A DNA stretch of 64,000 nucleotides from Candidatus Saccharimonadia bacterium (GCA_036488585.1 DASXHH010000009.1:64399-128398); one strand, 5' to 3'. Counted from the stretch's first letter, positions 1 through 64,000 are shown. Notes: generated from the letters alone by a model not told the origin. Translations and numbers: made by a program.

Positions 1-266
1 ACGGCCGCGCCCACAGCATCCACCAGCAGGCGCACCTTTACGCCGGCCCTGGCGCGCTCGCACAGTGCGTCGGCGAACTCATTGGCGATGTGACTGCGCC
101 AATAGACGTAGGTGGAGAACTCAATGGTGCTCTTTGCCTCGCGAACGGCTTCCAGCATGGAGGGGAAAATTTCGTCACCATTCTGCAAAATGATGAGCGA
201 ATTTCCTGGCCGGTAGGGTGACCCGGCGGCCGCCTCGGTGACATGAATAAAAGGATTTGAAGACAT
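1..266 (-). CDS. Phospholipase D family / cardiolipin synthase-like protein, 5' fragment (gene continues past window start)
   Basis: Absent from the ORF track because it runs off the window edge. Minus-strand ATG at 266-264 with an open frame down to base 1. Translation MSSNPFIHVTEAAAGSPYRPGNSLIILQNGDEIFPSMLEAVREAKSTIEFSTYVYW...AGVKVRLLVDAVGAA resembles the N-terminal region of Cls/PLD enzymes. It lies 17 nt downstream of the lipase stop on the same strand. Confidence 0.55.
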   Translation of the reverse strand, partial: MSSNPFIHVTEAAAGSPYRPGNSLIILQNGDEIFPSMLEAVREAKSTIEFSTYVYWRSHIANEFADALCERARAGVKVRLLVDAVGAA

Positions 267-282
267 ATCTTGGTATTTTACC

Positions 283-1614
283 TTAATGTGGGCAATTGCT
301 CGCCTGAGGCAGCCCGGCTTCGAGTGCATGCATCCAGGCCAAAGTGTCGGAGAAGCTGCGGACCATAGTGTTGTAGTGAGTGGCGTCCTGGTATTCGGCC
401 AGCTGGACGGGGCCGGTACTGGAGCGACAGAGCGTGGTGAAGGCAGCCTGCTGCTGGGCTGGCAGTACCACGTTGTCTTGTGTGCCGCCGTTGATGCGTT
501 TGGCACTGGAGGTACTGAGTGCTCCGACCGCATTTTTATCCATGTCATCGCCAAAACTGGCGAACGGTGTGCCGGCCCATTGGCCGCTCGTGAGGGTTTG
601 TAGGAACTCCGGGGTGTAGACGCCGTCGGGCTTGTGGCCCCAGTGGATAATGTCGGTGTCGATGCAGTGGGCCGGCACATCTTTATTCAAGGTGCTGAGG
701 AATTGAGGCACTAGAATTTGATTATTCGGGTATTGGCCATGGTAGTAATCGGAGTAGCTGTAAAGCAGGTAGGGGCCAAACCAGTTGATATTGGCGCCAT
801 GCGTGACGTCGGCTAGCGTCTCTTTTACATCCATGACTGGACCAAATCCGACCACGCCCTTGTCTTTGATTTCAGGTGCGTAACTGGCGGCGATTTTGTC
901 GGCCCAAAACGCGGCGTGGCCACCCTGTGAGTAGCCAGACAAGAAGACGGAGCCGGTGTCGAGTCGGCCGCGAGCCGCCGGCAGGTGTTTAAGTGCTCGC
1001 ACACTGTCGAGGAGGGCCCGGCCTTCTAATTCCCCCACCATGTAGTGGTGGATGCGAGACGAATCGCGCATGCCTTCGTAGTCGGTGGTGACCACGGCGA
1101 AGCCTTGTGAGGCGTAGGCGGCCAGGTGCGAGTCATAGTTGGCCCAGTTGGCCACTTTAGGTTTTTCGAGGCTGGCGGCGCATTCGTCGCCGATGCCGGT
1201 GGTGCCGGGAGCAAAAGCAAAGATCGGCAGATTGGTGCGAGGCACTGTCGGCAAGTAGGCGCGCCCGTACACTGTGATGTCTTCACCTGTGGGCAGCTCA
1301 GAGCGGTAGTGGAAGACATATTTGGTGATGCCCGTGGCGACTGGCGGCATTGAAGAGCCGTAGTCTTCCTTGGCCAGGGCATCGGTTTGAGCAGCGGTGT
1401 AAGCCTGAGTACTATCAATGCCGAGCAGGTCACCGGGTCGGGGTTGCAGCAGAGCGGCAGCATCGGGCAGTGTGGGAGCGGGAGACGGCACTTTGGATCC
1501 CACGGCCCACCAGTAGAAGTACAATAAGGCGAAGGCCAACGCTGCTAACACCCAAAACCGCCAGCGTAGACGATGCTTCAGGCGACGGTTGAAAACATAG
1601 TGCTTGATTGCCAC
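283..1614 (-). CDS. Secretory lipase (LIP family) serine hydrolase, signal-anchored
   Basis: 443 aa with an N-terminal hydrophobic segment and a GYSQGG nucleophile elbow (GxSxG). Architecture fits the secretory lipase family. GTG start 3 nt after the GNAT stop suggests translational coupling. Confidence 0.6.
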   Translation of the reverse strand: MAIKHYVFNRRLKHRLRWRFWVLAALAFALLYFYWWAVGSKVPSPAPTLPDAAALLQPRPGDLLGIDSTQAYTAAQTDALAKEDYGSSMPPVATGITKYVFHYRSELPTGEDITVYGRAYLPTVPRTNLPIFAFAPGTTGIGDECAASLEKPKVANWANYDSHLAAYASQGFAVVTTDYEGMRDSSRIHHYMVGELEGRALLDSVRALKHLPAARGRLDTGSVFLSGYSQGGHAAFWADKIAASYAPEIKDKGVVGFGPVMDVKETLADVTHGANINWFGPYLLYSYSDYYHGQYPNNQILVPQFLSTLNKDVPAHCIDTDIIHWGHKPDGVYTPEFLQTLTSGQWAGTPFASFGDDMDKNAVGALSTSSAKRINGGTQDNVVLPAQQQAAFTTLCRSSTGPVQLAEYQDATHYNTMVRSFSDTLAWMHALEAGLPQASNCPH

Positions 1615-1616
1615 CG

Positions 1617-2090
1617 CTAGCCTTTTACCTTGAACGTTAGGATGTCCATGCTAACACCATCTTGCATCGTACTGTGATGGAATTTAAAGCCCTGACGCTC
1701 GTAATAGCGTCGGTGGTCGTGGGTAGCGAGCGACACTACATCAGCCCCCCGCTCGGCGAGCAATTTAAGCATGCGGGATAGGAGTTTGAGGCCAGTGTTA
1801 CGGCCACGCTGGTCGGGATCCACATACAGCCAAAACAGCTGAGCTGGTCCCGTGACCGGCGCTGCGCCAATGGCGTAGCCGATGAGGTGGCCGTCCTGTT
1901 TGGCTATTAGCAGTACTCGGCGACGGTTGAAGTAGCCCTGAAGCAGATTCAATAGCGAGTGATCGCGAGCGACTTTGACGCGGGCATCGGCCGGAAAGTA
2001 ACTAAAGTGCTCTTCGACTGCCCGAACGAAGACGTGGCGTAGGACGGGCAAATCAAAGATAGAGGCCTGTGTAATAGTTAAGCGACCCAT
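1617..2090 (-). CDS. GNAT family N-acetyltransferase
   Basis: 157 aa with an acetyl-CoA binding motif A-like QRGRNTGLKLL and GNAT fold length. Confidence 0.7.
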   Translation of the reverse strand: MGRLTITQASIFDLPVLRHVFVRAVEEHFSYFPADARVKVARDHSLLNLLQGYFNRRRVLLIAKQDGHLIGYAIGAAPVTGPAQLFWLYVDPDQRGRNTGLKLLSRMLKLLAERGADVVSLATHDHRRYYERQGFKFHHSTMQDGVSMDILTFKVKG

Positions 2091-2156
2091 AAAGCTTATC
2101 CTAACTTATCTAACCGTGCGTAGGAAGACCCCGCACCTCGATTGGGGCGTAGGCGC

Positions 2157-2660
2157 TCATTTAGCGGCCGCTACCTCTTTTTCGCGCTGGCGACGCCGAG
2201 CGCGGGATTCGGCTCGGCGATCAGCCTCGTTTTTAGCCAGGTGTTTTACCGACTCCATCTCAGAGGTAAGGTCTTTGATGTCTACGCCCTGCTTGTCGGC
2301 CAGGCGGACCAATGTGCGCATGATGATAGCGATTTCGCGCTCGGACTGAACGTCGGTTTCGTAGTCGAGCTGGGAGCGGATTTCGGATTTATCAGCGGCG
2401 CGGTTCTGGCTGATCATGACAAAGGTGGAGAGGAAGATAGCCTCGAGGGAAACGATCATGGTGAGCAATCCAAACGGAAATTTGTCGAACTCATAGCCGA
2501 CGCCAAGCAAGCCCAGACCCGCCGCAATCCAGACGCCGAACCAGATCGCGTGAAAGTAGACGAAGTTCATGTTGCCGGCGAGCGAGGTAATAGCGTCGGC
2601 CGCCTTGTCTTCAAAGTCACGGAATTGCTTGATATATAGGTTTGGGTTAATGAGCGCCAT
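2157..2660 (-). CDS. DUF1003 family membrane protein
   Basis: 167 aa with two TM helices followed by ISQNRAADKSEIRSQLDYETDVQSEREI and a charged C-terminal tail, typical of DUF1003. Upstream minus-strand extended -10 TGtTATACT at 2697-2689. Confidence 0.5.
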   Translation of the reverse strand: MALINPNLYIKQFRDFEDKAADAITSLAGNMNFVYFHAIWFGVWIAAGLGLLGVGYEFDKFPFGLLTMIVSLEAIFLSTFVMISQNRAADKSEIRSQLDYETDVQSEREIAIIMRTLVRLADKQGVDIKDLTSEMESVKHLAKNEADRRAESRARRRQREKEVAAAK

Positions 2661-2818
2661 GTTTGTGCCCTGCTTATTTGCTGGCGTAAGTATAACAAAA
2701 TTGTTGGCGCGGACGCTTGCACCTCTCGCGGCCGGAGAGCATTTACGCCGCGGTCAAGGCTAGCAGAGAAGGGCGGCGGCTAACAGGTTAACATGATGAG
2801 GAGCGAGTTTTAGCTTCA

Positions 2819-4402
2819 TTACCCCCATTCTACCGTGGCGGGCGGTTTATCGGAGATCCGGTAAACAACGGCGGCGACTTCGCGGATTTCGTTGGTGAGC
2901 CGACGGGAAACGTGGCGCAGGAAGTCGTAGGGTAGCTCGGCCCACTCTACGGTGAAACCGTTGGTGCTCCAGACGGCCCAGAGTGCGAGCACCAGGCCGG
3001 TGCCGGCGTCGTCGCCCTTGGTGAAGGTGTGCCCAGAGGTGGTGACTACGGCGCCGGCCTGCCAACTGGATTCGTAGAGGCCGGCCCGACGCAACTCCTC
3101 GATGAAGATGCCATCGGCCTGGCGAGCGATGTGGAGCTTATCGGCTGTCACTTCGCCCTCGATGCGCACGATTAGGCCGGGGCCGGGGAACGGGTGGCGC
3201 ACCAGCAGCTCTTCGGGCAGACCGAGGTTACGGCCGATGGCGCGGGCAGTGTCTTTGACCATGTCGTCGAGCGGGGTGAGCTCGGGTACGGAAAAGCCGA
3301 GGTTGGCGTTATGATGGAGCTTGATTTGGGCTTTGCGAGCGCCGGACTGGTGGCCGCCACCCGACTCGGTAAGGTCGGTATAGAGAGTGCCCTGAGCGAT
3401 AAAGGCGGCTTTGAATTTGGCGGCTTCGGTTTCGAGTACCTGCTTGTATATGCCCCGCATGGCAACGCGTTTGTCGTGCATAGCGGTAATACCGGCCAGC
3501 GCCTTCAGGAACTCGGCGGTGGCGTCATGAATGTGAAGATCTAGATGGCTGAAATATTGCCTTACGAAAGCTTCGTCGTCCGGACGGTCGATGCCGCGAA
3601 TGTAAATGGCGCGGACTTGGCCCGGCTTGAGGGCTTTAGTAAGAAGAGCCGCCACCACCGACGAATCGCTGCCGCCGGACAATGCCAAAAGCACACGCTT
3701 GTTCCCTACCTGGGCGCGGATGTCTTTAGCCTTGAGACCAGCAACATCACCGGCCGGAAAACGGTCCTGCGCTCCGCAAATGCCAAACACGAAGTTCTCG
3801 AGCAGCCTGAGGCCGTCCTCGCCGGCTGTGACCTCTGGATGGAACTGCACGCCCCAGAGGTGGCGCAAGTGGCCGGCAGCGACCGGAGCGTTGTCGGTGG
3901 TGGCTAGGACTTCGATGCTGGGGCTGGGCTCGATGCGGTCACCGTGGCTTTGCAATACCTGTGATCCCGACTGGATGCCTGCAAACAGCGGTGAGTCGAC
4001 GGTGAGTTTGAGTGGATGCCTGCCAAACTCCCGGTGTGCCGCGGCCCCCACTCGGGCGCCGCGATGGGCGGCCCACATCTGAAAGCCCAGGCAAATGCCG
4101 AGCACTGGAATGCCGAGGTCGAACACCGAGAGATCGAACGGCGGGTTGTCCGACGCCGACGACGGACCGCCCGACACAATGATACCGGTGGGGTTTAGCT
4201 TCATAACGCCCGCAGCCGTCACTTGCTCCGGGTCGGCCACCAGGCAGTAGACGCCCAGCCGGTCGAGCGCGAGTTTGATGAGATGGTCGAATTGGCTCCC
4301 CATGGCAAAAAGTAAAAACAGCTCTCGCGTGTGGCGCAGCTGTTTCTCGGATTCGATCTCGCTGAGGGTCTCGGGCGTAACCTGAGTGAGCGTACTTATC
4401 AT
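2819..4402 (-). CDS. guaA: GMP synthase (glutamine-hydrolysing)
   Basis: 527 aa. GATase1 catalytic Cys motif GICLGFQMW, ATP pyrophosphatase P-loop SGGSDSSV and a C-terminal dimerisation domain. Start overlaps the msrA stop (ATGA). Confidence 0.9.
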   Translation of the reverse strand: MISTLTQVTPETLSEIESEKQLRHTRELFLLFAMGSQFDHLIKLALDRLGVYCLVADPEQVTAAGVMKLNPTGIIVSGGPSSASDNPPFDLSVFDLGIPVLGICLGFQMWAAHRGARVGAAAHREFGRHPLKLTVDSPLFAGIQSGSQVLQSHGDRIEPSPSIEVLATTDNAPVAAGHLRHLWGVQFHPEVTAGEDGLRLLENFVFGICGAQDRFPAGDVAGLKAKDIRAQVGNKRVLLALSGGSDSSVVAALLTKALKPGQVRAIYIRGIDRPDDEAFVRQYFSHLDLHIHDATAEFLKALAGITAMHDKRVAMRGIYKQVLETEAAKFKAAFIAQGTLYTDLTESGGGHQSGARKAQIKLHHNANLGFSVPELTPLDDMVKDTARAIGRNLGLPEELLVRHPFPGPGLIVRIEGEVTADKLHIARQADGIFIEELRRAGLYESSWQAGAVVTTSGHTFTKGDDAGTGLVLALWAVWSTNGFTVEWAELPYDFLRHVSRRLTNEIREVAAVVYRISDKPPATVEWG

Positions 4403-4950
4403 AGGTGCTCTTTTAAACGCGCGCTGAATTTTTCACGCAATTTGTGCAATTTCGGGTTAATTACAACCTGACAGTAAGCCTGCTCTGGGTTGTTGCGGTA
4501 ATAATTGTGATGGTAAGGCTCGGCCTCGTAGAAGTGACCCAGAGGCAACAACTCGGTCACGATGGGGTCGGAGATTTCCGACTGAGCCTCTTTGATGGAC
4601 TCCCGAGCGACGTGATGCTGGTTCTCGTCTAGGTAAAAGATGATGGACCGGTACTCTGACCCAATGTCGTTACCTTGGCGATCTTTGGTGGTGGGATCAT
4701 GGATGACCCAGAAGATGTCGAGGAGCTGGCGGAACGAAATTTGCTGGGGGTCGAATTCAATACGCACAACCTCAACATGACCGGTGCTGCCGGTAGATAC
4801 CTGTTCGTAGGTTGGGTCGGAAGCGCGCCCACCGGCATAGCCAGGGACTACCCGCTCTACGCCCCGAACCATCTGGTACGAGGCCTCCAAGCACCAAAAG
4901 CAACCCCCTGCCAGTACGGCTGTTTCGAGATGATGGAGCTCGTGGGTCAT
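4399..4950 (-). CDS. msrA: Peptide methionine sulfoxide reductase MsrA
   Basis: 183 aa with the GGCFWC active-site motif and collinear similarity to MsrA. Confidence 0.85.
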   Translation of the reverse strand: MTHELHHLETAVLAGGCFWCLEASYQMVRGVERVVPGYAGGRASDPTYEQVSTGSTGHVEVVRIEFDPQQISFRQLLDIFWVIHDPTTKDRQGNDIGSEYRSIIFYLDENQHHVARESIKEAQSEISDPIVTELLPLGHFYEAEPYHHNYYRNNPEQAYCQVVINPKLHKLREKFSARLKEHL

Positions 4951-5067
4951 ATTGTTTGTAGTCTACCAAAGATGGGCTAGACTTTGGCATGGAAAATTGA
5001 GGTTATGCCGATGAATTGGTAGTGGCGTCGGAGCATGATGGGTTCAGATTTAACAAATGGAGGCATC

Positions 5068-5481
5068 ATGGATAAACGTGAGGTAAGAGTGAGCCGGGTG
5101 GGTCTGGGCCCGCTAGCGCTATTTGAGGGCCTGCTGGCGGCGGTGCTGGGATTTACAGTATCGGTGTTGGCATGGATTTCGACGACGACCTCGTGGACGG
5201 CTTCCACACAGACGACGCTGCGTGGCTTGCTATTTGGGCTAGCACCAGGGCTGGGCGCCGTGATTTTGGACACGATCATCTACTTTGTGGTCGGCCTGAT
5301 CATTGGCTACGTGCACGGCGCGCTGTTTAATCTGGTGGCCAGCTGGATGGGCGGCGCCGAGGTGGCCACTCGTGACTACGGCGAGGACGAAGAGGTGGCG
5401 CGAACGGCACCGGCTCGCATGCGACGGGCCGAGCCAACCTTTGGCGAAACAGTGGACAACCGGCGGCGAATGGACCGATAG
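5068..5481 (+). CDS. Hypothetical membrane protein
   Basis: ORF track gives a start at 5035. Internal ATG at 5068 is preceded by GGAGG at 5059-5063. Several predicted TM helices and no recognisable domain. Confidence 0.35.
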   Translation: MDKREVRVSRVGLGPLALFEGLLAAVLGFTVSVLAWISTTTSWTASTQTTLRGLLFGLAPGLGAVILDTIIYFVVGLIIGYVHGALFNLVASWMGGAEVATRDYGEDEEVARTAPARMRRAEPTFGETVDNRRRMDR

Positions 5482-5500
5482 TCGGAGCTTACTCCAACAG

Positions 5501-5530
5501 AAAGGCGGCCTTGCGGCCGCCTTTCGTTTA
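5501..5530 (+). terminator. Rho-independent terminator
   Basis: aaaggcggcc-ttgc-ggccgccttt perfect 10-bp stem followed by cgttta, 20 nt after the stop of the 5068-5481 gene. Confidence 0.5.
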
Positions 5531-5802
5531 GATAGTCTTTTGAAGTCTCGACTTTTTGGCACCTGCAGTACCCAGCAAAAGGAGCAAACTCAACTTTTGC
5601 GTTTTGGTATCGTGGCTCCACCCCGACTATCTGTCTATTTATTAGCACAACCGTTATGGCGGCGTCAATTAGATTTATCCACATTTTGGAGCAAACCTGG
5701 ACGCTGGACAGATTATTTGCTAACTTTGTTGACGGTCGCTGACATCGGGCGCCCAGTCCAAAATCCTGGCGGCGAGATCGCCCCCCGACAGTAAGGACGC
5801 GC

Positions 5803-6282
5803 ATGACGCAAGAGCACGACGACCGGCCAGTGGTCCTCGTATACATGTGTTCTGACGAACGGTTTGATGGAAGTACTGGCCGTATGGCCGAGCTCAAGAA
5901 GTTCTATGAGGTCCGCGGCTACAAGGTCTACTTCGTGCGAGTGGCGGCCACCGCCAACTGGCTGGCCGACGCCGACGAAAGCTCACACCTACTGAGCATG
6001 AGCCAGCCATTCCTGCTGAGCGCAAGGATAGTGATAGTGGAGGCCCACATGACCTGCGTGGGCCTGCGCAACATCTACGCCCAGCGCGGCCTCACCGCGC
6101 TAAAGGACGCAGACGAGGAAACGGTGCATAAGGGGCATCTGCTGATCGGGGCACACCGAGTAGTGACGGAGCTGAGGCGACTCGGCAACACTTATGCCGC
6201 AGTACACGCCCAACTAAACCATATGACCTCGACCGCGGAGAGGATCGGCATATGGTCAACCTCCCCATCTAGTGATAGCTAG
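5803..6282 (+). CDS. Hypothetical protein with beta-alpha-beta (TIR/flavodoxin-like) N-terminus
   Basis: 159 aa. N-terminus PVVLVYMCSDERFDG...AELKKFYEVRGYKVYF resembles the first strand-helix-strand of TIR/DUF1863 or flavodoxin-like folds, but the assignment is not secure. Preceded by about 270 nt of non-coding, A/T-richer DNA. Confidence 0.3.
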   Translation: MTQEHDDRPVVLVYMCSDERFDGSTGRMAELKKFYEVRGYKVYFVRVAATANWLADADESSHLLSMSQPFLLSARIVIVEAHMTCVGLRNIYAQRGLTALKDADEETVHKGHLLIGAHRVVTELRRLGNTYAAVHAQLNHMTSTAERIGIWSTSPSSDS

Positions 6283-6295
6283 TTCCCGGTCGCGG

Positions 6296-6334
6296 GCGCC
6301 CCATGCTGTGATTAGGTGGGGCGCTTTGCGTTTT
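6296..6334 (+). terminator. Hairpin terminator between convergent genes
   Basis: gcgcccca-(13 nt loop)-tggggcgc 8-bp stem followed by tttgcgtttt. It sits between the stop of the 5803-6282 gene and the stop of zwf. Confidence 0.4.
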
Positions 6335-6339
6335 AGGGG

Positions 6340-7701
6340 CTAGTTAATGTTCGCGGCGGGAGTGCCCGGATCGTAGATGGTGAGGCCATCGCCATTTTTT
6401 GACCATTCCCGCACCACGGCCTCCACGATTTCCCACGAAGCGATAACCTCGTCGGAGGTGGCAAACAGGGTTTGGTCACCTCGAATGCCATCCATAAGCA
6501 CACGTTCGTAGGCGTTGGGCTGGGTTTTTAGACCGAAGCTCTCGGCGTAAGTAAAGGCCATTTCGACCTGCTCTGTCTTATTGTCGAGGCCAGGCTTCTT
6601 GGCTTGCAGGTCGATATCAATGCCCTCGTCCGGCTGGATGCGGAAACGGAGAGTGTTGGGCGTACTACCCTGCTGAGCTGCAAAGGTGATGACGATTTCG
6701 GTGCTGCGCTTATTGAGCCTTTTGCCGGTCTGGAGCGTAAGGTTCACCTCGTTCCAGCGCTCGTTGCCTATGCGCAGCTTCAAGCGCGCGAAGGTTTCAG
6801 TTGTAGAGTCGGGGTTGCCGACTTCCTCGGCGTAACCGCGATATTGACCCCGGGCGGATACTTCGGCTACTTTGTTGGGCTTGATCTTTCGGATGGATCT
6901 CAAGAGTTTTAGCTTTTCCCGGTGAATGTGGTCCGAGTCCAAAACCCGAGGTTTCTCCATGGTAGTAATGGCAAGCAGTTGCAGGAGATGGTTCTGAACG
7001 AAATCGCGCAGGGCGCCGGTCGATTCATAGAAAGCGGCACGACCCTCAACACCGATGGTCTCGGATGCCGTAATAGTAATATCCTGGATGCTGCCGGAGT
7101 CCCAAACGGCTTCGAAAATGGGGTTAGTAAAGCGGAAGACCAGGATGTTTTGGGCGGTCTCTTTGGCCAGGTAATGATCGATGCGGTAAATTTGGGATTC
7201 TTTGAAGCTGTGCTTGATGCGGGCGATGAGTTCGCGGGCGGATTCCAAATCGTAGCCGAACGGCTTTTCGATCATGACGCGGCTATCGGCCTCGCCGTGC
7301 TGGCAGCCGGTGTTGAGGCCGCTCGTTCCAAGGAGGTCCACGACCGGTCCATATGTACCCGGAGGGATCGAGAGGTAGAACAAGCGGTTCAGGCAGACCC
7401 CGCGCTCGTCTTCGATGCGGTCGAGGGTGGATTTGAGGGCGCGGTAATCCGCTTCTAGCGTCGGGTCCATTTGGACGATGCGCAGACGGCCGGCCAGTTG
7501 AGCTGCGGCCTCTGAACTGACCTGCCCCAGCACATCTGCGGCAGTGACCCGGCGACGGGTTGTGCCGATGATCTCAAATTGCTCAGGCAAGAGGTTCTGG
7601 GCTGCCAGGTCGCTGAGCGCGGGCAAAAGATAGCGCCGCGACAGATCGCCAGTGATACCGAAGATCACCAACAGGCCGGAGGTGAGGGGCGTTTTGTTCA
7701 T
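6340..7701 (-). CDS. zwf: Glucose-6-phosphate 1-dehydrogenase (NADP-type)
   Basis: 453 aa with N-terminal dinucleotide fold IFGITGDLSRRYLLPAL and active-site motif RIDHYLAKE. Start overlaps the gnd stop. Confidence 0.9.
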   Translation of the reverse strand: MNKTPLTSGLLVIFGITGDLSRRYLLPALSDLAAQNLLPEQFEIIGTTRRRVTAADVLGQVSSEAAAQLAGRLRIVQMDPTLEADYRALKSTLDRIEDERGVCLNRLFYLSIPPGTYGPVVDLLGTSGLNTGCQHGEADSRVMIEKPFGYDLESARELIARIKHSFKESQIYRIDHYLAKETAQNILVFRFTNPIFEAVWDSGSIQDITITASETIGVEGRAAFYESTGALRDFVQNHLLQLLAITTMEKPRVLDSDHIHREKLKLLRSIRKIKPNKVAEVSARGQYRGYAEEVGNPDSTTETFARLKLRIGNERWNEVNLTLQTGKRLNKRSTEIVITFAAQQGSTPNTLRFRIQPDEGIDIDLQAKKPGLDNKTEQVEMAFTYAESFGLKTQPNAYERVLMDGIRGDQTLFATSDEVIASWEIVEAVVREWSKNGDGLTIYDPGTPAANIN

Positions 7702-8603
7702 GACTTATTAATAGCGTGGCCGCCGAAGCCGTGACGCATGGCCGCTAAAAGTTTGGTGCCGAAGTTGGTATGGCCCTGCTGCGAGGCGAGGCGGACATCC
7801 ATGGCAGCTTGGATGGCGGGCATGGGCAGATCTTGCGATGCCGCGGTCTCGAGGGTCCAGCGGGCCTCGCCGGTTTCGGCCACGAAGCCGTCGATACCTT
7901 CGAGGTTGGGATTAGCGCGCAGGGCCTCGCCGGTGAGGCGGTTGAGCAGCGATTCCACCACGCTGCCGTGTTGCCAGATGGCGGCGATCTGCGCCAGGTT
8001 GAGGTCGGGGTAATCGTGGCCGGTCTTAAGCAAGTTGAAGCCCTCTGCCAGCGATTCCATCATGCCGTATTCGATGGCGTTGTGAATCATCTTCACGTAG
8101 TGTCCGGAGCCGGCGGGTCCCATGTGAGCCCAGCCGCCGGGTTGGGCCAGAGCTTGGAAGAGCGGAGCGAGGCGGTCAATAGCCGCTTTGTCGCCGCCAA
8201 CCATGATGCAGTAACCGGCGGTGGCACCGAGGATGCCGCCGGAGGTGCCGGCGTCCACCAACGTGACGCCGCGTTCAGCGGCCAAGGCGGCGCGGCGCTT
8301 AGTTTCGCGATAATCCGAGTTGCCGCCGTCGACTATAATGCCCCCCTTAGGCATGAGATCGATGATTTTGGCCATCTCGTTTTCTATCACATCGGACGGA
8401 ATCATCAGCCAAACGATGGGATCTGGGCCGAGGTCGCCGACGAGAGTTTTATAATCGGCCGCCGCGCTAGCGCCGGTTTCGGACGCGGCCTGGGCGACAT
8501 GTTCCGGATTGCGGCCGGTAACGACCACTTCATGGCCGGCCTTCACTAGTCGTCCCACCATGTTGCCGCCCATGCGACCGAGACCGATAAATCCGATTTT
8601 CAT
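7698..8603 (-). CDS. gnd: 6-phosphogluconate dehydrogenase (decarboxylating), short ~300-aa form
   Basis: 301 aa with Rossmann motif MKIGFIGLGRMGGNMVGRL. It is a short YqeC/Gnd-like form and overlaps pgl (ATGA). Confidence 0.8.
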   Translation of the reverse strand: MKIGFIGLGRMGGNMVGRLVKAGHEVVVTGRNPEHVAQAASETGASAAADYKTLVGDLGPDPIVWLMIPSDVIENEMAKIIDLMPKGGIIVDGGNSDYRETKRRAALAAERGVTLVDAGTSGGILGATAGYCIMVGGDKAAIDRLAPLFQALAQPGGWAHMGPAGSGHYVKMIHNAIEYGMMESLAEGFNLLKTGHDYPDLNLAQIAAIWQHGSVVESLLNRLTGEALRANPNLEGIDGFVAETGEARWTLETAASQDLPMPAIQAAMDVRLASQQGHTNFGTKLLAAMRHGFGGHAINKS

Positions 8604-9274
8604 AGCGTTTCTCCTTTGTAATCATTAAATATGGCCAGACTGGGAGCCTGCTTAAGGGCTTGAGCGGATTGCTCGGTATAGGGCAACTGCTGGCTCAACC
8701 GTTCGAGTTGGGGGTGCTTGGACTCGCCCACCGCGTATACCACGGCCTCGTCGAGGCGGGCGATGGCGGCCGGGGTGCTGGAGATGCGACGGAAGTCGCC
8801 GGCCTCATAGTAAGCCGCCAGTTCTACGTGGTCGGGGGCGTTTTGAGCGGGTAGGCCGGCGGTGTGGCCGTCGGGACCGATACCGAAGAGGCCCAGGTGG
8901 TACCCACCGGCGGCCAGCTCGTGCGCCAGGACGTCGGCAAAAGCAGCCGTGTCGGCGGCAATATCTGAGCCGGTGAGTACTGGCAGCAGCCGCGCGCCAG
9001 GCAGCTTAAACCCGGCACGAGCGAGCTGGAACCAGTTGGAATCGGGGTGCCCAACTGGCCCAGGGCGCTCGTCGGTGAGGGTAACGGTGAGGTGCTCGAG
9101 CGGAGTTCCGCCCAGCGCCGCCGCCACTTCGACCTCTACAGCGACGGCCGAGCCACCCGAAACTTCCCACAGCACCCGCTCCCCTGCCCGTAGATGAGTG
9201 CCGATGGTGTCGGCCAGATATTTTACGAGCGGTTGGGGTGACGAAATTTTAATAAAACGCGGTGTCATAGCCAA
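8600..9274 (-). CDS. pgl: 6-phosphogluconolactonase
   Basis: 224 aa with the GIGPDGHTAGL motif characteristic of Pgl/DevB and operon context with zwf and gnd. Confidence 0.8.
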   Translation of the reverse strand: MAMTPRFIKISSPQPLVKYLADTIGTHLRAGERVLWEVSGGSAVAVEVEVAAALGGTPLEHLTVTLTDERPGPVGHPDSNWFQLARAGFKLPGARLLPVLTGSDIAADTAAFADVLAHELAAGGYHLGLFGIGPDGHTAGLPAQNAPDHVELAAYYEAGDFRRISSTPAAIARLDEAVVYAVGESKHPQLERLSQQLPYTEQSAQALKQAPSLAIFNDYKGETL

Positions 9275-9702
9275 TGTCCGTCGCGCATGAGCATACGGCC
9301 CTCCAATTCTTCCTCACTTTGCCAAGCCTGTACCGATACCGGCGTCATCACAAGGTAAACCCAATCGCCGGTGGCGGTGCGGGGGTCCCACTGGTTGCGA
9401 GCGTTAAAGTGTTCGCTAACTTGGGGGTCGGCCTCGGTCACGGGTACGAGTTTTACCTGAACATCGAGCAAGAGCACGTCTCGGGTGTCACCGACCGCCA
9501 GCCGTGCGAGCTCTGAGGCCTTGATATTGCGCACGGTGATGGAAGCTGATGGAGTGGCCGCAACCACACGCGTACCATCCCAATCGAGCGAGAATGGTAC
9601 CAGATGAGGACGGCCGCGGTGATCGGCGGTGGCTACCCAGACGTCACGCTGAGTTTGCAACTGGTAGTGAGCATGGTCTTGGCGGACCTTGAGTGTTCGC
9701 AT
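9265..9702 (-). CDS. PPOX class F420-dependent / pyridoxamine 5'-phosphate oxidase family protein
   Basis: 145 aa small split-barrel flavin-binding fold (HRGRPHLVPFSLDWDGTRVV...). Heads the pgl-gnd-zwf transcription unit. Confidence 0.5.
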   Translation of the reverse strand: MRTLKVRQDHAHYQLQTQRDVWVATADHRGRPHLVPFSLDWDGTRVVAATPSASITVRNIKASELARLAVGDTRDVLLLDVQVKLVPVTEADPQVSEHFNARNQWDPRTATGDWVYLVMTPVSVQAWQSEEELEGRMLMRDGHWL

Positions 9703-9752
9703 ACGTGAATAATAACAGGGCGGACGGGGATTTTACGCCTTATAGTGGAGAT

Positions 9753-10733
9753 ATGAAGGTATTTTGGTATTTAGGACACGAACAATTCCAACCCGAGGTA
9801 ATTGTGGAGCAGGCGCAGGCGGCGGAGCAGGCCGGATTCGACGGCGTGGCCGTGAGCGAGCATTTTCACCCGTGGGTGGACGATGTAGGGGCGGGCGGGT
9901 TTGCCTGGTCGACACTGGCGGCGATAGCGCAGGCCACCGAGCAAATAGAGCTGCTAACGGCGGTGGTGACGCCGCTATGGCACACGCACCCAGCGATGGT
10001 GGCCCAGGCGGCGGCCACGGTGGACCGGCTGAGCGGCGGGCGGTTTGCCCTGGGCGTGGGCACGGGCCGGAGCGAGGGCATGCTCGGCTATCCGTACCCA
10101 AATTACGCCGAGCGGGCCGAGCGCATGGGCGAGGCTTTGGACATTATGCGGCGGCTGCTGGACGGCGCCAAGCTCGATTACGACGGTAAGTATTACCAAA
10201 CTAAGAGCGCGCGATTGTATAGTCCGCCAGTGTCGCGGGTGCCGATTTACATGTCGGCGGCCGGGCCGAAGTCGGCGCGGATGGCGGCAGCCCAGTCCGA
10301 CGGCGTGATTGTGAGCATTAAAGACATTGCCGAGGCGATGGAGAAGGTGGTGGAGCCGGCCCGTGCGGAGAGCGAGCAGGGTACGGCGGTGATCACACTG
10401 CACTGGACTGTGCGCGGCCGCAACGACGACGAGGCCTGGCGAGCGCTGGAGGCCTGGCGAGGCTTACGCGCGCCCAATCGCGACACCGCCACCGATCCGG
10501 CCGAGCTGCGGCGGGCGGCCGACGAATTGCCGCGTGAGCACATCCTAGGCCAGTACCACCGGGTGCAGACGGCCGAGGATTATGTGGAGGCCTACGGCGA
10601 GATCGCGCGCACGGTGCAGCCGGACATTCTGTGCGTGCAGACCACGTCAGTAGACCAGATGGCTACAATCCAGATGGTGGGACGTGAGGTGCTGCCGGAA
10701 CTAAGAAAGTTAGCGAAAGGGGGGAAGAAATGA
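9753..10733 (+). CDS. LLM class F420-dependent oxidoreductase (Fgd/luciferase-like); possible F420-dependent glucose-6-phosphate dehydrogenase-like enzyme
   Basis: Start moved from 9693 to the ATG at 9753, preceded by GGAG at 9747-9750, which removes the overlap with the divergent gene. TIM-barrel LLM signature AVSEHFHPW and GVGTGRSEG, about 327 aa, similar in layout to mycobacterial Fgd1 (SDHFQPW). Confidence 0.65.
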   Translation: MKVFWYLGHEQFQPEVIVEQAQAAEQAGFDGVAVSEHFHPWVDDVGAGGFAWSTLAAIAQATEQIELLTAVVTPLWHTHPAMVAQAAATVDRLSGGRFALGVGTGRSEGMLGYPYPNYAERAERMGEALDIMRRLLDGAKLDYDGKYYQTKSARLYSPPVSRVPIYMSAAGPKSARMAAAQSDGVIVSIKDIAEAMEKVVEPARAESEQGTAVITLHWTVRGRNDDEAWRALEAWRGLRAPNRDTATDPAELRRAADELPREHILGQYHRVQTAEDYVEAYGEIARTVQPDILCVQTTSVDQMATIQMVGREVLPELRKLAKGGKK

Positions 10734-11599
10734 AAGTTGGATTACAGATAAATCGATTTGATTGGGGTGGGGCCGAGAAGATCGGCCCGACACTCCGGGG
10801 CATCGCGGCCAAGGCCGACGAGGTGGGTTTTGATAGCGAATGGGTGATGGACCACTTCTTCCAGATCGAGCACCTTGGGCCGCCCACTGATCCGATGCTC
10901 GAGGCCTACACCGCGCTCGGCCACCTGGCGGCGGTGACGAAGAAAGTGACACTGGGCACGATGGTGACTGGTGTGATCTACCGCGAGCCGGCACTGCTAG
11001 TGAAGGCCGTGACCACGCTGGACGTGCTGAGCGGCGGGCGGGCGGTGCTGGGAATTGGCGCCGGCTGGAACGAAGCCGAAGCGGTGGCTTTGGGCCTGCC
11101 ACGACCGCTTAGTGGCGGGCGGTTTGAGAAGCTCGAAGAGACTCTCGAGATTGCGAAACAAATGTGGGCCGGCGACGAGAAGCCGATTCACGGTAAGCAA
11201 TTTCAGCTCGAACGGCCGATCAATAGCCCGCAGGCCCTCACCAAGCCGCACCCACCGATCCTAATTGGCGGATCGGGTGAGCAAAAGACGCTGCGGTTGG
11301 TGGCTAAGTACGCCGACGCCTGCAACCTGTTTGCCCGCGATGATGTTAAGCACAAGTTAGATGTTTTGCGACAGCACTGCGAAGAAGTCGGCCGCAACTA
11401 CGACGAGATCGAGAAGACGGCCATGCTCGGGGTGGAAATAGTGGCCGCGGCTAAAGAACCGGATGCAATCCGTCGCAAGGCCGAGGAGCTGGCCGGCCTA
11501 GGAATTCAGCACGTAATCTTCGCGAACGGCCCGGACCCCGACCTATCCGCCTATGACAAGCTGGCTAAGGAGCTGTTGCCGGCGCTTCGTAAGCTGTAG
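10730..11599 (+). CDS. LLM class F420-dependent oxidoreductase
   Basis: 289 aa with VMDHFFQIEHLG and GIGAGWNEAE motifs of luciferase-like monooxygenase family F420 enzymes. Start overlaps the upstream LLM stop (ATGA), indicating a tandem pair. Confidence 0.7.
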   Translation: MKVGLQINRFDWGGAEKIGPTLRGIAAKADEVGFDSEWVMDHFFQIEHLGPPTDPMLEAYTALGHLAAVTKKVTLGTMVTGVIYREPALLVKAVTTLDVLSGGRAVLGIGAGWNEAEAVALGLPRPLSGGRFEKLEETLEIAKQMWAGDEKPIHGKQFQLERPINSPQALTKPHPPILIGGSGEQKTLRLVAKYADACNLFARDDVKHKLDVLRQHCEEVGRNYDEIEKTAMLGVEIVAAAKEPDAIRRKAEELAGLGIQHVIFANGPDPDLSAYDKLAKELLPALRKL

Positions 11600-11602
11600 C
11601 TG

Positions 11603-12040
11603 TTAGTCCTTGCCGGCGTCTTTGGCGCCCTCGATGTTGACCATCCAGTGGTTGCCAAATTTATCGTCGACCATGCCAAACAAGTCGCCCCAAAACTGCT
11701 TTTCAAGCGGCATGGTGATTTTGCCGCCGTCAGCGAACTGATCGAAGATCCGTTTAAGCTCAGCCTCATCCCCTGCCTTACCGCTGAGGCTGAGGCTAAT
11801 GCTGTTGTGCTCAGAGGTGCGCTTCATGTCGGGCGGGGTGTCTGAGGCCATAATCTCGACGCGGCCGGCCACAAGGGCCGAGTGAAGCAATTGGTCTTTG
11901 TGGCTGTCCGGCACGGGCATCGGGCTTTCGCCGAAGGTCTGCTTGGTTAGCTCGCCGCCGAAAATTTGGTGGTAATACTCCATCATCTCGCGGGCGTCGC
12001 CATCGCGAGCAATGTAGGGGTTAAGTTTAAGATCACTCAT
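11603..12040 (-). CDS. VOC family protein (PhnB/YjdN-like, 3-demethylubiquinone-9 3-methyltransferase domain)
   Basis: 145 aa with EMMEYYHQIFGGEL...FWGDLFGMVDDKFGNHWMVNI typical of the PhnB-like glyoxalase-fold family. Confidence 0.65.
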   Translation of the reverse strand: MSDLKLNPYIARDGDAREMMEYYHQIFGGELTKQTFGESPMPVPDSHKDQLLHSALVAGRVEIMASDTPPDMKRTSEHNSISLSLSGKAGDEAELKRIFDQFADGGKITMPLEKQFWGDLFGMVDDKFGNHWMVNIEGAKDAGKD

Positions 12041-12164
12041 TTTTTGGCTCCTTGTTGCAACTAACGCATGTTGACACAGCGGAGCGGGCGGTTCAAGAGC
12101 GTTTTTGGCAAAAGTGAGCAGCCGCCCGTTGCCTCAAGAATAAGGCGACGGGCGGCTATGGGGA

Positions 12165-12707
12165 TTATGGGGCCAGCGGTCCGCACAGCTCTTCGAGCAG
12201 CTGGCGGTGCCAGACCGGGACGGCAGGGTCGAACGGCGGCATTACCCGCACCCGCAGATCGGGTCGGGGGAACGTATAGCGGATCAGGCCGACGATGCGG
12301 GGGATGACCTCGCGCCAGTCCTCCTCGTGGTGGACATGAACAGCGATGTAGTCCGGTCGAAGGTCGATGCCGCGGTCCACCACTTCCGGCCACGAACGGA
12401 TGGCCCGGATGAGGGCCTGGCCCTCGGGGGTGATACCATCGAGGTCATTGGAGCCCGCATGCACTGCCCGTTCGAGGGGTAGCCATAGGTGGCTACTGTG
12501 TGAGGTGATGGCCTCGGGCAAGTAGAACCACAACGAGCGGTGGCTGAGGGCACATCGCACCGAGATGGCGTTGCGGCCGAGCCACTGCTGCCAGTAGATC
12601 CATAGGTGCCTCCGGGCGAACTTCTGGAGCCTATTCACCGTTCCCCCTTTCAAGGGATGGTTGGTCAACGGGTAATTCCAGGGGTAATTATAACACTTAT
12701 GGTGCAA
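12165..12707 (-). CDS. Hypothetical protein (Trp/His-rich N-terminus); start uncertain
   Basis: Only plausible frame in this gap. The ORF has no internal Met and begins with TTG. The C-terminal half looks protein-like (…LDGITPEGQALIRAIRSWPEVVDRGIDLRPDYIAVHVHHEEDWREV…). No family recognised. Confidence 0.25.
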   Translation of the reverse strand: MHHKCYNYPWNYPLTNHPLKGGTVNRLQKFARRHLWIYWQQWLGRNAISVRCALSHRSLWFYLPEAITSHSSHLWLPLERAVHAGSNDLDGITPEGQALIRAIRSWPEVVDRGIDLRPDYIAVHVHHEEDWREVIPRIVGLIRYTFPRPDLRVRVMPPFDPAVPVWHRQLLEELCGPLAP

Positions 12708-12806
12708 ATAAACAATTGCTCATGGAAGCCGAATAATTGTTTGTGAGTTTGCCCAATTCAACTCAGGCGATTTGATTGCACAATTGCCACTTTGAGGAGG
12801 AAATCT

Positions 12807-12953
12807 ATGCTTTACACAGTAGTTGCAGTTTTGGTCGTGCTCTGGTTACTAGGTTTAATCGGACACATCGGCGGAGCGCTGATTCACTTGTTGCTAGTAG
12901 CGGCAGTGATAGTGTTCATTTGGCACCTGATCACCGGGCGCCGGGCCGTCTAG
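12807..12953 (+). CDS. lmo0937-family small membrane protein (48 aa)
   Basis: Below the ORF-track cutoff. GAGGAGG at 12794-12800 lies 6 nt before the ATG at 12807. Product MLYTVVAVLVVLWLLGLIGHIGGALIHLLLVAAVIVFIWHLITGRRAV matches the conserved two-TM micro-protein family, followed immediately by a terminator. Confidence 0.65.
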   Translation: MLYTVVAVLVVLWLLGLIGHIGGALIHLLLVAAVIVFIWHLITGRRAV

Positions 12954-12968
12954 ACACTGCTCTTTTAC

Positions 12969-12996
12969 CAAAAACGCCCCGGTTGGGGCGTTTTTT
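12969..12996. terminator. Bidirectional rho-independent terminator
   Basis: aaaacgcccc-ggtt-ggggcgtttttt hairpin flanked by A and T runs between convergent genes. Confidence 0.6.
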
Positions 12997-13042
12997 AATG
13001 CCCCTCGACGCTAACCTTGGGGGGGCGACCTGAGCCTCGAGG

Positions 13043-13801
13043 CTACTGCTTCTTGTTAAGCGCAGCGCCGCCGTAAGTTTGGTCGAGCGGCCAGACCTCG
13101 ACATTGTCGATGTTGACGTGCGCCGGCTGGTCTATCACCCAGGCGATGGTGCGGGCGATGTCTTCAGCCTCGAGCGGTTGCCAGCCCTGGTAATAATCTT
13201 CAAACTGTTGCCGGTTGCCCTTGAAGCGGACCTCCGAAAACTCGGTTCTGGCCGCGCCGGGCTCAATGTTAGTGACCTTAACCTCGGTGCCGGAGAGGTC
13301 GGCGCGGAGGTTGCGCGAAAATTGACGCACAAAGGCTTTGGTAGCGCCATACACGTTTGAGCCCCGATAGGGCAAAAATGCCGACACCGAGCCGATATTT
13401 ATGATGAGGCCACTCCCCCGCTCGGTCATGCGCGGCAGGGCTTGGCGGGTGACGTACATGAGACCTTTGATATTGGTGTCCACCATGCGGTCCCAATCGT
13501 CGAGGTTGGCGTCCGGCGCTGGTTGGCTGCCTAGTGCCAGGCCGGCATTGTTTACGAGCACATCGATGTCGGCAAACTCCGGCGGCAACTCCCCAAACAG
13601 CCGCTCCACGGCCTTACGGTCCGTGACGTCGCACCCGGCGATGTGAACCTTGGTCTTAAGCTCGCCGGCCAACTTCTCGAGCCGCTCTTTTCTTCGGGCT
13701 ACCAACACCAACTTGTGCCCGGCCTCGGCCAGCACACGGGCCGTGGCCTCGCCAAACCCGGCACTGGCGCCGGTAATTAGGATGGTGAATTGCTTGTTCA
13801 T
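13043..13801 (-). CDS. ydfG: NADP-dependent 3-hydroxy acid dehydrogenase YdfG-like SDR
   Basis: 252 aa with TGASAGFG cofactor motif and NNAGLALG...YGATKAFVRQFS...HVNI. It is collinear with E. coli YdfG over its full length. Confidence 0.75.
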   Translation of the reverse strand: MNKQFTILITGASAGFGEATARVLAEAGHKLVLVARRKERLEKLAGELKTKVHIAGCDVTDRKAVERLFGELPPEFADIDVLVNNAGLALGSQPAPDANLDDWDRMVDTNIKGLMYVTRQALPRMTERGSGLIINIGSVSAFLPYRGSNVYGATKAFVRQFSRNLRADLSGTEVKVTNIEPGAARTEFSEVRFKGNRQQFEDYYQGWQPLEAEDIARTIAWVIDQPAHVNIDNVEVWPLDQTYGGAALNKKQ

Positions 13802-13904
13802 GGGGATATGGTATCAGAGACAACGATTATTCATACTTGTAAAACTCCAACTGGTTTTCAAGTGGGGCTAGCGCCAGGTGTACAAATTCTGCCGGTTCGG
13901 CCAG

Positions 13905-14438
13905 TTAGTGGCCGCCTTCGATACGGAAGCCCTGGCGGGTCAGTTCGCGGGCGACTTGGGCTTCGAGGGCTTCGGCCTGCGGTTGGCTACGGAAGCGCGG
14001 GAGATGGGCGTAGAGGTCAGGGCGGAGGGTGCCGCGGGAGCCACGCTTGAACGGCCGGGCAGCATGGAAGGCCGCGAAGCCGGTGTTATGTTGGGCTAGC
14101 CGCTCGTGCGGTTCGTACCAGGTTTGGCCGACATAGAGGTGATTTTTGTTGCCGTCGAGCTCGATGATGTAGACGCCGTAGGTGCGGGGCCCCGTGATGT
14201 GCTCGACGCGAGTGATGAGGTCGAAGCCAAACTCGAAATCGTCGCGGTCGCGAGTGAGATAGTCGTCGAAAATGTGATAGCGATAGAGGCGCTGGGGCAC
14301 GATGTGGCCAGTTTCGGGGTCGAACAGGTAGTCGATGAGGATGGGTCGGGCGGCTTTGTGGGCGGCCCGGACGAAGGTACCTAGAGCGGCTTGCCACTGG
14401 TCGCCTGATTCGGTGGAGCGGGTGATGGAGGCGGGCAT
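13905..14438 (-). CDS. GIY-YIG nuclease-domain protein with ~80-aa N-terminal extension
   Basis: 177 aa. YGVYIIEL...HLYVGQTWYEPHERLAQHNTG matches the GIY...YIG...R...H/N core of the UPF0213/YhbQ-like family. The N-terminal region is unassigned. Confidence 0.55.
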   Translation of the reverse strand: MPASITRSTESGDQWQAALGTFVRAAHKAARPILIDYLFDPETGHIVPQRLYRYHIFDDYLTRDRDDFEFGFDLITRVEHITGPRTYGVYIIELDGNKNHLYVGQTWYEPHERLAQHNTGFAAFHAARPFKRGSRGTLRPDLYAHLPRFRSQPQAEALEAQVARELTRQGFRIEGGH

Positions 14439-14479
14439 ATGAATTAAGTATAAATCTGTTCAGAACGGACACCCTTAAA

Positions 14480-14508
14480 TTGCTTTTTTGTTTCTTTTAT
14501 GCTATAAT
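14480..14508 (+). promoter_or_regulatory. Near-consensus sigma70-type promoter (TTGCTT-17-TATAAT) with upstream A/T tract
   Basis: -35 TTGCTT at 14480-14485, 17-nt spacer, -10 TATAAT at 14503-14508. AGGAGGG at 14541-14547 and ATG at 14554 follow. The -10 lies inside the longer ORF-track start (14488), arguing for the 14554 start. Confidence 0.55.
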
Positions 14509-14553
14509 GTTGAGATCGTGTGCGTATCTTTTCGACTGAAAGGAGGGTACGCC

Positions 14554-15168
14554 ATGAGCAGCAATCTCGTCCTTCGGGGCGTTGTGACACGGGCCGACAA
14601 GTACCACGGGACCGGCAAAGGCTTCGGCTACGCCTTCGTAGGACTAACCGGCAACCCGGAATACGCCCACGTGTTCATCCACGTGAGCAGATGCCGTCGG
14701 GTGACTGGTACCTCCAACGAGCCGGTCTTGACCGACGAAACTGCCACCGCGACTCTGACCGACCAAGGCGACCGCACGCGAATCGTCATGGAAGTACAGA
14801 TGGAGAGCGGACGACCCAAGGCAGTACGATGGGGAGTGATCCCCGATACCGATTACATCGCCGATTTCGTCAAGGCGGGCAAGCTCGCCTCGTACGTTGG
14901 CGGACACATCGGCATGCATTACGCCCACCCCGAGGGCTGGATCAACGGCCTGCTCGAGGATTTCGAGCTCGAGCCCGGGCAGTTGACCTTCCATGTTCGC
15001 CGGACCGACAACCCGAAAAAGGACTACGAGCCGAACGACTACGTCAGTTTCATCGGATGCGTCTACGACAGGCGCTATAGCAGCGCCGCTGGCGAGCCCC
15101 CAAACATGGGGGTCATCGAGCTGACGGCGGGTTTGCCCCGCGTCACGGTGTACCTGCACCCCAAGTGA
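14554..15168 (+). CDS. Cold-shock-domain (CSD) protein with ~110-aa C-terminal extension
   Basis: N-terminus VLRGVVTRADKYHGTGKGFGYAF...AHVFIHVS carries RNP1-like KGFGY and RNP2-like VFIHV motifs in CspA order. The C-terminal half has no recognised domain. Confidence 0.5.
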   Translation: MSSNLVLRGVVTRADKYHGTGKGFGYAFVGLTGNPEYAHVFIHVSRCRRVTGTSNEPVLTDETATATLTDQGDRTRIVMEVQMESGRPKAVRWGVIPDTDYIADFVKAGKLASYVGGHIGMHYAHPEGWINGLLEDFELEPGQLTFHVRRTDNPKKDYEPNDYVSFIGCVYDRRYSSAAGEPPNMGVIELTAGLPRVTVYLHPK

Positions 15169-15176
15169 TGCTGCAT

Positions 15177-15206
15177 CCGGAACCGCCCACCCACGGGCGG
15201 TTCCGG
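15177..15206. terminator. Stem-loop between convergent genes
   Basis: ccggaaccgccc-acccac-gggcggttccgg perfect 12-bp stem, 9 nt after the CSD gene stop, with no clear U-run. Confidence 0.4.
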
Positions 15207-15249
15207 GACATCCCAAGAGCTCAAGCAGAAGTTTGAGACTTTAGGATGA

Positions 15250-15831
15250 CTACGAACCGAGATGAGTCTGGATAAAGGTGTGAATGGCGTGGTAATGGTT
15301 CGAAATTAGCCAGACGTCGAGCAGAATGAGGCCCGGGAAAATAATGAGATTCTCGACGAAGTGGCCGGTGGTGACGCGCAGAGCTTTGACTGGTGGCAGG
15401 CCGAATTTGATAGGAATGGGTAGTAGCCACGGCACGCCCTCTTTGGTAAAGGTGTCCATCACGAGGTGCGAGATGAGGCCAATGAGGAAGGCATACCACA
15501 CGAGAGTGATGTCGATGTGGTGCATGATGGGGCTTAGGAATACAAGCAGCAGGTGGGCCAGCCAGGCGAAGAGCGCCACGCCGAGCAGACTGTGAGTGAG
15601 GAAACGGTGGCCGCCGAGAAGTTTGTCGAAGACTTTGCCGATGACGCCCTGGGCTGGGAGGTTGCGCCAGAAGGGGGCGGTGGGCTGGTCGATGTCGGGG
15701 GTGATACCGCCGATCTGATTGGCTAGTAGCGCCACCAACGCCGTGGCCAGCGAAAGGCTTACGGGCGGATACAAAATAGTGGCCGCGATGAGGGCGGTGA
15801 GAGCGGCGGTGTCGTGGGTGCGTCCAGTCAT
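15250..15831 (-). CDS. Membrane-bound metal-dependent hydrolase (DUF457/YdjM-like)
   Basis: 193 aa polytopic membrane protein with His-rich conserved positions (MTGRTHD..., HHIDITLVWY, HYHAIHTF) typical of the YdjM family. Confidence 0.55.
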   Translation of the reverse strand: MTGRTHDTAALTALIAATILYPPVSLSLATALVALLANQIGGITPDIDQPTAPFWRNLPAQGVIGKVFDKLLGGHRFLTHSLLGVALFAWLAHLLLVFLSPIMHHIDITLVWYAFLIGLISHLVMDTFTKEGVPWLLPIPIKFGLPPVKALRVTTGHFVENLIIFPGLILLDVWLISNHYHAIHTFIQTHLGS

Positions 15832-15915
15832 AGCACTAGTAGTTTACAATAATTGCTTGTTGGCCGCGCGGGGCACCCCAGGCAAATCGCCCAGGACACC
15901 CCGCGGGATTGATGC

Positions 15916-17196
15916 TTACAGTCCGGTTAGCGGAGCGAGCCGGCCAAGGAGCCGCTCGATGAGGCGTGGGTCCACCGGGTGGCCGAGCGGCCAGGTGCCG
16001 GCCTCGGGCTTGCCGAGCGTGAACAGCCACTGTCCGACTTTGAGGCCTTGCTGCCGCATGCCAGGCTGGCCTCCGCGCTGGAAGGCCTGAATGCTACCCT
16101 TGAGCCAGAGCAGACGCTCGAGGTAGAACTGCTCGCCAAGCTCGGTCACGGTCCATTGTCGGTTGGCCACGTGCATTTCGAGCCAGTGCTCAAGCGTTAC
16201 CGCATATTCCTCCCAGAGGAAATCGGTTTGAGCGGTGAATAGGCCGTGCCTGGCGAGTAGCCGTTCGACCCGGTAAGGGGTAGATAGGTGGCCTCGGGGA
16301 AAGATTCGCTTGCGCACCCAGAGGTCGAGCGGGCCAGGTACCTGACGCACGATGCAATGAAGCACGGCTGTGCTGCTGGGCTTCATGATCCCCTGCACCA
16401 CCTGGAAGAACCGGCGCTGACTGCGCCTGTCGACATGCTCGAACATCCCCACCGAAGTGACGTAGTCGGCCTGGAGGTGGGCGTATGGGGAGCGCGACAA
16501 ATCGAGGTAATTCATGACCTCGATGGTCACCAGGTGGCCGACCCCGCAAGCGGTGGCGAGGCTCCGGGCGCGCTCGGCCTGGGCTGGGCTAAGGGTTAGG
16601 CCCAGCACGTTGAGACCGAACAGCTGGGCGGCGAGCACCGCCAGATCGCCCCAGCCGCATCCGATGTCAACCAGCCACCGCCCCTCGAAAGTGGAGCGGC
16701 CCTGGTCGTAGAGGCCTAGCTTCATGAAGATGTCGAGCATCTTGCGGAGTTGAGCCCGCCGAATGGGTTCACTAGGTGTCAGCGGGCGGGCACAGGAGTA
16801 CGACATGTCTCCAGGAACGCCGACGCCATCACCAGGTCCACCGAGCTGGCCACTGAGCAGTTCGATGTAATAGCGGTTGCTCTTGTCGTAATGCGCTTCA
16901 ATGTGGCGCTGGCGAGTGCCACGGCGAAGGGCCGGCAATTGCCTAAACAAGGCCCAGAAACGCAGCCACCAAGTAATGACGGTGCTGGCGTTGCCTTGGC
17001 CGGCCAGGATGGTGTCGAGGTCGTGGTCGCCTACTAGGATGCGGCCCTCAGAGAAGCCGACCCCGAAGACGTACGTCGGCCAGAGCGGCAACGCCAGCAC
17101 ATCGCGCCAACGAGTGAACCGCACCGTTGGGGCATCGGGACCGCCGAAGAACGGCAGCGGGCAGCCATTGGGGAGAACGATGTTCACAGGAGTCAT
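15916..17196 (-). CDS. Cyclopropane-fatty-acyl-phospholipid synthase family SAM-dependent methyltransferase
   Basis: SAM motif I VLDIGCGWGDLAVLAAQ and the CMAS-family C-terminal region. Start chosen at the ATG at 17196 rather than the GTG at 17253. An N-terminal extension of about 130 aa is unassigned. Confidence 0.65.
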   Translation of the reverse strand: MTPVNIVLPNGCPLPFFGGPDAPTVRFTRWRDVLALPLWPTYVFGVGFSEGRILVGDHDLDTILAGQGNASTVITWWLRFWALFRQLPALRRGTRQRHIEAHYDKSNRYYIELLSGQLGGPGDGVGVPGDMSYSCARPLTPSEPIRRAQLRKMLDIFMKLGLYDQGRSTFEGRWLVDIGCGWGDLAVLAAQLFGLNVLGLTLSPAQAERARSLATACGVGHLVTIEVMNYLDLSRSPYAHLQADYVTSVGMFEHVDRRSQRRFFQVVQGIMKPSSTAVLHCIVRQVPGPLDLWVRKRIFPRGHLSTPYRVERLLARHGLFTAQTDFLWEEYAVTLEHWLEMHVANRQWTVTELGEQFYLERLLWLKGSIQAFQRGGQPGMRQQGLKVGQWLFTLGKPEAGTWPLGHPVDPRLIERLLGRLAPLTGL

Positions 17197-17311
17197 GGCA
17201 TCCACCCATCTTGTTGTTCCGGTACTGCTAGAGCATGGAACGAATGCTACCACACCTGAGCGTTGCCGCCTCCATCAGATAAGCGTAAGATGTAAGACGA
17301 ATAGGAGAAGA

Positions 17312-18177
17312 ATGACCAAAGCCCCACAGCCCCTTCACATCGCCACCGTTCTTATCCTCGCCGCGCTGGTTTGGTACGCCGCCAGCCGGATTATTGATTT
17401 CGTGGTCCCCCGGATGGCCCGGGGTTTGTCGTGGCTGAACGAGCGATCTACCGCCGACCGTGAGATGACGATGCGACGGGCAGAAACCATGCTCGGTATA
17501 GTGGCAGCCATAACCAGGGTGGCGCTCGGCGGACTGGTGGCGTATTCGGCCTGGCGAGCGCTGATGCCATCCACTGCGGGCGTTGCGCTCATTAGCGCCA
17601 GTGCGTTCCTGGCGATCGTAGCGGGTAGTATGCTGACGCCGATTCTGCGCGACCTGGCGCTCGGTACCATGATGATCGCCGAGAGCACTGGTACAACGTG
17701 GGTGACCACATCGTGGTAGAGCCGTTTATGGGGGTGAGCGGCGTGGTGGAGCAAGTGACGCCGCGGTCCACCAAGTTGCGCAGCCTCACCGGCGAGGCGA
17801 TTTGGCTGCACAACCAGAGCATCGCCGGAGTGCGCGTAACCTCAGGCGGGGTGCGGACGATGGCGCTGGACGTGTTTGTGAACGATCCCGAGGCCGGCAA
17901 GAAGGCTATCGAGAAGGCCATCCGCACGCTACCCACTGGACCGACTATGCTGGCGCGGCAACTCAAGATTAACGATAGCGAGCAGATGGGTGATGAACTG
18001 TGGCGGATAACAGCCACCGGCCAGACCGCGCCCGGCCGCGAGTGGCTGATCGAGGACTTCGCCCTCAAGGCGATCAACAAGTACGGCGGGGCGATCATCG
18101 TGCACGGGCCGATCGCGCGGTACGCCGATGCCACCGCCGAGCGCCGTTTCCGTCGCAGTGTACATGCGCGGGCCTAA
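17312..18177 (+). pseudogene. Mechanosensitive channel MscS family, interrupted by a frameshift near 17.68-17.70 kb
   Basis: Frame A (ATG 17312, AGGAGA upstream) encodes three TM helices ending ...LRDLALGTMMIAE then a stop at 17719. Frame B (open from 17629) continues ...HWYNVGDHIVVEPFMGVSGVVEQVTPRSTKLRSLTGEAIWLHNQ, the MscS beta-domain signature. The two frames overlap by about 90 nt, consistent with a single-nt indel. Confidence 0.55.
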
Positions 18178-18241
18178 TAGGCCCCGGTGCCTCAAACTTT
18201 AAGATTGGCATAAATTCGATGGTGCGTCCACGAGTAGCTCA

Positions 18242-18270
18242 TTGCGAAATGAGGCTAAATCTGATAGGGT
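18242..18270 (+). promoter_or_regulatory. Candidate atp operon promoter (TTGCGA-17-TAGGGT)
   Basis: -35 at 18242-18247 and -10 at 18265-18270. GGGAG follows 4 nt before the atpZ ATG at 18281. Confidence 0.3.
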
Positions 18271-18280
18271 GCGGGAGTAA

Positions 18281-18523
18281 ATGAGCAGTACTACCGAACA
18301 CGAAAAAATCCGCTCGAGGGACAGCGAAAATGCCCGACGGCTACTAAACAGCGCCGCCGACACGACTTGGCGGATGTTCGTGCCGGCGTTAATTTTGGTG
18401 CCAGCCGGCATTTTCTGTGACCTGAAGTTCCACACCAAGCCGTGGCTAACCGTCATGGCGGCGGTAGTTGGGCTGGCGATTTCGGTGTGGCTAGTGGCCA
18501 GACAGCTGCGAGGCGACGAATGA
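18281..18523 (+). CDS. atpZ: AtpZ/AtpI-family small membrane protein of the ATP synthase operon
   Basis: 80 aa with two TM helices. Sits immediately upstream of atpB and overlaps it (ATGA). Confidence 0.5.
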   Translation: MSSTTEHEKIRSRDSENARRLLNSAADTTWRMFVPALILVPAGIFCDLKFHTKPWLTVMAAVVGLAISVWLVARQLRGDE

Positions 18524-19323
18524 TGCTACTAGCAACAGCCGTGTTAAACGTGAGCGTGGGCGCGGAGCACGTGCTCAATCTGGGCCCCATCCAAATCAAC
18601 AACTCCCAGATGCTTGGCCTGGTCGGCTGGGCCCTGACGTTTTGGTTACTTGTGCGGACGGTGCGGCGGGTGCGGACCAAGCGGTATGACCGTCTGACGA
18701 CGGCCGTACTGTGGGCCTACGAGTACCTGCTCGACACCACCACGGAAGTGCTCGGCAGCCGGGAGCGGGCTCAGAAGCTGGCGCCGATCGCCATCTCCAT
18801 GTTCTTCTTTATTATTGTGAACAACTGGCTGGAAGTTCTGCCGATCCTGGGTCCGGTAACTTGGCACGGTACGCAACTGTTTAGAGGGCTGTCGGCCGAC
18901 ATGAACTTCACCTTTGCGCTGGCCGTGATAACGTTTGCGACCGCGCACATCTGGGCCATTCGTGACCGTGGCTTTATCGGCAACATGAAGCGTTACGTAC
19001 ACAATCCGTTGAAAGATCCGGTGCATGCATTTGAAGGATTTTTGGAGATTGTGGCCGAAATTTCGCGTTTTTTGGCGCTAAGCTTACGGTTGTTTGGCAA
19101 CATCTTCGGTGGCGAGGTGCTGCTCTTGGTGATCTCGTTTATTACCGTGTACGCGTCAGTGCTAGCGCTGCCGCCGTTCCTGCTGTTCGAGATTTTTATC
19201 GGGCTGATCCAAGCCTACATTTTCTTCATGCTGACGATCGTATTTGTGTCACTGGGCACCGTCAGCGATACCGCGCCTGCTTCTCCTGAGACTGAAAGTC
19301 TGGAGCTGGAAGCAGCCACGTAA
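18520..19323 (+). CDS. atpB: F0F1 ATP synthase subunit a
   Basis: Conserved LSLRLFGNIFGGE motif with the essential Arg, in a polytopic membrane protein. Start taken at the ATGATG overlapping the atpZ stop; the ORF track has 18442. Confidence 0.85.
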   Translation: MMLLATAVLNVSVGAEHVLNLGPIQINNSQMLGLVGWALTFWLLVRTVRRVRTKRYDRLTTAVLWAYEYLLDTTTEVLGSRERAQKLAPIAISMFFFIIVNNWLEVLPILGPVTWHGTQLFRGLSADMNFTFALAVITFATAHIWAIRDRGFIGNMKRYVHNPLKDPVHAFEGFLEIVAEISRFLALSLRLFGNIFGGEVLLLVISFITVYASVLALPPFLLFEIFIGLIQAYIFFMLTIVFVSLGTVSDTAPASPETESLELEAAT

Positions 19324-19357
19324 CAAGTTAACTAATAAATAAGGAAGAAATAACAAA

Positions 19358-19573
19358 ATGGAGAATCTAGCATTCGGTTTAACCTACTCCGTAGCCGGCG
19401 GTCTGGCAGCTGTAGGTGTCGGCCTGGTAGGCGCGGCGGCAGTGTCGGCCGTGGGTCGCAACCCAGACGCTCTCGGTACCATCCGTACCATGATGATCCT
19501 GGCTATGTCGTTTGTGGACGCACTGGGTATCATTGGCCTGGTGGTGGCGCTCATTATTAAATTCATGAAATAA
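19358..19573 (+). CDS. atpE: F0F1 ATP synthase subunit c
   Basis: 71-aa hairpin proteolipid with GRNPDA loop and conserved carboxylate in helix 2 (…SFVDALGIIGLV…). Confidence 0.9.
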   Translation: MENLAFGLTYSVAGGLAAVGVGLVGAAAVSAVGRNPDALGTIRTMMILAMSFVDALGIIGLVVALIIKFMK

Positions 19574-19583
19574 AGGAACGTTT

Positions 19584-20108
19584 GTGACGTTATTTTTGGC
19601 AGTGACATCGGGAACAGGTGGGCTAGTGACGGCTCTGGGTTTGAATTTGCAAACCTTTACCCTGGACTTGATCGCGTTTTTGGTAACAGCCGGAGTGGTG
19701 GGCAAATGGGTGTTCCCGCCGCTGACGCGCGCACTGGACGCCAAGAAGGACGAGCTCGAGGCCACCGCTAAGCACGAGCTGGACGCCAAGAAGGCGCTGG
19801 AGCAGGCCGAGAAGTCGGCGGCCCAGACGCTAGTGAAGGCGCGGGAATCGGCCGACGAGATTATCGCCGGCGCCCACGCTGATGCTGCGGCGCAGATCGA
19901 AGCCGCGCGAGTGAAGGCCGAGGCACAGACCGAACGAATGATTAGCGAGGCTCGGGAACAACTGGCGCGAGACGTACAGCAGGCCCGAGGTGAACTGAAG
20001 TCCGAGACGGCCAAGTTGGTCGCCGGCGCCGCCGAGAACCTGCTCGGCGAGAAGCTGGACCCGCAGCACGACGCCGCTTTGATTGGCCGTAGCCTGGAGG
20101 CCGAATAG
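19584..20108 (+). CDS. atpF: F0F1 ATP synthase subunit b
   Basis: GTG start with AAGGAA Shine-Dalgarno. One N-terminal TM helix and a long Ala/Glu/Lys-rich helix. Lies between atpE and atpH. Confidence 0.8.
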   Translation: MTLFLAVTSGTGGLVTALGLNLQTFTLDLIAFLVTAGVVGKWVFPPLTRALDAKKDELEATAKHELDAKKALEQAEKSAAQTLVKARESADEIIAGAHADAAAQIEAARVKAEAQTERMISEAREQLARDVQQARGELKSETAKLVAGAAENLLGEKLDPQHDAALIGRSLEAE

Positions 20109-20111
20109 TCC

Positions 20112-20501
20112 ATGGTTTCACGAGTGCAGGTGGCTGAATACGTGGCTGATAAGCTGACCTCGGGACGCCGGGAGGCTTTGCGGGAGGCGGCGGCCTGGCT
20201 GGTGGCTCACGGCAAGGCCCGGCAGGCGCGATATTTGGCCCGAGATGTGGCACAAGTACTGGCCGATAGGGGCTACGTATATGCCCAGGTGACCACCGCG
20301 CGGCCGCTCACCAACCGGGCCCGCGACGAGGTGGAGGACTTCATACGCACCCACACCGGCGCACGGGAGCTGGAGTTGGTGACCGAAGTGGATCCGGATG
20401 TAATCGGCGGCACCAGGATCGAATTGCCGGATGCCGAATTAGACAGCACTGTGCGCACGAAATTAAGACGGTTTATTGAAAGTGTGGGGAGAGACAAATG
20501 A
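20112..20501 (+). CDS. atpH: F0F1 ATP synthase subunit delta (OSCP), unusually short (129 aa)
   Basis: The C-terminal part [32 protein letters not shown] matches the OSCP C-domain. The N-terminal domain is reduced to about 60 aa. Position between atpF and atpA. Confidence 0.65.
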
Positions 20502-22036
20502 GTGACCTGAACGTAAAAGAATTAAGCCGCGAACTGGAAGACGCGATTGGCGGCCTGAAGGCCACCGAGAGTCTGGCCCAAACGGGCGTCGTGACCCGCG
20601 TAAGTGACGGCGTGGCATGGATTTATGGCTTGCGCGAGGCTGGATTTAGCGAGGTGCTAGAGGTGGAGGCCGAAGGTGACGTGCCGGCCCAGGCGTTTGC
20701 GCTTAACCTGCTCGAGGACGAGTTGGGAGCGGTGCTCTTGGACAAAGAGACCGAAGTGCGAGCCGGCGCCAAGGTGCGCATGACTGGCCGTACGCTATCG
20801 GTGCCGGTGGGACCAGAGCTGCTAGGTCGGGTGGTGGACCCGCTGGGCCGGCCGCTCGATGGCCGAGGCCCGATTAAGACCAAGGCCACCGGCACGATTG
20901 AGCGAACCGCGCCGGGCGTGATGGACCGCAAGAGCGTGCACGAACCACTCCAGACCGGCATTGTGGCGATCGACGCTATGATTCCGATTGGTCGGGGCCA
21001 ACGCGAGCTACTCATCGGCGATCGTCAAACCGGCAAGACCGCCATTTTGATCGACACCATGATTAACCAGGCCCGGCAGAAGACCGGGGTAGTGAACGTG
21101 TACGTGGCGATCGGCCAGAAGTCGAGCAAGGTGGCGGCCTTGGTCCAGCGCCTAAAAGATGAGGGTGTAATGGACCAAACCATCGTGGTGGCCACCTCCC
21201 CCGCTGACCCGGCCGCCCTCTTGTATCTGGCACCTTACGCCGGCACCGCCATGGGCGAGTACTTCCGCGACAACAAACAGCACGCCCTCATTATGTACGA
21301 CGACCTCTCGAAGCACGCGGTGGCCTACCGCCAGATGTCGCTGCTGTTGCGCCGGCCTCCGGGCCGCGAAGCCTACCCGGGCGATGTGTTTTACTTGCAC
21401 TCGCGACTACTGGAGCGGGCGGCGAAGCTCAGCGATGAGCTGGGGGCGGGTTCGCTGACGGCACTGCCGGTAATTGAGACACAGGCCGGCGACATTTCGG
21501 CCTACATCCCCACCAACGTCATTTCTATTACCGATGGCCAGATCTTCATGGAGACCAACCTGTTTTACCAGGGTATCCGGCCGGCCATTTCGGTGGGATT
21601 GTCGGTGAGTCGCGTGGGTGGCTCGGCCCAGACCAAGGCTATTAAGAGCGTGGCGGGAAGCCTGCGCGTGGAGCTGGCACAGTTTAGAGAGCTGGCCGCG
21701 TTCTCGCAGTTTGCCAGTGATCTCGACGACGACACCAAGCGCCGAATTTCGCGAGGCCGATTGCTCACCGAGGTACTAAAACAGAAGCAATACTCACCCT
21801 ACAGCGTGGCCGAGCAGGCCATAATTTTGAATGCGGCCACCGGCGGAGCGTTCGATCACATTATGAATCACAACGTGGAGCAGGCGGTGCGCGATCTGCT
21901 TACGCGCATGAAGAAGCATCACGAAGCGCTAGTGAAGAAGTTAGACGAAGGCACCAAGCCCAGCGACGACGAGGTGAAGACGATCGTGGAAGAGGCTAAA
22001 AAAGTTGCCGACACCTTCAAGAAAGTGGAAGCGTAG
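20498..22036 (+). CDS. atpA: F0F1 ATP synthase subunit alpha
   Basis: 512 aa with Walker A GDRQTGKT and collinear with AtpA. Confidence 0.95.
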
Positions 22037-22042
22037 TAAATA

Positions 22043-22894
22043 ATGGCAGCACTGCAGGGTATTAAGCGCAGAATCCGCTCAGTGAGCGGCATTCACCAGA
22101 TCACTAAGGCGCAGCAGCTGGTGGCGGCGAGCAAGCTCAGGCGCGTGCAGACCGCCGCATTGGCGCCGCAGGCCTACACGCAGGCAGCCGGCGAGCTTTT
22201 GGAGAGGCTATCTCGCAGCCCCGAGGTCCGCAAGCATCCGTTGTTCCAGGAACGCAAGGTTAATAAAGCCTTAACGATCGTGATTGCCGGTGACCGCGGC
22301 ATGGCCGGCGCCTACAACTCGAACGTTCTGCGGGCTCTTGGCCGACATGTCCACGAACTGGGGGTGCCACAGGAGGCCATCTGCGTGGGCCGGCGGGCCT
22401 CAATGAATGTGTCGCACGCGCGGGACGTGGACGAAATTGCTTCATACGAAATCTCGAATCCAGAACCCGACATAGCCGTGGTCCAACCAGTGCTGCATAC
22501 CATTATCGACCGCTTTTTGACGCACCAGGTCGACGTAGTGAACGTTATTTACACTCGGTTTGTGTCAACGGTGAAGCAAGAGGTGAGGGTGGAGCAGCTA
22601 CTGCCAATCGTGCGGCCGGAGGGTAAGGCGGTGGCGAGTGAATTTGAGCCGGAGCCGGAGGAGCTGGTGGACGTGGCAGTGCGCCGGGTGCTAGAGGCTA
22701 AGGTGCTACAGGCTGTTTTGGAGGCCAGGGCCAGCGAGGAAGCGGCGCGGATGATGGCAATGATGAACGCCACCGATAACGCCGGCGAGCTCATCGGCGA
22801 CCTCACACTGGCCTATAACAATGCCCGCCAGGCTAACATTACCCAAGAACTTGCAGAAATTTCGGGCGGGGCGGAAGCGATTACGGCGCAATGA
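22043..22894 (+). CDS. atpG: F0F1 ATP synthase subunit gamma
   Basis: 283 aa with a conserved N-terminal coiled helix and C-terminal ...ITQELAEISGGAEA. Confidence 0.9.
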   Translation: MAALQGIKRRIRSVSGIHQITKAQQLVAASKLRRVQTAALAPQAYTQAAGELLERLSRSPEVRKHPLFQERKVNKALTIVIAGDRGMAGAYNSNVLRALGRHVHELGVPQEAICVGRRASMNVSHARDVDEIASYEISNPEPDIAVVQPVLHTIIDRFLTHQVDVVNVIYTRFVSTVKQEVRVEQLLPIVRPEGKAVASEFEPEPEELVDVAVRRVLEAKVLQAVLEARASEEAARMMAMMNATDNAGELIGDLTLAYNNARQANITQELAEISGGAEAITAQ

Positions 22895-22903
22895 TAAGGA
22901 TAA

Positions 22904-24324
<1,421 letters not shown>

Positions 24325-24325
<1 letters not shown>

Positions 24326-24735
24326 TGCGGTTTGAGCTGCTCACGTTAACCGGCACCAAGTTTAACGGCGATGCGACGCAGGTTACGCTACGAACTACCG
24401 ATGGCGACATTGGCATTTTACCCAACCACGAGCCACTGACCGCCGCTGTAGCGCCAGGACCGGTGACGGTCTACAAGCAGGGGGGGCAAAGTGAGGCGTT
24501 CGCAGTGTTTGGCGGCCTACTAGAGGTGAGCGCCGAGCGGGTGCGACTGCTGGCCGACGAGGCCGAACACGCCGAGGAATTGATTGCGAATCAGATTGAG
24601 GCAGCACTCAAGCACGCCGAGGACCTAAAGGCCGCAGCCAAAGACAAGGTGGAGCTGGCGCGGGCACAAGAGCTCGTGGACCGCGAAGTGGTACGGCTAG
24701 GTGTGGCCAAGATGCGCCGTCGCCACCAGCGGTAG
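24325..24735 (+). CDS. atpC: F0F1 ATP synthase subunit epsilon
   Basis: 136 aa beta-sandwich plus helical hairpin. Start overlaps the atpD stop (TAATG). Confidence 0.85.
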
Positions 24736-24755
24736 GCGCAAATTTACGGAGGCGG

Positions 24756-26432
24756 CTAAAAATGGTCGCGGATATGGGACATGGTCCAATCCCAGTCGGC
24801 GTTGGCTTTCTTATGGGGGTTGAAGATACCCTGAGGATCAAAGATATGCTTAAGATCACGGAAGTAGCCATAAATTTCTCCGCCGTACGCGCGCTCGAGC
24901 CAGGGGCCGCGAATGGCGCCGTCGTTGTGTTCGCCTGAGAGGACGCCGTGGTATTTAAGCACGAGCTCGTTGGTCTCGGTCATGGCCGGGCGGAGTTTGG
25001 CGCGCTCATCTCTTTCCTCGAGTTTCATGAGCGGAATGATGTGGAAGTTGCCGTCGCCCATGTGGCCGGCAATGGTAGCAAAGAGCTGGTATTTTTTAAT
25101 GATTTTGCGCATTTTAGGCAAAAACTCTGGCAAATACTGGGGCGGAACTACCAAGTCGTCGATGAAGGGCGCCGTGTGCTTGTCTTTCACTTTTTTGCGC
25201 AGGAGCTGGAATGACTGACGGCGCATAAGCCAATACTTTTCGGAGGAAGCTTCAGAAGGGTCCTCCTCTTCGGCCGTGATTTCATAGTAGCTGTGCTTAA
25301 TGTCCAGGTCTTTGTGTAGAGCCTTGATCTTAGACTTAACTTCATCGACAGTCTCGCCGTTGAATTCGACCATGAGAATGAGCTTCGGAATACCATGAAG
25401 TAGCATGAACCCGTCGGGGATGAGGCTAATAAGCAATTTGATAAAGCGCCAGGGCCCAAGCATCTTGAGGAACGACGGCATAAAGCGGATCGATAGCCAG
25501 AGCGTAACATCGTCGAATGATTCGAAGGTGGCAGGCTTGTACTCGAGCACTTTGTTGATGACGTCGCCGAGGTGGTCAATGTCTTTTAAGAACACCACCA
25601 GCAGGCCGGAATGGGCTCTGGCCGGCACCAGCTTGAACTTGATGTCGGTGACGAAGCCGAGTGTGCCTTGGGCGCCGATTACGGCCTGGGATAGGTTAAA
25701 AATGCCGGTTTCGCGATCCCAAATGTCCCACAATTTATAGCCGGTGGAGTTTTTAGTGACATGAGGTTTGGCCTGCTTGATCACGTCATAATGACGGTCG
25801 ACGAGGGCGTAGGTTTTGCGATAAATTTCGCCTTCGAAGTCCTGCTGCTTCATTTTGGCTTGGAGCTGGCTACGGGTAATGGGGCCCATTTTGACTTTGC
25901 TGCCGTCGGCTAGTACCACTTCAATTTCGTTTACAAAGTTTTCGGTTTTGCCGAATTCGAGCGATTTTTCGCCGCCGGAATTGTTGTTAACCATGCCTCC
26001 AATGGTGCAAAGATCACGGGACGCCGGGTATGAGGGCATGAGGGCGCGATGCTTGAGTGTTTCTTTCTCGAAGTCGCGGTAGAAGACGCCAGGTTGGGCA
26101 TGGGCTTCGGTGCTCGTAACCTGGTAGATGGTTTTGAAGTACTTATTAAAATCGGCCACGATCGAGTCGTTGACGGCTCCGCCAGACATGTCGGTGCCGG
26201 CGCTGCGGGCGGTAACGGACAGCTCGGGGTCGTCTTTTTTATGCTCGGCTACGTATTTCACCAAAGCCTGCACGTCGCCTGAGTCCTTGGGATAGACCAC
26301 CACCGCCGGTTTGACCTCGAACAGGCTGGCGTCGTGGCTGTAAAACTCACGGGTAAGATCGGTGGCGTCGACATCACCCTTGAGGGTTTGCTGGAGGTCG
26401 AGCTGAAGGTTCGCGGTGGTCTTGGTTGTCAT
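24756..26432 (-). CDS. FAD-binding oxidoreductase (FAD-linked oxidase, GlcD/D-lactate dehydrogenase-like)
   Basis: 558 aa with an N-terminal FAD_binding_4 region (RSAGTDMSGGA) and a C-terminal FAD-oxidase domain. Confidence 0.7.
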   Translation of the reverse strand: MTTKTTANLQLDLQQTLKGDVDATDLTREFYSHDASLFEVKPAVVVYPKDSGDVQALVKYVAEHKKDDPELSVTARSAGTDMSGGAVNDSIVADFNKYFKTIYQVTSTEAHAQPGVFYRDFEKETLKHRALMPSYPASRDLCTIGGMVNNNSGGEKSLEFGKTENFVNEIEVVLADGSKVKMGPITRSQLQAKMKQQDFEGEIYRKTYALVDRHYDVIKQAKPHVTKNSTGYKLWDIWDRETGIFNLSQAVIGAQGTLGFVTDIKFKLVPARAHSGLLVVFLKDIDHLGDVINKVLEYKPATFESFDDVTLWLSIRFMPSFLKMLGPWRFIKLLISLIPDGFMLLHGIPKLILMVEFNGETVDEVKSKIKALHKDLDIKHSYYEITAEEEDPSEASSEKYWLMRRQSFQLLRKKVKDKHTAPFIDDLVVPPQYLPEFLPKMRKIIKKYQLFATIAGHMGDGNFHIIPLMKLEERDERAKLRPAMTETNELVLKYHGVLSGEHNDGAIRGPWLERAYGGEIYGYFRDLKHIFDPQGIFNPHKKANADWDWTMSHIRDHF

Positions 26433-26488
26433 ACCATAAGCATAATGCTAATCTGGCCATAACTGCAAACTTTCGCAACTATACACAA

Positions 26489-26512
26489 GAAGGCCGGCAT
26501 GAGCCGGCCTTC
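26489..26512 (-). terminator. Hairpin terminator downstream of the 26529-27071 gene
   Basis: gaaggccggc-atga-gccggccttc perfect 10-bp stem with T-rich flanks on both strands. Confidence 0.5.
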
Positions 26513-26528
26513 AATATTGGTTTTGGAT

Positions 26529-27071
26529 TTAGGCTGAGGGCGAGGTGCTGGCGCTAGGGCTCGGTGACGGGCTCGAGCTGGGGGCGCTGCCGTTGCCTGC
26601 TGCATCGTGGCGCCCACCTAGGCCCATACCACGCATCGTACGTGCCCCGAGCAGCCAGTGGGCGGGCAGGTTGTTTTGCTTCGACCAGGTATTGGCCTCG
26701 GTGCGTACCTGCTGGAGGGCGGTGCGGCGGTCGGTGCCGGTCTTGCCTTGGGCGGCGGCGAGTTCGCTCCCGAGTTTGTTGTGTTCGGTGAGGATAGCAT
26801 CTTTCTGGGCGCTGGTGAGCTTGCCCTGGCTGACCGCGTCAGTCAGCATCTGCTCGTACTTGGTCTCGGCTTGAGACTGCTGGTCGGTGCGGTATTGATC
26901 GATCACCGACTGCACCTTGGATTGGTCGAGACCAAAGGCGCTAGAGATGCGCTGAGCCAGTGTTTGGCCCGAGCCGCTAGAGCTAGCAGCCGAGACTTGG
27001 CTGACGCCGACAGCGCCGGCAGTTAGAACGGCCACCGCCGCCATTGGTATTAGAATTTTCTTGGTAATCAT
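26529..27071 (-). CDS. Secreted protein with LTXXQ-like motifs (Spy/CpxP-like?) and Ser/Pro-rich tail
   Basis: Start moved to the ATG at 27071, preceded by AAGGA. Signal peptide MITKKILIPMAAVAVLTAGAVGVSQVSA, helical region with LTSAQKDAILTEHNKL, and a low-complexity C-terminus. Confidence 0.35.
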   Translation of the reverse strand: MITKKILIPMAAVAVLTAGAVGVSQVSAASSSGSGQTLAQRISSAFGLDQSKVQSVIDQYRTDQQSQAETKYEQMLTDAVSQGKLTSAQKDAILTEHNKLGSELAAAQGKTGTDRRTALQQVRTEANTWSKQNNLPAHWLLGARTMRGMGLGGRHDAAGNGSAPSSSPSPSPSASTSPSA

Positions 27072-27106
27072 GGTGGTATATCCTTGCTTAATCCATGGGA
27101 ACATGC

Positions 27107-27493
27107 CTAACCTACCACCCGTTCCTGATAGAAAGCTTTGAGCCACTTTTCGGCTGACCCCAGGTTGCTGAAGTAGCGAACGTTACTGCGCCCGATGGCC
27201 CGAAGCATGAGGTTGGTGCCATAGCGCATCGGCCAGGAGCCGTCCCCCACCATGGCGGCGCGGTCGTAATCGAGGGATCTGGCGAGGCGGGCAACTTCGG
27301 CCCGAGCCTCTGAGGTGGTGCGTCCGAGCTGGATCAGATTGTCGAGGATTAACACCGGCCGGCTTTCAGTACGCAGCTGGCGTACGTAAAAACCTAGCTT
27401 CTCCCCCATTTCGCGCACCGACTCCCTGGTTTGGGGGCCGATTACGAGAATCTGGAGCAAGCCACCTGAATCTACGAATACTTTATTAACCAT
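27107..27493 (-). CDS. STAS/SEC14-like (SpoIIAA-like) domain protein
   Basis: Start set to the ATG at 27493; the longer upstream ORF is Cys/Ser-rich and looks spurious. 128-aa product ending ...RYFSNLGSAEKWL. Confidence 0.4.
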   Translation of the reverse strand: MVNKVFVDSGGLLQILVIGPQTRESVREMGEKLGFYVRQLRTESRPVLILDNLIQLGRTTSEARAEVARLARSLDYDRAAMVGDGSWPMRYGTNLMLRAIGRSNVRYFSNLGSAEKWLKAFYQERVVG

Positions 27494-27551
27494 ATCCCGA
27501 TCTGCCTTATGTGCAGTATTATAGAGAATAATCTGATCTGCCGTGGGGCAA

Positions 27552-27824
27552 ATGACCGAGAAAGACGAAATCACACAGTTACACAACGCTTTGATGCCGG
27601 TCTTGGCGCAGGCCTCGATCGGTGCTTTTGATAACGAGATTGCGATTGATCCCAGGAACTCTCGGCGAGTGAACGAGCTACTGATGGGCGTAGAGGTACT
27701 GCTCGAGGTAATTCGCCAGAAAGATAGTGAGCTCATGAAATTGCGGGCGGAACAGCCGGCGGCGGTGCAGCACACAGCTACTACCAGCCTGCTCGACGAA
27801 ATACTAAAGCAGCCGCCGGAGTAG
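27552..27824 (+). CDS. Hypothetical small protein (possible)
   Basis: Only ORF filling the 330-nt gap. Helical, charged sequence with a weak Shine-Dalgarno and no family recognised. Confidence 0.25.
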   Translation: MTEKDEITQLHNALMPVLAQASIGAFDNEIAIDPRNSRRVNELLMGVEVLLEVIRQKDSELMKLRAEQPAAVQHTATTSLLDEILKQPPE

Positions 27825-27825
27825 C

Positions 27826-28092
27826 TTAACCGATCGTGAAGCCGCGATGGCCAGCGGGTCGGTGCACGGTGTAGACCACAGCCTCAACATGGGCATGGGG
27901 TGAACCATTGTGACACCAGGCTAGGAACTGCTCCAGCGCCGGCTGTGGTCCTTCGATTTCAATGTGAACCGAACCGTCAGGCTGGTTGCGCGCGAAGCCA
28001 GCCAGGCCGAGGCTACTCGCGGTGCGGCGGGCGGTGTCACGGAAAAACACGCCCTGGACACGGCCGGTCACTGTGATGCAGAGGCGTTTCAT
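27826..28092 (-). CDS. acyP: Acylphosphatase
   Basis: 88 aa with the VTGRVQGVFFR signature. Confidence 0.8.
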   Translation of the reverse strand: MKRLCITVTGRVQGVFFRDTARRTASSLGLAGFARNQPDGSVHIEIEGPQPALEQFLAWCHNGSPHAHVEAVVYTVHRPAGHRGFTIG

Positions 28093-28153
28093 GCGTCTAT
28101 TTTATGCGCCTTTATACGTCAGCGGCCATTTCAAGCTATAATTAAGGGACTTT

Positions 28154-28891
28154 ATGTTAGCGCTAGGCTTTTCATTCCTAACTTTCATCTCCACGACGGT
28201 GGGCGGACTGTTCGCGCTCAAAAACCGCGATCGGCTGCACCGGATTCTGGGATTCACCGCCGGCGTGCTGCTGGGAGTAGTGGCGTTCGACATCCTGCCC
28301 GAAATATTCGACCTCACCAATATGATTCATGCTGACGTAATGGTGCCAATGATCGCACTGGTGAGCGGTTTCCTGTTGTTCCATATCGTAGAGAAGCTGC
28401 TAATTATTCACCACGAGCACGAAGACGAATACCAGGAGCATAAACACCCAAGCGTAGGGCTGATGTCGGCGTTGGCCTTGAGTGGCCACTCGTTTCTAGA
28501 TGGTGTGGGAATCGGGCTAGCGTTTCAGGTGGGCCGCGGCGTAGGTTTCGCGGTGGCGCTGGCAGTTTTGTCGCACGACTTCGCCGACGGGCTCAATACA
28601 GTCACGCTCATGCTTTCGAACAAAAACCATGTTCGCAAATCGGTAATGCTACTGGGACTGGATGCGTTGGCACCGGTGTTGGGCGTAATTTCGACCCTGT
28701 GGCTGAAACTCTCCGATTGGCAGCTGTTGATTTACCTGGGCTTCTTTGCGGGGTTTCTGCTTTACATAGGGGCGTCGAATATTTTGCCGGAGGCACACGC
28801 CAAGCATCCGTCACGGTTTACCATAATGCTGACTGTGGCCGGCGTGGTTTTTACGTTTGCAGCGCTCAGTTTTATCCGCAAACTCGGTTAA
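28154..28891 (+). CDS. ZIP family metal (Zn/Fe) transporter
   Basis: 245 aa with about 8 TM helices and the HSFLDGVGIG motif in TM4, plus a His-rich cytoplasmic loop (HHEHEDEYQEHKH). Confidence 0.8.
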   Translation: MLALGFSFLTFISTTVGGLFALKNRDRLHRILGFTAGVLLGVVAFDILPEIFDLTNMIHADVMVPMIALVSGFLLFHIVEKLLIIHHEHEDEYQEHKHPSVGLMSALALSGHSFLDGVGIGLAFQVGRGVGFAVALAVLSHDFADGLNTVTLMLSNKNHVRKSVMLLGLDALAPVLGVISTLWLKLSDWQLLIYLGFFAGFLLYIGASNILPEAHAKHPSRFTIMLTVAGVVFTFAALSFIRKLG

Positions 28892-28903
28892 AAATAGTGA
28901 TGT

Positions 28904-28960
28904 TTGACTAACTGCTGGCCCTGTAATATCATTCAACCAATTAGTTAAATGATATTACAG
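28904..28960 (+). promoter_or_regulatory. Promoter (TTGACT-17-TATCAT) overlapping a perfect 12-bp inverted repeat, likely ArsR operator
   Basis: -35 TTGACT at 28904-28909 and -10 TATCAT at 28927-28932. Inverted-repeat arms ctgtaatatcat at 28921-28932 and atgatattacag at 28949-28960 are separated by 16 nt and end 2 nt before the ArsR ATG at 28963. Confidence 0.45.
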
Positions 28961-28962
28961 AC

Positions 28963-29286
28963 ATGGAACAAGCACTTAACCTAGATAACATTTTTGGCTC
29001 GCTGGCCGACCCGACCCGCCGGGACATTCTGCGGCGAGTGGCGGTCGGTGAATTGACTGTCGGCGAAGTGGCGGCTCCCTACGACCTATCGCTGGCGGCA
29101 GTGTCGAAGCACCTGAAGATCTTGGAACGGGCGAAGCTCATAATTAAGCGGCGGCAAGGCAAGCAGCAGTATGTACAGATTACGCCGTACACGTTTAAGG
29201 ACGCGGCCGAGTACCTGGAATGGTACCGGGGCCTGTGGGAACAGCGGTTGGACGGGTTGGAAGAACTACTAAGAAAGGAGCCCTAA
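28963..29286 (+). CDS. ArsR/SmtB family transcriptional regulator (Cys-free, non-metal-sensing type)
   Basis: 107 aa winged HTH LTVGEVAAPYDLSLAAVSKHLKILERAKLI. It contains no Cys residues, so it is unlikely to be a classical metal sensor. Confidence 0.8.
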   Translation: MEQALNLDNIFGSLADPTRRDILRRVAVGELTVGEVAAPYDLSLAAVSKHLKILERAKLIIKRRQGKQQYVQITPYTFKDAAEYLEWYRGLWEQRLDGLEELLRKEP

Positions 29287-29742
29287 ATGAAAGGTATTGC
29301 CACATTCTTAATGTTTGAGACAGGAGCCGAGGAGGCGGTGAATTACTACCTGCAGCAATTCCCGGACGCCAAGGTGATTAGCAAGCACGGTGAGGGCACG
29401 CCGCAATACATGGTCGAGTTTGAACTGCAGGGGCATCGGCTAATGGCCTACAACGGCGGGTCGGACGACTTTAAGTTCGCGCTTGGTACTTCCCTATTTA
29501 TTAACTGCGAAACCCAGGACGAGGTGGACCGGCTGTGGGAGAAGCTGTCTGACGGCGGAAGGCAGATGGATTGCGGCTGGGTGCAGGACCGCTGGGGCAT
29601 GTACTGGCAGATTTGTCCGACCGTGATGGCGAAATATCTACGCGACCCCGACCAGGAGAAGGCGGGTCGGGCCTTTAAGGCCATGCTGACGATGCAGAAG
29701 CTGGATATTGATAAATTAACCAAAGCCTACGAAGGCAAATAG
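29287..29742 (+). CDS. VOC family protein (PhnB-like)
   Basis: 151 aa with ...DCGWVQDRWGMYWQI, the hallmark of the 3-demethylubiquinone-9 3-methyltransferase-domain VOC family. Second paralog in the window. Confidence 0.7.
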   Translation: MKGIATFLMFETGAEEAVNYYLQQFPDAKVISKHGEGTPQYMVEFELQGHRLMAYNGGSDDFKFALGTSLFINCETQDEVDRLWEKLSDGGRQMDCGWVQDRWGMYWQICPTVMAKYLRDPDQEKAGRAFKAMLTMQKLDIDKLTKAYEGK

Positions 29743-29754
29743 AAAAGGAGACGC

Positions 29755-30231
29755 ATGATGCCTACGACCGCAAATTTCGTAGTTAATAAAGAAAATCACC
29801 AGGTAAAAATAACGCGAGAGTTCGAGGCGCCGCGCGAGAAAGTGTGGCGAGTGGTGAATGACCCTAAGCTGATCCCCGAATGGTGGGGGCCGGCACGGTA
29901 CGAGACCCGGGTAGATACGATGGACGTAGAACCGGGCGGTAAATGGCGGTTCGTGCACACCGGAGCCGACGGCGAGTTTGCCTTTAACGGTGAGTACAAA
30001 GAGGTGCAGGCTCCGGAGCGGGTGGTGATGACGTTTGAGTTTGAGCCGATGGCGGGACACGTCAGCACCCAAACCATGACTCTGACTGAGCTCCAGGGCG
30101 GCCGCACCAGGATGGACGTGCTAGTGCAATTCGAGAACCTGGCCGATTTGGAAGGAATGGTGGGTTCGGGCATGAAAGACGGACAGTTTGAGAGCTACGA
30201 CCGACTCGACAAAGTGCTGGAGACCAAATGA
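29755..30231 (+). CDS. SRPBCC family protein (AHSA1/activator of Hsp90 ATPase homolog-like)
   Basis: 158 aa with KITREFEAPREKVWRVVNDPKLIPEWWGP, typical of the AHSA1-like SRPBCC fold. Usually paired with ArsR regulators. Confidence 0.7.
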   Translation: MMPTTANFVVNKENHQVKITREFEAPREKVWRVVNDPKLIPEWWGPARYETRVDTMDVEPGGKWRFVHTGADGEFAFNGEYKEVQAPERVVMTFEFEPMAGHVSTQTMTLTELQGGRTRMDVLVQFENLADLEGMVGSGMKDGQFESYDRLDKVLETK

Positions 30232-31046
30232 GCACGGTGGCTTCAAAGGACGGCACCAAGATTGCGTTTGATAAGAGTGGCAGTGGGCCGGCGCTAATAC
30301 TTGTGAGCGGGGCGACCGGTTACCGGGATATGAGCTACGGCAACGAGCTAGTTAAGCTACTGGAACCGCACTTTACCGTGTTCGACTACGACCGGAGGGG
30401 CCGGGGTGAGAGTGGCGACACCCAACCGTTTGCACTAGAGCGGGAGATTGAAGATATCCAAGCCCTAATCCGTGAGGCGGGTGGTGAGGCGTTTGTATAC
30501 GGAATTTCATCCGGGGGAGCATTGGTGCTCGAGACGGCGCTGAAGTTAGGTCCGAATATGGTTAAAAGCATCGCGGTTTACGAGGCACCTTACGATGACA
30601 GCAAGGATGGCAATCAGTCCTTTATTGATTACTACCAGAATTTACAGATGGCGTTAAAAGCTGGCGACCGAGAGCGTGCAATTAAACTGTTTATGACGCT
30701 CGTGGGGGTACCGGAGCCAATGATAGAGGGCATGAAGCAGTCACCAATGTGGAGCCGGATGCTGTCGATCGCACCGACCCTGGCCTATGACGCTGAGGCG
30801 ATGGGCGGCCGGGCGGGCCGGGAGGTGCCAGTAGAAAAGATGCGTGAAATGAGGGTACCGGCGCTAATAATGGACGGCGAGGCCAGCCGGCAGCAAATGC
30901 CATTTATGGCGGATACGGCCGATAAGCTAGCGGCGGCCATCCCGGGTGCTAAGCGCCGCACTCTGCCGGGACAAACCCACGCGGTCGATGCTAAGGTGTT
31001 AGCGCCGGCGCTGATCGAATACTTTAGCGCCTTGGTATCCGCCTAA
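30228..31046 (+). CDS. Alpha/beta hydrolase fold protein
   Basis: 272 aa with nucleophile elbow GISSGG and an HGxxxS-like oxyanion region, plus a C-terminal His. Confidence 0.65.
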   Translation: MSTVASKDGTKIAFDKSGSGPALILVSGATGYRDMSYGNELVKLLEPHFTVFDYDRRGRGESGDTQPFALEREIEDIQALIREAGGEAFVYGISSGGALVLETALKLGPNMVKSIAVYEAPYDDSKDGNQSFIDYYQNLQMALKAGDRERAIKLFMTLVGVPEPMIEGMKQSPMWSRMLSIAPTLAYDAEAMGGRAGREVPVEKMREMRVPALIMDGEASRQQMPFMADTADKLAAAIPGAKRRTLPGQTHAVDAKVLAPALIEYFSALVSA

Positions 31047-31080
31047 ATTGGCATAGTGAAGCCCCGCCAAGTGTAGCGAG

Positions 31081-31123
31081 GCTTCAACCGGCGGACCTTT
31101 ATTGCGGGTCCGCCGGTTGAAGC
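31081..31123. terminator. Long bidirectional hairpin terminator
   Basis: gcttcaaccggcggacc-(9 nt)-ggtccgccggttgaagc perfect 17-bp stem between convergent genes. Confidence 0.55.
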
Positions 31124-31142
31124 GGCTGCCCCTGGCGGGGCG

Positions 31143-32303
31143 TTATTTGGGTGATGGCACCCAGATGATGTTGAGCGATGTGAGTTTGTCGCCATAGGCG
31201 CGCACCGTTGGACCGATAAAGTCGTCGGTGAACATCTTCTTGGCTTCAGCCTCGGCGCTCGCGATTACCTGCGAACTGATCACCCCGGAGGGAGTGCCGC
31301 TAACCATCTTCACGCCGTCGATCTTGACGGCCTGACCGGTGGCCAACGCGAAGGCGATCTGCTGCATTAGCTTGCCCATCTCGTCGTTCGAGAAATGGGG
31401 GTTGAGCAAGCCGCCGCAGCCGAAGCCGGGGTACGTCCAGGAGTGATCGGGCTTGCCGAACGTACCCGAGAGGGTGTTGTCGACACTCACCTGGTGCACA
31501 GTCGGCAGCGTGGGGGTAGGCAGAGCCAGACTCACGGTTACCTGATGGCCAATGCGGCGCATCACATAGTGGCCAGTGCTTGATGCCCACCAGTCAGACC
31601 CGGGATTGAGGCTGACGTAGGCCGAGGCGCTGGCCTGGGCGTGGTAGCCCTGGGAGTACCAGCACGGCCACGGCCCAATGTCATGTGAGGCCGTGCGCGT
31701 GAAGTCGAAGGCGAAGTTGGCCTGCCCGAGAGCTGGCTTGTCGACGCCTATGACTTGCTGCAGGATCGCTGGGCCGAGCATGTCGACCGAGTTAGTGCCC
31801 GCCGCAGTCTTAGCTGCGCCGTGAACCCAGCCCTCGACGATGCTGACCGGAGAGCGGAGGTGAAGGAACCGAGCGAAGGCAGAGCCTTCGAACAGTCCTC
31901 CCGCGATCTGCCAGGCCATTAGCAATGCCACGAACAGCGCAGCGAGCTTGAATACCCACTTGCCCGTGGTAAGCCAAAGAAACAGGCGGATCAAGCGGAC
32001 TCGCCGGGTGCTGCGGCCAGCGGGCTGGCGGCTAGGCCCTTGGGACCAGTCGCTGTAGCCCTGGTTCTGATAGCCCGGCGGGAATACCGTGGTCGGCTGA
32101 GCCGGCGGCGGCACGTACGCGGCCGGGACCGGGTACTGCGGATCCGCAGGCGGTGGCGACGCCGTAGGGCCCCCGGTACGCCAGGGCGGCGTAGTCGGTG
32201 GGGCCTGGGGCGGCGCGGGTGTCGGGTTGGTGCCTGGCCAGGTGGCGTCGGTACCGGGCTGGCCCGAGCCGCCACCATTGTATCGTGGGTCCTGGTAAAC
32301 CAT
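31143..32303 (-). CDS. Pro-rich membrane-anchored protein with extracytoplasmic domain
   Basis: 386 aa with about 100 aa of Pro/Gly/Tyr/Gln-rich cytoplasmic N-terminus, one TM helix and a C-terminal domain of about 250 aa of unknown family. Confidence 0.4.
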   Translation of the reverse strand: MVYQDPRYNGGGSGQPGTDATWPGTNPTPAPPQAPPTTPPWRTGGPTASPPPADPQYPVPAAYVPPPAQPTTVFPPGYQNQGYSDWSQGPSRQPAGRSTRRVRLIRLFLWLTTGKWVFKLAALFVALLMAWQIAGGLFEGSAFARFLHLRSPVSIVEGWVHGAAKTAAGTNSVDMLGPAILQQVIGVDKPALGQANFAFDFTRTASHDIGPWPCWYSQGYHAQASASAYVSLNPGSDWWASSTGHYVMRRIGHQVTVSLALPTPTLPTVHQVSVDNTLSGTFGKPDHSWTYPGFGCGGLLNPHFSNDEMGKLMQQIAFALATGQAVKIDGVKMVSGTPSGVISSQVIASAEAEAKKMFTDDFIGPTVRAYGDKLTSLNIIWVPSPK

Positions 32304-32370
32304 GGTGGTTCACCTCTTTCCTTCCATACACGAGTTGGCCCGGGTCCCACGAAGGAGACCCGGGCACGGT

Positions 32371-34830
32371 TTACAGATTGGACTGGCCTGACCCCGGAGG
32401 GTAGGCGATGATGCTGGCCATGCGTACGGGACTAATTCCGTTCGCACTGATGTTGGCACCCTCAGCGTAGGCTTTGAATGCCAACTCCAGCTCGGAGTTG
32501 GTCCACTCCGCACTCCTTGCGTTGATACCCACTTGCAGCGTGCGCCCGATGAACTGGTCAACGAGTAGCGGCAGGGAGTATTGGCGCAGGGTACTGGGGA
32601 CCTTGAGTTGTGCCAGGGCAGCGATGATCTGCCAGGGCACGCCGGTGGCCGATGACAGCCGCTTATAGACGGGACGACCAGCGGCAACGGCGGCCTTTGG
32701 GCCCTTGTCGTACGCTGCCATGTGCTTGAGAGACACGTTGACATGGTCCGCTACGACGAGCTTAACGGGAGCACCGGTTGGTTGACGGTAGGACATCAGC
32801 TGGGCCTGGGCCGGTGCACTGGGCACCGGGGACCCAACTGGAGCCTGGCGGGTACTGGTGGGAGCACTGGGAGTGCTCCTCCAGGGCGGAACAGCGACGG
32901 AACCGGCGCGCCAGGGTGGCGTGGGGTCCCTCCAGGGCGGGGTCTGGGTACCAGGCGTAATCGTCTGTGACCCGTTGCCCGCTGGGCTGACATCCGCGGT
33001 GAGCGCGACAAACGCCGGAGCCCCGAGACCACCAGTGTTGGTGGTCGGAGATGGCGCTGGCGGTGTCGGTGAGCCCTCCGGAGAGAGCATCGACGGTGCC
33101 AGCACATCGCCCGGAGTTAGGGTTTGGCCCGACGGTTGCCGCCCAGACCCGTGCTGCGGTGCCGACTGGTGGTCGGCTGAACCGTTGCTCGAGTGTTGGC
33201 TAGGAGTCTGCACCGGTGCTTGTGACGACTGGCCGCTGGAAGCGGGCATGTCGTTGAAGCGGTACAGGTTGAATGTCCGCATCAGCCCGATCAGGCTTTG
33301 ACCATAATTTGGATCCGTCGCGTAGACCCCGGTGAGGCCGTTGGCAAACGCGTCCGCGTCATGGTGGCCGGGCTGCCACTGCGCTAGAGCGGCACCGTAG
33401 TAACCGTTGTGCAACAGCGCGCCGTGATCGTCGATGCTCTCGGCGAAGTTGTGGTAGACGCGGAATTGCGCGTCGATCGTGACCCACTGGCCGCCCTGGA
33501 ATTCCTGGGTGGGCAGTGTAACGCTGCCGGCCGGGCCGGAGCCCTTGATGCCGAACAGGTTATTGTCGACGGACGAGAGACTGCTTTGGCCCCATGCTGA
33601 CTCGGTGATGGCCTGAGCGATGGTGACCGAGGATGGTACACCGAACTTGGCCTGAGCCTGCTGAGCACCCAACACCAGCGAGTTAATGAAATCCCGCTGG
33701 AACTGGGTGCCGATTTGTTGGACCGGCACCTGCGAAGAGCTCGAGGCCGGGCTGGCCGGCGCCTTGGGCCTTGCGGACCTGAGCGCTGGCGCTGGATTGT
33801 GCTTGGTGTACCGCGGCGTCTTCGGCTGGTCGGCGTGGAATTGGTCGGCATAGCCGGCACCAACCACGAGACTCGGAGCAGCGATACCCCCCGGCACGAC
33901 CGAGGTCGTCGGAGAGGCTGACGCGCCCTGAGAGCCACTGTCGGCCGAGGCTCCGGCGAAACCGGGAGCCGAGAGACCGCCAGCGACCGTCCAGTTGTCG
34001 TTCGACTGCTGGGCAGCCGATGACTGAGGCGTCTGCGGAACCTGTGGAGCCTGGTGAGGGTGGGTTTGCTGCCCGGTACCAGGGGCTGCCTGGTGGCCGG
34101 GCAGGGATACACCCTGCGGCAGGCTCATGTCGATGTAGCCGGTAATGCCGCTATCGAGCGGCCGGTGGTGATTGCCGAGGTCCGGACCATCGTCCGCACC
34201 AAAGACCGTGTCACCGGGACCGACCATAACAATGTGTTGCCCACCGTAGACCGCCAGATCGCCCGGCTCAGGCTGGTAGCCGTCGCCGACCGGGTGGTTA
34301 CGGGATTGACCGTTAATGGGGTTCTGGTCAGCCCACTGCATCCAGGAGCCGTCGCCGTCGACCCGCCAGATCACCCAGTCCTTGGTTTCAGGATACGCCT
34401 GGGGGACACGGGGATTGGATACCCAGTAAATGCCGAAGGCCTCCTCCACATTGTGGATCACGACCGACTGGGCTTGGGCGCACTGGGCGCCGTTATTGCC
34501 GTCGCCAGCATCACCCCACCATTGACTACGGCTGGGGTTGAGAGCCATCTCCCGCTGCCATTCGGCAATGAGAGCGGCCCGCCACCCTGCGTTGTTTTGC
34601 TGGGCACGGTACTGGGAGGCCGTCACGGTCTTCGTGACGTTGGCCATTGTGGCTGCGTCCAGCACCAGATTGGTGTTGGGCTGGGCGGCATCGGGCTGTA
34701 CAAAAGTGATGTCCTTCACGACTTGCTGCCCGGCAGTTACCCCGATGGTAACTACTGCCATGCCCGCAACGCCGCGATGGAATGCACTAATACTAGTGGG
34801 ACCCCTGGTCCCGGCATCGTGGTCGGCCAT
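32371..34830 (-). CDS. Bifunctional peptidoglycan hydrolase: CHAP domain + mannosyl-glycoprotein endo-beta-N-acetylglucosaminidase (glucosaminidase) domain, Pro-rich linkers, extra C-terminal domain
   Basis: Start at ATG 34830; the ORF track has TTG at 34923. N-terminal TM, then a CHAP-like Cys...His pair (NGAQCAQAQ...GDLAVYGGQHIVMV), then the glucosaminidase motif AQAITESAWGQSSLSSVDNNLFGIKG. Long PS/PT/PA-rich segments are present. Confidence 0.65.
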   Translation of the reverse strand: MADHDAGTRGPTSISAFHRGVAGMAVVTIGVTAGQQVVKDITFVQPDAAQPNTNLVLDAATMANVTKTVTASQYRAQQNNAGWRAALIAEWQREMALNPSRSQWWGDAGDGNNGAQCAQAQSVVIHNVEEAFGIYWVSNPRVPQAYPETKDWVIWRVDGDGSWMQWADQNPINGQSRNHPVGDGYQPEPGDLAVYGGQHIVMVGPGDTVFGADDGPDLGNHHRPLDSGITGYIDMSLPQGVSLPGHQAAPGTGQQTHPHQAPQVPQTPQSSAAQQSNDNWTVAGGLSAPGFAGASADSGSQGASASPTTSVVPGGIAAPSLVVGAGYADQFHADQPKTPRYTKHNPAPALRSARPKAPASPASSSSQVPVQQIGTQFQRDFINSLVLGAQQAQAKFGVPSSVTIAQAITESAWGQSSLSSVDNNLFGIKGSGPAGSVTLPTQEFQGGQWVTIDAQFRVYHNFAESIDDHGALLHNGYYGAALAQWQPGHHDADAFANGLTGVYATDPNYGQSLIGLMRTFNLYRFNDMPASSGQSSQAPVQTPSQHSSNGSADHQSAPQHGSGRQPSGQTLTPGDVLAPSMLSPEGSPTPPAPSPTTNTGGLGAPAFVALTADVSPAGNGSQTITPGTQTPPWRDPTPPWRAGSVAVPPWRSTPSAPTSTRQAPVGSPVPSAPAQAQLMSYRQPTGAPVKLVVADHVNVSLKHMAAYDKGPKAAVAAGRPVYKRLSSATGVPWQIIAALAQLKVPSTLRQYSLPLLVDQFIGRTLQVGINARSAEWTNSELELAFKAYAEGANISANGISPVRMASIIAYPPGSGQSNL

Positions 34831-35073
34831 TCCAGGCCCCTTTCTTGTCGAGTTGCTCAAGGGTCTCACCTTCTTTCGCGAATTTTCAAAGACCCTGGAT
34901 TGGATGGCTATAGGAGCCAGCAATCAGCCGTGATAACTTTCCACGACTTGCCTATTAGGCCCGGGGAACTGGACCGAACAAGCAGCTCGCGATAAGTTAC
35001 ACAAACCTACATGCGCTCGTCGGTTCCGGCGGGTGAAAGCAGGCCCATGCTTTACCACTCTAGCTTTGGCGTT

Positions 35074-35102
35074 ATCCTACCATCGATCTGGGAATATTGC
35101 AA
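35074..35102 (-). promoter_or_regulatory. Candidate promoter for the peptidoglycan hydrolase gene (TTGCAA-17-TAGGAT on minus strand)
   Basis: -35 at plus-strand 35102-35097 and -10 at 35079-35074, downstream of the terminator of the preceding gene. Confidence 0.3.
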
Positions 35103-35123
35103 GGAAACTTAGACATTAATAAC

Positions 35124-35200
35124 AAAAAAACCAGGTAGCCTTGAGGCTATTCCTGGATGATTGGGGTGGGCCGGGCCCGGGGATGTAAAACCCCGGGCCC
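35124..35200 (-). terminator. Tandem terminator hairpins after the 35206-36678 gene
   Basis: GC hairpin gggcccgggg-(8)-ccccgggccc at 35173-35200, then hairpin ccaggtagcc-ttga-ggcta(tt)cctgg at 35131-35156 followed on the minus strand by a U7 run (plus-strand A7 at 35124-35130). Confidence 0.55.
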
Positions 35201-35205
35201 GATCC

Positions 35206-36678
35206 TTACACCAGCAACTTCGCATGGTTCTTCTCGATCCAGGCTAGGGCGGCCTGGGCGTTCTTGTTACCCGGAGAGTCCGGGTTGGCGAAAAGGACCA
35301 TAGCGGCGTTGGCCGCGGTGTTGAGCACAGACTGATCGACCTTGGCCCCCTGGGTGGTTGCCCACTTGAGGTAAAGATCATGGACTAGGGCGATCTTGCC
35401 CTGGTCGGTCAGGTTCTGGCTGTGACAGACGACGACGCCATTAAGGTTTGTCGTCTTGGCCTCACCGGTGTACCGGGCGCAGTTGCTTGCGCTACTTTCC
35501 AGACCCGCTGTGGGCTGCGCCGCCGTTCCATCCACAAACGCGTTGAGGATGAGGGCGCCGACTTTGAGCGAGTCCTCTGGATCATTCCAGTGGAAAGCGT
35601 GGGTCAGACGCAGAGCAATGGCGTACTGCTGGGCCTCAGCGAGAGGCACCGGCAGCAACCCTTGCCGCGGCTGCGCGCCTTTCTGCGGCGGCTTTCCGAC
35701 GTAGTTGGGATTGTCGCCCGACGTCAGGTACGCCAACACCCAGAGGATGTTCTGACCATCGGCGCAGGCGAACTGGGGCGCTCCCGGAACGGCGGTGTTG
35801 GGATCCTTGCAGGCGGCCGCGGCCCAGGTCTTCACCTGAGAGACGCTGGCCGGGTAGCTAGGACCTCCGCCACGGAGTAGCGTCGTTGCCAGGCAGACCA
35901 TGACTACGATGGCTAGCACGGTCCCGATGAGCCCACTTCGCCCAAGCCAGCCACCCAGCTTCCTGGCCGCCCTAACTTGCGGCGGCTTAACAGAAGGAAT
36001 AACCGTGCCGACCTTAGTGGTGTCGTCGATCAGTACGGGGCGCCGGGAACGCGATGTGCGACCCCTCTTCTGACGTGAGTGTGTGTCGTCTTGGACGGGC
36101 CCCTCGGCCGAAGCCGGCGCATACTGGTGGTAGGCGCCGGTCAGCGGCCCGTCACCGAATGCGGCGGTCGGGTAACTGGGTCCGGCTGGGGAGTCGACCT
36201 GGGGTGGTGAGTACTCGTACCAGCCGGAGGCCGGTCCCGGTGGAGCCGTAAACGCGCCCGTGATGGGCGAGGACGGCGGCTGGGGACTGAACGCCGGTGG
36301 CTGCGGGGGCAGGTTGCGCGATTCCTGGGTGAACCTCGAAATCAAGGTATCCCAGATCTCGCTTCGCCGGGTCGCATGAGCCGCAATGTGCCCGCGAACT
36401 TCACCGAGCTCGACGAATACAGCATCGGTGCCGTCCTCGGGCGTAGGCTCAGCGCCGCCAAGTACGCGGAGGAGCCAGTTTTGGCGCGCATGGAGTTGGG
36501 CCAGGATTCCATCCAGGCCTTCCCTCATTTGCGTCTCAAGCGCCGAGTACTTGGCTCTCAAGTCGGACTCGGTGAGAACGACCACCTTCCGTTGCCGATC
36601 AAGAGCGAGCTCGAGGGCCTTGTACCTGGTCATCACCTCCGGGAGCGAAAGCGGGATTGCCCCTGGTGTTGTTTCCAT
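35206..36678 (-). CDS. Membrane-anchored protein with cytoplasmic coiled-coil and extracytoplasmic Cys-containing domain
   Basis: Start at ATG 36678 with GGAG 8 nt upstream. The N-terminal 110 aa are helical (coiled-coil-like), followed by a Pro-rich linker, one TM helix and a 220-aa outside domain of unknown family. Confidence 0.4.
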   Translation of the reverse strand: METTPGAIPLSLPEVMTRYKALELALDRQRKVVVLTESDLRAKYSALETQMREGLDGILAQLHARQNWLLRVLGGAEPTPEDGTDAVFVELGEVRGHIAAHATRRSEIWDTLISRFTQESRNLPPQPPAFSPQPPSSPITGAFTAPPGPASGWYEYSPPQVDSPAGPSYPTAAFGDGPLTGAYHQYAPASAEGPVQDDTHSRQKRGRTSRSRRPVLIDDTTKVGTVIPSVKPPQVRAARKLGGWLGRSGLIGTVLAIVVMVCLATTLLRGGGPSYPASVSQVKTWAAAACKDPNTAVPGAPQFACADGQNILWVLAYLTSGDNPNYVGKPPQKGAQPRQGLLPVPLAEAQQYAIALRLTHAFHWNDPEDSLKVGALILNAFVDGTAAQPTAGLESSASNCARYTGEAKTTNLNGVVVCHSQNLTDQGKIALVHDLYLKWATTQGAKVDQSVLNTAANAAMVLFANPDSPGNKNAQAALAWIEKNHAKLLV

Positions 36679-36880
36679 TATTCTCACTCCCTTCAGGAGT
36701 ATCTAGTAGGAAACGGGTGGCTTTTATTGCTGGTATGAACTTTTGAATGATCGGCAACGGAAACTAGCGGCGTGAGCCGCTCCTTTCCACCACTTTTCGT
36801 GATTAGAATACCATCATTCTGTCAGTTATGCAAATGCATTTTAGATAGCGCTACCAAGGGAAATTAGCTACCAGCCAAAG

Positions 36881-37258
36881 CTACAGCTTACGGATTTTAA
36901 TAATTACCCGGCGGTCACCCTCGCTTAGCCAGGGGTAGGGCTTGCCGAGATATTTCTGTGACAGCTTATTGATGTGCTCGCGAGCACCGTCCTCGGTGAT
37001 CTCGGCCACTTCACCGCGCAAACTGACTTTATCGTAGGGGTCGTCTTGGCTGACTGCCGCCAGGGCAACGCGTTTGTCGTGCTCGAGGTTGCGCGCTTTT
37101 ACGCGGTGGCGCTCGGTGTTAATTACCACCAGATCATCGCCTTCTACGTCTGCCCAGACCGGGGAGACTTGGGGTGAGCCGTCAGGGTTGAGAGTGGCAA
37201 CGAAGACGAAATTTTTGCCGCTTAAGATTTGACGCTCTGAGTCTGTGATCTTACTCAT
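36881..37258 (-). CDS. PPOX class F420-dependent oxidoreductase family protein
   Basis: 125 aa with NFVFVATLNPDGSPQVSPVW...LRGEVAEITE, typical of small F420/FMN split-barrel proteins. Confidence 0.6.
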   Translation of the reverse strand: MSKITDSERQILSGKNFVFVATLNPDGSPQVSPVWADVEGDDLVVINTERHRVKARNLEHDKRVALAAVSQDDPYDKVSLRGEVAEITEDGAREHINKLSQKYLGKPYPWLSEGDRRVIIKIRKL

Positions 37259-37366
37259 GTGGGGACTCCTTTTCTAGTAAACGATCATAGCGTTTTGGCA
37301 CTAGAATGGCAGGTTAAGTAGAATGTGCAGGCAACAGAGTGTTTATGCTTTTAGAAGAGCTAACTT

Positions 37367-37783
37367 TTACTTGGCCGGGCTGCTATCGCTTGCCCCGGTA
37401 AACGGCGGCAATTTGAGGAGGTTTCGAACCAGCGACATAACATCTGTGATAAGAACTTGTGACTTTACGAAATAGTCGTCGGCGCCGAGGTCCTTAGCCC
37501 GCTGGCGGTCACTGGCTTGCCCCAGCGCCGATAGCACAACGATCTTAGTGTTTCTGGTTTCGGCGGTATTCTTGAGAATATCGAGAACTTCGAAGCCAGA
37601 CAGCTTTGGCATCATGACGTCGAGCAGAATAAGATCCGGCTGAAAGTCCCTAGCCGCCTGAAGGGCATCTTCGCCATTTTGCACATGCTTTGTCTCAAGT
37701 CCCTCCGCCTCAAGGCGCATTTTGTAGAGACCAGCAAATTCCAAATCATCTTCTACTAGTAGGACTCGTCGTGGTGTATTCAT
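37367..37783 (-). CDS. Response regulator, receiver domain only (CheY-like)
   Basis: 138 aa REC with acidic pocket LLVEDD, phospho-acceptor Asp in ILLDVMMP, and conserved T/S and K. No output domain. Confidence 0.8.
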   Translation of the reverse strand: MNTPRRVLLVEDDLEFAGLYKMRLEAEGLETKHVQNGEDALQAARDFQPDLILLDVMMPKLSGFEVLDILKNTAETRNTKIVVLSALGQASDRQRAKDLGADDYFVKSQVLITDVMSLVRNLLKLPPFTGASDSSPAK

Positions 37784-37807
37784 ATAGACAATGCTACCAC
37801 AACGGGA

Positions 37808-39469
37808 CTAGAGCTGGTCGACGAGGGATTTAACCTTAGCCTGAACTACCTGCCCACTGTCTCGGGAAAGATGACTGACGGGCGGAATTTCCAAGAAAAA
37901 GGTGGAGCCGTGATTGAGCTTGCTTTGGGCCCAAATATGCGCGTTTATTCGATTGGCAAGCTCAAGACAGAGGTAGAGGCCGAGTCCGGTACCGCCAGTT
38001 TCTCGGGTACGATAGTCTTCGGCCCGGAAGAACTTAGTAAAGAGCTTGCTTTGGTTGGCGGCCGAGATGCCAATGCCAGAGTCGGCGATAGAGAAGAGGA
38101 TTCCGCCAGCCGGAGTGGGCCTGACGGTTATGGTCACTCCGCCTTCCTTAGTGTATTTGATGGCGTTAGAGACGAGGTTTTCCATTATTTCGTGAACATG
38201 GTGCTCGGTAGTAAGGACCGTGGGCAGGTCGGGCAAGTACTGCACTTTTAGAACTATGCCCTTGTTGGTAGCGACAGGCAAGAAATCTTTGTAAACTTGC
38301 TCAACCAGGGGTCTAACCTGGAGCGGTTTGATCTCGACGGTGAGGGCGTCGCGCTGGGCTTCGGCCAAAGTGGTAATGTCCTTCACGAGGGCAGCTAAAA
38401 AGATGACATTGCGCTGAGCTTGTTCAGCGAGAGTGACGGCTTCGGGCTTCATGTCCTTCTTGCCGAGCAGCATAGTGGACAAGGCTGCCTCTGCTATACC
38501 TAACGGGGTGCGAAGTTCATGCGAAGCCACAGAAATGAACTCCTGGCGTTGTTCATCCAGGGATTTTTCATTAGTGACGTCTTTTAATAACACGATGTAG
38601 TGATGGGTCGAGTCCTTGAGAGTGTTCGGCGTGATAGTGGCCTCGAGGCCTACCTCGGCACCGCTAGCCGACACGGCCATAAGACCCCGGTGCCGCATGG
38701 TTTTTTCGTCGGAGCGAGCGAGGTTAATCAGGCTGATCGAATCTTTTTTCGGAGAATGCAGCGCGAGAAGCTTATCGATATTTTGCCCGACGATGCTTTG
38801 CTCGGACTGGATAAGATCACCAAAAGCAGCGTTAGCTAGCTGTACTTTGCCGTCGTCATCGAGCAGGACCACCGCATCAGGCATTGAGTTGACGAGCGCA
38901 AGTAGATTGCTGCTTTCAAGCCGGTTTTGCTCAGCCATTTGCGAAAGAAGAACGCGTTCCTGATGCTCGTTGCGGGTGAGCTGTTCCACTATAAAGCCAA
39001 CACCGATGAACAGCCCCAGGCCCACGATCATGGATCTAGTTAGGCCCAGTGTGATTGGAGGGTAGAAAGCTACGGTATTAGTGAGGGTAATTACGGCGAG
39101 CTGAGCGATGAGCGAAATTAACATGCCGCGCAGACGATACCAATAGGTGGCGGCGATGAGAGTGATCACAAAGAGACCGGAATAGACCGTTATAACAGGG
39201 CCGGCAGCAAATAAGAGCAGGCTTACAAAAATATTATCGATAACCAAGGCCGCTGCTTGGGACTCAAAAAACTTTTGATGAGATTTAAGTGTCAGCAGGC
39301 GAAAGCAATAAAAGAGGGTCATACCGACAACAATTGCGAATAGTGCCATCGTCTGAGGTATGTGCCAGGGAATCGTAACGGCCACGAGACAGATAAGGAA
39401 GGGCCTGAATGTCAGCGCGGCCCGTTCGAGCTTATTGCTCTCCTGGTTCTGAGGGATTGTATTTGGCAC
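37808..39469 (-). CDS. Sensor histidine kinase (multi-TM N-terminus, PAS, HisKA, HATPase_c)
   Basis: 553 aa with 5-6 TM helices, a PAS-like region, H-box SVASHELRTPL, N-box NLVSNAIKYT and G-boxes DSGIGI/GGTGLGL. Confidence 0.85.
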   Translation of the reverse strand: MPNTIPQNQESNKLERAALTFRPFLICLVAVTIPWHIPQTMALFAIVVGMTLFYCFRLLTLKSHQKFFESQAAALVIDNIFVSLLLFAAGPVITVYSGLFVITLIAATYWYRLRGMLISLIAQLAVITLTNTVAFYPPITLGLTRSMIVGLGLFIGVGFIVEQLTRNEHQERVLLSQMAEQNRLESSNLLALVNSMPDAVVLLDDDGKVQLANAAFGDLIQSEQSIVGQNIDKLLALHSPKKDSISLINLARSDEKTMRHRGLMAVSASGAEVGLEATITPNTLKDSTHHYIVLLKDVTNEKSLDEQRQEFISVASHELRTPLGIAEAALSTMLLGKKDMKPEAVTLAEQAQRNVIFLAALVKDITTLAEAQRDALTVEIKPLQVRPLVEQVYKDFLPVATNKGIVLKVQYLPDLPTVLTTEHHVHEIMENLVSNAIKYTKEGGVTITVRPTPAGGILFSIADSGIGISAANQSKLFTKFFRAEDYRTRETGGTGLGLYLCLELANRINAHIWAQSKLNHGSTFFLEIPPVSHLSRDSGQVVQAKVKSLVDQL

Positions 39470-39471
39470 GG

Positions 39472-39879
39472 CTAGCCCTCTCGTGTCTCTTTAGCCTGCG
39501 GTAGGGTTAAAAGCTCGCGGAGCTTCGCGACCATATCAGCTAGCGATATCTCGGATTTGACCTCATAGTCATCGGCGCCGAAGATGGCGGCGCGCTTACG
39601 ATCGTCTAGATCGCCGAGGGCCGAAAACACCAGGACCCGGATTTTGCTGGTGGCGGGGGTGCGGCGGATGAGCTTTAACACGTCGAAGCCCGACATCTTC
39701 GGTAGCATGAGATCGAGTAGAACTAGGTCGGGTTTAAATTCGAGGATGCCTTCCAGCGCATGCTCGCCATCGGAGACAACGCTGATCTCGAAGCCTTCCA
39801 TTTCCAGGCGCATTCTGTACAGATCAGCTAGAACTTCGTCGTCGTCTACTATGAGAATTTTAGGCTTGGATTTACTCAT
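39472..39879 (-). CDS. Response regulator, receiver domain only (CheY-like)
   Basis: 135 aa REC with ILIVDDDE and the phospho-acceptor Asp in LVLLDLMLP. It lies 2 nt upstream of the HK gene. Confidence 0.8.
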   Translation of the reverse strand: MSKSKPKILIVDDDEVLADLYRMRLEMEGFEISVVSDGEHALEGILEFKPDLVLLDLMLPKMSGFDVLKLIRRTPATSKIRVLVFSALGDLDDRKRAAIFGADDYEVKSEISLADMVAKLRELLTLPQAKETREG

Positions 39880-40682
39880 ACTGTATTGGAGGAGGCCAGC
39901 TTAGCGGGTGTCCTTTCGGGTGCCACTAAGGCGCTCTGGACTCGATAGGCAATACCGACAGCGATGAGTAACGTGCCCACAATATAGATGGCGTCGGCCG
40001 CGGCGTAGGCGCCGGCCGAGCGGGCTAGATCGTGCATCGGGCCGCCGATAATTATGATTAGAAATCCGGCCGCCAACAGAACTGACTTAGTGCGCTTGGC
40101 AAGACTGCCCTTGGCTGCGTTAATTGCGAATAAGATAGCGGCCGGCAGCAGCGAAAGCAGACAGGCTACTACGATGCCCACCCCGACGATGGGGGCGGCT
40201 CGGAATTCAGTGATATCGAGGGTCGTGTTATAGACCGGTTGGACTCCCCAGATCATGGTCTTGGCGTTCACAATGGTGATGGCGATGGTGAATAAGATCC
40301 AGACCACCGTTAAAATGCGTCCCTTACCAGCGAGCTGAGGAACAATTGAGATAACCATTAAAGAGATGCGAATGCAGGCAAGGTAAAGGAAAATGTGGCC
40401 AACCACATACCCCCAGGCCATAGCGGTGGAAAAAGCGGAGGGCCCAACATGCAGCCAATAAATGGGTAGCGACATGCCCGCGGTGAAGAGGGTCATGAAC
40501 AGGAAGAAGCTGCGCAAATAGGCCAGAGATTGATTGGGAGCTGTGTTGGCCTGGCGGATTCTCTGGCCTAGATAGAGCCAAGCCGCGAACGATATTAGAC
40601 AGCCAAGCGAAGTTGTAAGTCCTGTGAGTGGGATGGAAGGAACCATAACCATAATATATAGTGGTTTGTCTATGATTTCCAT
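39876..40682 (-). CDS. Seven-TM integral membrane protein (putative sensory/accessory component of the two-component operon)
   Basis: 268 aa with about 7 predicted TM helices. It overlaps the RR gene start (ATGA). No retinal-binding Lys or known family recognised. Confidence 0.4.
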   Translation of the reverse strand: MEIIDKPLYIMVMVPSIPLTGLTTSLGCLISFAAWLYLGQRIRQANTAPNQSLAYLRSFFLFMTLFTAGMSLPIYWLHVGPSAFSTAMAWGYVVGHIFLYLACIRISLMVISIVPQLAGKGRILTVVWILFTIAITIVNAKTMIWGVQPVYNTTLDITEFRAAPIVGVGIVVACLLSLLPAAILFAINAAKGSLAKRTKSVLLAAGFLIIIIGGPMHDLARSAGAYAAADAIYIVGTLLIAVGIAYRVQSALVAPERTPAKLASSNTV

Positions 40683-40808
40683 CCAAATCAGTTAGAAAAT
40701 CTAGTTTATTCGGTGAGCGAGGCCCGAGGAGGCCTCGATCTGAATGGTGGACTAGTTAACATCCGAGCACATGCCAGCCCCTGTCCCTGGTTAAGGAAGT
40801 ACATATCG

Positions 40809-41537
40809 ATGGCATCTTGGATTGCCTATACGCTTACGCTTTGCGATAATAAATCCATATTGTTTACGATGCGATTTATGAACTACACCAGCCGGGTCAG
40901 TCTCGGTAACACGTTGGCGCAAAGACTCAAGGAGTTCCGGGGAAAGGGCGCTATCGTTGTTTGCCTGGAAGAGAGCTCGCTGTTGACCTGCTTGACCATA
41001 GCCAGCCAGATTCATGCGTATGTCTATCCCCTCTTGTTCGAGCCGATCTACAGCCAAGACAGTATGCATCAGCCCCTGGGCGCCTACGATCAGGATGGTG
41101 AGCTTTGCCCAATTCCCGGCACGCACGTATCGGAGAGCGATCTGACTCCGGAGATGCGATCGATGCTTAAGCACTTACATGGCCCGGCCGTTGAGACGGT
41201 GATGAACGAAAAGCAGAAGTTTGGCATGGAGCTAGACAAATCGACACTCAACGGACGGGATGTAATTTTGGCGGTCGATATTCTAACGAGCGTTATACCA
41301 GTAATAGTGGCGCGCAAGCTGTTGAGCGAAATAGCACCCAAGAGCGTAACGGCTGTGGCAGGTAACGCCACCCTGGAGACTGCCCAGCTCCTGCGACTGA
41401 CCGCCGCGCGCACCGAGATTCTGGACGTCATAAGCGGCATAACCTTTGATCCAAACCATTATTTCGAAGATAGGGACGGCTATTCGACAGACCAACAGCA
41501 CACTTTAACGCGTAACATCGCCAGCTACTGGCAGTAA
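40809..41537 (+). CDS. Phosphoribosyltransferase-like protein (COG1926-type) with degenerate PRPP-binding motif
   Basis: Start at ATG 40809 with AAGGAAG 9 nt upstream. Layout GKGAIVVCLEESSLL...GRDVILAVDILTSVIPVIVA...FDPNHYFEDRDGYSTDQQHTL parallels predicted PRTases, but VDILTSVIP replaces the canonical VDDGIATGAT. Lies 10 nt upstream of the MoxR gene. Confidence 0.4.
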   Translation: MASWIAYTLTLCDNKSILFTMRFMNYTSRVSLGNTLAQRLKEFRGKGAIVVCLEESSLLTCLTIASQIHAYVYPLLFEPIYSQDSMHQPLGAYDQDGELCPIPGTHVSESDLTPEMRSMLKHLHGPAVETVMNEKQKFGMELDKSTLNGRDVILAVDILTSVIPVIVARKLLSEIAPKSVTAVAGNATLETAQLLRLTAARTEILDVISGITFDPNHYFEDRDGYSTDQQHTLTRNIASYWQ

Positions 41538-41547
41538 TGAAGGAGTA

Positions 41548-42630
41548 GTGATGCCAGAATCCCCAAACTTGCAATCACTGGCGGGTTCAATGCCAGTAAA
41601 ACAGGCGGCCGTGCGCGGCCAGCGGAGCTTTTCGCCCCAAAATCCGGCTATCCCGGATTCGGATCTGGCGCGGGCCCAGCGCTTACTGGATACGGTCGCG
41701 GGGCTGTTTAGGACCAAGGTGGTCGGCCAGGAAAGCTTGCTTTTAAATCTGCTAGTGGCGTTGTTGGCCAACGGTCACATTTTGCTAGAAAGTGTGCCAG
41801 GGCTGGCCAAGACTACCGGCGCACAGACCCTAGCCGACGCCACGAAGGCGAGCTTTCGGCGCATCCAGTGTACCCCGGACCTGTTGCCGAGCGACATTAT
41901 TGGTTCCCAGATTTTTAACTACTCGAAGGGCACTTTCGAGACTCAGCTGGGACCGGTGCACGCCAACTTCGTGCTGCTGGATGAGATTAACCGGTCGAGC
42001 GCAAAAACGCAGAGCGCCATGCTTGAGGCTATGCAGGAGCGGCAGACGACCATTGGTGGCCAGGTATTCAAATTGCCTCAGCCTTTCGTGGTGCTCGCGA
42101 CCCAGAACCCAATTGAGCAGGAAGGCACCTACGAACTGCCGGAAGCCCAGCTCGACCGTTTTCTCCTGAAAGAGATTCTGACCTACCCCAAGCCAGTCGA
42201 GGAAGTAGAGGTGCTCAACCGCATTGAATCCGGGGTGTTCGATACAAAGTTGGACGCCTCCCGCTCCATCGACGTGCCCGACGTAGTGTACTTGCAGCAG
42301 CTCGTGAAGAAGGTGTACGTCGACGAGTCTATCAAGCAGTACATTGTGAACATTGTTTCCAGTACCAGGTACCCGGCCAAGGTGATTGCACCCGATCTGG
42401 CCCGGTACGTAGAGAACGGCGCGAGCCCGCGTGGAAGCATCACGCTGATGCAGGTGGCCCGGGGCTTGGCATTGATTAAGGGCCGTGATTACGTGACGCC
42501 GGATGATGTGAAGCAGATGCGATACAGCGCCCTCAGGCATCGCATAATCCTTAACTTCGAGGCGGTCGCGGACAACGTGCACCAAGAGGCGGTGATTGAC
42601 GCAATTTTTGCGGCGGTACTAGCGCCGTAA
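41548..42630 (+). CDS. MoxR family AAA+ ATPase
   Basis: 360 aa with Walker A ESVPGLAKTT, Walker B FVLLDEINR, sensor 2 and the MoxR C-terminal lid. GAAGGAG Shine-Dalgarno. Confidence 0.85.
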   Translation: MMPESPNLQSLAGSMPVKQAAVRGQRSFSPQNPAIPDSDLARAQRLLDTVAGLFRTKVVGQESLLLNLLVALLANGHILLESVPGLAKTTGAQTLADATKASFRRIQCTPDLLPSDIIGSQIFNYSKGTFETQLGPVHANFVLLDEINRSSAKTQSAMLEAMQERQTTIGGQVFKLPQPFVVLATQNPIEQEGTYELPEAQLDRFLLKEILTYPKPVEEVEVLNRIESGVFDTKLDASRSIDVPDVVYLQQLVKKVYVDESIKQYIVNIVSSTRYPAKVIAPDLARYVENGASPRGSITLMQVARGLALIKGRDYVTPDDVKQMRYSALRHRIILNFEAVADNVHQEAVIDAIFAAVLAP

Positions 42631-42642
42631 CCGGGAGTATCT

Positions 42643-43530
42643 ATGGCAAGTTTGCTGGTAAAAGTTCGCCGCAAGATGTCCATAATCTCCCACCGCAAGG
42701 TTAGGAGTGCCCTTGAGGGCGAGTACTCTTCGGTGTTTAAGGGCCGGAGTATGGACTTTGAAGACTTGCGCGAATACATCCCGGGAGACGATGTAAAAGA
42801 CATCGAATGGCGGGCCACCGCTCGCTCGGGACAGGTACGTATTAAGAGGTACGTAGCCGTTCGAAAGCACAACATCATGCTGGTGGTGGACACCGGCCGC
42901 TCGATGGCCGCGACGGCACCGAGCGGTGAGATCAAGCGCGATATTGCCGTGATGGCGGCCGGGGTGATTGCTACAGTGGCGCAGAAGCACGAGGATGTGA
43001 TCGGGCTGACCGCCGGCAATAGCAAAACCATTTACCACATGCCGCTTAAGGGCAGCCGGCCGCATATTGAGCGAATGCTCCAGTATATAAATTCGCATAT
43101 TACGACAGACGGGCCGCCTAGTGACCTCACCGCACTGCTCGACTACGTGAAGCGCACCAACCGGCGGCGTATGCTGCTGATTATTATTAGCGACAACCTG
43201 CAGTTTGCATCGGCTCAAGAACAGCTGCTGCGGCGGTTGGCGGCTCAACACGAGCTTCTGGTGATTACTATTGATGACCTGGACCCGAGCGATGATGCGT
43301 GGAAGGAGCGTAACCTTTTCGACGTCGACACGCCGGTGCCGCTGCCATCGTTTGTGCGCCGGCAAAAAGCGGTGGAGGCGGCGTTCCAGGCGCGGGTGCG
43401 GAGCGAATGGCAGAGTGGCAGCCACACGCTGGAGCGAGTTCGGATCAGCAGCGTCAGGATTGATAGCGAAGATACTGTGATCAACCAAATTGTGCGGCTA
43501 CTGGAGGAGCATAGGCGTGCTCGTCGCTGA
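42643..43530 (+). CDS. DUF58 domain protein (MoxR-partner, VWA-like)
   Basis: 295 aa. The conserved DUF58 protein that follows MoxR in Bat-type operons, with motif ...FEDLREYIPGDDVKDIEWRATAR. Confidence 0.75.
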   Translation: MASLLVKVRRKMSIISHRKVRSALEGEYSSVFKGRSMDFEDLREYIPGDDVKDIEWRATARSGQVRIKRYVAVRKHNIMLVVDTGRSMAATAPSGEIKRDIAVMAAGVIATVAQKHEDVIGLTAGNSKTIYHMPLKGSRPHIERMLQYINSHITTDGPPSDLTALLDYVKRTNRRRMLLIIISDNLQFASAQEQLLRRLAAQHELLVITIDDLDPSDDAWKERNLFDVDTPVPLPSFVRRQKAVEAAFQARVRSEWQSGSHTLERVRISSVRIDSEDTVINQIVRLLEEHRRARR

Positions 43531-43993
43531 TATCCTCAACCCGCCCATTCAATACGACATCATCTGGTTTATCATCGGTACGCTGGTATTCCTGACAATT
43601 CTAATATGGTACGGCTTGGTGTTTTGGCTAACCCGGCATCAGACGATTCAATCACTCGATAGCTTGAAGCAGCTGCCCGTAGGTGGCGAGATGGAGCGGC
43701 TAAAAACGAAGTACCTCAAACTAATTGAACAAGCGTACCAACGCTATCTAACTCGAGAATACAAACTGCGCGACTTGCATAGAACTTTGAGCATGATCAC
43801 GCGTACCTTTGTGCTGGAGGCCAAGCATTTCCCGGCTCCATACCTGACGCTGGGAGACCTGGTGTTGTCGCCTTACCCGAATCTGACTCGACTGATTAAG
43901 GCCTACTATCCTGAAGAGTTCGCACTGATTACGCATGCCGAGGCCGAGATATCAGTTCAGCAGGCAAAGGATTTCGTAAACCAATGGGTCTGA
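43517..43993 (+). CDS. Small two-TM membrane protein of the Bat-like operon
   Basis: GTG at 43517 with GGAGGA 8 nt upstream; the ORF track has 43490. Two TM helices and a helical tail. Position matches the DUF4381-type slot in Bat operons. Confidence 0.35.
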   Translation: MLVADILNPPIQYDIIWFIIGTLVFLTILIWYGLVFWLTRHQTIQSLDSLKQLPVGGEMERLKTKYLKLIEQAYQRYLTREYKLRDLHRTLSMITRTFVLEAKHFPAPYLTLGDLVLSPYPNLTRLIKAYYPEEFALITHAEAEISVQQAKDFVNQWV

Positions 43994-44985
43994 TCTTCTG
44001 GTGGATGCTGGTGATTTGGGTTGTCGGCATCGCGGCCTACTGGCTGATACGCTACCTGCTGCATGCCCGCCGAAAACGCGAAGACGAGAGCCAGTATGTT
44101 CCGGTGGCACATAGTAACCGGCTGACCCAACTGCAGGAATACGTCGTAGCGCTAAAGCTGTACCGGCGCTTTACGACCGCGATTGTAGTGTTACTGACCA
44201 CCTGCTTATTGTCGGCCATAGTACTAACGGCGCGGCCGGCGACGATATCGGTGATTAAGCCCGCACAACAGAATCGCGACATCATGCTCTGCCTGGATGA
44301 CTCGGGGTCGGTGCTGCGCGAAGACACGACGCTACTTGATCGCTACAGCACATTGGTGAGCAGTTTTAGCGGCCAGCGTTTTGGACTGACCCTGTTCGAT
44401 AGTTCGGCGGTGACCATCATTCCGCTAAACGATAACTACCAGCTGATTACGCAGCGGCTAAAGGTGGCAGCCCAAGCATTTCAGGCTCAAAAAGGGGCCA
44501 CTTTTACCCAGCTAACGAACGGAACCCTGGCCGGGTTTACTGAAGGCACCTCGCTGGTGAGCGACGGGTTGGCATCTTGCATTCTCCATATGGGAACCAA
44601 CATCCAGAACCGGTCGCAATCGATAATTCTGGCCACCGACAATGAGGTTAACGGCAAGCCGGTTGTGGGGGTGGCACAGGCGATTGTGATGGCTAAGCAG
44701 CGCAATATTCATGTGTTCGCGATTGATCCCGGGGTGGCCGACTCGAAACTGTCGGCGGATCACGCTCAGCTTCAGGTGATCGCAAAGGAGACCGGTGGCA
44801 ACTACTACACGCTTGATAGTCCCAGCACGGTTGACGGCATTATTACGGCCATCCGGGCGCAGCAGGCGGCCAATTACGTAGGCGTGCCGCAGCTGGCCAC
44901 GAATGACAACCCGGCGCCGTTTATTTACCTGGCCGCATTGCTGGCGATGGCGTCGATCGCGCTCTTGTGGAGGCTGGAATTATGA
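43984..44985 (+). CDS. VWA domain protein (BatA-like)
   Basis: 333 aa with N-terminal TM helices and MIDAS motif DIMLCLDDSGSV. Confidence 0.7.
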   Translation: MGLIFWWMLVIWVVGIAAYWLIRYLLHARRKREDESQYVPVAHSNRLTQLQEYVVALKLYRRFTTAIVVLLTTCLLSAIVLTARPATISVIKPAQQNRDIMLCLDDSGSVLREDTTLLDRYSTLVSSFSGQRFGLTLFDSSAVTIIPLNDNYQLITQRLKVAAQAFQAQKGATFTQLTNGTLAGFTEGTSLVSDGLASCILHMGTNIQNRSQSIILATDNEVNGKPVVGVAQAIVMAKQRNIHVFAIDPGVADSKLSADHAQLQVIAKETGGNYYTLDSPSTVDGIITAIRAQQAANYVGVPQLATNDNPAPFIYLAALLAMASIALLWRLEL

Positions 44986-45998
44986 AACTACAACCAGTTA
45001 TATCCTGGTGGCTGCTGGTGCCCTACCTGATAGCCGTAATGGCTGCGGGCGGGTGGCAGATACTGAAGGTGCGCAAGCAAGAACGCAGGGTCGTGCTGAG
45101 GTGGGTGCGCCGAGCAAGCTTGTTGCTACTGCCGGGACTATTAGCCCTGGGGCCGAGCATTCCTGGCGGCACCTCCAGCCCGGGGGTAGCCAACCTGGAC
45201 GTGATATTTGCAGTCGACACCACGCCGAGTATGGCGGCACTCGATTACCATGGAACTGGGCAACGGTTAGATGGAGCAAAGGCCGACTTGTTGGCGCTAG
45301 TGGACAAAATGCAAGGCGCGCACATAGAAATCATCACGTTTGATTCGAACGCCAATATTATCCTGCCATTTACGAGCGATCTAACTGCCCTATCGTCGGC
45401 GGTGCAGGGTATGATTCCGGAGGTTAGTAGCTACTCGCAGGGCAGCGCCATCGATGAGCCCAAGGATCTCATTGTTCAGGAGCTCAAGAACAGCAAGACG
45501 GCCTTCCCACAGCACAAACGGCTGCTGTATTACCTGGGTGACGGAGAGCAGACGGTGAGCGCCGCCGTGCAATCGTTTGCCCCCATTGCTCCCTACCTAA
45601 ACGGCGGGGCGGTGCTCGGCTACGGCACCACTGTGGGGGCCCAGATGCTCGACTACACCGGAGACAGCACCCAGGCCACTACCTACATCCAGACCGCGGG
45701 CCCATCCAGCCAGCTGACCCCGGCCGTTTCGAAGATGGATCCCACGACACTCACGAATTTTGCGAGCCAGATGCAGGTAGCGTACCAGAACCGCAACGCG
45801 GGTGGCGCGGTAGATAGCGTATACAAAGCCAGCAAGGCTCAAATCGCCGTCGACAACAGCCAGCACCTAATTCGATACCTCAGCTTGTACTGGCTGCTGG
45901 CTATCCCGTTTGCGGGGTTGGTGTTTTGGGAATGGAAAGCCGTGGTGATTAAGTTCTTGGATTTGCGGCAATACCGAGAAGGAGCAAAGCGTGGCTGA
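44967..45998 (+). CDS. VWA domain protein (BatB-like)
   Basis: 343 aa with N-terminal TM, MIDAS variant IFAVDTTPSM and a C-terminal TM. Confidence 0.7.
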   Translation: MEAGIMKLQPVISWWLLVPYLIAVMAAGGWQILKVRKQERRVVLRWVRRASLLLLPGLLALGPSIPGGTSSPGVANLDVIFAVDTTPSMAALDYHGTGQRLDGAKADLLALVDKMQGAHIEIITFDSNANIILPFTSDLTALSSAVQGMIPEVSSYSQGSAIDEPKDLIVQELKNSKTAFPQHKRLLYYLGDGEQTVSAAVQSFAPIAPYLNGGAVLGYGTTVGAQMLDYTGDSTQATTYIQTAGPSSQLTPAVSKMDPTTLTNFASQMQVAYQNRNAGGAVDSVYKASKAQIAVDNSQHLIRYLSLYWLLAIPFAGLVFWEWKAVVIKFLDLRQYREGAKRG

Positions 45999-46734
45999 CC
46001 GCGGTATAAGACGCTTGCTGAAGGTGAACGCGGCGATGTTTGCCCGGCGGCCGCCTGCGATCATGGTTGGACCCAACTTCCAGCCGTTCGCGTTTTCGCA
46101 GATTGAATACGATACCGAGCGCAAGAAGAAGCGGCGAAAGTTGCTCTTTTGGTCGCTGCCAGCGGTTTTCATCGTGCTACTGGTAGCCTTGTATTTCTTG
46201 CTGCCCACGCCGCTAACTTCCGAAGCGATTCAGAATTATAACCATAAAAATTACCCCTACTCCAGGATCTGGCTAACGCCGCTAACCTGGGCGAGCCCCC
46301 AGCAGTTCGTGATTGCGTTTAACAGTGGGACGGTGGATACGCAGCTTGGCAGTTACACGCTGGCCCAAGGTGAGCTGCTGCGAGCCCTGCAACTGGCCAC
46401 GCCGGCTCAACGCTGTATGGTCCTGCAAAACCTGGTCTACTCCTTTGACGCGCACGCCAACCTGCTCTTCCGCCAGGGACAAAACCAAAGTGCTACCGAT
46501 TTGACATCGGAGGTAGCCACGATTAAGCAAGCCAACCCAAAGTGTTTCCTCCAGCCTAAAGGTGGGGGCGGTGGAGGTGGCGGCGGCAACAAGCAGAACA
46601 AGCCAGCGGATCTTTTGACGGCCGCTCAGGAGGTACAACTTCAGCAAAAGAACCAGGCCGGCGATCAAATGGAGCAGCAAGATTTTCAGCAAAATAGCGT
46701 TAACCCCAATAGCCCCAATATAAAGCCATGGTAA
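45991..46734 (+). CDS. Membrane protein with poly-Gly tract and Gln-rich tail
   Basis: 247 aa with one TM and KGGGGGGGGNKQNK, then a Q/N-rich C-terminus. It overlaps the upstream VWA gene. Family unknown (BatD/E-slot). Confidence 0.4.
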   Translation: MADRGIRRLLKVNAAMFARRPPAIMVGPNFQPFAFSQIEYDTERKKKRRKLLFWSLPAVFIVLLVALYFLLPTPLTSEAIQNYNHKNYPYSRIWLTPLTWASPQQFVIAFNSGTVDTQLGSYTLAQGELLRALQLATPAQRCMVLQNLVYSFDAHANLLFRQGQNQSATDLTSEVATIKQANPKCFLQPKGGGGGGGGGNKQNKPADLLTAAQEVQLQQKNQAGDQMEQQDFQQNSVNPNSPNIKPW

Positions 46735-46766
46735 ACACAAGCATTATCGCGGTAGGATACTAAGCA

Positions 46767-48059
46767 ATGAGCAAACGTCGGAAGCCAAACCGCATAGCCC
46801 GCATGCTAAGGTCCCGTAAACGCCTGCAGCCATTGGTGCTGCCGGCGCTGGTGCTGGTGGTAATTTTTGGCCTAGTGGCGTCTCGGATTATGACTGCGTC
46901 TTTTGCGGCGGTGTACCCGAACCCCCAGATTGGGCAGACGTGTGGTGGTTTGGATATCGCATTGGTGGCAGATGTGTCCGGAAGCATCACGCAGGATCAG
47001 ACGGAATTTACCGAGATGCAAACGGCCTTCACGGACTTCGTGAGTAGTCTGCCGCCGGGCACTAATACGCTGTTTTCGCTCACCCAATTTGATACTAATG
47101 CGGTTGTATTGGAAAAATTTACTAACAACGCCGCGACTCTAGATAACGCCATTAATAACTTTAGCGGTGGCGGGGAGACGAACTGGGTCGATGGCTTAAA
47201 AGCCGGCTACAGTACGTTTTCAGGCCTTCCAGCTCCCGCGGCGGGCGCCAAACCGGTCCCGAAGTTGCTCATAATTGCCACCGATGGTGACCCGACCGTG
47301 CCCCGGAGCACCGCGTTGAGTGACGCCATTACGGAAGCCAATACCATTAAACAGGCCGGCGTCCATGTGCTGGCGGTGGGGCTGGGAAGCTCCCCGACGA
47401 TCTCTAACCTAGAAGATATCACGGGTACTAACCTCAACACCGGCGATATCAACACGGACGTAGTGACCACCAAGTTCGATACACTGGACGCCGCCATGCT
47501 CAACATTGCTTCAGCTACTTGTGGTGGCACCGGCACTGGCACCGGCACTGGCGGCACTGGCAACGGCACCAACGGCAATGGCAACGGCACAGGTGGTACC
47601 GGCAATGGTAGCGGTACCGGCGGGACTGGCACCGGTAGCAATGGCACTGGTAGCGGTAACGGAGATTCGGCCACGCCGCAGCCGAGCTCCTCGCCACAGC
47701 CGGCGCCGGTGCCCGATCCCAACCAGCACCCCATAAAGGTGCCGGTGGTGGTACCGAACCCGCAGCCAAGCACAGCTCCGGTCCCCTCCCCTAGCCAAAC
47801 TCCAAATCCGGCGCCGGCTCCTAAATCGCAAGGCAACCAGGTTCAGCCGCCGGTACAGTCGCCGTCCATATTCTTTGACGGCAAGGCATACGCGCCGGGC
47901 AGCGCCCCCGATAGCGCCGGTGCTAATGTGGCCAGGCCGACGTTTAACTGGTGGTACTTGGTGATTGGCCTGGTCATAGCCGTGGCAGGGATTGCTACAT
48001 ACATATTCTGGCAGCGGCGACAGGCTACGCCTCGCATCAAGTCCAAATCTAGAAGATGA
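46767..48059 (+). CDS. Surface VWA domain protein with Gly-Thr/Asn repeat, Pro-rich stalk and C-terminal membrane anchor
   Basis: 430 aa. N-terminal signal/TM, MIDAS DIALVADVSGSIT, GTGTGTGTGGTGNGTNGNGNGTGG... repeat, P/S/A-rich segment, then a C-terminal TM (WWYLVIGLVIAVAGIATYIFW) with an RRQA tail. Confidence 0.65.
   Translation: MSKRRKPNRIARMLRSRKRLQPLVLPALVLVVIFGLVASRIMTASFAAVYPNPQIGQTCGGLDIALVADVSGSITQDQTEFTEMQTAFTDFVSSLPPGTNTLFSLTQFDTNAVVLEKFTNNAATLDNAINNFSGGGETNWVDGLKAGYSTFSGLPAPAAGAKPVPKLLIIATDGDPTVPRSTALSDAITEANTIKQAGVHVLAVGLGSSPTISNLEDITGTNLNTGDINTDVVTTKFDTLDAAMLNIASATCGGTGTGTGTGGTGNGTNGNGNGTGGTGNGSGTGGTGTGSNGTGSGNGDSATPQPSSSPQPAPVPDPNQHPIKVPVVVPNPQPSTAPVPSPSQTPNPAPAPKSQGNQVQPPVQSPSIFFDGKAYAPGSAPDSAGANVARPTFNWWYLVIGLVIAVAGIATYIFWQRRQATPRIKSKSRR
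47524..47662 (+). repeat. Imperfect tandem hexa/nonanucleotide repeat (GGCACY / GGYAAY units) encoding (G-T/N)n
   Basis: ggcaccggcactggcaccggcactggcggcactggcaacggcaccaacggcaatggcaacggc... About 140 nt of 6-9-nt units lie inside the VWA gene. Confidence 0.6.
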
Positions 48060-48074
48060 CCAGCAGACTAATGG

Positions 48075-48422
48075 CTAATCTGACAGCACAGCCAAGGCGA
48101 TGGCAGCAGTCGCAATAGCCAGGTCCCGGAAGGTGATGGCAAGCAATTTGAGACCTGTCAGAATGATGCCCAACATTGTGAGCGCCGAGAGGATGCCGGC
48201 ATACCGCAGGTACTTGCCGCTCACTAGCCAGAGGGCAAGTAGTAGCTCGTAGGCGCTGAAGATTTTTAGTAGGATGCCGGCAGGGGCGATATTGGTGGCG
48301 AAGGCCGGCAGATAGCCGACCCAATCCTGCGGCGATGCTAAAGAGCCCGCTGCCGCATACAGGAACACCGCGGCGAGCCCCAGTCTAAGTATTAATTTGG
48401 CGAGTTTTACTTTTGCTGCCAT
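48075..48422 (-). CDS. DoxX family membrane protein
   Basis: 115 aa with 3-4 TM helices and DoxX-like sequence. It is last in the ECF-sigma transcription unit. Confidence 0.6.
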   Translation of the reverse strand: MAAKVKLAKLILRLGLAAVFLYAAAGSLASPQDWVGYLPAFATNIAPAGILLKIFSAYELLLALWLVSGKYLRYAGILSALTMLGIILTGLKLLAITFRDLAIATAAIALAVLSD

Positions 48423-48838
48423 TACTCGATAGTTATTTTGGCCGTGTCACCTGGGTTTAAATGGTTGTGAAAGCCGAAAGTACCCGTCTTGGTGAGAGTA
48501 GCTGTAGCGCTGGCGCCAGGCGCGATAGTCCCGACGTTTAAGTCTGGGTCATCGGTGTGGACCGGGTGAGGGTTGGAATCCACCTGAATCTCTTCGCTCG
48601 TCTGATTTGTGAAGGTGACCGAGCCGCCGGATTTGATAGCGGTCTGTGCGGGGCTAAAGCCGCTAGAAGTATATGTAATCACAGCGGCGGCTTGCTTACT
48701 GCTACTGGCTGGGGTACTAGCCGGCGCGTTTGAACTATCAGCTGCAGACTTGGTCGAGGGCTTCGTAGCCATGAGGGCGACTCCAGCAACTACAACAATG
48801 ACGATTAGGCCAATTACGATGGTGAGGGTACGTTTCAT
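48422..48838 (-). CDS. Secreted cupredoxin-like domain protein
   Basis: 138 aa with signal/TM, a Ser/Ala-rich linker and a beta-rich C-terminal domain carrying His pairs (NPHPVH, FHNH) in a cupredoxin-like arrangement. Confidence 0.4.
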   Translation of the reverse strand: MKRTLTIVIGLIVIVVVAGVALMATKPSTKSAADSSNAPASTPASSSKQAAAVITYTSSGFSPAQTAIKSGGSVTFTNQTSEEIQVDSNPHPVHTDDPDLNVGTIAPGASATATLTKTGTFGFHNHLNPGDTAKITIE

Positions 48839-48895
48839 AGGTTCTCCGTTAAGCTTATGCTTTGATAAACGTATATGAAAGATTTTTGTTACACT

Positions 48896-49450
48896 TTAGT
48901 CTTTATCTTGGTTTAGTTCGGTTAGAACGGAAGATATTTGTTGCTTTTCAACGGGAGTGGCCATGGAGCCGGCCTGAACCAGATTGTCGTGGCAATAGTC
49001 GAGGGCAGCGTAATTCTTGGTTTTAAGGCCCTGCATATCGGTCTTGTAATCGCTCAGGGCGGCCGTGACTAGGTGATCACTTTGCTTGGTTGCAACTAGC
49101 ATTCTCACTTCCTGCGCCCGGTGCATCATTACGACAGCCTTGTAATCAGGTTGGGTCAACATCGCAACCCGCTCGGATGTCCGCTTCACGGGGTATAGCC
49201 AGCTACCCGGTAGGCTGGTTTGGGCGATCGCCACAACCAAGGTGCCGGCAGCCAACCCAGCGGCGGCGGTGCCAAGCATTGGCCAGAAGCCGAACGCGGC
49301 TGGCCAGAGCCGCTTTCGATGCGACTTGGTGTACTGCGGCTCAGCGCCTTTGAGCTGCGAAACTGACATAGCTAGCTGCATCAGTTCGTCGGCCTCGACT
49401 GGGCCGGCTCCCGCCGAAAGAAGTTCCTCTTTTAAGTTAGGCTTATTCAT
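48896..49450 (-). CDS. Putative anti-sigma factor (single-pass membrane)
   Basis: 184 aa. It overlaps the ECF sigma gene stop by 8 nt. Cytoplasmic N-terminal segment, one TM and a periplasmic domain. Confidence 0.45.
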   Translation of the reverse strand: MNKPNLKEELLSAGAGPVEADELMQLAMSVSQLKGAEPQYTKSHRKRLWPAAFGFWPMLGTAAAGLAAGTLVVAIAQTSLPGSWLYPVKRTSERVAMLTQPDYKAVVMMHRAQEVRMLVATKQSDHLVTAALSDYKTDMQGLKTKNYAALDYCHDNLVQAGSMATPVEKQQISSVLTELNQDKD

Positions 49451-49958
49451 TGCGTTCCATTAACTGCTTTAACTGTTTTAGGGCGCGATATTGCAACACC
49501 CGGACGTTGCCCTCAGTGGTGCCCAGAATTTCTGCCACCTCACGAGCGCTAAGTCCTTCGATGAACCTTAGGGTAGTCACTACCTTTAACTTGTCCGGCA
49601 GCCTGGTTAACGCCCGCCCGAGCGCTAGCTGCACCTGCTCGACGTCATAATCGTAGTCTATGCCGGGGCCCTCCAGCTGGTCAGACAGCCCCGGGAGGTC
49701 ATCTAGCAACACGGGTTTTAACTTGCGCCAATGATCGGTCAGGAGGTTGCGGGCAATCCGGTACAACCAGGCTTTGACCGAGCCGCCGGTGAAGCTTTCC
49801 CGCGCCTTCCAAGCTCTTTCAAAGGTACTGGCGGTAAGGTCTTGTGAGAGCGCTTGATCCTTGGTCTGCCAGTAGAGGAAGCGGTAGATGGCTTCCTCGT
49901 ACTGCTCGTAATGATCCTCAAACTGTTCCCTTGAGAGCAATTTGTTCCTCTCTAGCAC
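49443..49958 (-). CDS. RNA polymerase sigma-70 factor, ECF subfamily
   Basis: 171 aa with region 2 (YRFLYWQT...DLTASTFERAW) and region 4 HTH (LSAREVAEILGTTEGNVRVLQYRALKQL). Confidence 0.8.
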   Translation of the reverse strand: MLERNKLLSREQFEDHYEQYEEAIYRFLYWQTKDQALSQDLTASTFERAWKARESFTGGSVKAWLYRIARNLLTDHWRKLKPVLLDDLPGLSDQLEGPGIDYDYDVEQVQLALGRALTRLPDKLKVVTTLRFIEGLSAREVAEILGTTEGNVRVLQYRALKQLKQLMERNE

Positions 49959-50015
49959 ATGTAACGAATGACTAAAGCATACGTTACATATTGTGAAGAG
50001 TAATGGGAAAGCGCT

Positions 50016-50180
50016 ATGGAACCTAAAGACAACAAGCAGGGTTATTCGAAACGACCGCTGTGGCAGTGGTTGCTAATTTACGTGATCGTAGGAGGCGTAT
50101 TATATGGAGCCGCATACTTCATCTTCCACCAATCATCCGCAGGAGCCGGAGGAGGAGCAACTCAGCACTCATCCTACTAG
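50016..50180 (+). CDS. Possible 54-aa single-TM micro-protein
   Basis: ATG at 50016 with GGGAAAG upstream. Product MEPKDNKQGYSKRPLWQWLLIYVIVGGVLYGAAYFIFHQSS... It overlaps the next ORF in another frame. Confidence 0.3.
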   Translation: MEPKDNKQGYSKRPLWQWLLIYVIVGGVLYGAAYFIFHQSSAGAGGGATQHSSY

Positions 50181-50322
50181 CATGGGCGGGAGCTTGGCCG
50201 AAAGCTTGAAGGAACATCTTGGTGGACTGGCAAAACGCGACACATCCTCCAAGATGATCGAGGATATGCTGGCCGAACTAGCAGAACCTAAGCCGAGGCA
50301 GCCAAGAGATTGCTGTACGTAA
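50104..50322 (+). CDS. Possible 72-aa acidic protein
   Basis: Perfect AGGAGG at 50090-50095, 8 nt before the ATG at 50104. Product is acidic, Glu/Pro-rich and ends in CCT. Confidence 0.3.
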   Translation: MEPHTSSSTNHPQEPEEEQLSTHPTSMGGSLAESLKEHLGGLAKRDTSSKMIEDMLAELAEPKPRQPRDCCT

Positions 50323-50462
50323 CAGCGACGGCACATATGTTCCCGATGTGATTTCCGGAAGTGCTTAAATGAATTTTGCCCAAATCCATGAGCATCAGGT
50401 ACTATTCTGTTATGCTTACCCTTCGTCATAAATGGTCGACCCGGCACAACTCCGTAGCCCGT

Positions 50463-51416
50463 ATGACCAAATTGACCAACCGGGTGCTAATGCTCCAGCC
50501 AAAGGCAGCGGGCTTCGTCGCGCTATTTGTTGCCGCCGGAACTGTGCTCATAGTTGCATATGCCGGATCCGGTTTCTTTGTGGTTCTTTCGCCTCAGCAG
50601 GGTGTAATCCAGGGTAACGCCGGCATCGTCAGTAATGCCTCGGCCGTGGATGGGTCGGCGGTTAAATTTGGTCTCCAGACGCCCGCTCCACCCACGCCGA
50701 CCCCAAGCCCCAATCCCGGCTCTAGCCCCAGTCCTAGCCCTACAGGCGCCTCTGGCTGCAGCGCAAATGGTGTTGTCGCTCCCTGTGTCGGCGGCCCCAC
50801 AACGGGCGCCGCTGGGTGGGGTACGCCCGCCTTTGATGAAGAGTTCAGCGGCAGTGCTCTGAATACCAGCGTCTGGGACGCTCACGACGGCTGGACTAAC
50901 CAGAATAATGTCACTGATCATGCTAGCAACGTGTCGGTTACGGGCGGTGAGGCCATTCTCACTTTGGTCTCATCGGGCTCAGGAGCGGCGATTGAGACGA
51001 AATCTTACGCGCTGCCGGTCGGCGGCTTTGCTGAAGCCCGGGTCGAGTTTCCGGGGAGCGGCACTACTATATATAACTGGCCCGCCTGGTGGATCAGCGG
51101 GCCGAACTGGCCGACCGACGGAGAGAGCGATATTGCCGAGGGCCTCGGCACACTTACCGTAAACTACCATTCGCCGTCCGGCGCCCACAACCAGGGCACC
51201 GTCCCGGGTACCTGGTCAAATGCCTACCATATTTACGGCATATCCCGTGGCCCTAGCTCCTGTAAAGTCTATTGGGACGGAACCCTGGTAAAAACTTATT
51301 CCACGGACGACACTGGCAAGGGCGAAAATCTTATACTTACCGCAGGCTCGGGCAACACCGGCGCCTACGGCACCGCCTCCGAGGTCAAAGTAGACTACGT
51401 ACGTGCGTGGAATTGA
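50463..51416 (+). CDS. Secreted glycoside hydrolase family 16 (laminarinase-type beta-glucanase) with PT-rich linker
   Basis: Start set to ATG 50463 (signal anchor MTKLTNRVLMLQPKAAGFVALFVAAG). PTPTPSPNP linker, GH16 catalytic motif ESDIAE (ExDxxE) and WPAWW. Confidence 0.65.
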   Translation: MTKLTNRVLMLQPKAAGFVALFVAAGTVLIVAYAGSGFFVVLSPQQGVIQGNAGIVSNASAVDGSAVKFGLQTPAPPTPTPSPNPGSSPSPSPTGASGCSANGVVAPCVGGPTTGAAGWGTPAFDEEFSGSALNTSVWDAHDGWTNQNNVTDHASNVSVTGGEAILTLVSSGSGAAIETKSYALPVGGFAEARVEFPGSGTTIYNWPAWWISGPNWPTDGESDIAEGLGTLTVNYHSPSGAHNQGTVPGTWSNAYHIYGISRGPSSCKVYWDGTLVKTYSTDDTGKGENLILTAGSGNTGAYGTASEVKVDYVRAWN

Positions 51417-52497
51417 ACTGGCTGAAGTCATCATCGATGTCGGCGGTGGCCCAGTACATTTCCGGCTTGACTAGGAAAGGAGCGGACAGCGTTCTACGCT
51501 CCTCAATCCCATGGTCGGCTTTGGGACCCTGGATGGTGATCACCAACAAATCTGTGGCTTTTTCGGTTTCAAGCCGGTTCACCAGCCGAGTGAAGGGTTC
51601 GCCGTGACAGACAGAGCTGTGTTCGGCATGGAGCAGGTTAATGCGCGTTCCTCTTGCCGCGAGGTGAAGGAGTGCTGGTTGTATCTGAATATCGCGACTG
51701 GCGGGCGGGTAATCGTGCGCCTGAAGGGCAAGATCTCGCACCACCAAGCGCATTGACGCTAACCGCCAGAGCAGTGGGCGGTACTGATTTAGCCGATAAT
51801 TCAGCATGGCCCAGCGGGTGGGTGGTGTGGTTTTCACCATTATGTAGGGCTTGATAGCCGTAGAGGCTATCTGCTCATTGCGGTAGGCGGTACCACGGGC
51901 GACTCTATTTAAGAGCTGAGTTTTTGACGAGGAGACAGCCGCATAGCTAGGCTCAGCACACCCCACTTGGTCGATCCGTACGACGCCTCTGGTGGCGAGA
52001 GCGCTCGAGACCAGAGGCGCTAAAACGCCTCCCAGCGAATAGCCTGAAACGGTAGCTGTTCGACAAGCCGTAAACGTAGCCTGGATTAAATCAGCAACTC
52101 CTTGTGCTACTACTGCCAGTGCACCAGAGCCTTGCCGAAGGAGCCGGCTGCGTACCGATGCCGGAAATGAATACAGACCGCCGACAACTAGAACGGCGTA
52201 CTTTTGGTCTTGACCCTTGAGGATTAAATCAGCCAACAGGTTTTTGATGCCAGAATCCGGTGAGCTCGCCTTCACACCAAAACCGTCTAGCAGTACGTAG
52301 AGTTTATCCACCTTCCCTAAGTCGCAGTGGCTATAGATTCGGTAGTCAAAGATGACCCTGTTTCCTCGGTAGATTTGGGCCTGGGGTAGCGCTTGAATTA
52401 TTTCTTCGAGTGAGCGCTCGTTCAAGTAATCAACGGCCCGACTCATTACGGGATGAGGGTGATAGTCGTCCCATTTAATTGCGAGTGCGTGAGTCAT
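51385..52497 (-). CDS. Alpha/beta hydrolase-like protein (GYSLGG serine motif)
   Basis: 370 aa with GxSxG nucleophile elbow VSGYSLGGVLA. Its 3' end overlaps the GH16 gene by 32 nt (convergent). Confidence 0.4.
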   Translation of the reverse strand: MTHALAIKWDDYHPHPVMSRAVDYLNERSLEEIIQALPQAQIYRGNRVIFDYRIYSHCDLGKVDKLYVLLDGFGVKASSPDSGIKNLLADLILKGQDQKYAVLVVGGLYSFPASVRSRLLRQGSGALAVVAQGVADLIQATFTACRTATVSGYSLGGVLAPLVSSALATRGVVRIDQVGCAEPSYAAVSSSKTQLLNRVARGTAYRNEQIASTAIKPYIMVKTTPPTRWAMLNYRLNQYRPLLWRLASMRLVVRDLALQAHDYPPASRDIQIQPALLHLAARGTRINLLHAEHSSVCHGEPFTRLVNRLETEKATDLLVITIQGPKADHGIEERRTLSAPFLVKPEMYWATADIDDDFSQFNSTHVRSLL

Positions 52498-52538
52498 GTC
52501 GCAGATATTATACGTAAGTCTCGATCAACGCACACGGC

Positions 52539-53966
52539 TTAAAGCCCGACAGATCGGATGCCGGGGGCCGGCTTGACGGGCTCGCGAATGATGAAGATGG
52601 CAACTACTAGCGCAAGTGCCATGAGTATCGCACCGGTCAAAAATGCGCGCTGGTATCCAAGTACTGACGCTGCTTGTAGGCTGGCTCCATGGGCTGCGGC
52701 CGAGACGGTTGTACTTGATGCTACCTCTGCCAAAATCGCGAGTCCCAGTGCGCCGCCAATCTGCTGGGAGGTGTTAATCAAGCCCGAAGCCAGGCCGGCC
52801 TCATCGTCTGGAATTCCGGTTGTGGCCGCTATCACTATTGCGACAAACAACACCCCGAACCCAAGAGCTAGCAGCGTGAATACAGGGAGTATAGCCGTAA
52901 AGTAGGCGGAGCCGGCATTGATTAAACTCATGAGGTAGACACCTAAGGTTGTGAGCGCCGTGCCCGAAATCAGTAATGGCCTTGAACCAAAGCGCGTCAG
53001 CAACTTTGGCGCTTGGTAGGAGACTACACCAATAATTACCGGAACGGGCAAGAAATATAGGCCGGTTGTTAAAGGAGTACTACGGAGCACATTTTGGATA
53101 AACAGGGAGGCAAAATAGAACATGCCTAATGCGCCGGCGACAGCCGGGAGCATCATGAGGTTAGCCGCCGCGATGTTAGGCGTCTTGAATATGCCAAGAG
53201 GCATAAGCGGGTGTGTAACCCGAGATTCGTTGAAGACGAAGGCTACGAGCAGAATGATGGCTGAAGCAAAGGCCGTGAGTGTTGATACGGCAGTCCAGCC
53301 GGAACCACTGGCCGAAGTGAGGCCAAATACTAAGGCTATGAGCCCTAAGGTTACCAACACCGCGCCAGGAGCGTCGAGATTATGATCCGACGACTCGGCA
53401 ATATGCGGCGGCAGTGTTCGGTCGAGGGCGATGATGGCGAGAATACCGATAGGGACGTTTACGAAGAAGCACCAGCGCCAACCGAGAGTTTGAGTAAGTA
53501 GGCCGCCAAGCAACACGCCGGCGGCCGCACCGCCGGATGCAACGATGCTCCAGATCGACAAGGCCCGGTTACGCTCCGGGCCCTCTTCAAATGTGGCCAG
53601 TAGAATAGATAGAGCCGTCGGTGCCATAAAGGCTCCAGCTAGGCCCTGTAGAGCTCGCATGGCGATCATCATGGGGGCATTAGTCGACAACCCAGTCAGT
53701 AAGGAAAACAGTATAAATCCGGCGATACCGAGTAGCAGAATACGACGACGGCCATAGAGGTCGGCAGTTCGTCCACCTAGCATTAAGAAGCCGCCAAACG
53801 TAAGAATATAGCCAGTGATCACCCACTGCAGGGTAGCGCTGTTAAAGTGCAAAGCGGTTTTGATAGCTGGGAGCGCGACATTGACAATGGCACTGTCGAG
53901 AATGACTAGAAAGAAGCTAAGCGCTAGGAGCCATAGGACTGTGTTTTTGCTGGGGTGGCTTGGCAT
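52539..53966 (-). CDS. MFS transporter, DHA2 (EmrB/QacA-like, 14-TM) drug:H+ antiporter family
   Basis: 475 aa with about 14 TM helices and an N-terminal signature LALSFFLVILDSAIVNVALPAI of DHA2 exporters. Confidence 0.8.
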   Translation of the reverse strand: MPSHPSKNTVLWLLALSFFLVILDSAIVNVALPAIKTALHFNSATLQWVITGYILTFGGFLMLGGRTADLYGRRRILLLGIAGFILFSLLTGLSTNAPMMIAMRALQGLAGAFMAPTALSILLATFEEGPERNRALSIWSIVASGGAAAGVLLGGLLTQTLGWRWCFFVNVPIGILAIIALDRTLPPHIAESSDHNLDAPGAVLVTLGLIALVFGLTSASGSGWTAVSTLTAFASAIILLVAFVFNESRVTHPLMPLGIFKTPNIAAANLMMLPAVAGALGMFYFASLFIQNVLRSTPLTTGLYFLPVPVIIGVVSYQAPKLLTRFGSRPLLISGTALTTLGVYLMSLINAGSAYFTAILPVFTLLALGFGVLFVAIVIAATTGIPDDEAGLASGLINTSQQIGGALGLAILAEVASSTTVSAAAHGASLQAASVLGYQRAFLTGAILMALALVVAIFIIREPVKPAPGIRSVGL

Positions 53967-54109
53967 ACCGGTTAATAATATAGGACTTCCACCGGGTTAA
54001 AAAGCGCGTACGGCCCAATTTAAGTAACGAGCAGAGAGCTAATTTATGAATTTTCGAACCTATGCGCTATTTCGAATCTAATGTAGCGGATCGAGAGGTT
54101 TTGGGTTTG

Positions 54110-54137
54110 TTCAACGCCTATTTGGCGGTACTATAAT
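54110..54137 (+). promoter_or_regulatory. Promoter with consensus -10 TATAAT (weak -35 TTCAAC)
   Basis: TATAAT at 54132-54137 and TTCAAC at 54110-54115 (16-nt spacer). The ATG of the His-rich ORF follows at 54170 after ACGAGGT. Confidence 0.4.
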
Positions 54138-54169
54138 GACAAACCATAAAAACTTTACGAGGTTTTTCC

Positions 54170-54400
54170 ATGCCAGAGCAGAATGATCGCCATCACCACC
54201 TCCATGCGCTGCACCTACAGGTGCACGCCGCCATGCAAGAGGTCCATGAGCATCTCGAACACCATCAAGAAGAACTTGAAGATGGCCACATAGGTTTGAT
54301 GGAATCGCTGCACGTAGTGCACCACCACTTGAAGCAGGCCCACCTCGAGCTCGAAAGATACTCAGAACAGCACGAGCACGAGCACCACGAAGCACACTAG
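54170..54400 (+). CDS. Histidine/glutamate-rich small protein (putative metal-binding)
   Basis: 76 aa with about 21 His, arranged in HxxxH and HH/HHH clusters (HHHLHALHLQVH...HEHLEHHQEE...VVHHHLKQAHLELE...EQHEHEHHEAH). Predicted helical. Confidence 0.5.
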   Translation: MPEQNDRHHHLHALHLQVHAAMQEVHEHLEHHQEELEDGHIGLMESLHVVHHHLKQAHLELERYSEQHEHEHHEAH

Positions 54401-54501
54401 ACAAGAATCGGCCTTAAGTACGATCTTATTCGCGTTGCGACGAGTCAGGCCCCGGCGGGTATGCCGAGGCCTTTAGCGAAGTGCGTGACTACAGCAGTCA
54501 C

Positions 54502-55209
54502 TTAAATTAGTACCGGAGCCGACCATTCGGATTCAGTGAAGCGAAGTGGCCGAGCGAACAGGTGCACCATTCGCTGGGTGGGACACCAGAAGATGTTGAG
54601 CGCATGCGACTGGCCGTCTGTGCGATGTGGCGCACTGACGCGGATTCCCGGCAGGTTGCAGTACGGCAGCCGCCGGCCATCTTGAGCCTTGAGCAATTGA
54701 GGATGGAGTGCCAAGGCACTCATGACCTCGGTGCCGGCTAGATTGAGGCTTTCTGCCCGTGCCTGCTTACGGGCCCACTTGAGGGTACGCCTGCGAGTGG
54801 GGTCCCAGCCGTACGTGAGATCGAGGAAGACTGGGGTGATACCTGGCTTGTAGCTGCAGGCTCGGTCGTGCAGGCGTAGCCGGACGCGCGAGTGCTGGAG
54901 GTCGTCGTCGTACCAGCTGGCGGCATATTCACCGGCGTAAACCCGCCACCAGTAGTTAATGGTCTCGGTCAGCGTCCCGAACCATACGTGTAGAACAAGC
55001 AGTCGGCGGACCTGCTGGTCATGATCTACCAGCGGGTCAAGGTTGACCTCGTTAAACTGCTCCTCGGTCAGGCGGCCGCCCCAGTAGAGTGTGTTGAAGC
55101 GGCGTAGTGTGTCGAGTTGGTCGGCGGCATCGAGGCAGGCGCCACGGTAGCGCTCGAAAGAGTCGACAACCGGATTGCCCAGGGCGAGGGCGGTACGCAT
55201 TGTCGTCAT
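54502..55209 (-). CDS. Hypothetical protein
   Basis: 235 aa, Trp/Arg-rich, with no recognisable motif. It is divergent from the metallophosphoesterase gene. Confidence 0.4.
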   Translation of the reverse strand: MTTMRTALALGNPVVDSFERYRGACLDAADQLDTLRRFNTLYWGGRLTEEQFNEVNLDPLVDHDQQVRRLLVLHVWFGTLTETINYWWRVYAGEYAASWYDDDLQHSRVRLRLHDRACSYKPGITPVFLDLTYGWDPTRRRTLKWARKQARAESLNLAGTEVMSALALHPQLLKAQDGRRLPYCNLPGIRVSAPHRTDGQSHALNIFWCPTQRMVHLFARPLRFTESEWSAPVLI

Positions 55210-55297
55210 AGTCTGGTCCCTTCGGTACGTGAAAGAGCTACGGCCGATCGTTACGCCGCTTATGCCTTTAAGATAGCATGGATAGTAGATTTATCCA

Positions 55298-55327
55298 TTG
55301 CCTTGCCATTACGCCTATGTATATACT
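55298..55327 (+). promoter_or_regulatory. Candidate promoter (TTGCCT-16-TATATA) for the metallophosphoesterase gene
   Basis: A/T-rich 172-nt intergenic region with -35 at 55298-55303 and -10 at 55320-55325. GAGGAAAG Shine-Dalgarno precedes the ATG at 55382. Confidence 0.35.
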
Positions 55328-55381
55328 TAGCGTGACAACGCCCATATCTGTAGCAGTTTCACATCTCCTATATGAGGAAAG

Positions 55382-56701
55382 ATGAAAGCTATGACTGGAC
55401 GTCAGCATCAAATGCGGTGGACCACACAGGCAATTGCGCGTCTCCTTAGATGTACTACCGACAAGCAAATCAAGAGATACCTACCACACCACTCTGTCAG
55501 CTACCTGAAGCGCCTACGAAGGCGCTTCTTGTGTGAGTACCCCGAGCTGGCACCGCCCAAGGACACAGAGGCCAAGGCAAAAGGTAAGCGGCGCGAGGCC
55601 AAGGACGGCACAGAGGATGTGATCGGTGAGCTAATCGGGCAGATCGTCGAACGCGACCAGAAGAACGCGGCAACGAAGCAAGAGTTGCGTCTGGTTCGGG
55701 CGATGTACCAAGAACTGCTCGCTAGAGGTGCAGGGCAATCTAGCCTGCTCGCGGCGATATGCGACCAGATCGCATCTCGTCCGGCGGTGCCCGTGCCAGC
55801 CGCGTACGATGTCGGCCCAGTGAGTGACGATAATGAGCTAGAACTCGTGCTCATGCTTGGCTGCTGGCACATCGGCGAAATCGTCGACGCGGGCGAGACG
55901 GTCGGTATAGGGCAATACGATCTGGCGATAGCCAGGGCCCGAGCCCTAGATATCGCACAGCAGGCTATACGTTACCGCAAAGAGCGCCTCGGGCAATACC
56001 GGGTGACGAAACTGCATGTGGTGTCGCTAGGCGACATGATGCGCGGCCTGATTAACGGCGTAGATGCCGGAACAGTCCGCATGGTGACACAGCTGACGGA
56101 ACTGGTCGACATCATGACCGAAGTCATGATGATGCTGGCCATGTCGTTCGAACGCATAGAGTTTACGGCCGTCCCCGGCAATCACGGGCTTTCGACCATG
56201 CAAGAAGTGTTCAAGGGCAAAGCCAAGGACAATTACGACACCCTAGCCGCCGAGATGCTCAGGCGCATCTTGGCTCAACAGCCCAACATCCGCTGGCATA
56301 TCCCGGTCAGTCCCTTCGCCGAAGTGCGGGTGGGGCAGGCCACCTTTTTGGCCATGCATGGGGACTCCCTCAAGGCCCTCAAAGGACTCCCGCAGTATGG
56401 AATGCGGGAAGGTTATCTGCGACTTCGCGCCATGGTAGACCAGACGCAGCGCGACGCACGGACGGCGCGCAATCCGGCGGACCCATACCACCTGGTGACG
56501 GCGCACTTCCACGACCCCATGTTTGTCCATGTGGCGGCGGACAATGCCCTCATATCAGTGGGTAGCCTGGTGGGAGGCAACGAACTGGGAATCAACGCGG
56601 TCGGCGACGCCAAACCGCCATCGCAAACACTGATCAGCGTAAGTCCTCAGGGACACATCACTGACTACTGGCCACTCCGGCCTAAGGAGGTGGGCGTATA
56701 G
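55382..56701 (+). CDS. Divergent SbcD/Mre11-like calcineurin-type metallophosphoesterase with ~150-aa basic N-terminal extension
   Basis: 439 aa with ordered MPE motifs: LGCWHIG (motif I with Cys where Asp is expected), SLGDMMRG (II), VPGNHG (III), LAMHGD (IV) and TAHFHDP (V/VI). Strong Shine-Dalgarno. Confidence 0.55.
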   Translation: MKAMTGRQHQMRWTTQAIARLLRCTTDKQIKRYLPHHSVSYLKRLRRRFLCEYPELAPPKDTEAKAKGKRREAKDGTEDVIGELIGQIVERDQKNAATKQELRLVRAMYQELLARGAGQSSLLAAICDQIASRPAVPVPAAYDVGPVSDDNELELVLMLGCWHIGEIVDAGETVGIGQYDLAIARARALDIAQQAIRYRKERLGQYRVTKLHVVSLGDMMRGLINGVDAGTVRMVTQLTELVDIMTEVMMMLAMSFERIEFTAVPGNHGLSTMQEVFKGKAKDNYDTLAAEMLRRILAQQPNIRWHIPVSPFAEVRVGQATFLAMHGDSLKALKGLPQYGMREGYLRLRAMVDQTQRDARTARNPADPYHLVTAHFHDPMFVHVAADNALISVGSLVGGNELGINAVGDAKPPSQTLISVSPQGHITDYWPLRPKEVGV

Positions 56702-56782
56702 GCGCCTATACGGCTCTAGATGAAATTCGTCTAGGGCCGTTCGCCTTTTTGGGTGGAATGTTGGGGTATAAATGCGGGGATG

Positions 56783-56810
56783 CCCCGGGAACGCGATTGC
56801 ATTCCCGGGG
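56783..56810. terminator. Hairpin between convergent genes
   Basis: ccccgggaacgc-gatt-gcattcccgggg 12-bp stem with one mismatch. The smaller overlapping hairpin cgggga-tg-ccccg lies at 56775-56787. No U-run. Confidence 0.35.
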
Positions 56811-56817
56811 CAGGGGT

Positions 56818-57921
56818 CTATCCGGCCGGAGGCGGTGGCATCCAGTCGGTTGGCACCAGGCCATCCGCGTCGCGGCGAAGCCAGACTGTTCGGAACTGGT
56901 CGCGGTCGTGACGGAAAGCGGCGAGGCGCAGCGTGCGGCACAACGCCTGGTATGGTTCGTCGGCTTCAACGAAATCGAGCGCGCCGAGGGAAGCGTCGAA
57001 GTCGTAGGCCGCATTGGGCCGATGGCGGGTGGATGAGAGCGATTTCAGAACTATGGGGGCATGTCGTTCGACCGATATGCCGGCCAATATCGCTTGTACC
57101 ACCGGTGCAGGCAGCTCAGCAGACTCCGATCGAGCCGTGGCAATGCAGCGGAGCAAACGGTGAGCCGCGCGGCATTCGGGAAACAAACGCACGTTTGTAG
57201 CCAGCATTTCCGCGACCGCAAAGTGGGCTGGCTGCACGGAGCCAATGGCGCCCAAGAAGGTGGCCAGACGGGCAACCGACGAATAATGCTCGGTAACCCG
57301 CCGCATAACCCAGGCTCCGCGGTCATGGCGGTGACCCACTAGTGTAGCGGTGACCGCAGCCAGGGCTGGTGGGTAGAGGTCACTGAGACCGGCAGCGAGT
57401 GCAATCGCCTCATTGGTGTTGGTGGCAGCGGCAAGTCCGCCAGCTAGCTCACCAGCGGTGATGATGATGGCCCTACCAAAGGCATCCACCAATCCCCCGT
57501 CCCAAGTGGCGGCAGCGGTGGCACGCGATGTGCCGGCCAGTTGCTCCGCTAGACGGAGAAGGCTATCCGCATAACCGGCTACCAGACTCCAGTCGTCGAC
57601 GGGCCGGGCTTTTTCGATGGCCGCGAGGGGGTCGAGAGCATGCAGTGGCGTTGCTCGCAGGGTGAATTCGGAAGCCGGAACAAAGTCGTATGCACCATCG
57701 CGAGTACGCCAAGCCAGTAGTCCCGCCAGCCAGCCATTGCCGGTAGCGGCGGTCACGTGTCCGCACCAGAGGTGTGGGGTGCCGGCGTAGGTCTTGGTGC
57801 CGCGGTAGGCGTCCGGCTGAACCAGCACTGATAGCTGGCTGCGGGTGTCGACGCCGATTTGAAAGAACTCCGCCATCTGGGCGGCGGTTAGAGGCACAGC
57901 CAGGGGCTGAGTAACAAACAC
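56818..57921 (-). CDS. Hypothetical Ala-rich protein
   Basis: 367 aa with no recognisable domain. Confidence 0.4.
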   Translation of the reverse strand: MFVTQPLAVPLTAAQMAEFFQIGVDTRSQLSVLVQPDAYRGTKTYAGTPHLWCGHVTAATGNGWLAGLLAWRTRDGAYDFVPASEFTLRATPLHALDPLAAIEKARPVDDWSLVAGYADSLLRLAEQLAGTSRATAAATWDGGLVDAFGRAIIITAGELAGGLAAATNTNEAIALAAGLSDLYPPALAAVTATLVGHRHDRGAWVMRRVTEHYSSVARLATFLGAIGSVQPAHFAVAEMLATNVRLFPECRAAHRLLRCIATARSESAELPAPVVQAILAGISVERHAPIVLKSLSSTRHRPNAAYDFDASLGALDFVEADEPYQALCRTLRLAAFRHDRDQFRTVWLRRDADGLVPTDWMPPPPAG

Positions 57922-58088
57922 ATTGCCTCCCAGGGCATTGGCTGGTTTTTGCCTATTTAAAGCTTAGCAAAAGATTTATTTGAGTAAACATATAGAATGA
58001 TGCGATTGTTTCGGGAACCTGGTCGGCCTAGATTAAGTGGTTTTGGTCAGCGGGGACAGTGACCATGATCACATCATTGTGCGCTTGA

Positions 58089-58130
58089 TGTACGAAGAGC
58101 CGCTTGGGTATCCAAGCGGCTCTTCGTACA
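58089..58130 (-). terminator. Perfect 19-bp stem / 4-nt loop hairpin downstream of the GH26-ricin gene
   Basis: tgtacgaagagccgcttgg-gtat-ccaagcggctcttcgtaca at 58089-58130, 33 nt after the gene stop on the minus strand, with no U-tract. Confidence 0.45.
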
Positions 58131-58163
58131 AGTTCAGTTAGCGCCTATGGTGCCGAATGGTTG

Positions 58164-59837
58164 CTAGTAGGTCGGGTACCACTTCTGAGCGGTTGAGCCG
58201 TTGCAGGTATAGATCCAGATGGGGTTGCCGTTTAGGGTGCTGTTCCAGCGGTCGTCCAGGCAGAGGCCGGATTGCGGGTTCACGATCGTGTGGTTCGTCG
58301 TATTTACTACCCACTGCTGGGCACCGCTGCCATTACATTGGTACAGCTGGACCAATGTACCGGGCTTCGTGCCGCCCCAGTGCACATCCAGGCAGTAGCC
58401 ATTGGCGTTGACGATGGGGCCGCGGCTGGCACTGACGCGCCACTTCTGGGCATTGGTCTGGTTACAGGTATATAGATCGATCTTATTTTCGTTAACCTTG
58501 GCCGAGCGCCAATTGTCGAGGCATTTACCGGCTGGGCCGACGATTGATCCCAAGACTGAACCTACTACGGGAGTCGGAGTGGGGACCGGAGTCGGGACTG
58601 GGGTAGGAATGGGCGTGGGCTTCGGAGTCGGAGTGGGTGTGGGCAGGTGTGTGGGGGTTGGCGTAGGTGTGGCGACAGGCGTTGGCGTGGGCGTGGGCGT
58701 TTTGATTAACACCGGAGTAGCGCTCGTGGCGAAGGCCTTTTTATAGGCGGCGGTGGCGTTAGGGATGGCTGAGCCCAAGGCCTGGATACCATCGCCGCCG
58801 GTGTCGAAGTAGGCCTCGAAGGCGAAGTCATTGGAGTTAAACAGTTGGGCCATGTTGGTGACATAGGCGGTGTCGTCGGGACCGCCCTGGTTGAGTCCCC
58901 ACTCGGGTAAACTCATAGGCTTTGAGTTGGCCTTGGCGAAGGCCATGATGTTGGAAAGACTGGGGAAGCCGGCTCCAGGGTAACTGGATGAGTCGGTGTA
59001 GTAGGCCTGCCAGCCTTCCGCGGCGACGGTCGCCGAGTCATGGCAGTCGGAGTCGTAGGCGTCAGCCCCGATGATATCGACGTAGGCGTTGCCGGGGTAC
59101 CACTGGTTGATCGGGAAGTCTTGCGTACAGATGTTGGGGTTCCAGACGAAGATCAGATGAGAGCCGGTGACAGCGCGCATGGCTGTGACCTCATTGTCAT
59201 AGCACTTGGCCCAATCCGCGAGTTCAGTCGCGGACGAGCCGGTATAGTCGGTTTCCCAGCCGCCATTGGCCTCGATGCCGAGACGGATGACGATACCGCC
59301 GGCTCCATAGGAGACGAGATTCTTGGCGAGTTGCGTGGCGTATGAGTTGTAGGCGCCAGAAGCACAGGACTGTTCCCAGGCAAGGGGATTTGAGGTGCTG
59401 CCGGCCGACTGCGGGATGAGGTCGACGCCCAAGATCATCTGGTGGCCGGTGGAGAGCCAATGCTCCCAGCTGACCGAGTCGGCGGGGTTGGGGTCGTTGG
59501 TAAACTGCCAAGGCGCTACCCAGTCTGTCCAGGTTGGCGAAGGGTTAGCAAAGGTTTCGAGACAGTCATAGGTCACGCCGGTCGCGGCCTGGGCGGCGCT
59601 GATGTTGGCCTGGCTGACTTCTCCATACGGACCACCAGGCAACGTGATACAGTGCGTCTTGGTGTTGTCGCCAACGACGGCAGACGCGTGCGTGCCGACT
59701 AACAGCCGGAGTCCGACCGCGGAGAAGACGAGCACAAAGGCGACGGCCATGGTCACCGACCACTGGCGGACATTGAGAATAAACGGACGTTTTCGATTTG
59801 ATTTTTTTCTAGCGGGGGACGACGTCTTTTTTGGCAC
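58164..59837 (-). CDS. Secreted glycoside hydrolase (GH26-like, clan GH-A; beta-mannanase-type) with PT linker and C-terminal ricin-B (beta-trefoil) lectin domain
   Basis: 557 aa with GTG start and AAGGG Shine-Dalgarno. Basic N-region plus signal anchor, GH-A-like IRLGIEANGGWETDY (compare GH26 RFxHEMNGxW), a (PT)n linker at residues 379-424 and three QxW repeats (NAQKWRV, GAQQWVV, TAQKWYP) with CLD...YxC spacing. Confidence 0.65.
   Translation of the reverse strand: MPKKTSSPARKKSNRKRPFILNVRQWSVTMAVAFVLVFSAVGLRLLVGTHASAVVGDNTKTHCITLPGGPYGEVSQANISAAQAATGVTYDCLETFANPSPTWTDWVAPWQFTNDPNPADSVSWEHWLSTGHQMILGVDLIPQSAGSTSNPLAWEQSCASGAYNSYATQLAKNLVSYGAGGIVIRLGIEANGGWETDYTGSSATELADWAKCYDNEVTAMRAVTGSHLIFVWNPNICTQDFPINQWYPGNAYVDIIGADAYDSDCHDSATVAAEGWQAYYTDSSSYPGAGFPSLSNIMAFAKANSKPMSLPEWGLNQGGPDDTAYVTNMAQLFNSNDFAFEAYFDTGGDGIQALGSAIPNATAAYKKAFATSATPVLIKTPTPTPTPVATPTPTPTHLPTPTPTPKPTPIPTPVPTPVPTPTPVVGSVLGSIVGPAGKCLDNWRSAKVNENKIDLYTCNQTNAQKWRVSASRGPIVNANGYCLDVHWGGTKPGTLVQLYQCNGSGAQQWVVNTTNHTIVNPQSGLCLDDRWNSTLNGNPIWIYTCNGSTAQKWYPTY
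58566..58703 (-). repeat. Low-complexity (ACN-CCN)n tract encoding the Pro-Thr linker
   Basis: The plus strand reads ggagtcggagtgggg...ggcgttggcgtgggcgtgggc. It is internal to the GH gene. Confidence 0.4.
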
Positions 59838-59873
59838 GCGGTTACCCTTTTAAGCATAAGTATTATGTATATC

Positions 59874-59903
59874 AATATAACCATATCGCGGGTGGCGCGT
59901 CAA
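59874..59903 (-). promoter_or_regulatory. Candidate promoter for GH26-ricin gene (TTGACG-17-TTATAT on minus strand)
   Basis: -35 at plus-strand 59903-59898, -10 at 59880-59875. A/T-rich 83-nt intergenic region. Confidence 0.4.
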
Positions 59904-59920
59904 CTGCGAGACACTGCGTT

Positions 59921-62023
59921 CTAGAAAAGCGGGGGCTGTTCACCCAACCCTTGCAGCTGTGACGAATCATTGCTCTGAGCATCGAAGAACTTGGGTGGGT
60001 TGAAGTATATTTGAGGATTTAAAGTGATCTCCTCGGCAACCTGGGACCCCAACCCACTACCCAGCCTCTTGTATCCAATGTCGTAGGCCATCAGGAAACC
60101 GTTTACCTGTAAGGTGCTCCGGCACGTACCACCCCAGGTGGTGTCACAGGTGTCAATGGTGCTGTCGGCAAATAAGTAGGCATCGACTCTCGTGACGGCG
60201 GCTTCAATCGCTATTTCGCTGGTTGGCCCGGCAATGATCCCAAGCGATGGCGCGGCTTTGGGCTGAGCGGAGGCACTGGTTATCACAATCGAGTTTGTAG
60301 CGCAGCCATTACCTCCAACGTATAGTGTCCCCGATTCTTGTACGATCGTGATGAGGTTACTTACCGTGCCGCAGATATTGGCGTTGCCGGATATATAGTA
60401 GACGCCCTTCCAGCTACTGATGTTATAGGTCCCACTGCCAAGTTTCGTCGCGTCAGGGGCGCCCGCGGCGAGGTAATTTTGGGCAGCCGTATACAGATCT
60501 GGACGACAGACTTGCGAATAAGCGCCGGCATTGCCCATGTTGAGTGAATTATTGCCGCCGGATCCGAAATTCGAGATAGAGCCATCGGTGGAAAGCACGT
60601 ACTGGGAATATGAACCGCCCCTAGCATTGCCAATGACCTGCCCACTGCTCATGGTCCCGCCGCATAATCCTCCACCAGCATGGACGTCACTATTGAGACC
60701 TACGACGCTTGGGTAGGAAATGGCAGCTACCCGGAATGTCACGGTCGTGTGAGCTACTCCCCCGCTTTGATCGGCCGGATAGTAATAAATGTCGAAGGTG
60801 ATTAGACTATCAGGCGCGGCCGTGGCTGGTACGGTGAAGGTCAGCGAAGTGGTAGTTAACCTGCCAACTGGAATACTTTGTGTGTTCCAGTACCAGTTAG
60901 GCCCGCTGACACCCGGCACCTCCGAGCCGGTAGAAGTGAAGCCACGGGTTATTTCGTAAGACGTCAGGGGTGATTGTTGCGGGTCGCTGCAGGCGCTCGC
61001 GCATGGTTTGGCTACGTTGCTGCCTGGTAACTGGACCTGTAAGGCGCCCGAGGTGGACGGATTGGGCCCAAGGTTTTGCACTGAGATGTCGATGGCGCCG
61101 GTTTGTCCGGGGAGTACGGTACTTACGGTTCCGCTGGCGGTAAGCTTCATATTGTAGCCCAAAATTTTGGGCAGTGAATCGAGCGTCCCTTCCACGTTGC
61201 TGCAATAGCGGTTAATCATGTAATTGCCGGTTGAGGATGAGAAGACAATCATTTGGGCGAGGTCACTAAAGGGGGTGCGGTAGGCAACCACATCATGGCC
61301 ATAATCTGCACCGTAACTGTCAACTATACCGGCTGGCAGAGCCATGGTTACATCCCAATTGACGTCACCGGCGGCGCTGGCGGCCAACACAAGGGTAGCC
61401 CAGGTATCGAACTCGGCTTTGGCATCATTTACACCGGTTATAAGGTTATCGCCAAAGACATATTGCGGACCGGTTGGTGGTGGCCCGGCCGAACCGGGGT
61501 AGTCAGTGTACGGACTACCGATCATAGTGAGCACCAAGAAGGCCGCTCCCGAGACTTTCCGGCGCCAGGCGGGACAGCCCGTATCCGGATCAAGGCCGCT
61601 ATTTTGGCTAATATCGGCGGGTGGGTTTGGCTGAGACAATACACAGCCCGGGCCTCCGGGGCTTGGGGCGTATAAATCGCTTTTGATGAAAGCGATGAAG
61701 TGCTGGGCATTGACGCTATTCGATAAGCTGCTCCCGGTACCGTAGGTTGGATCGCTGGGTCCCGGAAAAGCCCAGGTGCTGGCGGGGACGCCCGCTGGGT
61801 CACTGTAGGTAAAGATGGACGGAAGCAGCGTGTCATGGCCAACCACTCCGTTTAGCGGCGGAGCAGTGCCGTCTAGCCCAGTGAAGTAACCGATATTGAG
61901 ACACCGGCCGACTCTAATGGCGGAGCAGTCGGGAGCAGCCTGGGCGATTGGGAATAAACCCAATCCGCTCACTGTTATCAGCAAAATTATGGCGCCAATA
62001 GTCCACCTCGTTGGTCGTATCAA
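59921..62023 (-). CDS. Large secreted Gly/Ser/Thr-rich protein with multiple Cys pairs (unknown family)
   Basis: 700 aa with signal peptide MIRPTRWTIGAIILLITVSGLGLFPIAQAAP. No catalytic motif recognised. Start overlaps the TPR gene stop (co-transcribed). Confidence 0.45.
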   Translation of the reverse strand: MIRPTRWTIGAIILLITVSGLGLFPIAQAAPDCSAIRVGRCLNIGYFTGLDGTAPPLNGVVGHDTLLPSIFTYSDPAGVPASTWAFPGPSDPTYGTGSSLSNSVNAQHFIAFIKSDLYAPSPGGPGCVLSQPNPPADISQNSGLDPDTGCPAWRRKVSGAAFLVLTMIGSPYTDYPGSAGPPPTGPQYVFGDNLITGVNDAKAEFDTWATLVLAASAAGDVNWDVTMALPAGIVDSYGADYGHDVVAYRTPFSDLAQMIVFSSSTGNYMINRYCSNVEGTLDSLPKILGYNMKLTASGTVSTVLPGQTGAIDISVQNLGPNPSTSGALQVQLPGSNVAKPCASACSDPQQSPLTSYEITRGFTSTGSEVPGVSGPNWYWNTQSIPVGRLTTTSLTFTVPATAAPDSLITFDIYYYPADQSGGVAHTTVTFRVAAISYPSVVGLNSDVHAGGGLCGGTMSSGQVIGNARGGSYSQYVLSTDGSISNFGSGGNNSLNMGNAGAYSQVCRPDLYTAAQNYLAAGAPDATKLGSGTYNISSWKGVYYISGNANICGTVSNLITIVQESGTLYVGGNGCATNSIVITSASAQPKAAPSLGIIAGPTSEIAIEAAVTRVDAYLFADSTIDTCDTTWGGTCRSTLQVNGFLMAYDIGYKRLGSGLGSQVAEEITLNPQIYFNPPKFFDAQSNDSSQLQGLGEQPPLF

Positions 62024-62538
62024 GGCGACGCCTCCAAGGATTTAAGTAGCGCCCGGTAATCGGTTTGCCCGTAGAAGTTGTTGGGGTCGGACAGGGCAAC
62101 AGCTTGCTTATAGTAGGCAATGGCCGCTTGTTTGTTTCCCAAGGCGGCTTCTGATTCCCCGGCGCCGGCGGCGTCTTGCAGCTGGACTTTGCCCGTGATA
62201 GCTTCAGCCTCCTTGTACCATTGCAACGCTGCCGCGTAGTCATGGCGGTTGAGAGCCAACGTGCCCAACTGGAGCATAGGCTGATATTGATACTGCTTGG
62301 GCGGCTTAGTCTTCAGATAGTCCTGTAATACTTGGGCTTCAAGTGTGTACTGATGAGTGGCGTCGAGTTTCTGCGCTGCTGCTAGGGCCGCGGCCTCCGC
62401 TTGCCCAGGTTGTGGCATAGGCTTCGCCCGAAATAGGAATAGTGCTGCAGCCGCTGAAATCAAGACTATGATCAGTAATGTCGCTATAACGGTGATGGCA
62501 ATTCGTTTGCGAGGTCGCGGAACGGTGACCTGTGGCAT
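62020..62538 (-). CDS. Membrane-anchored TPR repeat protein
   Basis: 172 aa with an N-terminal TM followed by TPR-like helical repeats (…LQLGTLALNRHDYAAALQWYKEAEAITGK…AALGNKQAAIAYYKQAVALSD). Confidence 0.55.
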   Translation of the reverse strand: MPQVTVPRPRKRIAITVIATLLIIVLISAAAALFLFRAKPMPQPGQAEAAALAAAQKLDATHQYTLEAQVLQDYLKTKPPKQYQYQPMLQLGTLALNRHDYAAALQWYKEAEAITGKVQLQDAAGAGESEAALGNKQAAIAYYKQAVALSDPNNFYGQTDYRALLKSLEASP

Positions 62539-62607
62539 ACCTTATATACTATGCCGCGTAGGCAGTAAGCTCAAGCGTTATTGAGCTTTATAGAGGTTTA
62601 GCTGGAT

Positions 62608-63255
62608 CTAACCAAGTTTCCGGCCTGTACTGATTGACTGGTTAATGAAACGAAGCGATTTAGGTGACTGCCAGGCGCCCAGACAAATTAGTATCTCGGC
62701 TAGAACCACGAAGCCGGTAAACAGACCACCTACAACCAACGCCATACGTACTTCGAACGGAAATATACCATCCGAGAACTTACGGTTTAGCTCGTGGTAG
62801 TCAATATTGCCTTTATGTACCACCGCGTAAGCGACTTCAGCCTTGGCTTTAAGATAGGTCACGCTCAACGAAAACCCTAAAGCCAAGACGGCGAAAATTG
62901 CGTATTCGGGATGTGCGCCTTGAATAAGATAGTAGGCGATGCCACCGTGGATGAACGTTTCCTTGATCCTGTCGGTTGACGCGTCAAGCAGCATACCGGC
63001 CGGGCTGGCCTGATTTGTAAGGCGCGCCAGCTCGCCATCCAGCGTATCGAACAAGCCAAATACAACCAGTAAGATGGCACTTGGCCATAGGTAGCCCTGG
63101 GTAATTAATAAAGCAATTGGGATATGGAGGATCAGACCCGCCCAGGTGATCATATTCGGAGTAATGCGACCACGCCCAACCTTATGGACCCAGGCTGCCA
63201 AGCGAGCCATTGGCTTGCGCACCGTCTTATTAACTTTCTCGAGCTTAAAAGCCAT
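62608..63255 (-). CDS. CDP-alcohol phosphatidyltransferase family protein
   Basis: 215 aa with 5-6 TM helices and the signature DTLDGELAR...G...D...D (D-G-x2-A-R-x8-G-x3-D-x3-D). Confidence 0.7.
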   Translation of the reverse strand: MAFKLEKVNKTVRKPMARLAAWVHKVGRGRITPNMITWAGLILHIPIALLITQGYLWPSAILLVVFGLFDTLDGELARLTNQASPAGMLLDASTDRIKETFIHGGIAYYLIQGAHPEYAIFAVLALGFSLSVTYLKAKAEVAYAVVHKGNIDYHELNRKFSDGIFPFEVRMALVVGGLFTGFVVLAEILICLGAWQSPKSLRFINQSISTGRKLG

Positions 63256-63342
63256 ACCCCAACAATACGCTATTTTTAATTGGGGCGATTCATGGAATGA
63301 AAGATTGGGATGGTGACGAGGACTGTGGGGGAAATACTATAG

Positions 63343-63837
63343 CTACGCCAAGGTCGAGCGCACAAACCACAATTGAAACTCATGTCGGCGCAGAACATCG
63401 CTTATTAGCATATCGTTCGTGCCCATATCGCCCAGCTCACCGGTTTTATCAATGGCCACCCGCAGGTTCTTGATGAACCGTTGATGGACAATGCACAAAT
63501 TCTTTGCCATGGCCCGGGGCTCGTGATGAGGGTCGGGCGGCTCCTCGAGGGTCTTGTTGCCAATGACGTCAGCCGGCATTCCGGGCGCTTTTGACCCGAG
63601 GGTGCGAATTCTCTCCGCGATTAGATCGATCAAAGGGATCTGTTCTGTGGCATGCTTGTCGAAGAGCAGGTGGTATTCATAAAAATCACTGCCTTCCACA
63701 TGCCAGTGGTATTTTTTGTAAAGGTTTTGAATAAAAATGGTATCGGCGAGAATCGGCACCAGCAGACCCGCTGTTTGAGTGGCAATGCTCTCTTCTATTG
63801 CTAAATGCGTTTGGTCATCCTGACGGTCTGCGTTCAT
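63343..63837 (-). CDS. dps: Dps family DNA-protecting ferritin-like protein
   Basis: 164 aa with ferroxidase-site pattern HWHVEG...FYEYHLLFDKH...E...D, typical of Dps. Confidence 0.8.
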   Translation of the reverse strand: MNADRQDDQTHLAIEESIATQTAGLLVPILADTIFIQNLYKKYHWHVEGSDFYEYHLLFDKHATEQIPLIDLIAERIRTLGSKAPGMPADVIGNKTLEEPPDPHHEPRAMAKNLCIVHQRFIKNLRVAIDKTGELGDMGTNDMLISDVLRRHEFQLWFVRSTLA

Positions 63838-64000
63838 GTTTGGTCCCCCCTTTGATGTTAGCTAATTGTTCCGCAAAGAAGGGGCAATGAATCCGTTACA
63901 AACTCCAAATAGAAATTATACCGAAACAAGAGCGACGCAGATTTCATAGAAATAGCCGTTAACGCCGGCAGGGGCCAGGCGGTAGGATTTAAGTCAACTT

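Follow-up and report, generated by a model that had tools for sequence, protein, structure and literature searches.

The sequence suggests that eight genes in a 64,000-nt window (the whole stretch of DNA analyzed) from a Candidatus Saccharimonadia MAG form one operon for a Bat-type MoxR system. Gene 1 would be an added, non-catalytic accessory subunit, and gene 8 a likely client or partner; on balance, we hold this reading to be the probable one. Eight ORFs are present on the + strand between 40878 and 48059; no gap between neighbours exceeds 32 nt, and four of the junctions are stop/start overlaps. The features are as follows:

40819-40866: conserved non-coding block of about 60 nt around the promoter-like site
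40822..40850, + strand: promoter-like site, TTGCCT-17 nt-GATAAT with TG (consensus scan)
40878..41537, + strand: gene 1, 219-aa pseudo-phosphoribosyltransferase with a COG1926-type fold, PRPP-binding elements lost
41548..42630, + strand: gene 2, MoxR-family AAA+ ATPase (Pfam AAA_3 2.1e-59, AAA_lid_2 7.8e-21)
42643..43530, + strand: gene 3, DUF58 protein, VWA-like (PF01882 DUF58 2.5e-33, VWA_2 6.9e-6)
43517..43993, + strand: gene 4, small single-span membrane protein, DUF4381-like, with a GTG start after GGAGGAG
43984..44985, + strand: gene 5, BatA-like VWA membrane protein (Pfam VWA 5.3e-10)
44982..45998, + strand: gene 6, BatB-like VWA membrane protein (Pfam VWA_2 2.6e-11)
45991..46734, + strand: gene 7, membrane-anchored TPR protein, BatC-like
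46767..48059, + strand: gene 8, clade-restricted stalked VWA surface protein (Pfam VWA 1e-16)
47525..47639, + strand: imperfect tandem DNA repeats with periods of 6, 12, 21, and 27 (Tandem Repeats Finder)

Operon extent and the Bat-type core

Gene 1 is followed by a 10-nt gap, with AAGGAG ahead of the gene 2 start and just past the gene 1 stop, and the DUF58 gene comes directly after moxR with a gap of 12 nt. Genes 3 and 4 overlap by 14 nt (GTG at 43517), genes 4 and 5 by 10 nt, and genes 6 and 7 by 8 nt, whereas a gap of 32 nt separates genes 7 and 8. The preliminary description mentioned several ATGA overlaps; one is literally ATGA, that between genes 5 and 6 (ATG at 44982), and the other three are longer. 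Because Saccharibacteria genomes are compact, tight packing alone is weak evidence for a common function in such an operon. Judged by gene order, the arrangement is far beyond chance: the same succession of genes is seen again in about 50 distinct loci whose flanks are unrelated. ORFs, junctions, and domains all agree with the proposal of a single operon-like unit built around a Bat-type MoxR/DUF58/VWA core.

The gene 2 translation carries Walker A (PGLAKT), Walker B (LLDEINR), and the NPIEQEGTYELPEAQLDRF motif. Gene 3, which has no membrane span (no hydrophobic span was found), is 41-95% identical across related loci. Gene 4 had been described as an unclassified membrane protein with two transmembrane segments; it has one hydrophobic span and is better placed as a DUF4381-like member of the standard set, PF14316 (DUF4381) being matched weakly by 5 of 15 homologues (best E 0.0043). 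Its start at 43517 is consistent with the homologues.

Gene 5 has two N-terminal spans, a VWA domain, and a C-terminal span. NCBIfam BatA and BatB were the best named matches of genes 5 and 6, at 1e-11 (44.5 bits against a model cut-off of 380) and 1.6e-13 (50.5 bits against 350), respectively. On these scores, genes 5 and 6 encode the same kind of protein as BatA and BatB and are not their equivalogs. The translations show MIDAS motifs (DxSxS) in gene 5 (DDSGS) and gene 8 (DVSGS), with variants in gene 6 (DTTPS) and the DUF58 protein (DTGRS).

Gene 7 was correctly recognized as a membrane protein with a poly-Gly tract but left unclassified; it is a TPR protein of BatC-like type. The window copy had no Pfam match, and TPR_2 was matched by 12 of the 16 aligned orthologues (best E 7e-8). 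The protein has two invariant Cys, a poly-Gly/Gln-rich tail, and a C-terminal KPW. Both gene 4 and gene 7 also occur in actinobacteria-like operons. Neither BatD nor BatE was found among the eight proteins by Pfam or NCBIfam matches. By domain content, genes 2-7 together look like an ordinary Bat-type set.

Gene 1, a pseudo-phosphoribosyltransferase at the head of the operon

Gene 1 had been drawn from 40809. Its start is most likely 40878 (MNY...), because all homologues in the alignment are 216-231 aa long and begin with MNF/MYF, and because 40809 also lies upstream of the conserved promoter-like block. This block (40819-40866) is almost the same in the window as in a related locus (L012), despite a synonymous divergence of about 1.3 in the adjacent genes, and the site within it may act as a promoter. 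Upstream of gene 1 in other clades, the simple promoter pattern was not enriched (7/47 loci vs 9.5% background).

No Pfam model, PF00156 (Pribosyltran) included, matched gene 1 at E<=0.1, and the precomputed Pfam field was '-' for every family member listed. The gene-1 family profile matched PDB 1wd5 (TT1426) at E 3e-5. A Foldseek search with the AF2 model (pLDDT 88) returned the same structure as its top match (E 4e-12, TM 0.75-0.79); many UPRT and HPRT chains ranked next. Going by the model, the fold of gene 1 is that of a type I phosphoribosyltransferase (PRTase), and its nearest counterpart is Thermus thermophilus TT1426 (COG1926).

Three PRPP-binding elements were compared: the PPi loop (PRGG), the RK motif, and DDGxATGxT with its TG.T loop, the last defined as a hydrophobic run, two acidic residues, and then xxTGxT. 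In all gene-1 family members, LPRGGV is replaced by CLxESSLL and VRKIGxP by YPLxxxP. The PRPP motif, VILVDDGIATGxT in TT1426 and canonical COG1926, has become VILAxD[VI]xxxxxP; the second Asp is the only key residue of it that is kept, and the TG.T 5'-phosphate loop is absent in every member. The preliminary description, which called gene 1 a COG1926-type protein with degenerate PRPP elements and pointed to the loop VDILTSVIP, is borne out on both fold and loop. Gene 1 shares with COG1926 its fold, its length, an N-terminal F/Y-x-x-R...G motif, and G-R ahead of the core strand, whereas a new GN motif and a conserved C-terminal HYF...YW helix set it apart. The former cleft positions keep S36/S37, D137, and G165-N166 (family-alignment numbering), and other residues are kept elsewhere; R6, R127, D134, N163, D183, and Y195 are invariant among members down to 26% identity. 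Gene 1 probably lacks catalysis. At the end of the sheet where the active site used to be, however, it has conserved polar residues, which, against the accessory-subunit reading, may reflect a new ligand or chemistry rather than a purely structural role.

A small-molecule sensor was the role first suggested for gene 1. As such, it would take up PRPP, a nucleotide, or (p)ppGpp in the old active site, gate MoxR activity, and tie surface remodelling to the nucleotide supply that the epibiont draws from its host. PRTase folds bind ligands of this kind without catalysis being the point, PurR and PyrR being regulators built on this fold. One of the Foldseek matches, 5vog, is a PRTase-like protein crystallized with ppGpp, and gene 1 has conserved residues at the tips of those strands from which the classical pocket is built. 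However, the loss of the PPi loop, the RK motif, and the TG.T loop in every member, with no basic or Gly-rich replacement, argues against canonical PRPP or nucleotide binding, as does the failure of PF00156 to match even at E 0.1. We regard a sensor as unlikely.

The selection data bear on another possibility, namely that gene 1 is an enzyme with a changed, PRPP-free reaction that makes or removes a small molecule or modification needed by the Bat complex. The dN/dS of gene 1 is about 0.07 (MoxR, 0.05; DUF58, 0.03), so the gene is under purifying selection and is not decaying. Such strong selection, together with polar residues that stay invariant at 26% identity, would suit an enzyme. No known catalytic constellation is recognizable, however, the nearest characterized relatives are all PRPP-dependent, and the Saccharibacteria parent family is itself already half-degenerate (SDG for DDG), which makes a changed enzyme rather improbable.

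That parent appears to be a Saccharibacteria-wide PRTase-like family ("tier 2") that matches PF00156. Both families come from the same phylum and have the same length and a C-terminal HYY...W extension, and the tier 2 HMM matches gene 1 at 1e-23 to 1e-39; tier 2 proteins keep GGV and SDG...G.S, which gene 1 does not. In the three loci examined, tier 2 genes sit in housekeeping neighbourhoods and do not adjoin MoxR, whereas the gene-1 family, unlike COG1926, invariably opens a MoxR operon. From these matches, gene 1 derives from the larger family sited elsewhere in the genome.

The preliminary description suggested a synteny comparison to see if gene 1 leads the operon in related genomes too. 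Within Saccharibacteria, the outcome is strongly positive: all 62 low-GC, Saccharibacteria-type loci in which the upstream DNA extends far enough have a gene-1 homologue ahead of MoxR, at a spacing of -20 to +36 nt, and these loci hold 50 distinct gene-1 sequences at 26-85% identity. The flanking genes are unrelated from one locus to another; in L003, the entire block of genes 1-7 sits between fusA and tuf. Identity to the window drops in parallel for gene 1 and MoxR across clades, as expected for co-inheritance. No fusion of gene 1 with another operon member was seen. The named carriers are all Saccharibacteria, including human oral strains (oral Nanosynbacter). The operon is not universal, since it seems to be missing from one cultured strain, Southlakia epibionticum ML1. 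The expectation of a leading gene 1 does not extend to the homologous high-GC, actinobacteria-like operons, where it was found in 0 of 8, with no homologue upstream even at E<100. By this synteny, gene 1 is a fixed, selected part of the operon across Saccharibacteria. That it is functionally unrelated to the Bat genes, kept adjacent and co-transcribed through genome compactness only, draws on the density of patescibacterial genomes and the housekeeping surroundings of its tier 2 relatives, but is very improbable given adjacency in 62/62 loci over very deep divergence with both flanks changing, movement of genes 1-7 as a unit, and a sequence family of operon-linked copies distinct from the housekeeping paralogue.

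Gene 8 and a possible mechanism

An alignment of eight orthologues upholds the described architecture of gene 8, with its VWA domain, Gly-Thr repeat, and C-terminal anchor. After an N-terminal span come the VWA domain, in which DVSG of the MIDAS motif is invariant, a G-T/N repeat, and a spacer rich in Pro; the conserved motif PSPFYDGKxYAPGS and the C-terminal span with its basic tail complete the protein. The repeat is encoded by the tandem DNA repeats at 47525..47639 and differs in length among orthologues. Gene 8 had also been counted as an operon member, yet it falls outside the conserved unit: orthologues occur only in the window's near clade (L001, L005, L007, L011, L014, L015, and L016), where the distance from gene 7 varies, and none was found in L003 or any distant locus. 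Sortase anchoring of the LPXTG type was rejected, as no LPXTG motif precedes the C-terminal span and the NCBIfam LPxTATN signal reaches 15.5 bits, below its cut-off of 32; the C-terminus is a plain membrane span with a basic tail. The earlier idea of an adhesin is a plausible guess from this layout alone.

In the arrangement we favour, a MoxR AAA+ ATPase and a VWA-like DUF58 protein would form a cytoplasmic module, and the DUF4381-like protein, the BatA-like and BatB-like VWA proteins, and the BatC-like TPR protein a membrane module whose VWA and TPR domains would face outward. This topology is suggested by the positive-inside rule, applied to the gene 5 loop between spans 1 and 2, and by the Borrelia BatA-like protein BB0173, whose VWA domain was found by experiment to be exposed to the periplasm (PMC5700661); the two invariant Cys of gene 7 fit an outside location. 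To this set, Saccharibacteria would have added gene 1, a paralogue of their own COG1926-type phosphoribosyltransferase with the PRPP-binding elements lost, as a non-catalytic adaptor or regulator of the MoxR-DUF58 module. Because its stop abuts the MoxR ribosome-binding site, gene 1 may be made in step with MoxR, and its product may physically associate with MoxR/DUF58. The window's clade would further have added gene 8 at the end of the operon. Its product carries a VWA domain on a long stalk rich in Gly/Thr and Pro, with the C-terminal span as anchor, and is probably either a client of the complex or a binding partner that faces outward.

A more far-reaching version, which we consider quite doubtful, makes the pseudo-PRTase a Saccharibacteria-only third cytoplasmic subunit that turned a host-type operon into an epibiont-specific machine controlling outward VWA/MIDAS proteins. 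If so, an operon like that of the actinobacterial hosts, and possibly acquired from them, would have come under the control of gene 1, which would govern assembly or activation of these proteins, either as a sensor for a metabolite derived from the host or through docking onto MoxR/DUF58. Among the proteins so controlled would be the stalked product of gene 8, with a part in host-cell attachment.

Comparison with known MoxR systems

[quoted passage not shown] Assignment to this conflict/defence class was rejected, as AAA_3 scores 199 bits and PADLOC returned no match for the operon. Neither the operon nor its flanks contain beta-propeller, kinase, FHA, effector, or signalling genes.

High-GC operons, one of them from Frigoribacterium (Actinomycetota), match genes 2-7 in the order MoxR-DUF58-(small membrane)-VWA-VWA-TPR. 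Their MoxR and DUF58 proteins are 58-67% and 42-48% identical to those of the window, respectively, and they lack homologues of gene 1 as well as gene 8.

The Bat (Bacteroides aerotolerance) or MoxR-DUF58-VWA clusters (PMC3557215, PMC5700661) have an unsettled biochemical role, and their aerotolerance or stress phenotype is disputed even in Leptospira (PMC3557215). Integrin binding has been reported for the Borrelia VWA member BB0172 (PMC5700661). We found no mention of the gene 1 and gene 8 additions in these Bat papers, or in literature searches on a PRTase/MoxR link and on Saccharibacteria. The clusters of Bacteroides, Leptospira, Borrelia, and Francisella and the window operon have in common MoxR, DUF58, a small membrane protein, a pair of multi-span VWA proteins resembling BatA and BatB, and a TPR protein, all in one same-strand cluster. 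The window operon differs in showing no match to BatD or BatE, in matching the BatA and BatB models at 44-50 bits against cut-offs of 350-380, in its host, a monoderm-like ultrasmall epibiont, and in two additions, a PRTase-like first gene and, in the near clade, a stalked VWA last gene.

Layout of the operon and the start of gene 1

Eight consecutive open reading frames (ORFs) occupy the + strand at 40.8–48.06 kb of the window, with a divergent unit upstream of gene 1 and a convergent gene downstream of gene 8. Their identities and junction spacings, the latter taken straight from the window sequence, are as follows.

Genes of the operon (40878-48059, + strand) and their junctions
Gene 1: phosphoribosyltransferase (PRTase) look-alike; 10-nt gap to gene 2, AAGGAG directly after the gene 1 stop
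Gene 2: MoxR AAA+ ATPase (AAA_3, 2e-59; AAA_lid_2, 8e-21); 12-nt gap to gene 3
Gene 3: DUF58 protein (2.5e-33); 14-nt overlap with gene 4
Gene 4: starts with GTG at 43517, GGAGGAG ahead of it; single-span protein, DUF4381 weakly matched by 5 of 15 orthologues; 10-nt overlap with gene 5
Gene 5: VWA membrane protein, best named match the Leptospira BatA model, far under its cut-off; ATGA overlap with gene 6
Gene 6: starts with ATG at 44982; VWA membrane protein, best named match the Leptospira BatB model, far under its cut-off; 8-nt overlap with gene 7
Gene 7: TPR protein (TPR_2 in 12 of 16 aligned orthologues, best 7e-8; window copy without Pfam match); 32-nt gap to gene 8
Gene 8: stalked VWA protein

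The operon is thus in substance as the preliminary description had it, with three amendments: an ATGA overlap occurs at one junction and not at several, gene 4 has one hydrophobic span and not two, and gene 1 should start at 40878. The deposited annotation (start at 40809, 242 aa) is probably wrong, to judge from sequence comparison, as its additional stretch runs into a promoter-like, non-coding block that is conserved, and every other homologue begins at the position of 40878. Within this block of ~60 nt, almost identical in the window and in the homologous locus L012, lies a sigma-70-like site (TTGCCT-17-GATAAT, 40822-40850). The block has been kept although synonymous sites of the adjacent genes are near saturation in the same pair, which supports a promoter directly 5' of gene 1 and 40878 as the start of the gene. 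Across 47 distinct loci, the simple pattern TTGnnn-16..18-TAnnnT preceded gene 1 in seven, against a background of 9.5%, and was not enriched, which confines the promoter evidence to the window/L012 pair. A terminator scan of the operon revealed nothing convincing between genes; matches fell within coding sequence.

Genes 2-7 are the standard Bat-type set, and BatD and BatE are absent from the operon. Gene 7 encodes one membrane span, two invariant Cys residues and a C-terminal KPW. Bat clusters have been described as encoding membrane proteins with VWA and TPR domains that are linked to MoxR and whose function is unresolved (PMC3557215), and the VWA domain of a BatA-like Borrelia protein was placed on the periplasmic side by experiment (PMC5700661). 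The strongly basic loop between spans 1 and 2 of gene 5 predicts the same outward topology for its VWA domain. As PADLOC defence-system models gave no match, a conflict-system reading of the operon was dropped.

The neighbourhood of the operon in the window contains the following features.

37808-40682, - strand: divergent unit encoding an unannotated membrane protein of 268 aa with several spans, a response regulator with only a receiver domain, and a PAS histidine kinase whose long N-terminus is membrane-spanning
48075-49958, - strand: convergent genes for DoxX, a cupredoxin-like secreted protein, a DUF5667 anti-sigma-like protein and an ECF sigma factor
50376-51416, + strand: GH16-like secreted protein, beyond the DoxX/ECF group

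The divergent unit shares a 195-nt intergenic region with the operon and was not found beside it elsewhere. Almost all 2-kb windows have a positive GC skew, so the cumulative skew climbs along nearly all 64 kb.

Fold, motif loss and selection of gene 1

A Candidatus Saccharimonadia MAG encodes a hypothetical protein that matches the gene 1 product at 100% identity. Searches of Pfam and NCBIfam yielded nothing useful, with no match to Pfam models; the assignment of gene 1 rests on a family profile and on a structural model. A profile of 22 gene 1 homologues matched Thermus TT1426 (PDB 1wd5), a COG1926 predicted PRTase, with an E-value of 3e-5. The AlphaFold model (pLDDT 88) returned 1wd5 as the top Foldseek match (E 4e-12, TM 0.75-0.79), with uracil and hypoxanthine PRTases ranked next. 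An exhaustive HMM search with the gene 1 family gave 25, 92 and 778 representatives at E-value limits of 1e-30, 1e-10 and 1e-3, respectively, and the motifs of these matches sort into three tiers.

Motifs in the three tiers of HMM-search matches
Canonical COG1926: PPi loop LPRGGV; RK region VRKIGxP; PRPP motif VILVDDGIATGxT; next strand AVPV
Intermediate (tier 2): PPi loop ALxxGGVxVG; RK lost; PRPP motif ILVSDGLxxGxS; next strand ATPxA
Gene 1 family: PPi loop CLxESSLL; RK region YPL; PRPP motif VILAxD[VI]xxxxxP; next strand GN.T

All gene 1 homologues examined carry the fully degenerate form, and the collection searched lists no Pfam domain for family members. Even so, dN/dS in one genome pair was 0.07 for gene 1, compared with 0.05 for MoxR and 0.03 for DUF58, and a set of residues is invariant across homologues down to 26% identity. 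Gene 1 is therefore a PRTase look-alike that is under selection and has presumably lost catalysis. The preliminary description proposed that it might act as a nucleotide sensor; this is possible, but the idea is weakened by the loss of every phosphate-binding element. A changed enzymatic activity of this motif-stripped but selected protein is less likely. The same search also returned an odd 1037-aa protein (P0176) with thirteen matches to profile positions 27-63, a repeat of the strand-1/helix-2 segment.

Tier 2, which is still recognised by PF00156, is a large Saccharibacteria family of at least 3835 clusters. In three loci (L092, L093 and L094; gene at 9001-9678), its genes lie amid housekeeping genes and do not adjoin MoxR; a convergent Crp/cNMP-binding regulator gene follows in two of the three. 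With SDG for DDG and no RK motif, tier 2 is itself partly degenerate. The tier-2 HMM matches gene 1 at 1e-23 in the window, whose clade is the most diverged, and at up to 1e-39 in the oral clade. Together with the housekeeping location of tier 2, these matches suggest that gene 1 is a paralogue of this family, which looks to have been recruited to the MoxR operon and to have lost its remaining PRPP motifs afterwards. No tier-2 paralogue was found within the 64-kb window.

Gene 1 is a fixture at the head of the Saccharibacteria operon

In three loci with distant homologues, the order gene 1-MoxR-DUF58-small protein-VWA-VWA-TPR is alike and the flanks are unrelated. Scanning one genome per species gave five loci, every one labelled Candidatus Saccharibacteria. 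A metagenome scan seeded with DUF58, and not with gene 1, added 80 loci at 41-95% identity, making 91 with the 11 from earlier look-ups. Among these, a gene 1 homologue was detected by HMM and BLAST at -20 to +36 nt before MoxR in all 62 loci with enough upstream DNA. These 62 loci (39-58% GC) hold 50 distinct gene 1 sequences; eight loci with upstream DNA but without gene 1 have 65-75% GC, and one of the eight encodes an exact match to a Frigoribacterium protein. Neighbours on either side of the operon differ from clade to clade. Given this linkage, gene 1 as a mere hitch-hiker is less likely. The gene table of Southlakia epibionticum (the Tn-seq strain) contains no DUF58 or VWA entry, and this strain appears to lack the operon.

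The window itself has 51-66% GC in 2-kb windows, higher than the 39-58% of the loci carrying gene 1 homologues. In one Saccharibacteria MAG (L003/L009, 10001-15819), the entire block of genes 1-7 sits between fusA and tuf, interrupting an otherwise conserved rpoBC-rpsL-rpsG-fusA-tuf-rpsJ region.

Outside Saccharibacteria, genes 2-7 have their closest homologues in DNA of 65-75% GC (L088, L047, L061, L064, L072, L081, L085 and L086), and the DUF58 protein of L088 exactly matches one from Frigoribacterium (Actinomycetota). As the hosts of cultured Saccharibacteria are Actinomycetota, transfer of the operon from host to epibiont is conceivable.

Gene 8 is a lineage-specific add-on outside the operon core: it is restricted to the near clade of the window, absent from L003 and all distant loci, and separated from gene 7 by 32 nt to 1.1 kb. 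Alignment of eight orthologues bore out the repeat-bearing architecture first noted for it. An N-terminal membrane span leads into a VWA domain whose DVSG is invariant. Next comes a G-T/N repeat, which varies in length and is encoded by imperfect tandem repeats in the DNA, then a Pro-rich spacer, a conserved PSPFYDGKxYAPGS motif and, at the C terminus, a span with a basic tail. Sortase anchoring was rejected, as the protein lacks an LPXTG motif and its signal match falls under the cut-off. In the human-associated clade (L023, 14346-17056), the TPR gene is followed on the same strand by two ORFs (344 and 560 aa) that lack annotation and might play an equivalent role.

Proposed working and comparison with known systems

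We propose that MoxR and its VWA-like partner DUF58 would form a cytoplasmic ATPase module, and genes 4-7 a membrane module with VWA/MIDAS and TPR domains facing outward. To these, Saccharibacteria would add the gene 1 product as a physically associated, non-catalytic accessory subunit, and the clade of the window a stalked VWA surface protein (gene 8), with a possible part in attachment.

Saccharibacteria live as obligate epibionts on a very small gene set, and their surface biology is mostly unassigned; the operon offers a candidate, open to testing, for roles in the envelope or in attachment. The conserved seven-gene unit is defined here across soil, rumen-type and human oral lineages. The unannotated protein heading it is a selected, non-canonical PRTase derivative whose named members, annotated as hypothetical or 'predicted phosphoribosyltransferase', come only from Saccharibacteria, including Candidatus Nanosynbacter sp. 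TM7-053 and TM7 oral taxon 349. It would be a clean case of an AAA+ chaperone operon that has taken on a pseudoenzyme, and the operon could help to explain what Bat/MoxR-DUF58 systems do, a long-unresolved matter. Saccharibacteria are naturally competent and their genetic manipulation is now feasible (PMC10633639), and conservation in cultivable oral members may open a way into both MoxR-DUF58 function and epibiont surface biology.

Literature searches that combined Saccharibacteria and MoxR, von Willebrand or aerotolerance, or MoxR and phosphoribosyltransferase, found no account of the operon or of the PRTase link; apparent matches concerned host Actinobacteria, Haliangiales or unrelated topics. 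The operon by itself reveals no new kind of system: a constant PRTase-derived first gene, for which we found no literature match, heads a core of a known operon kind.
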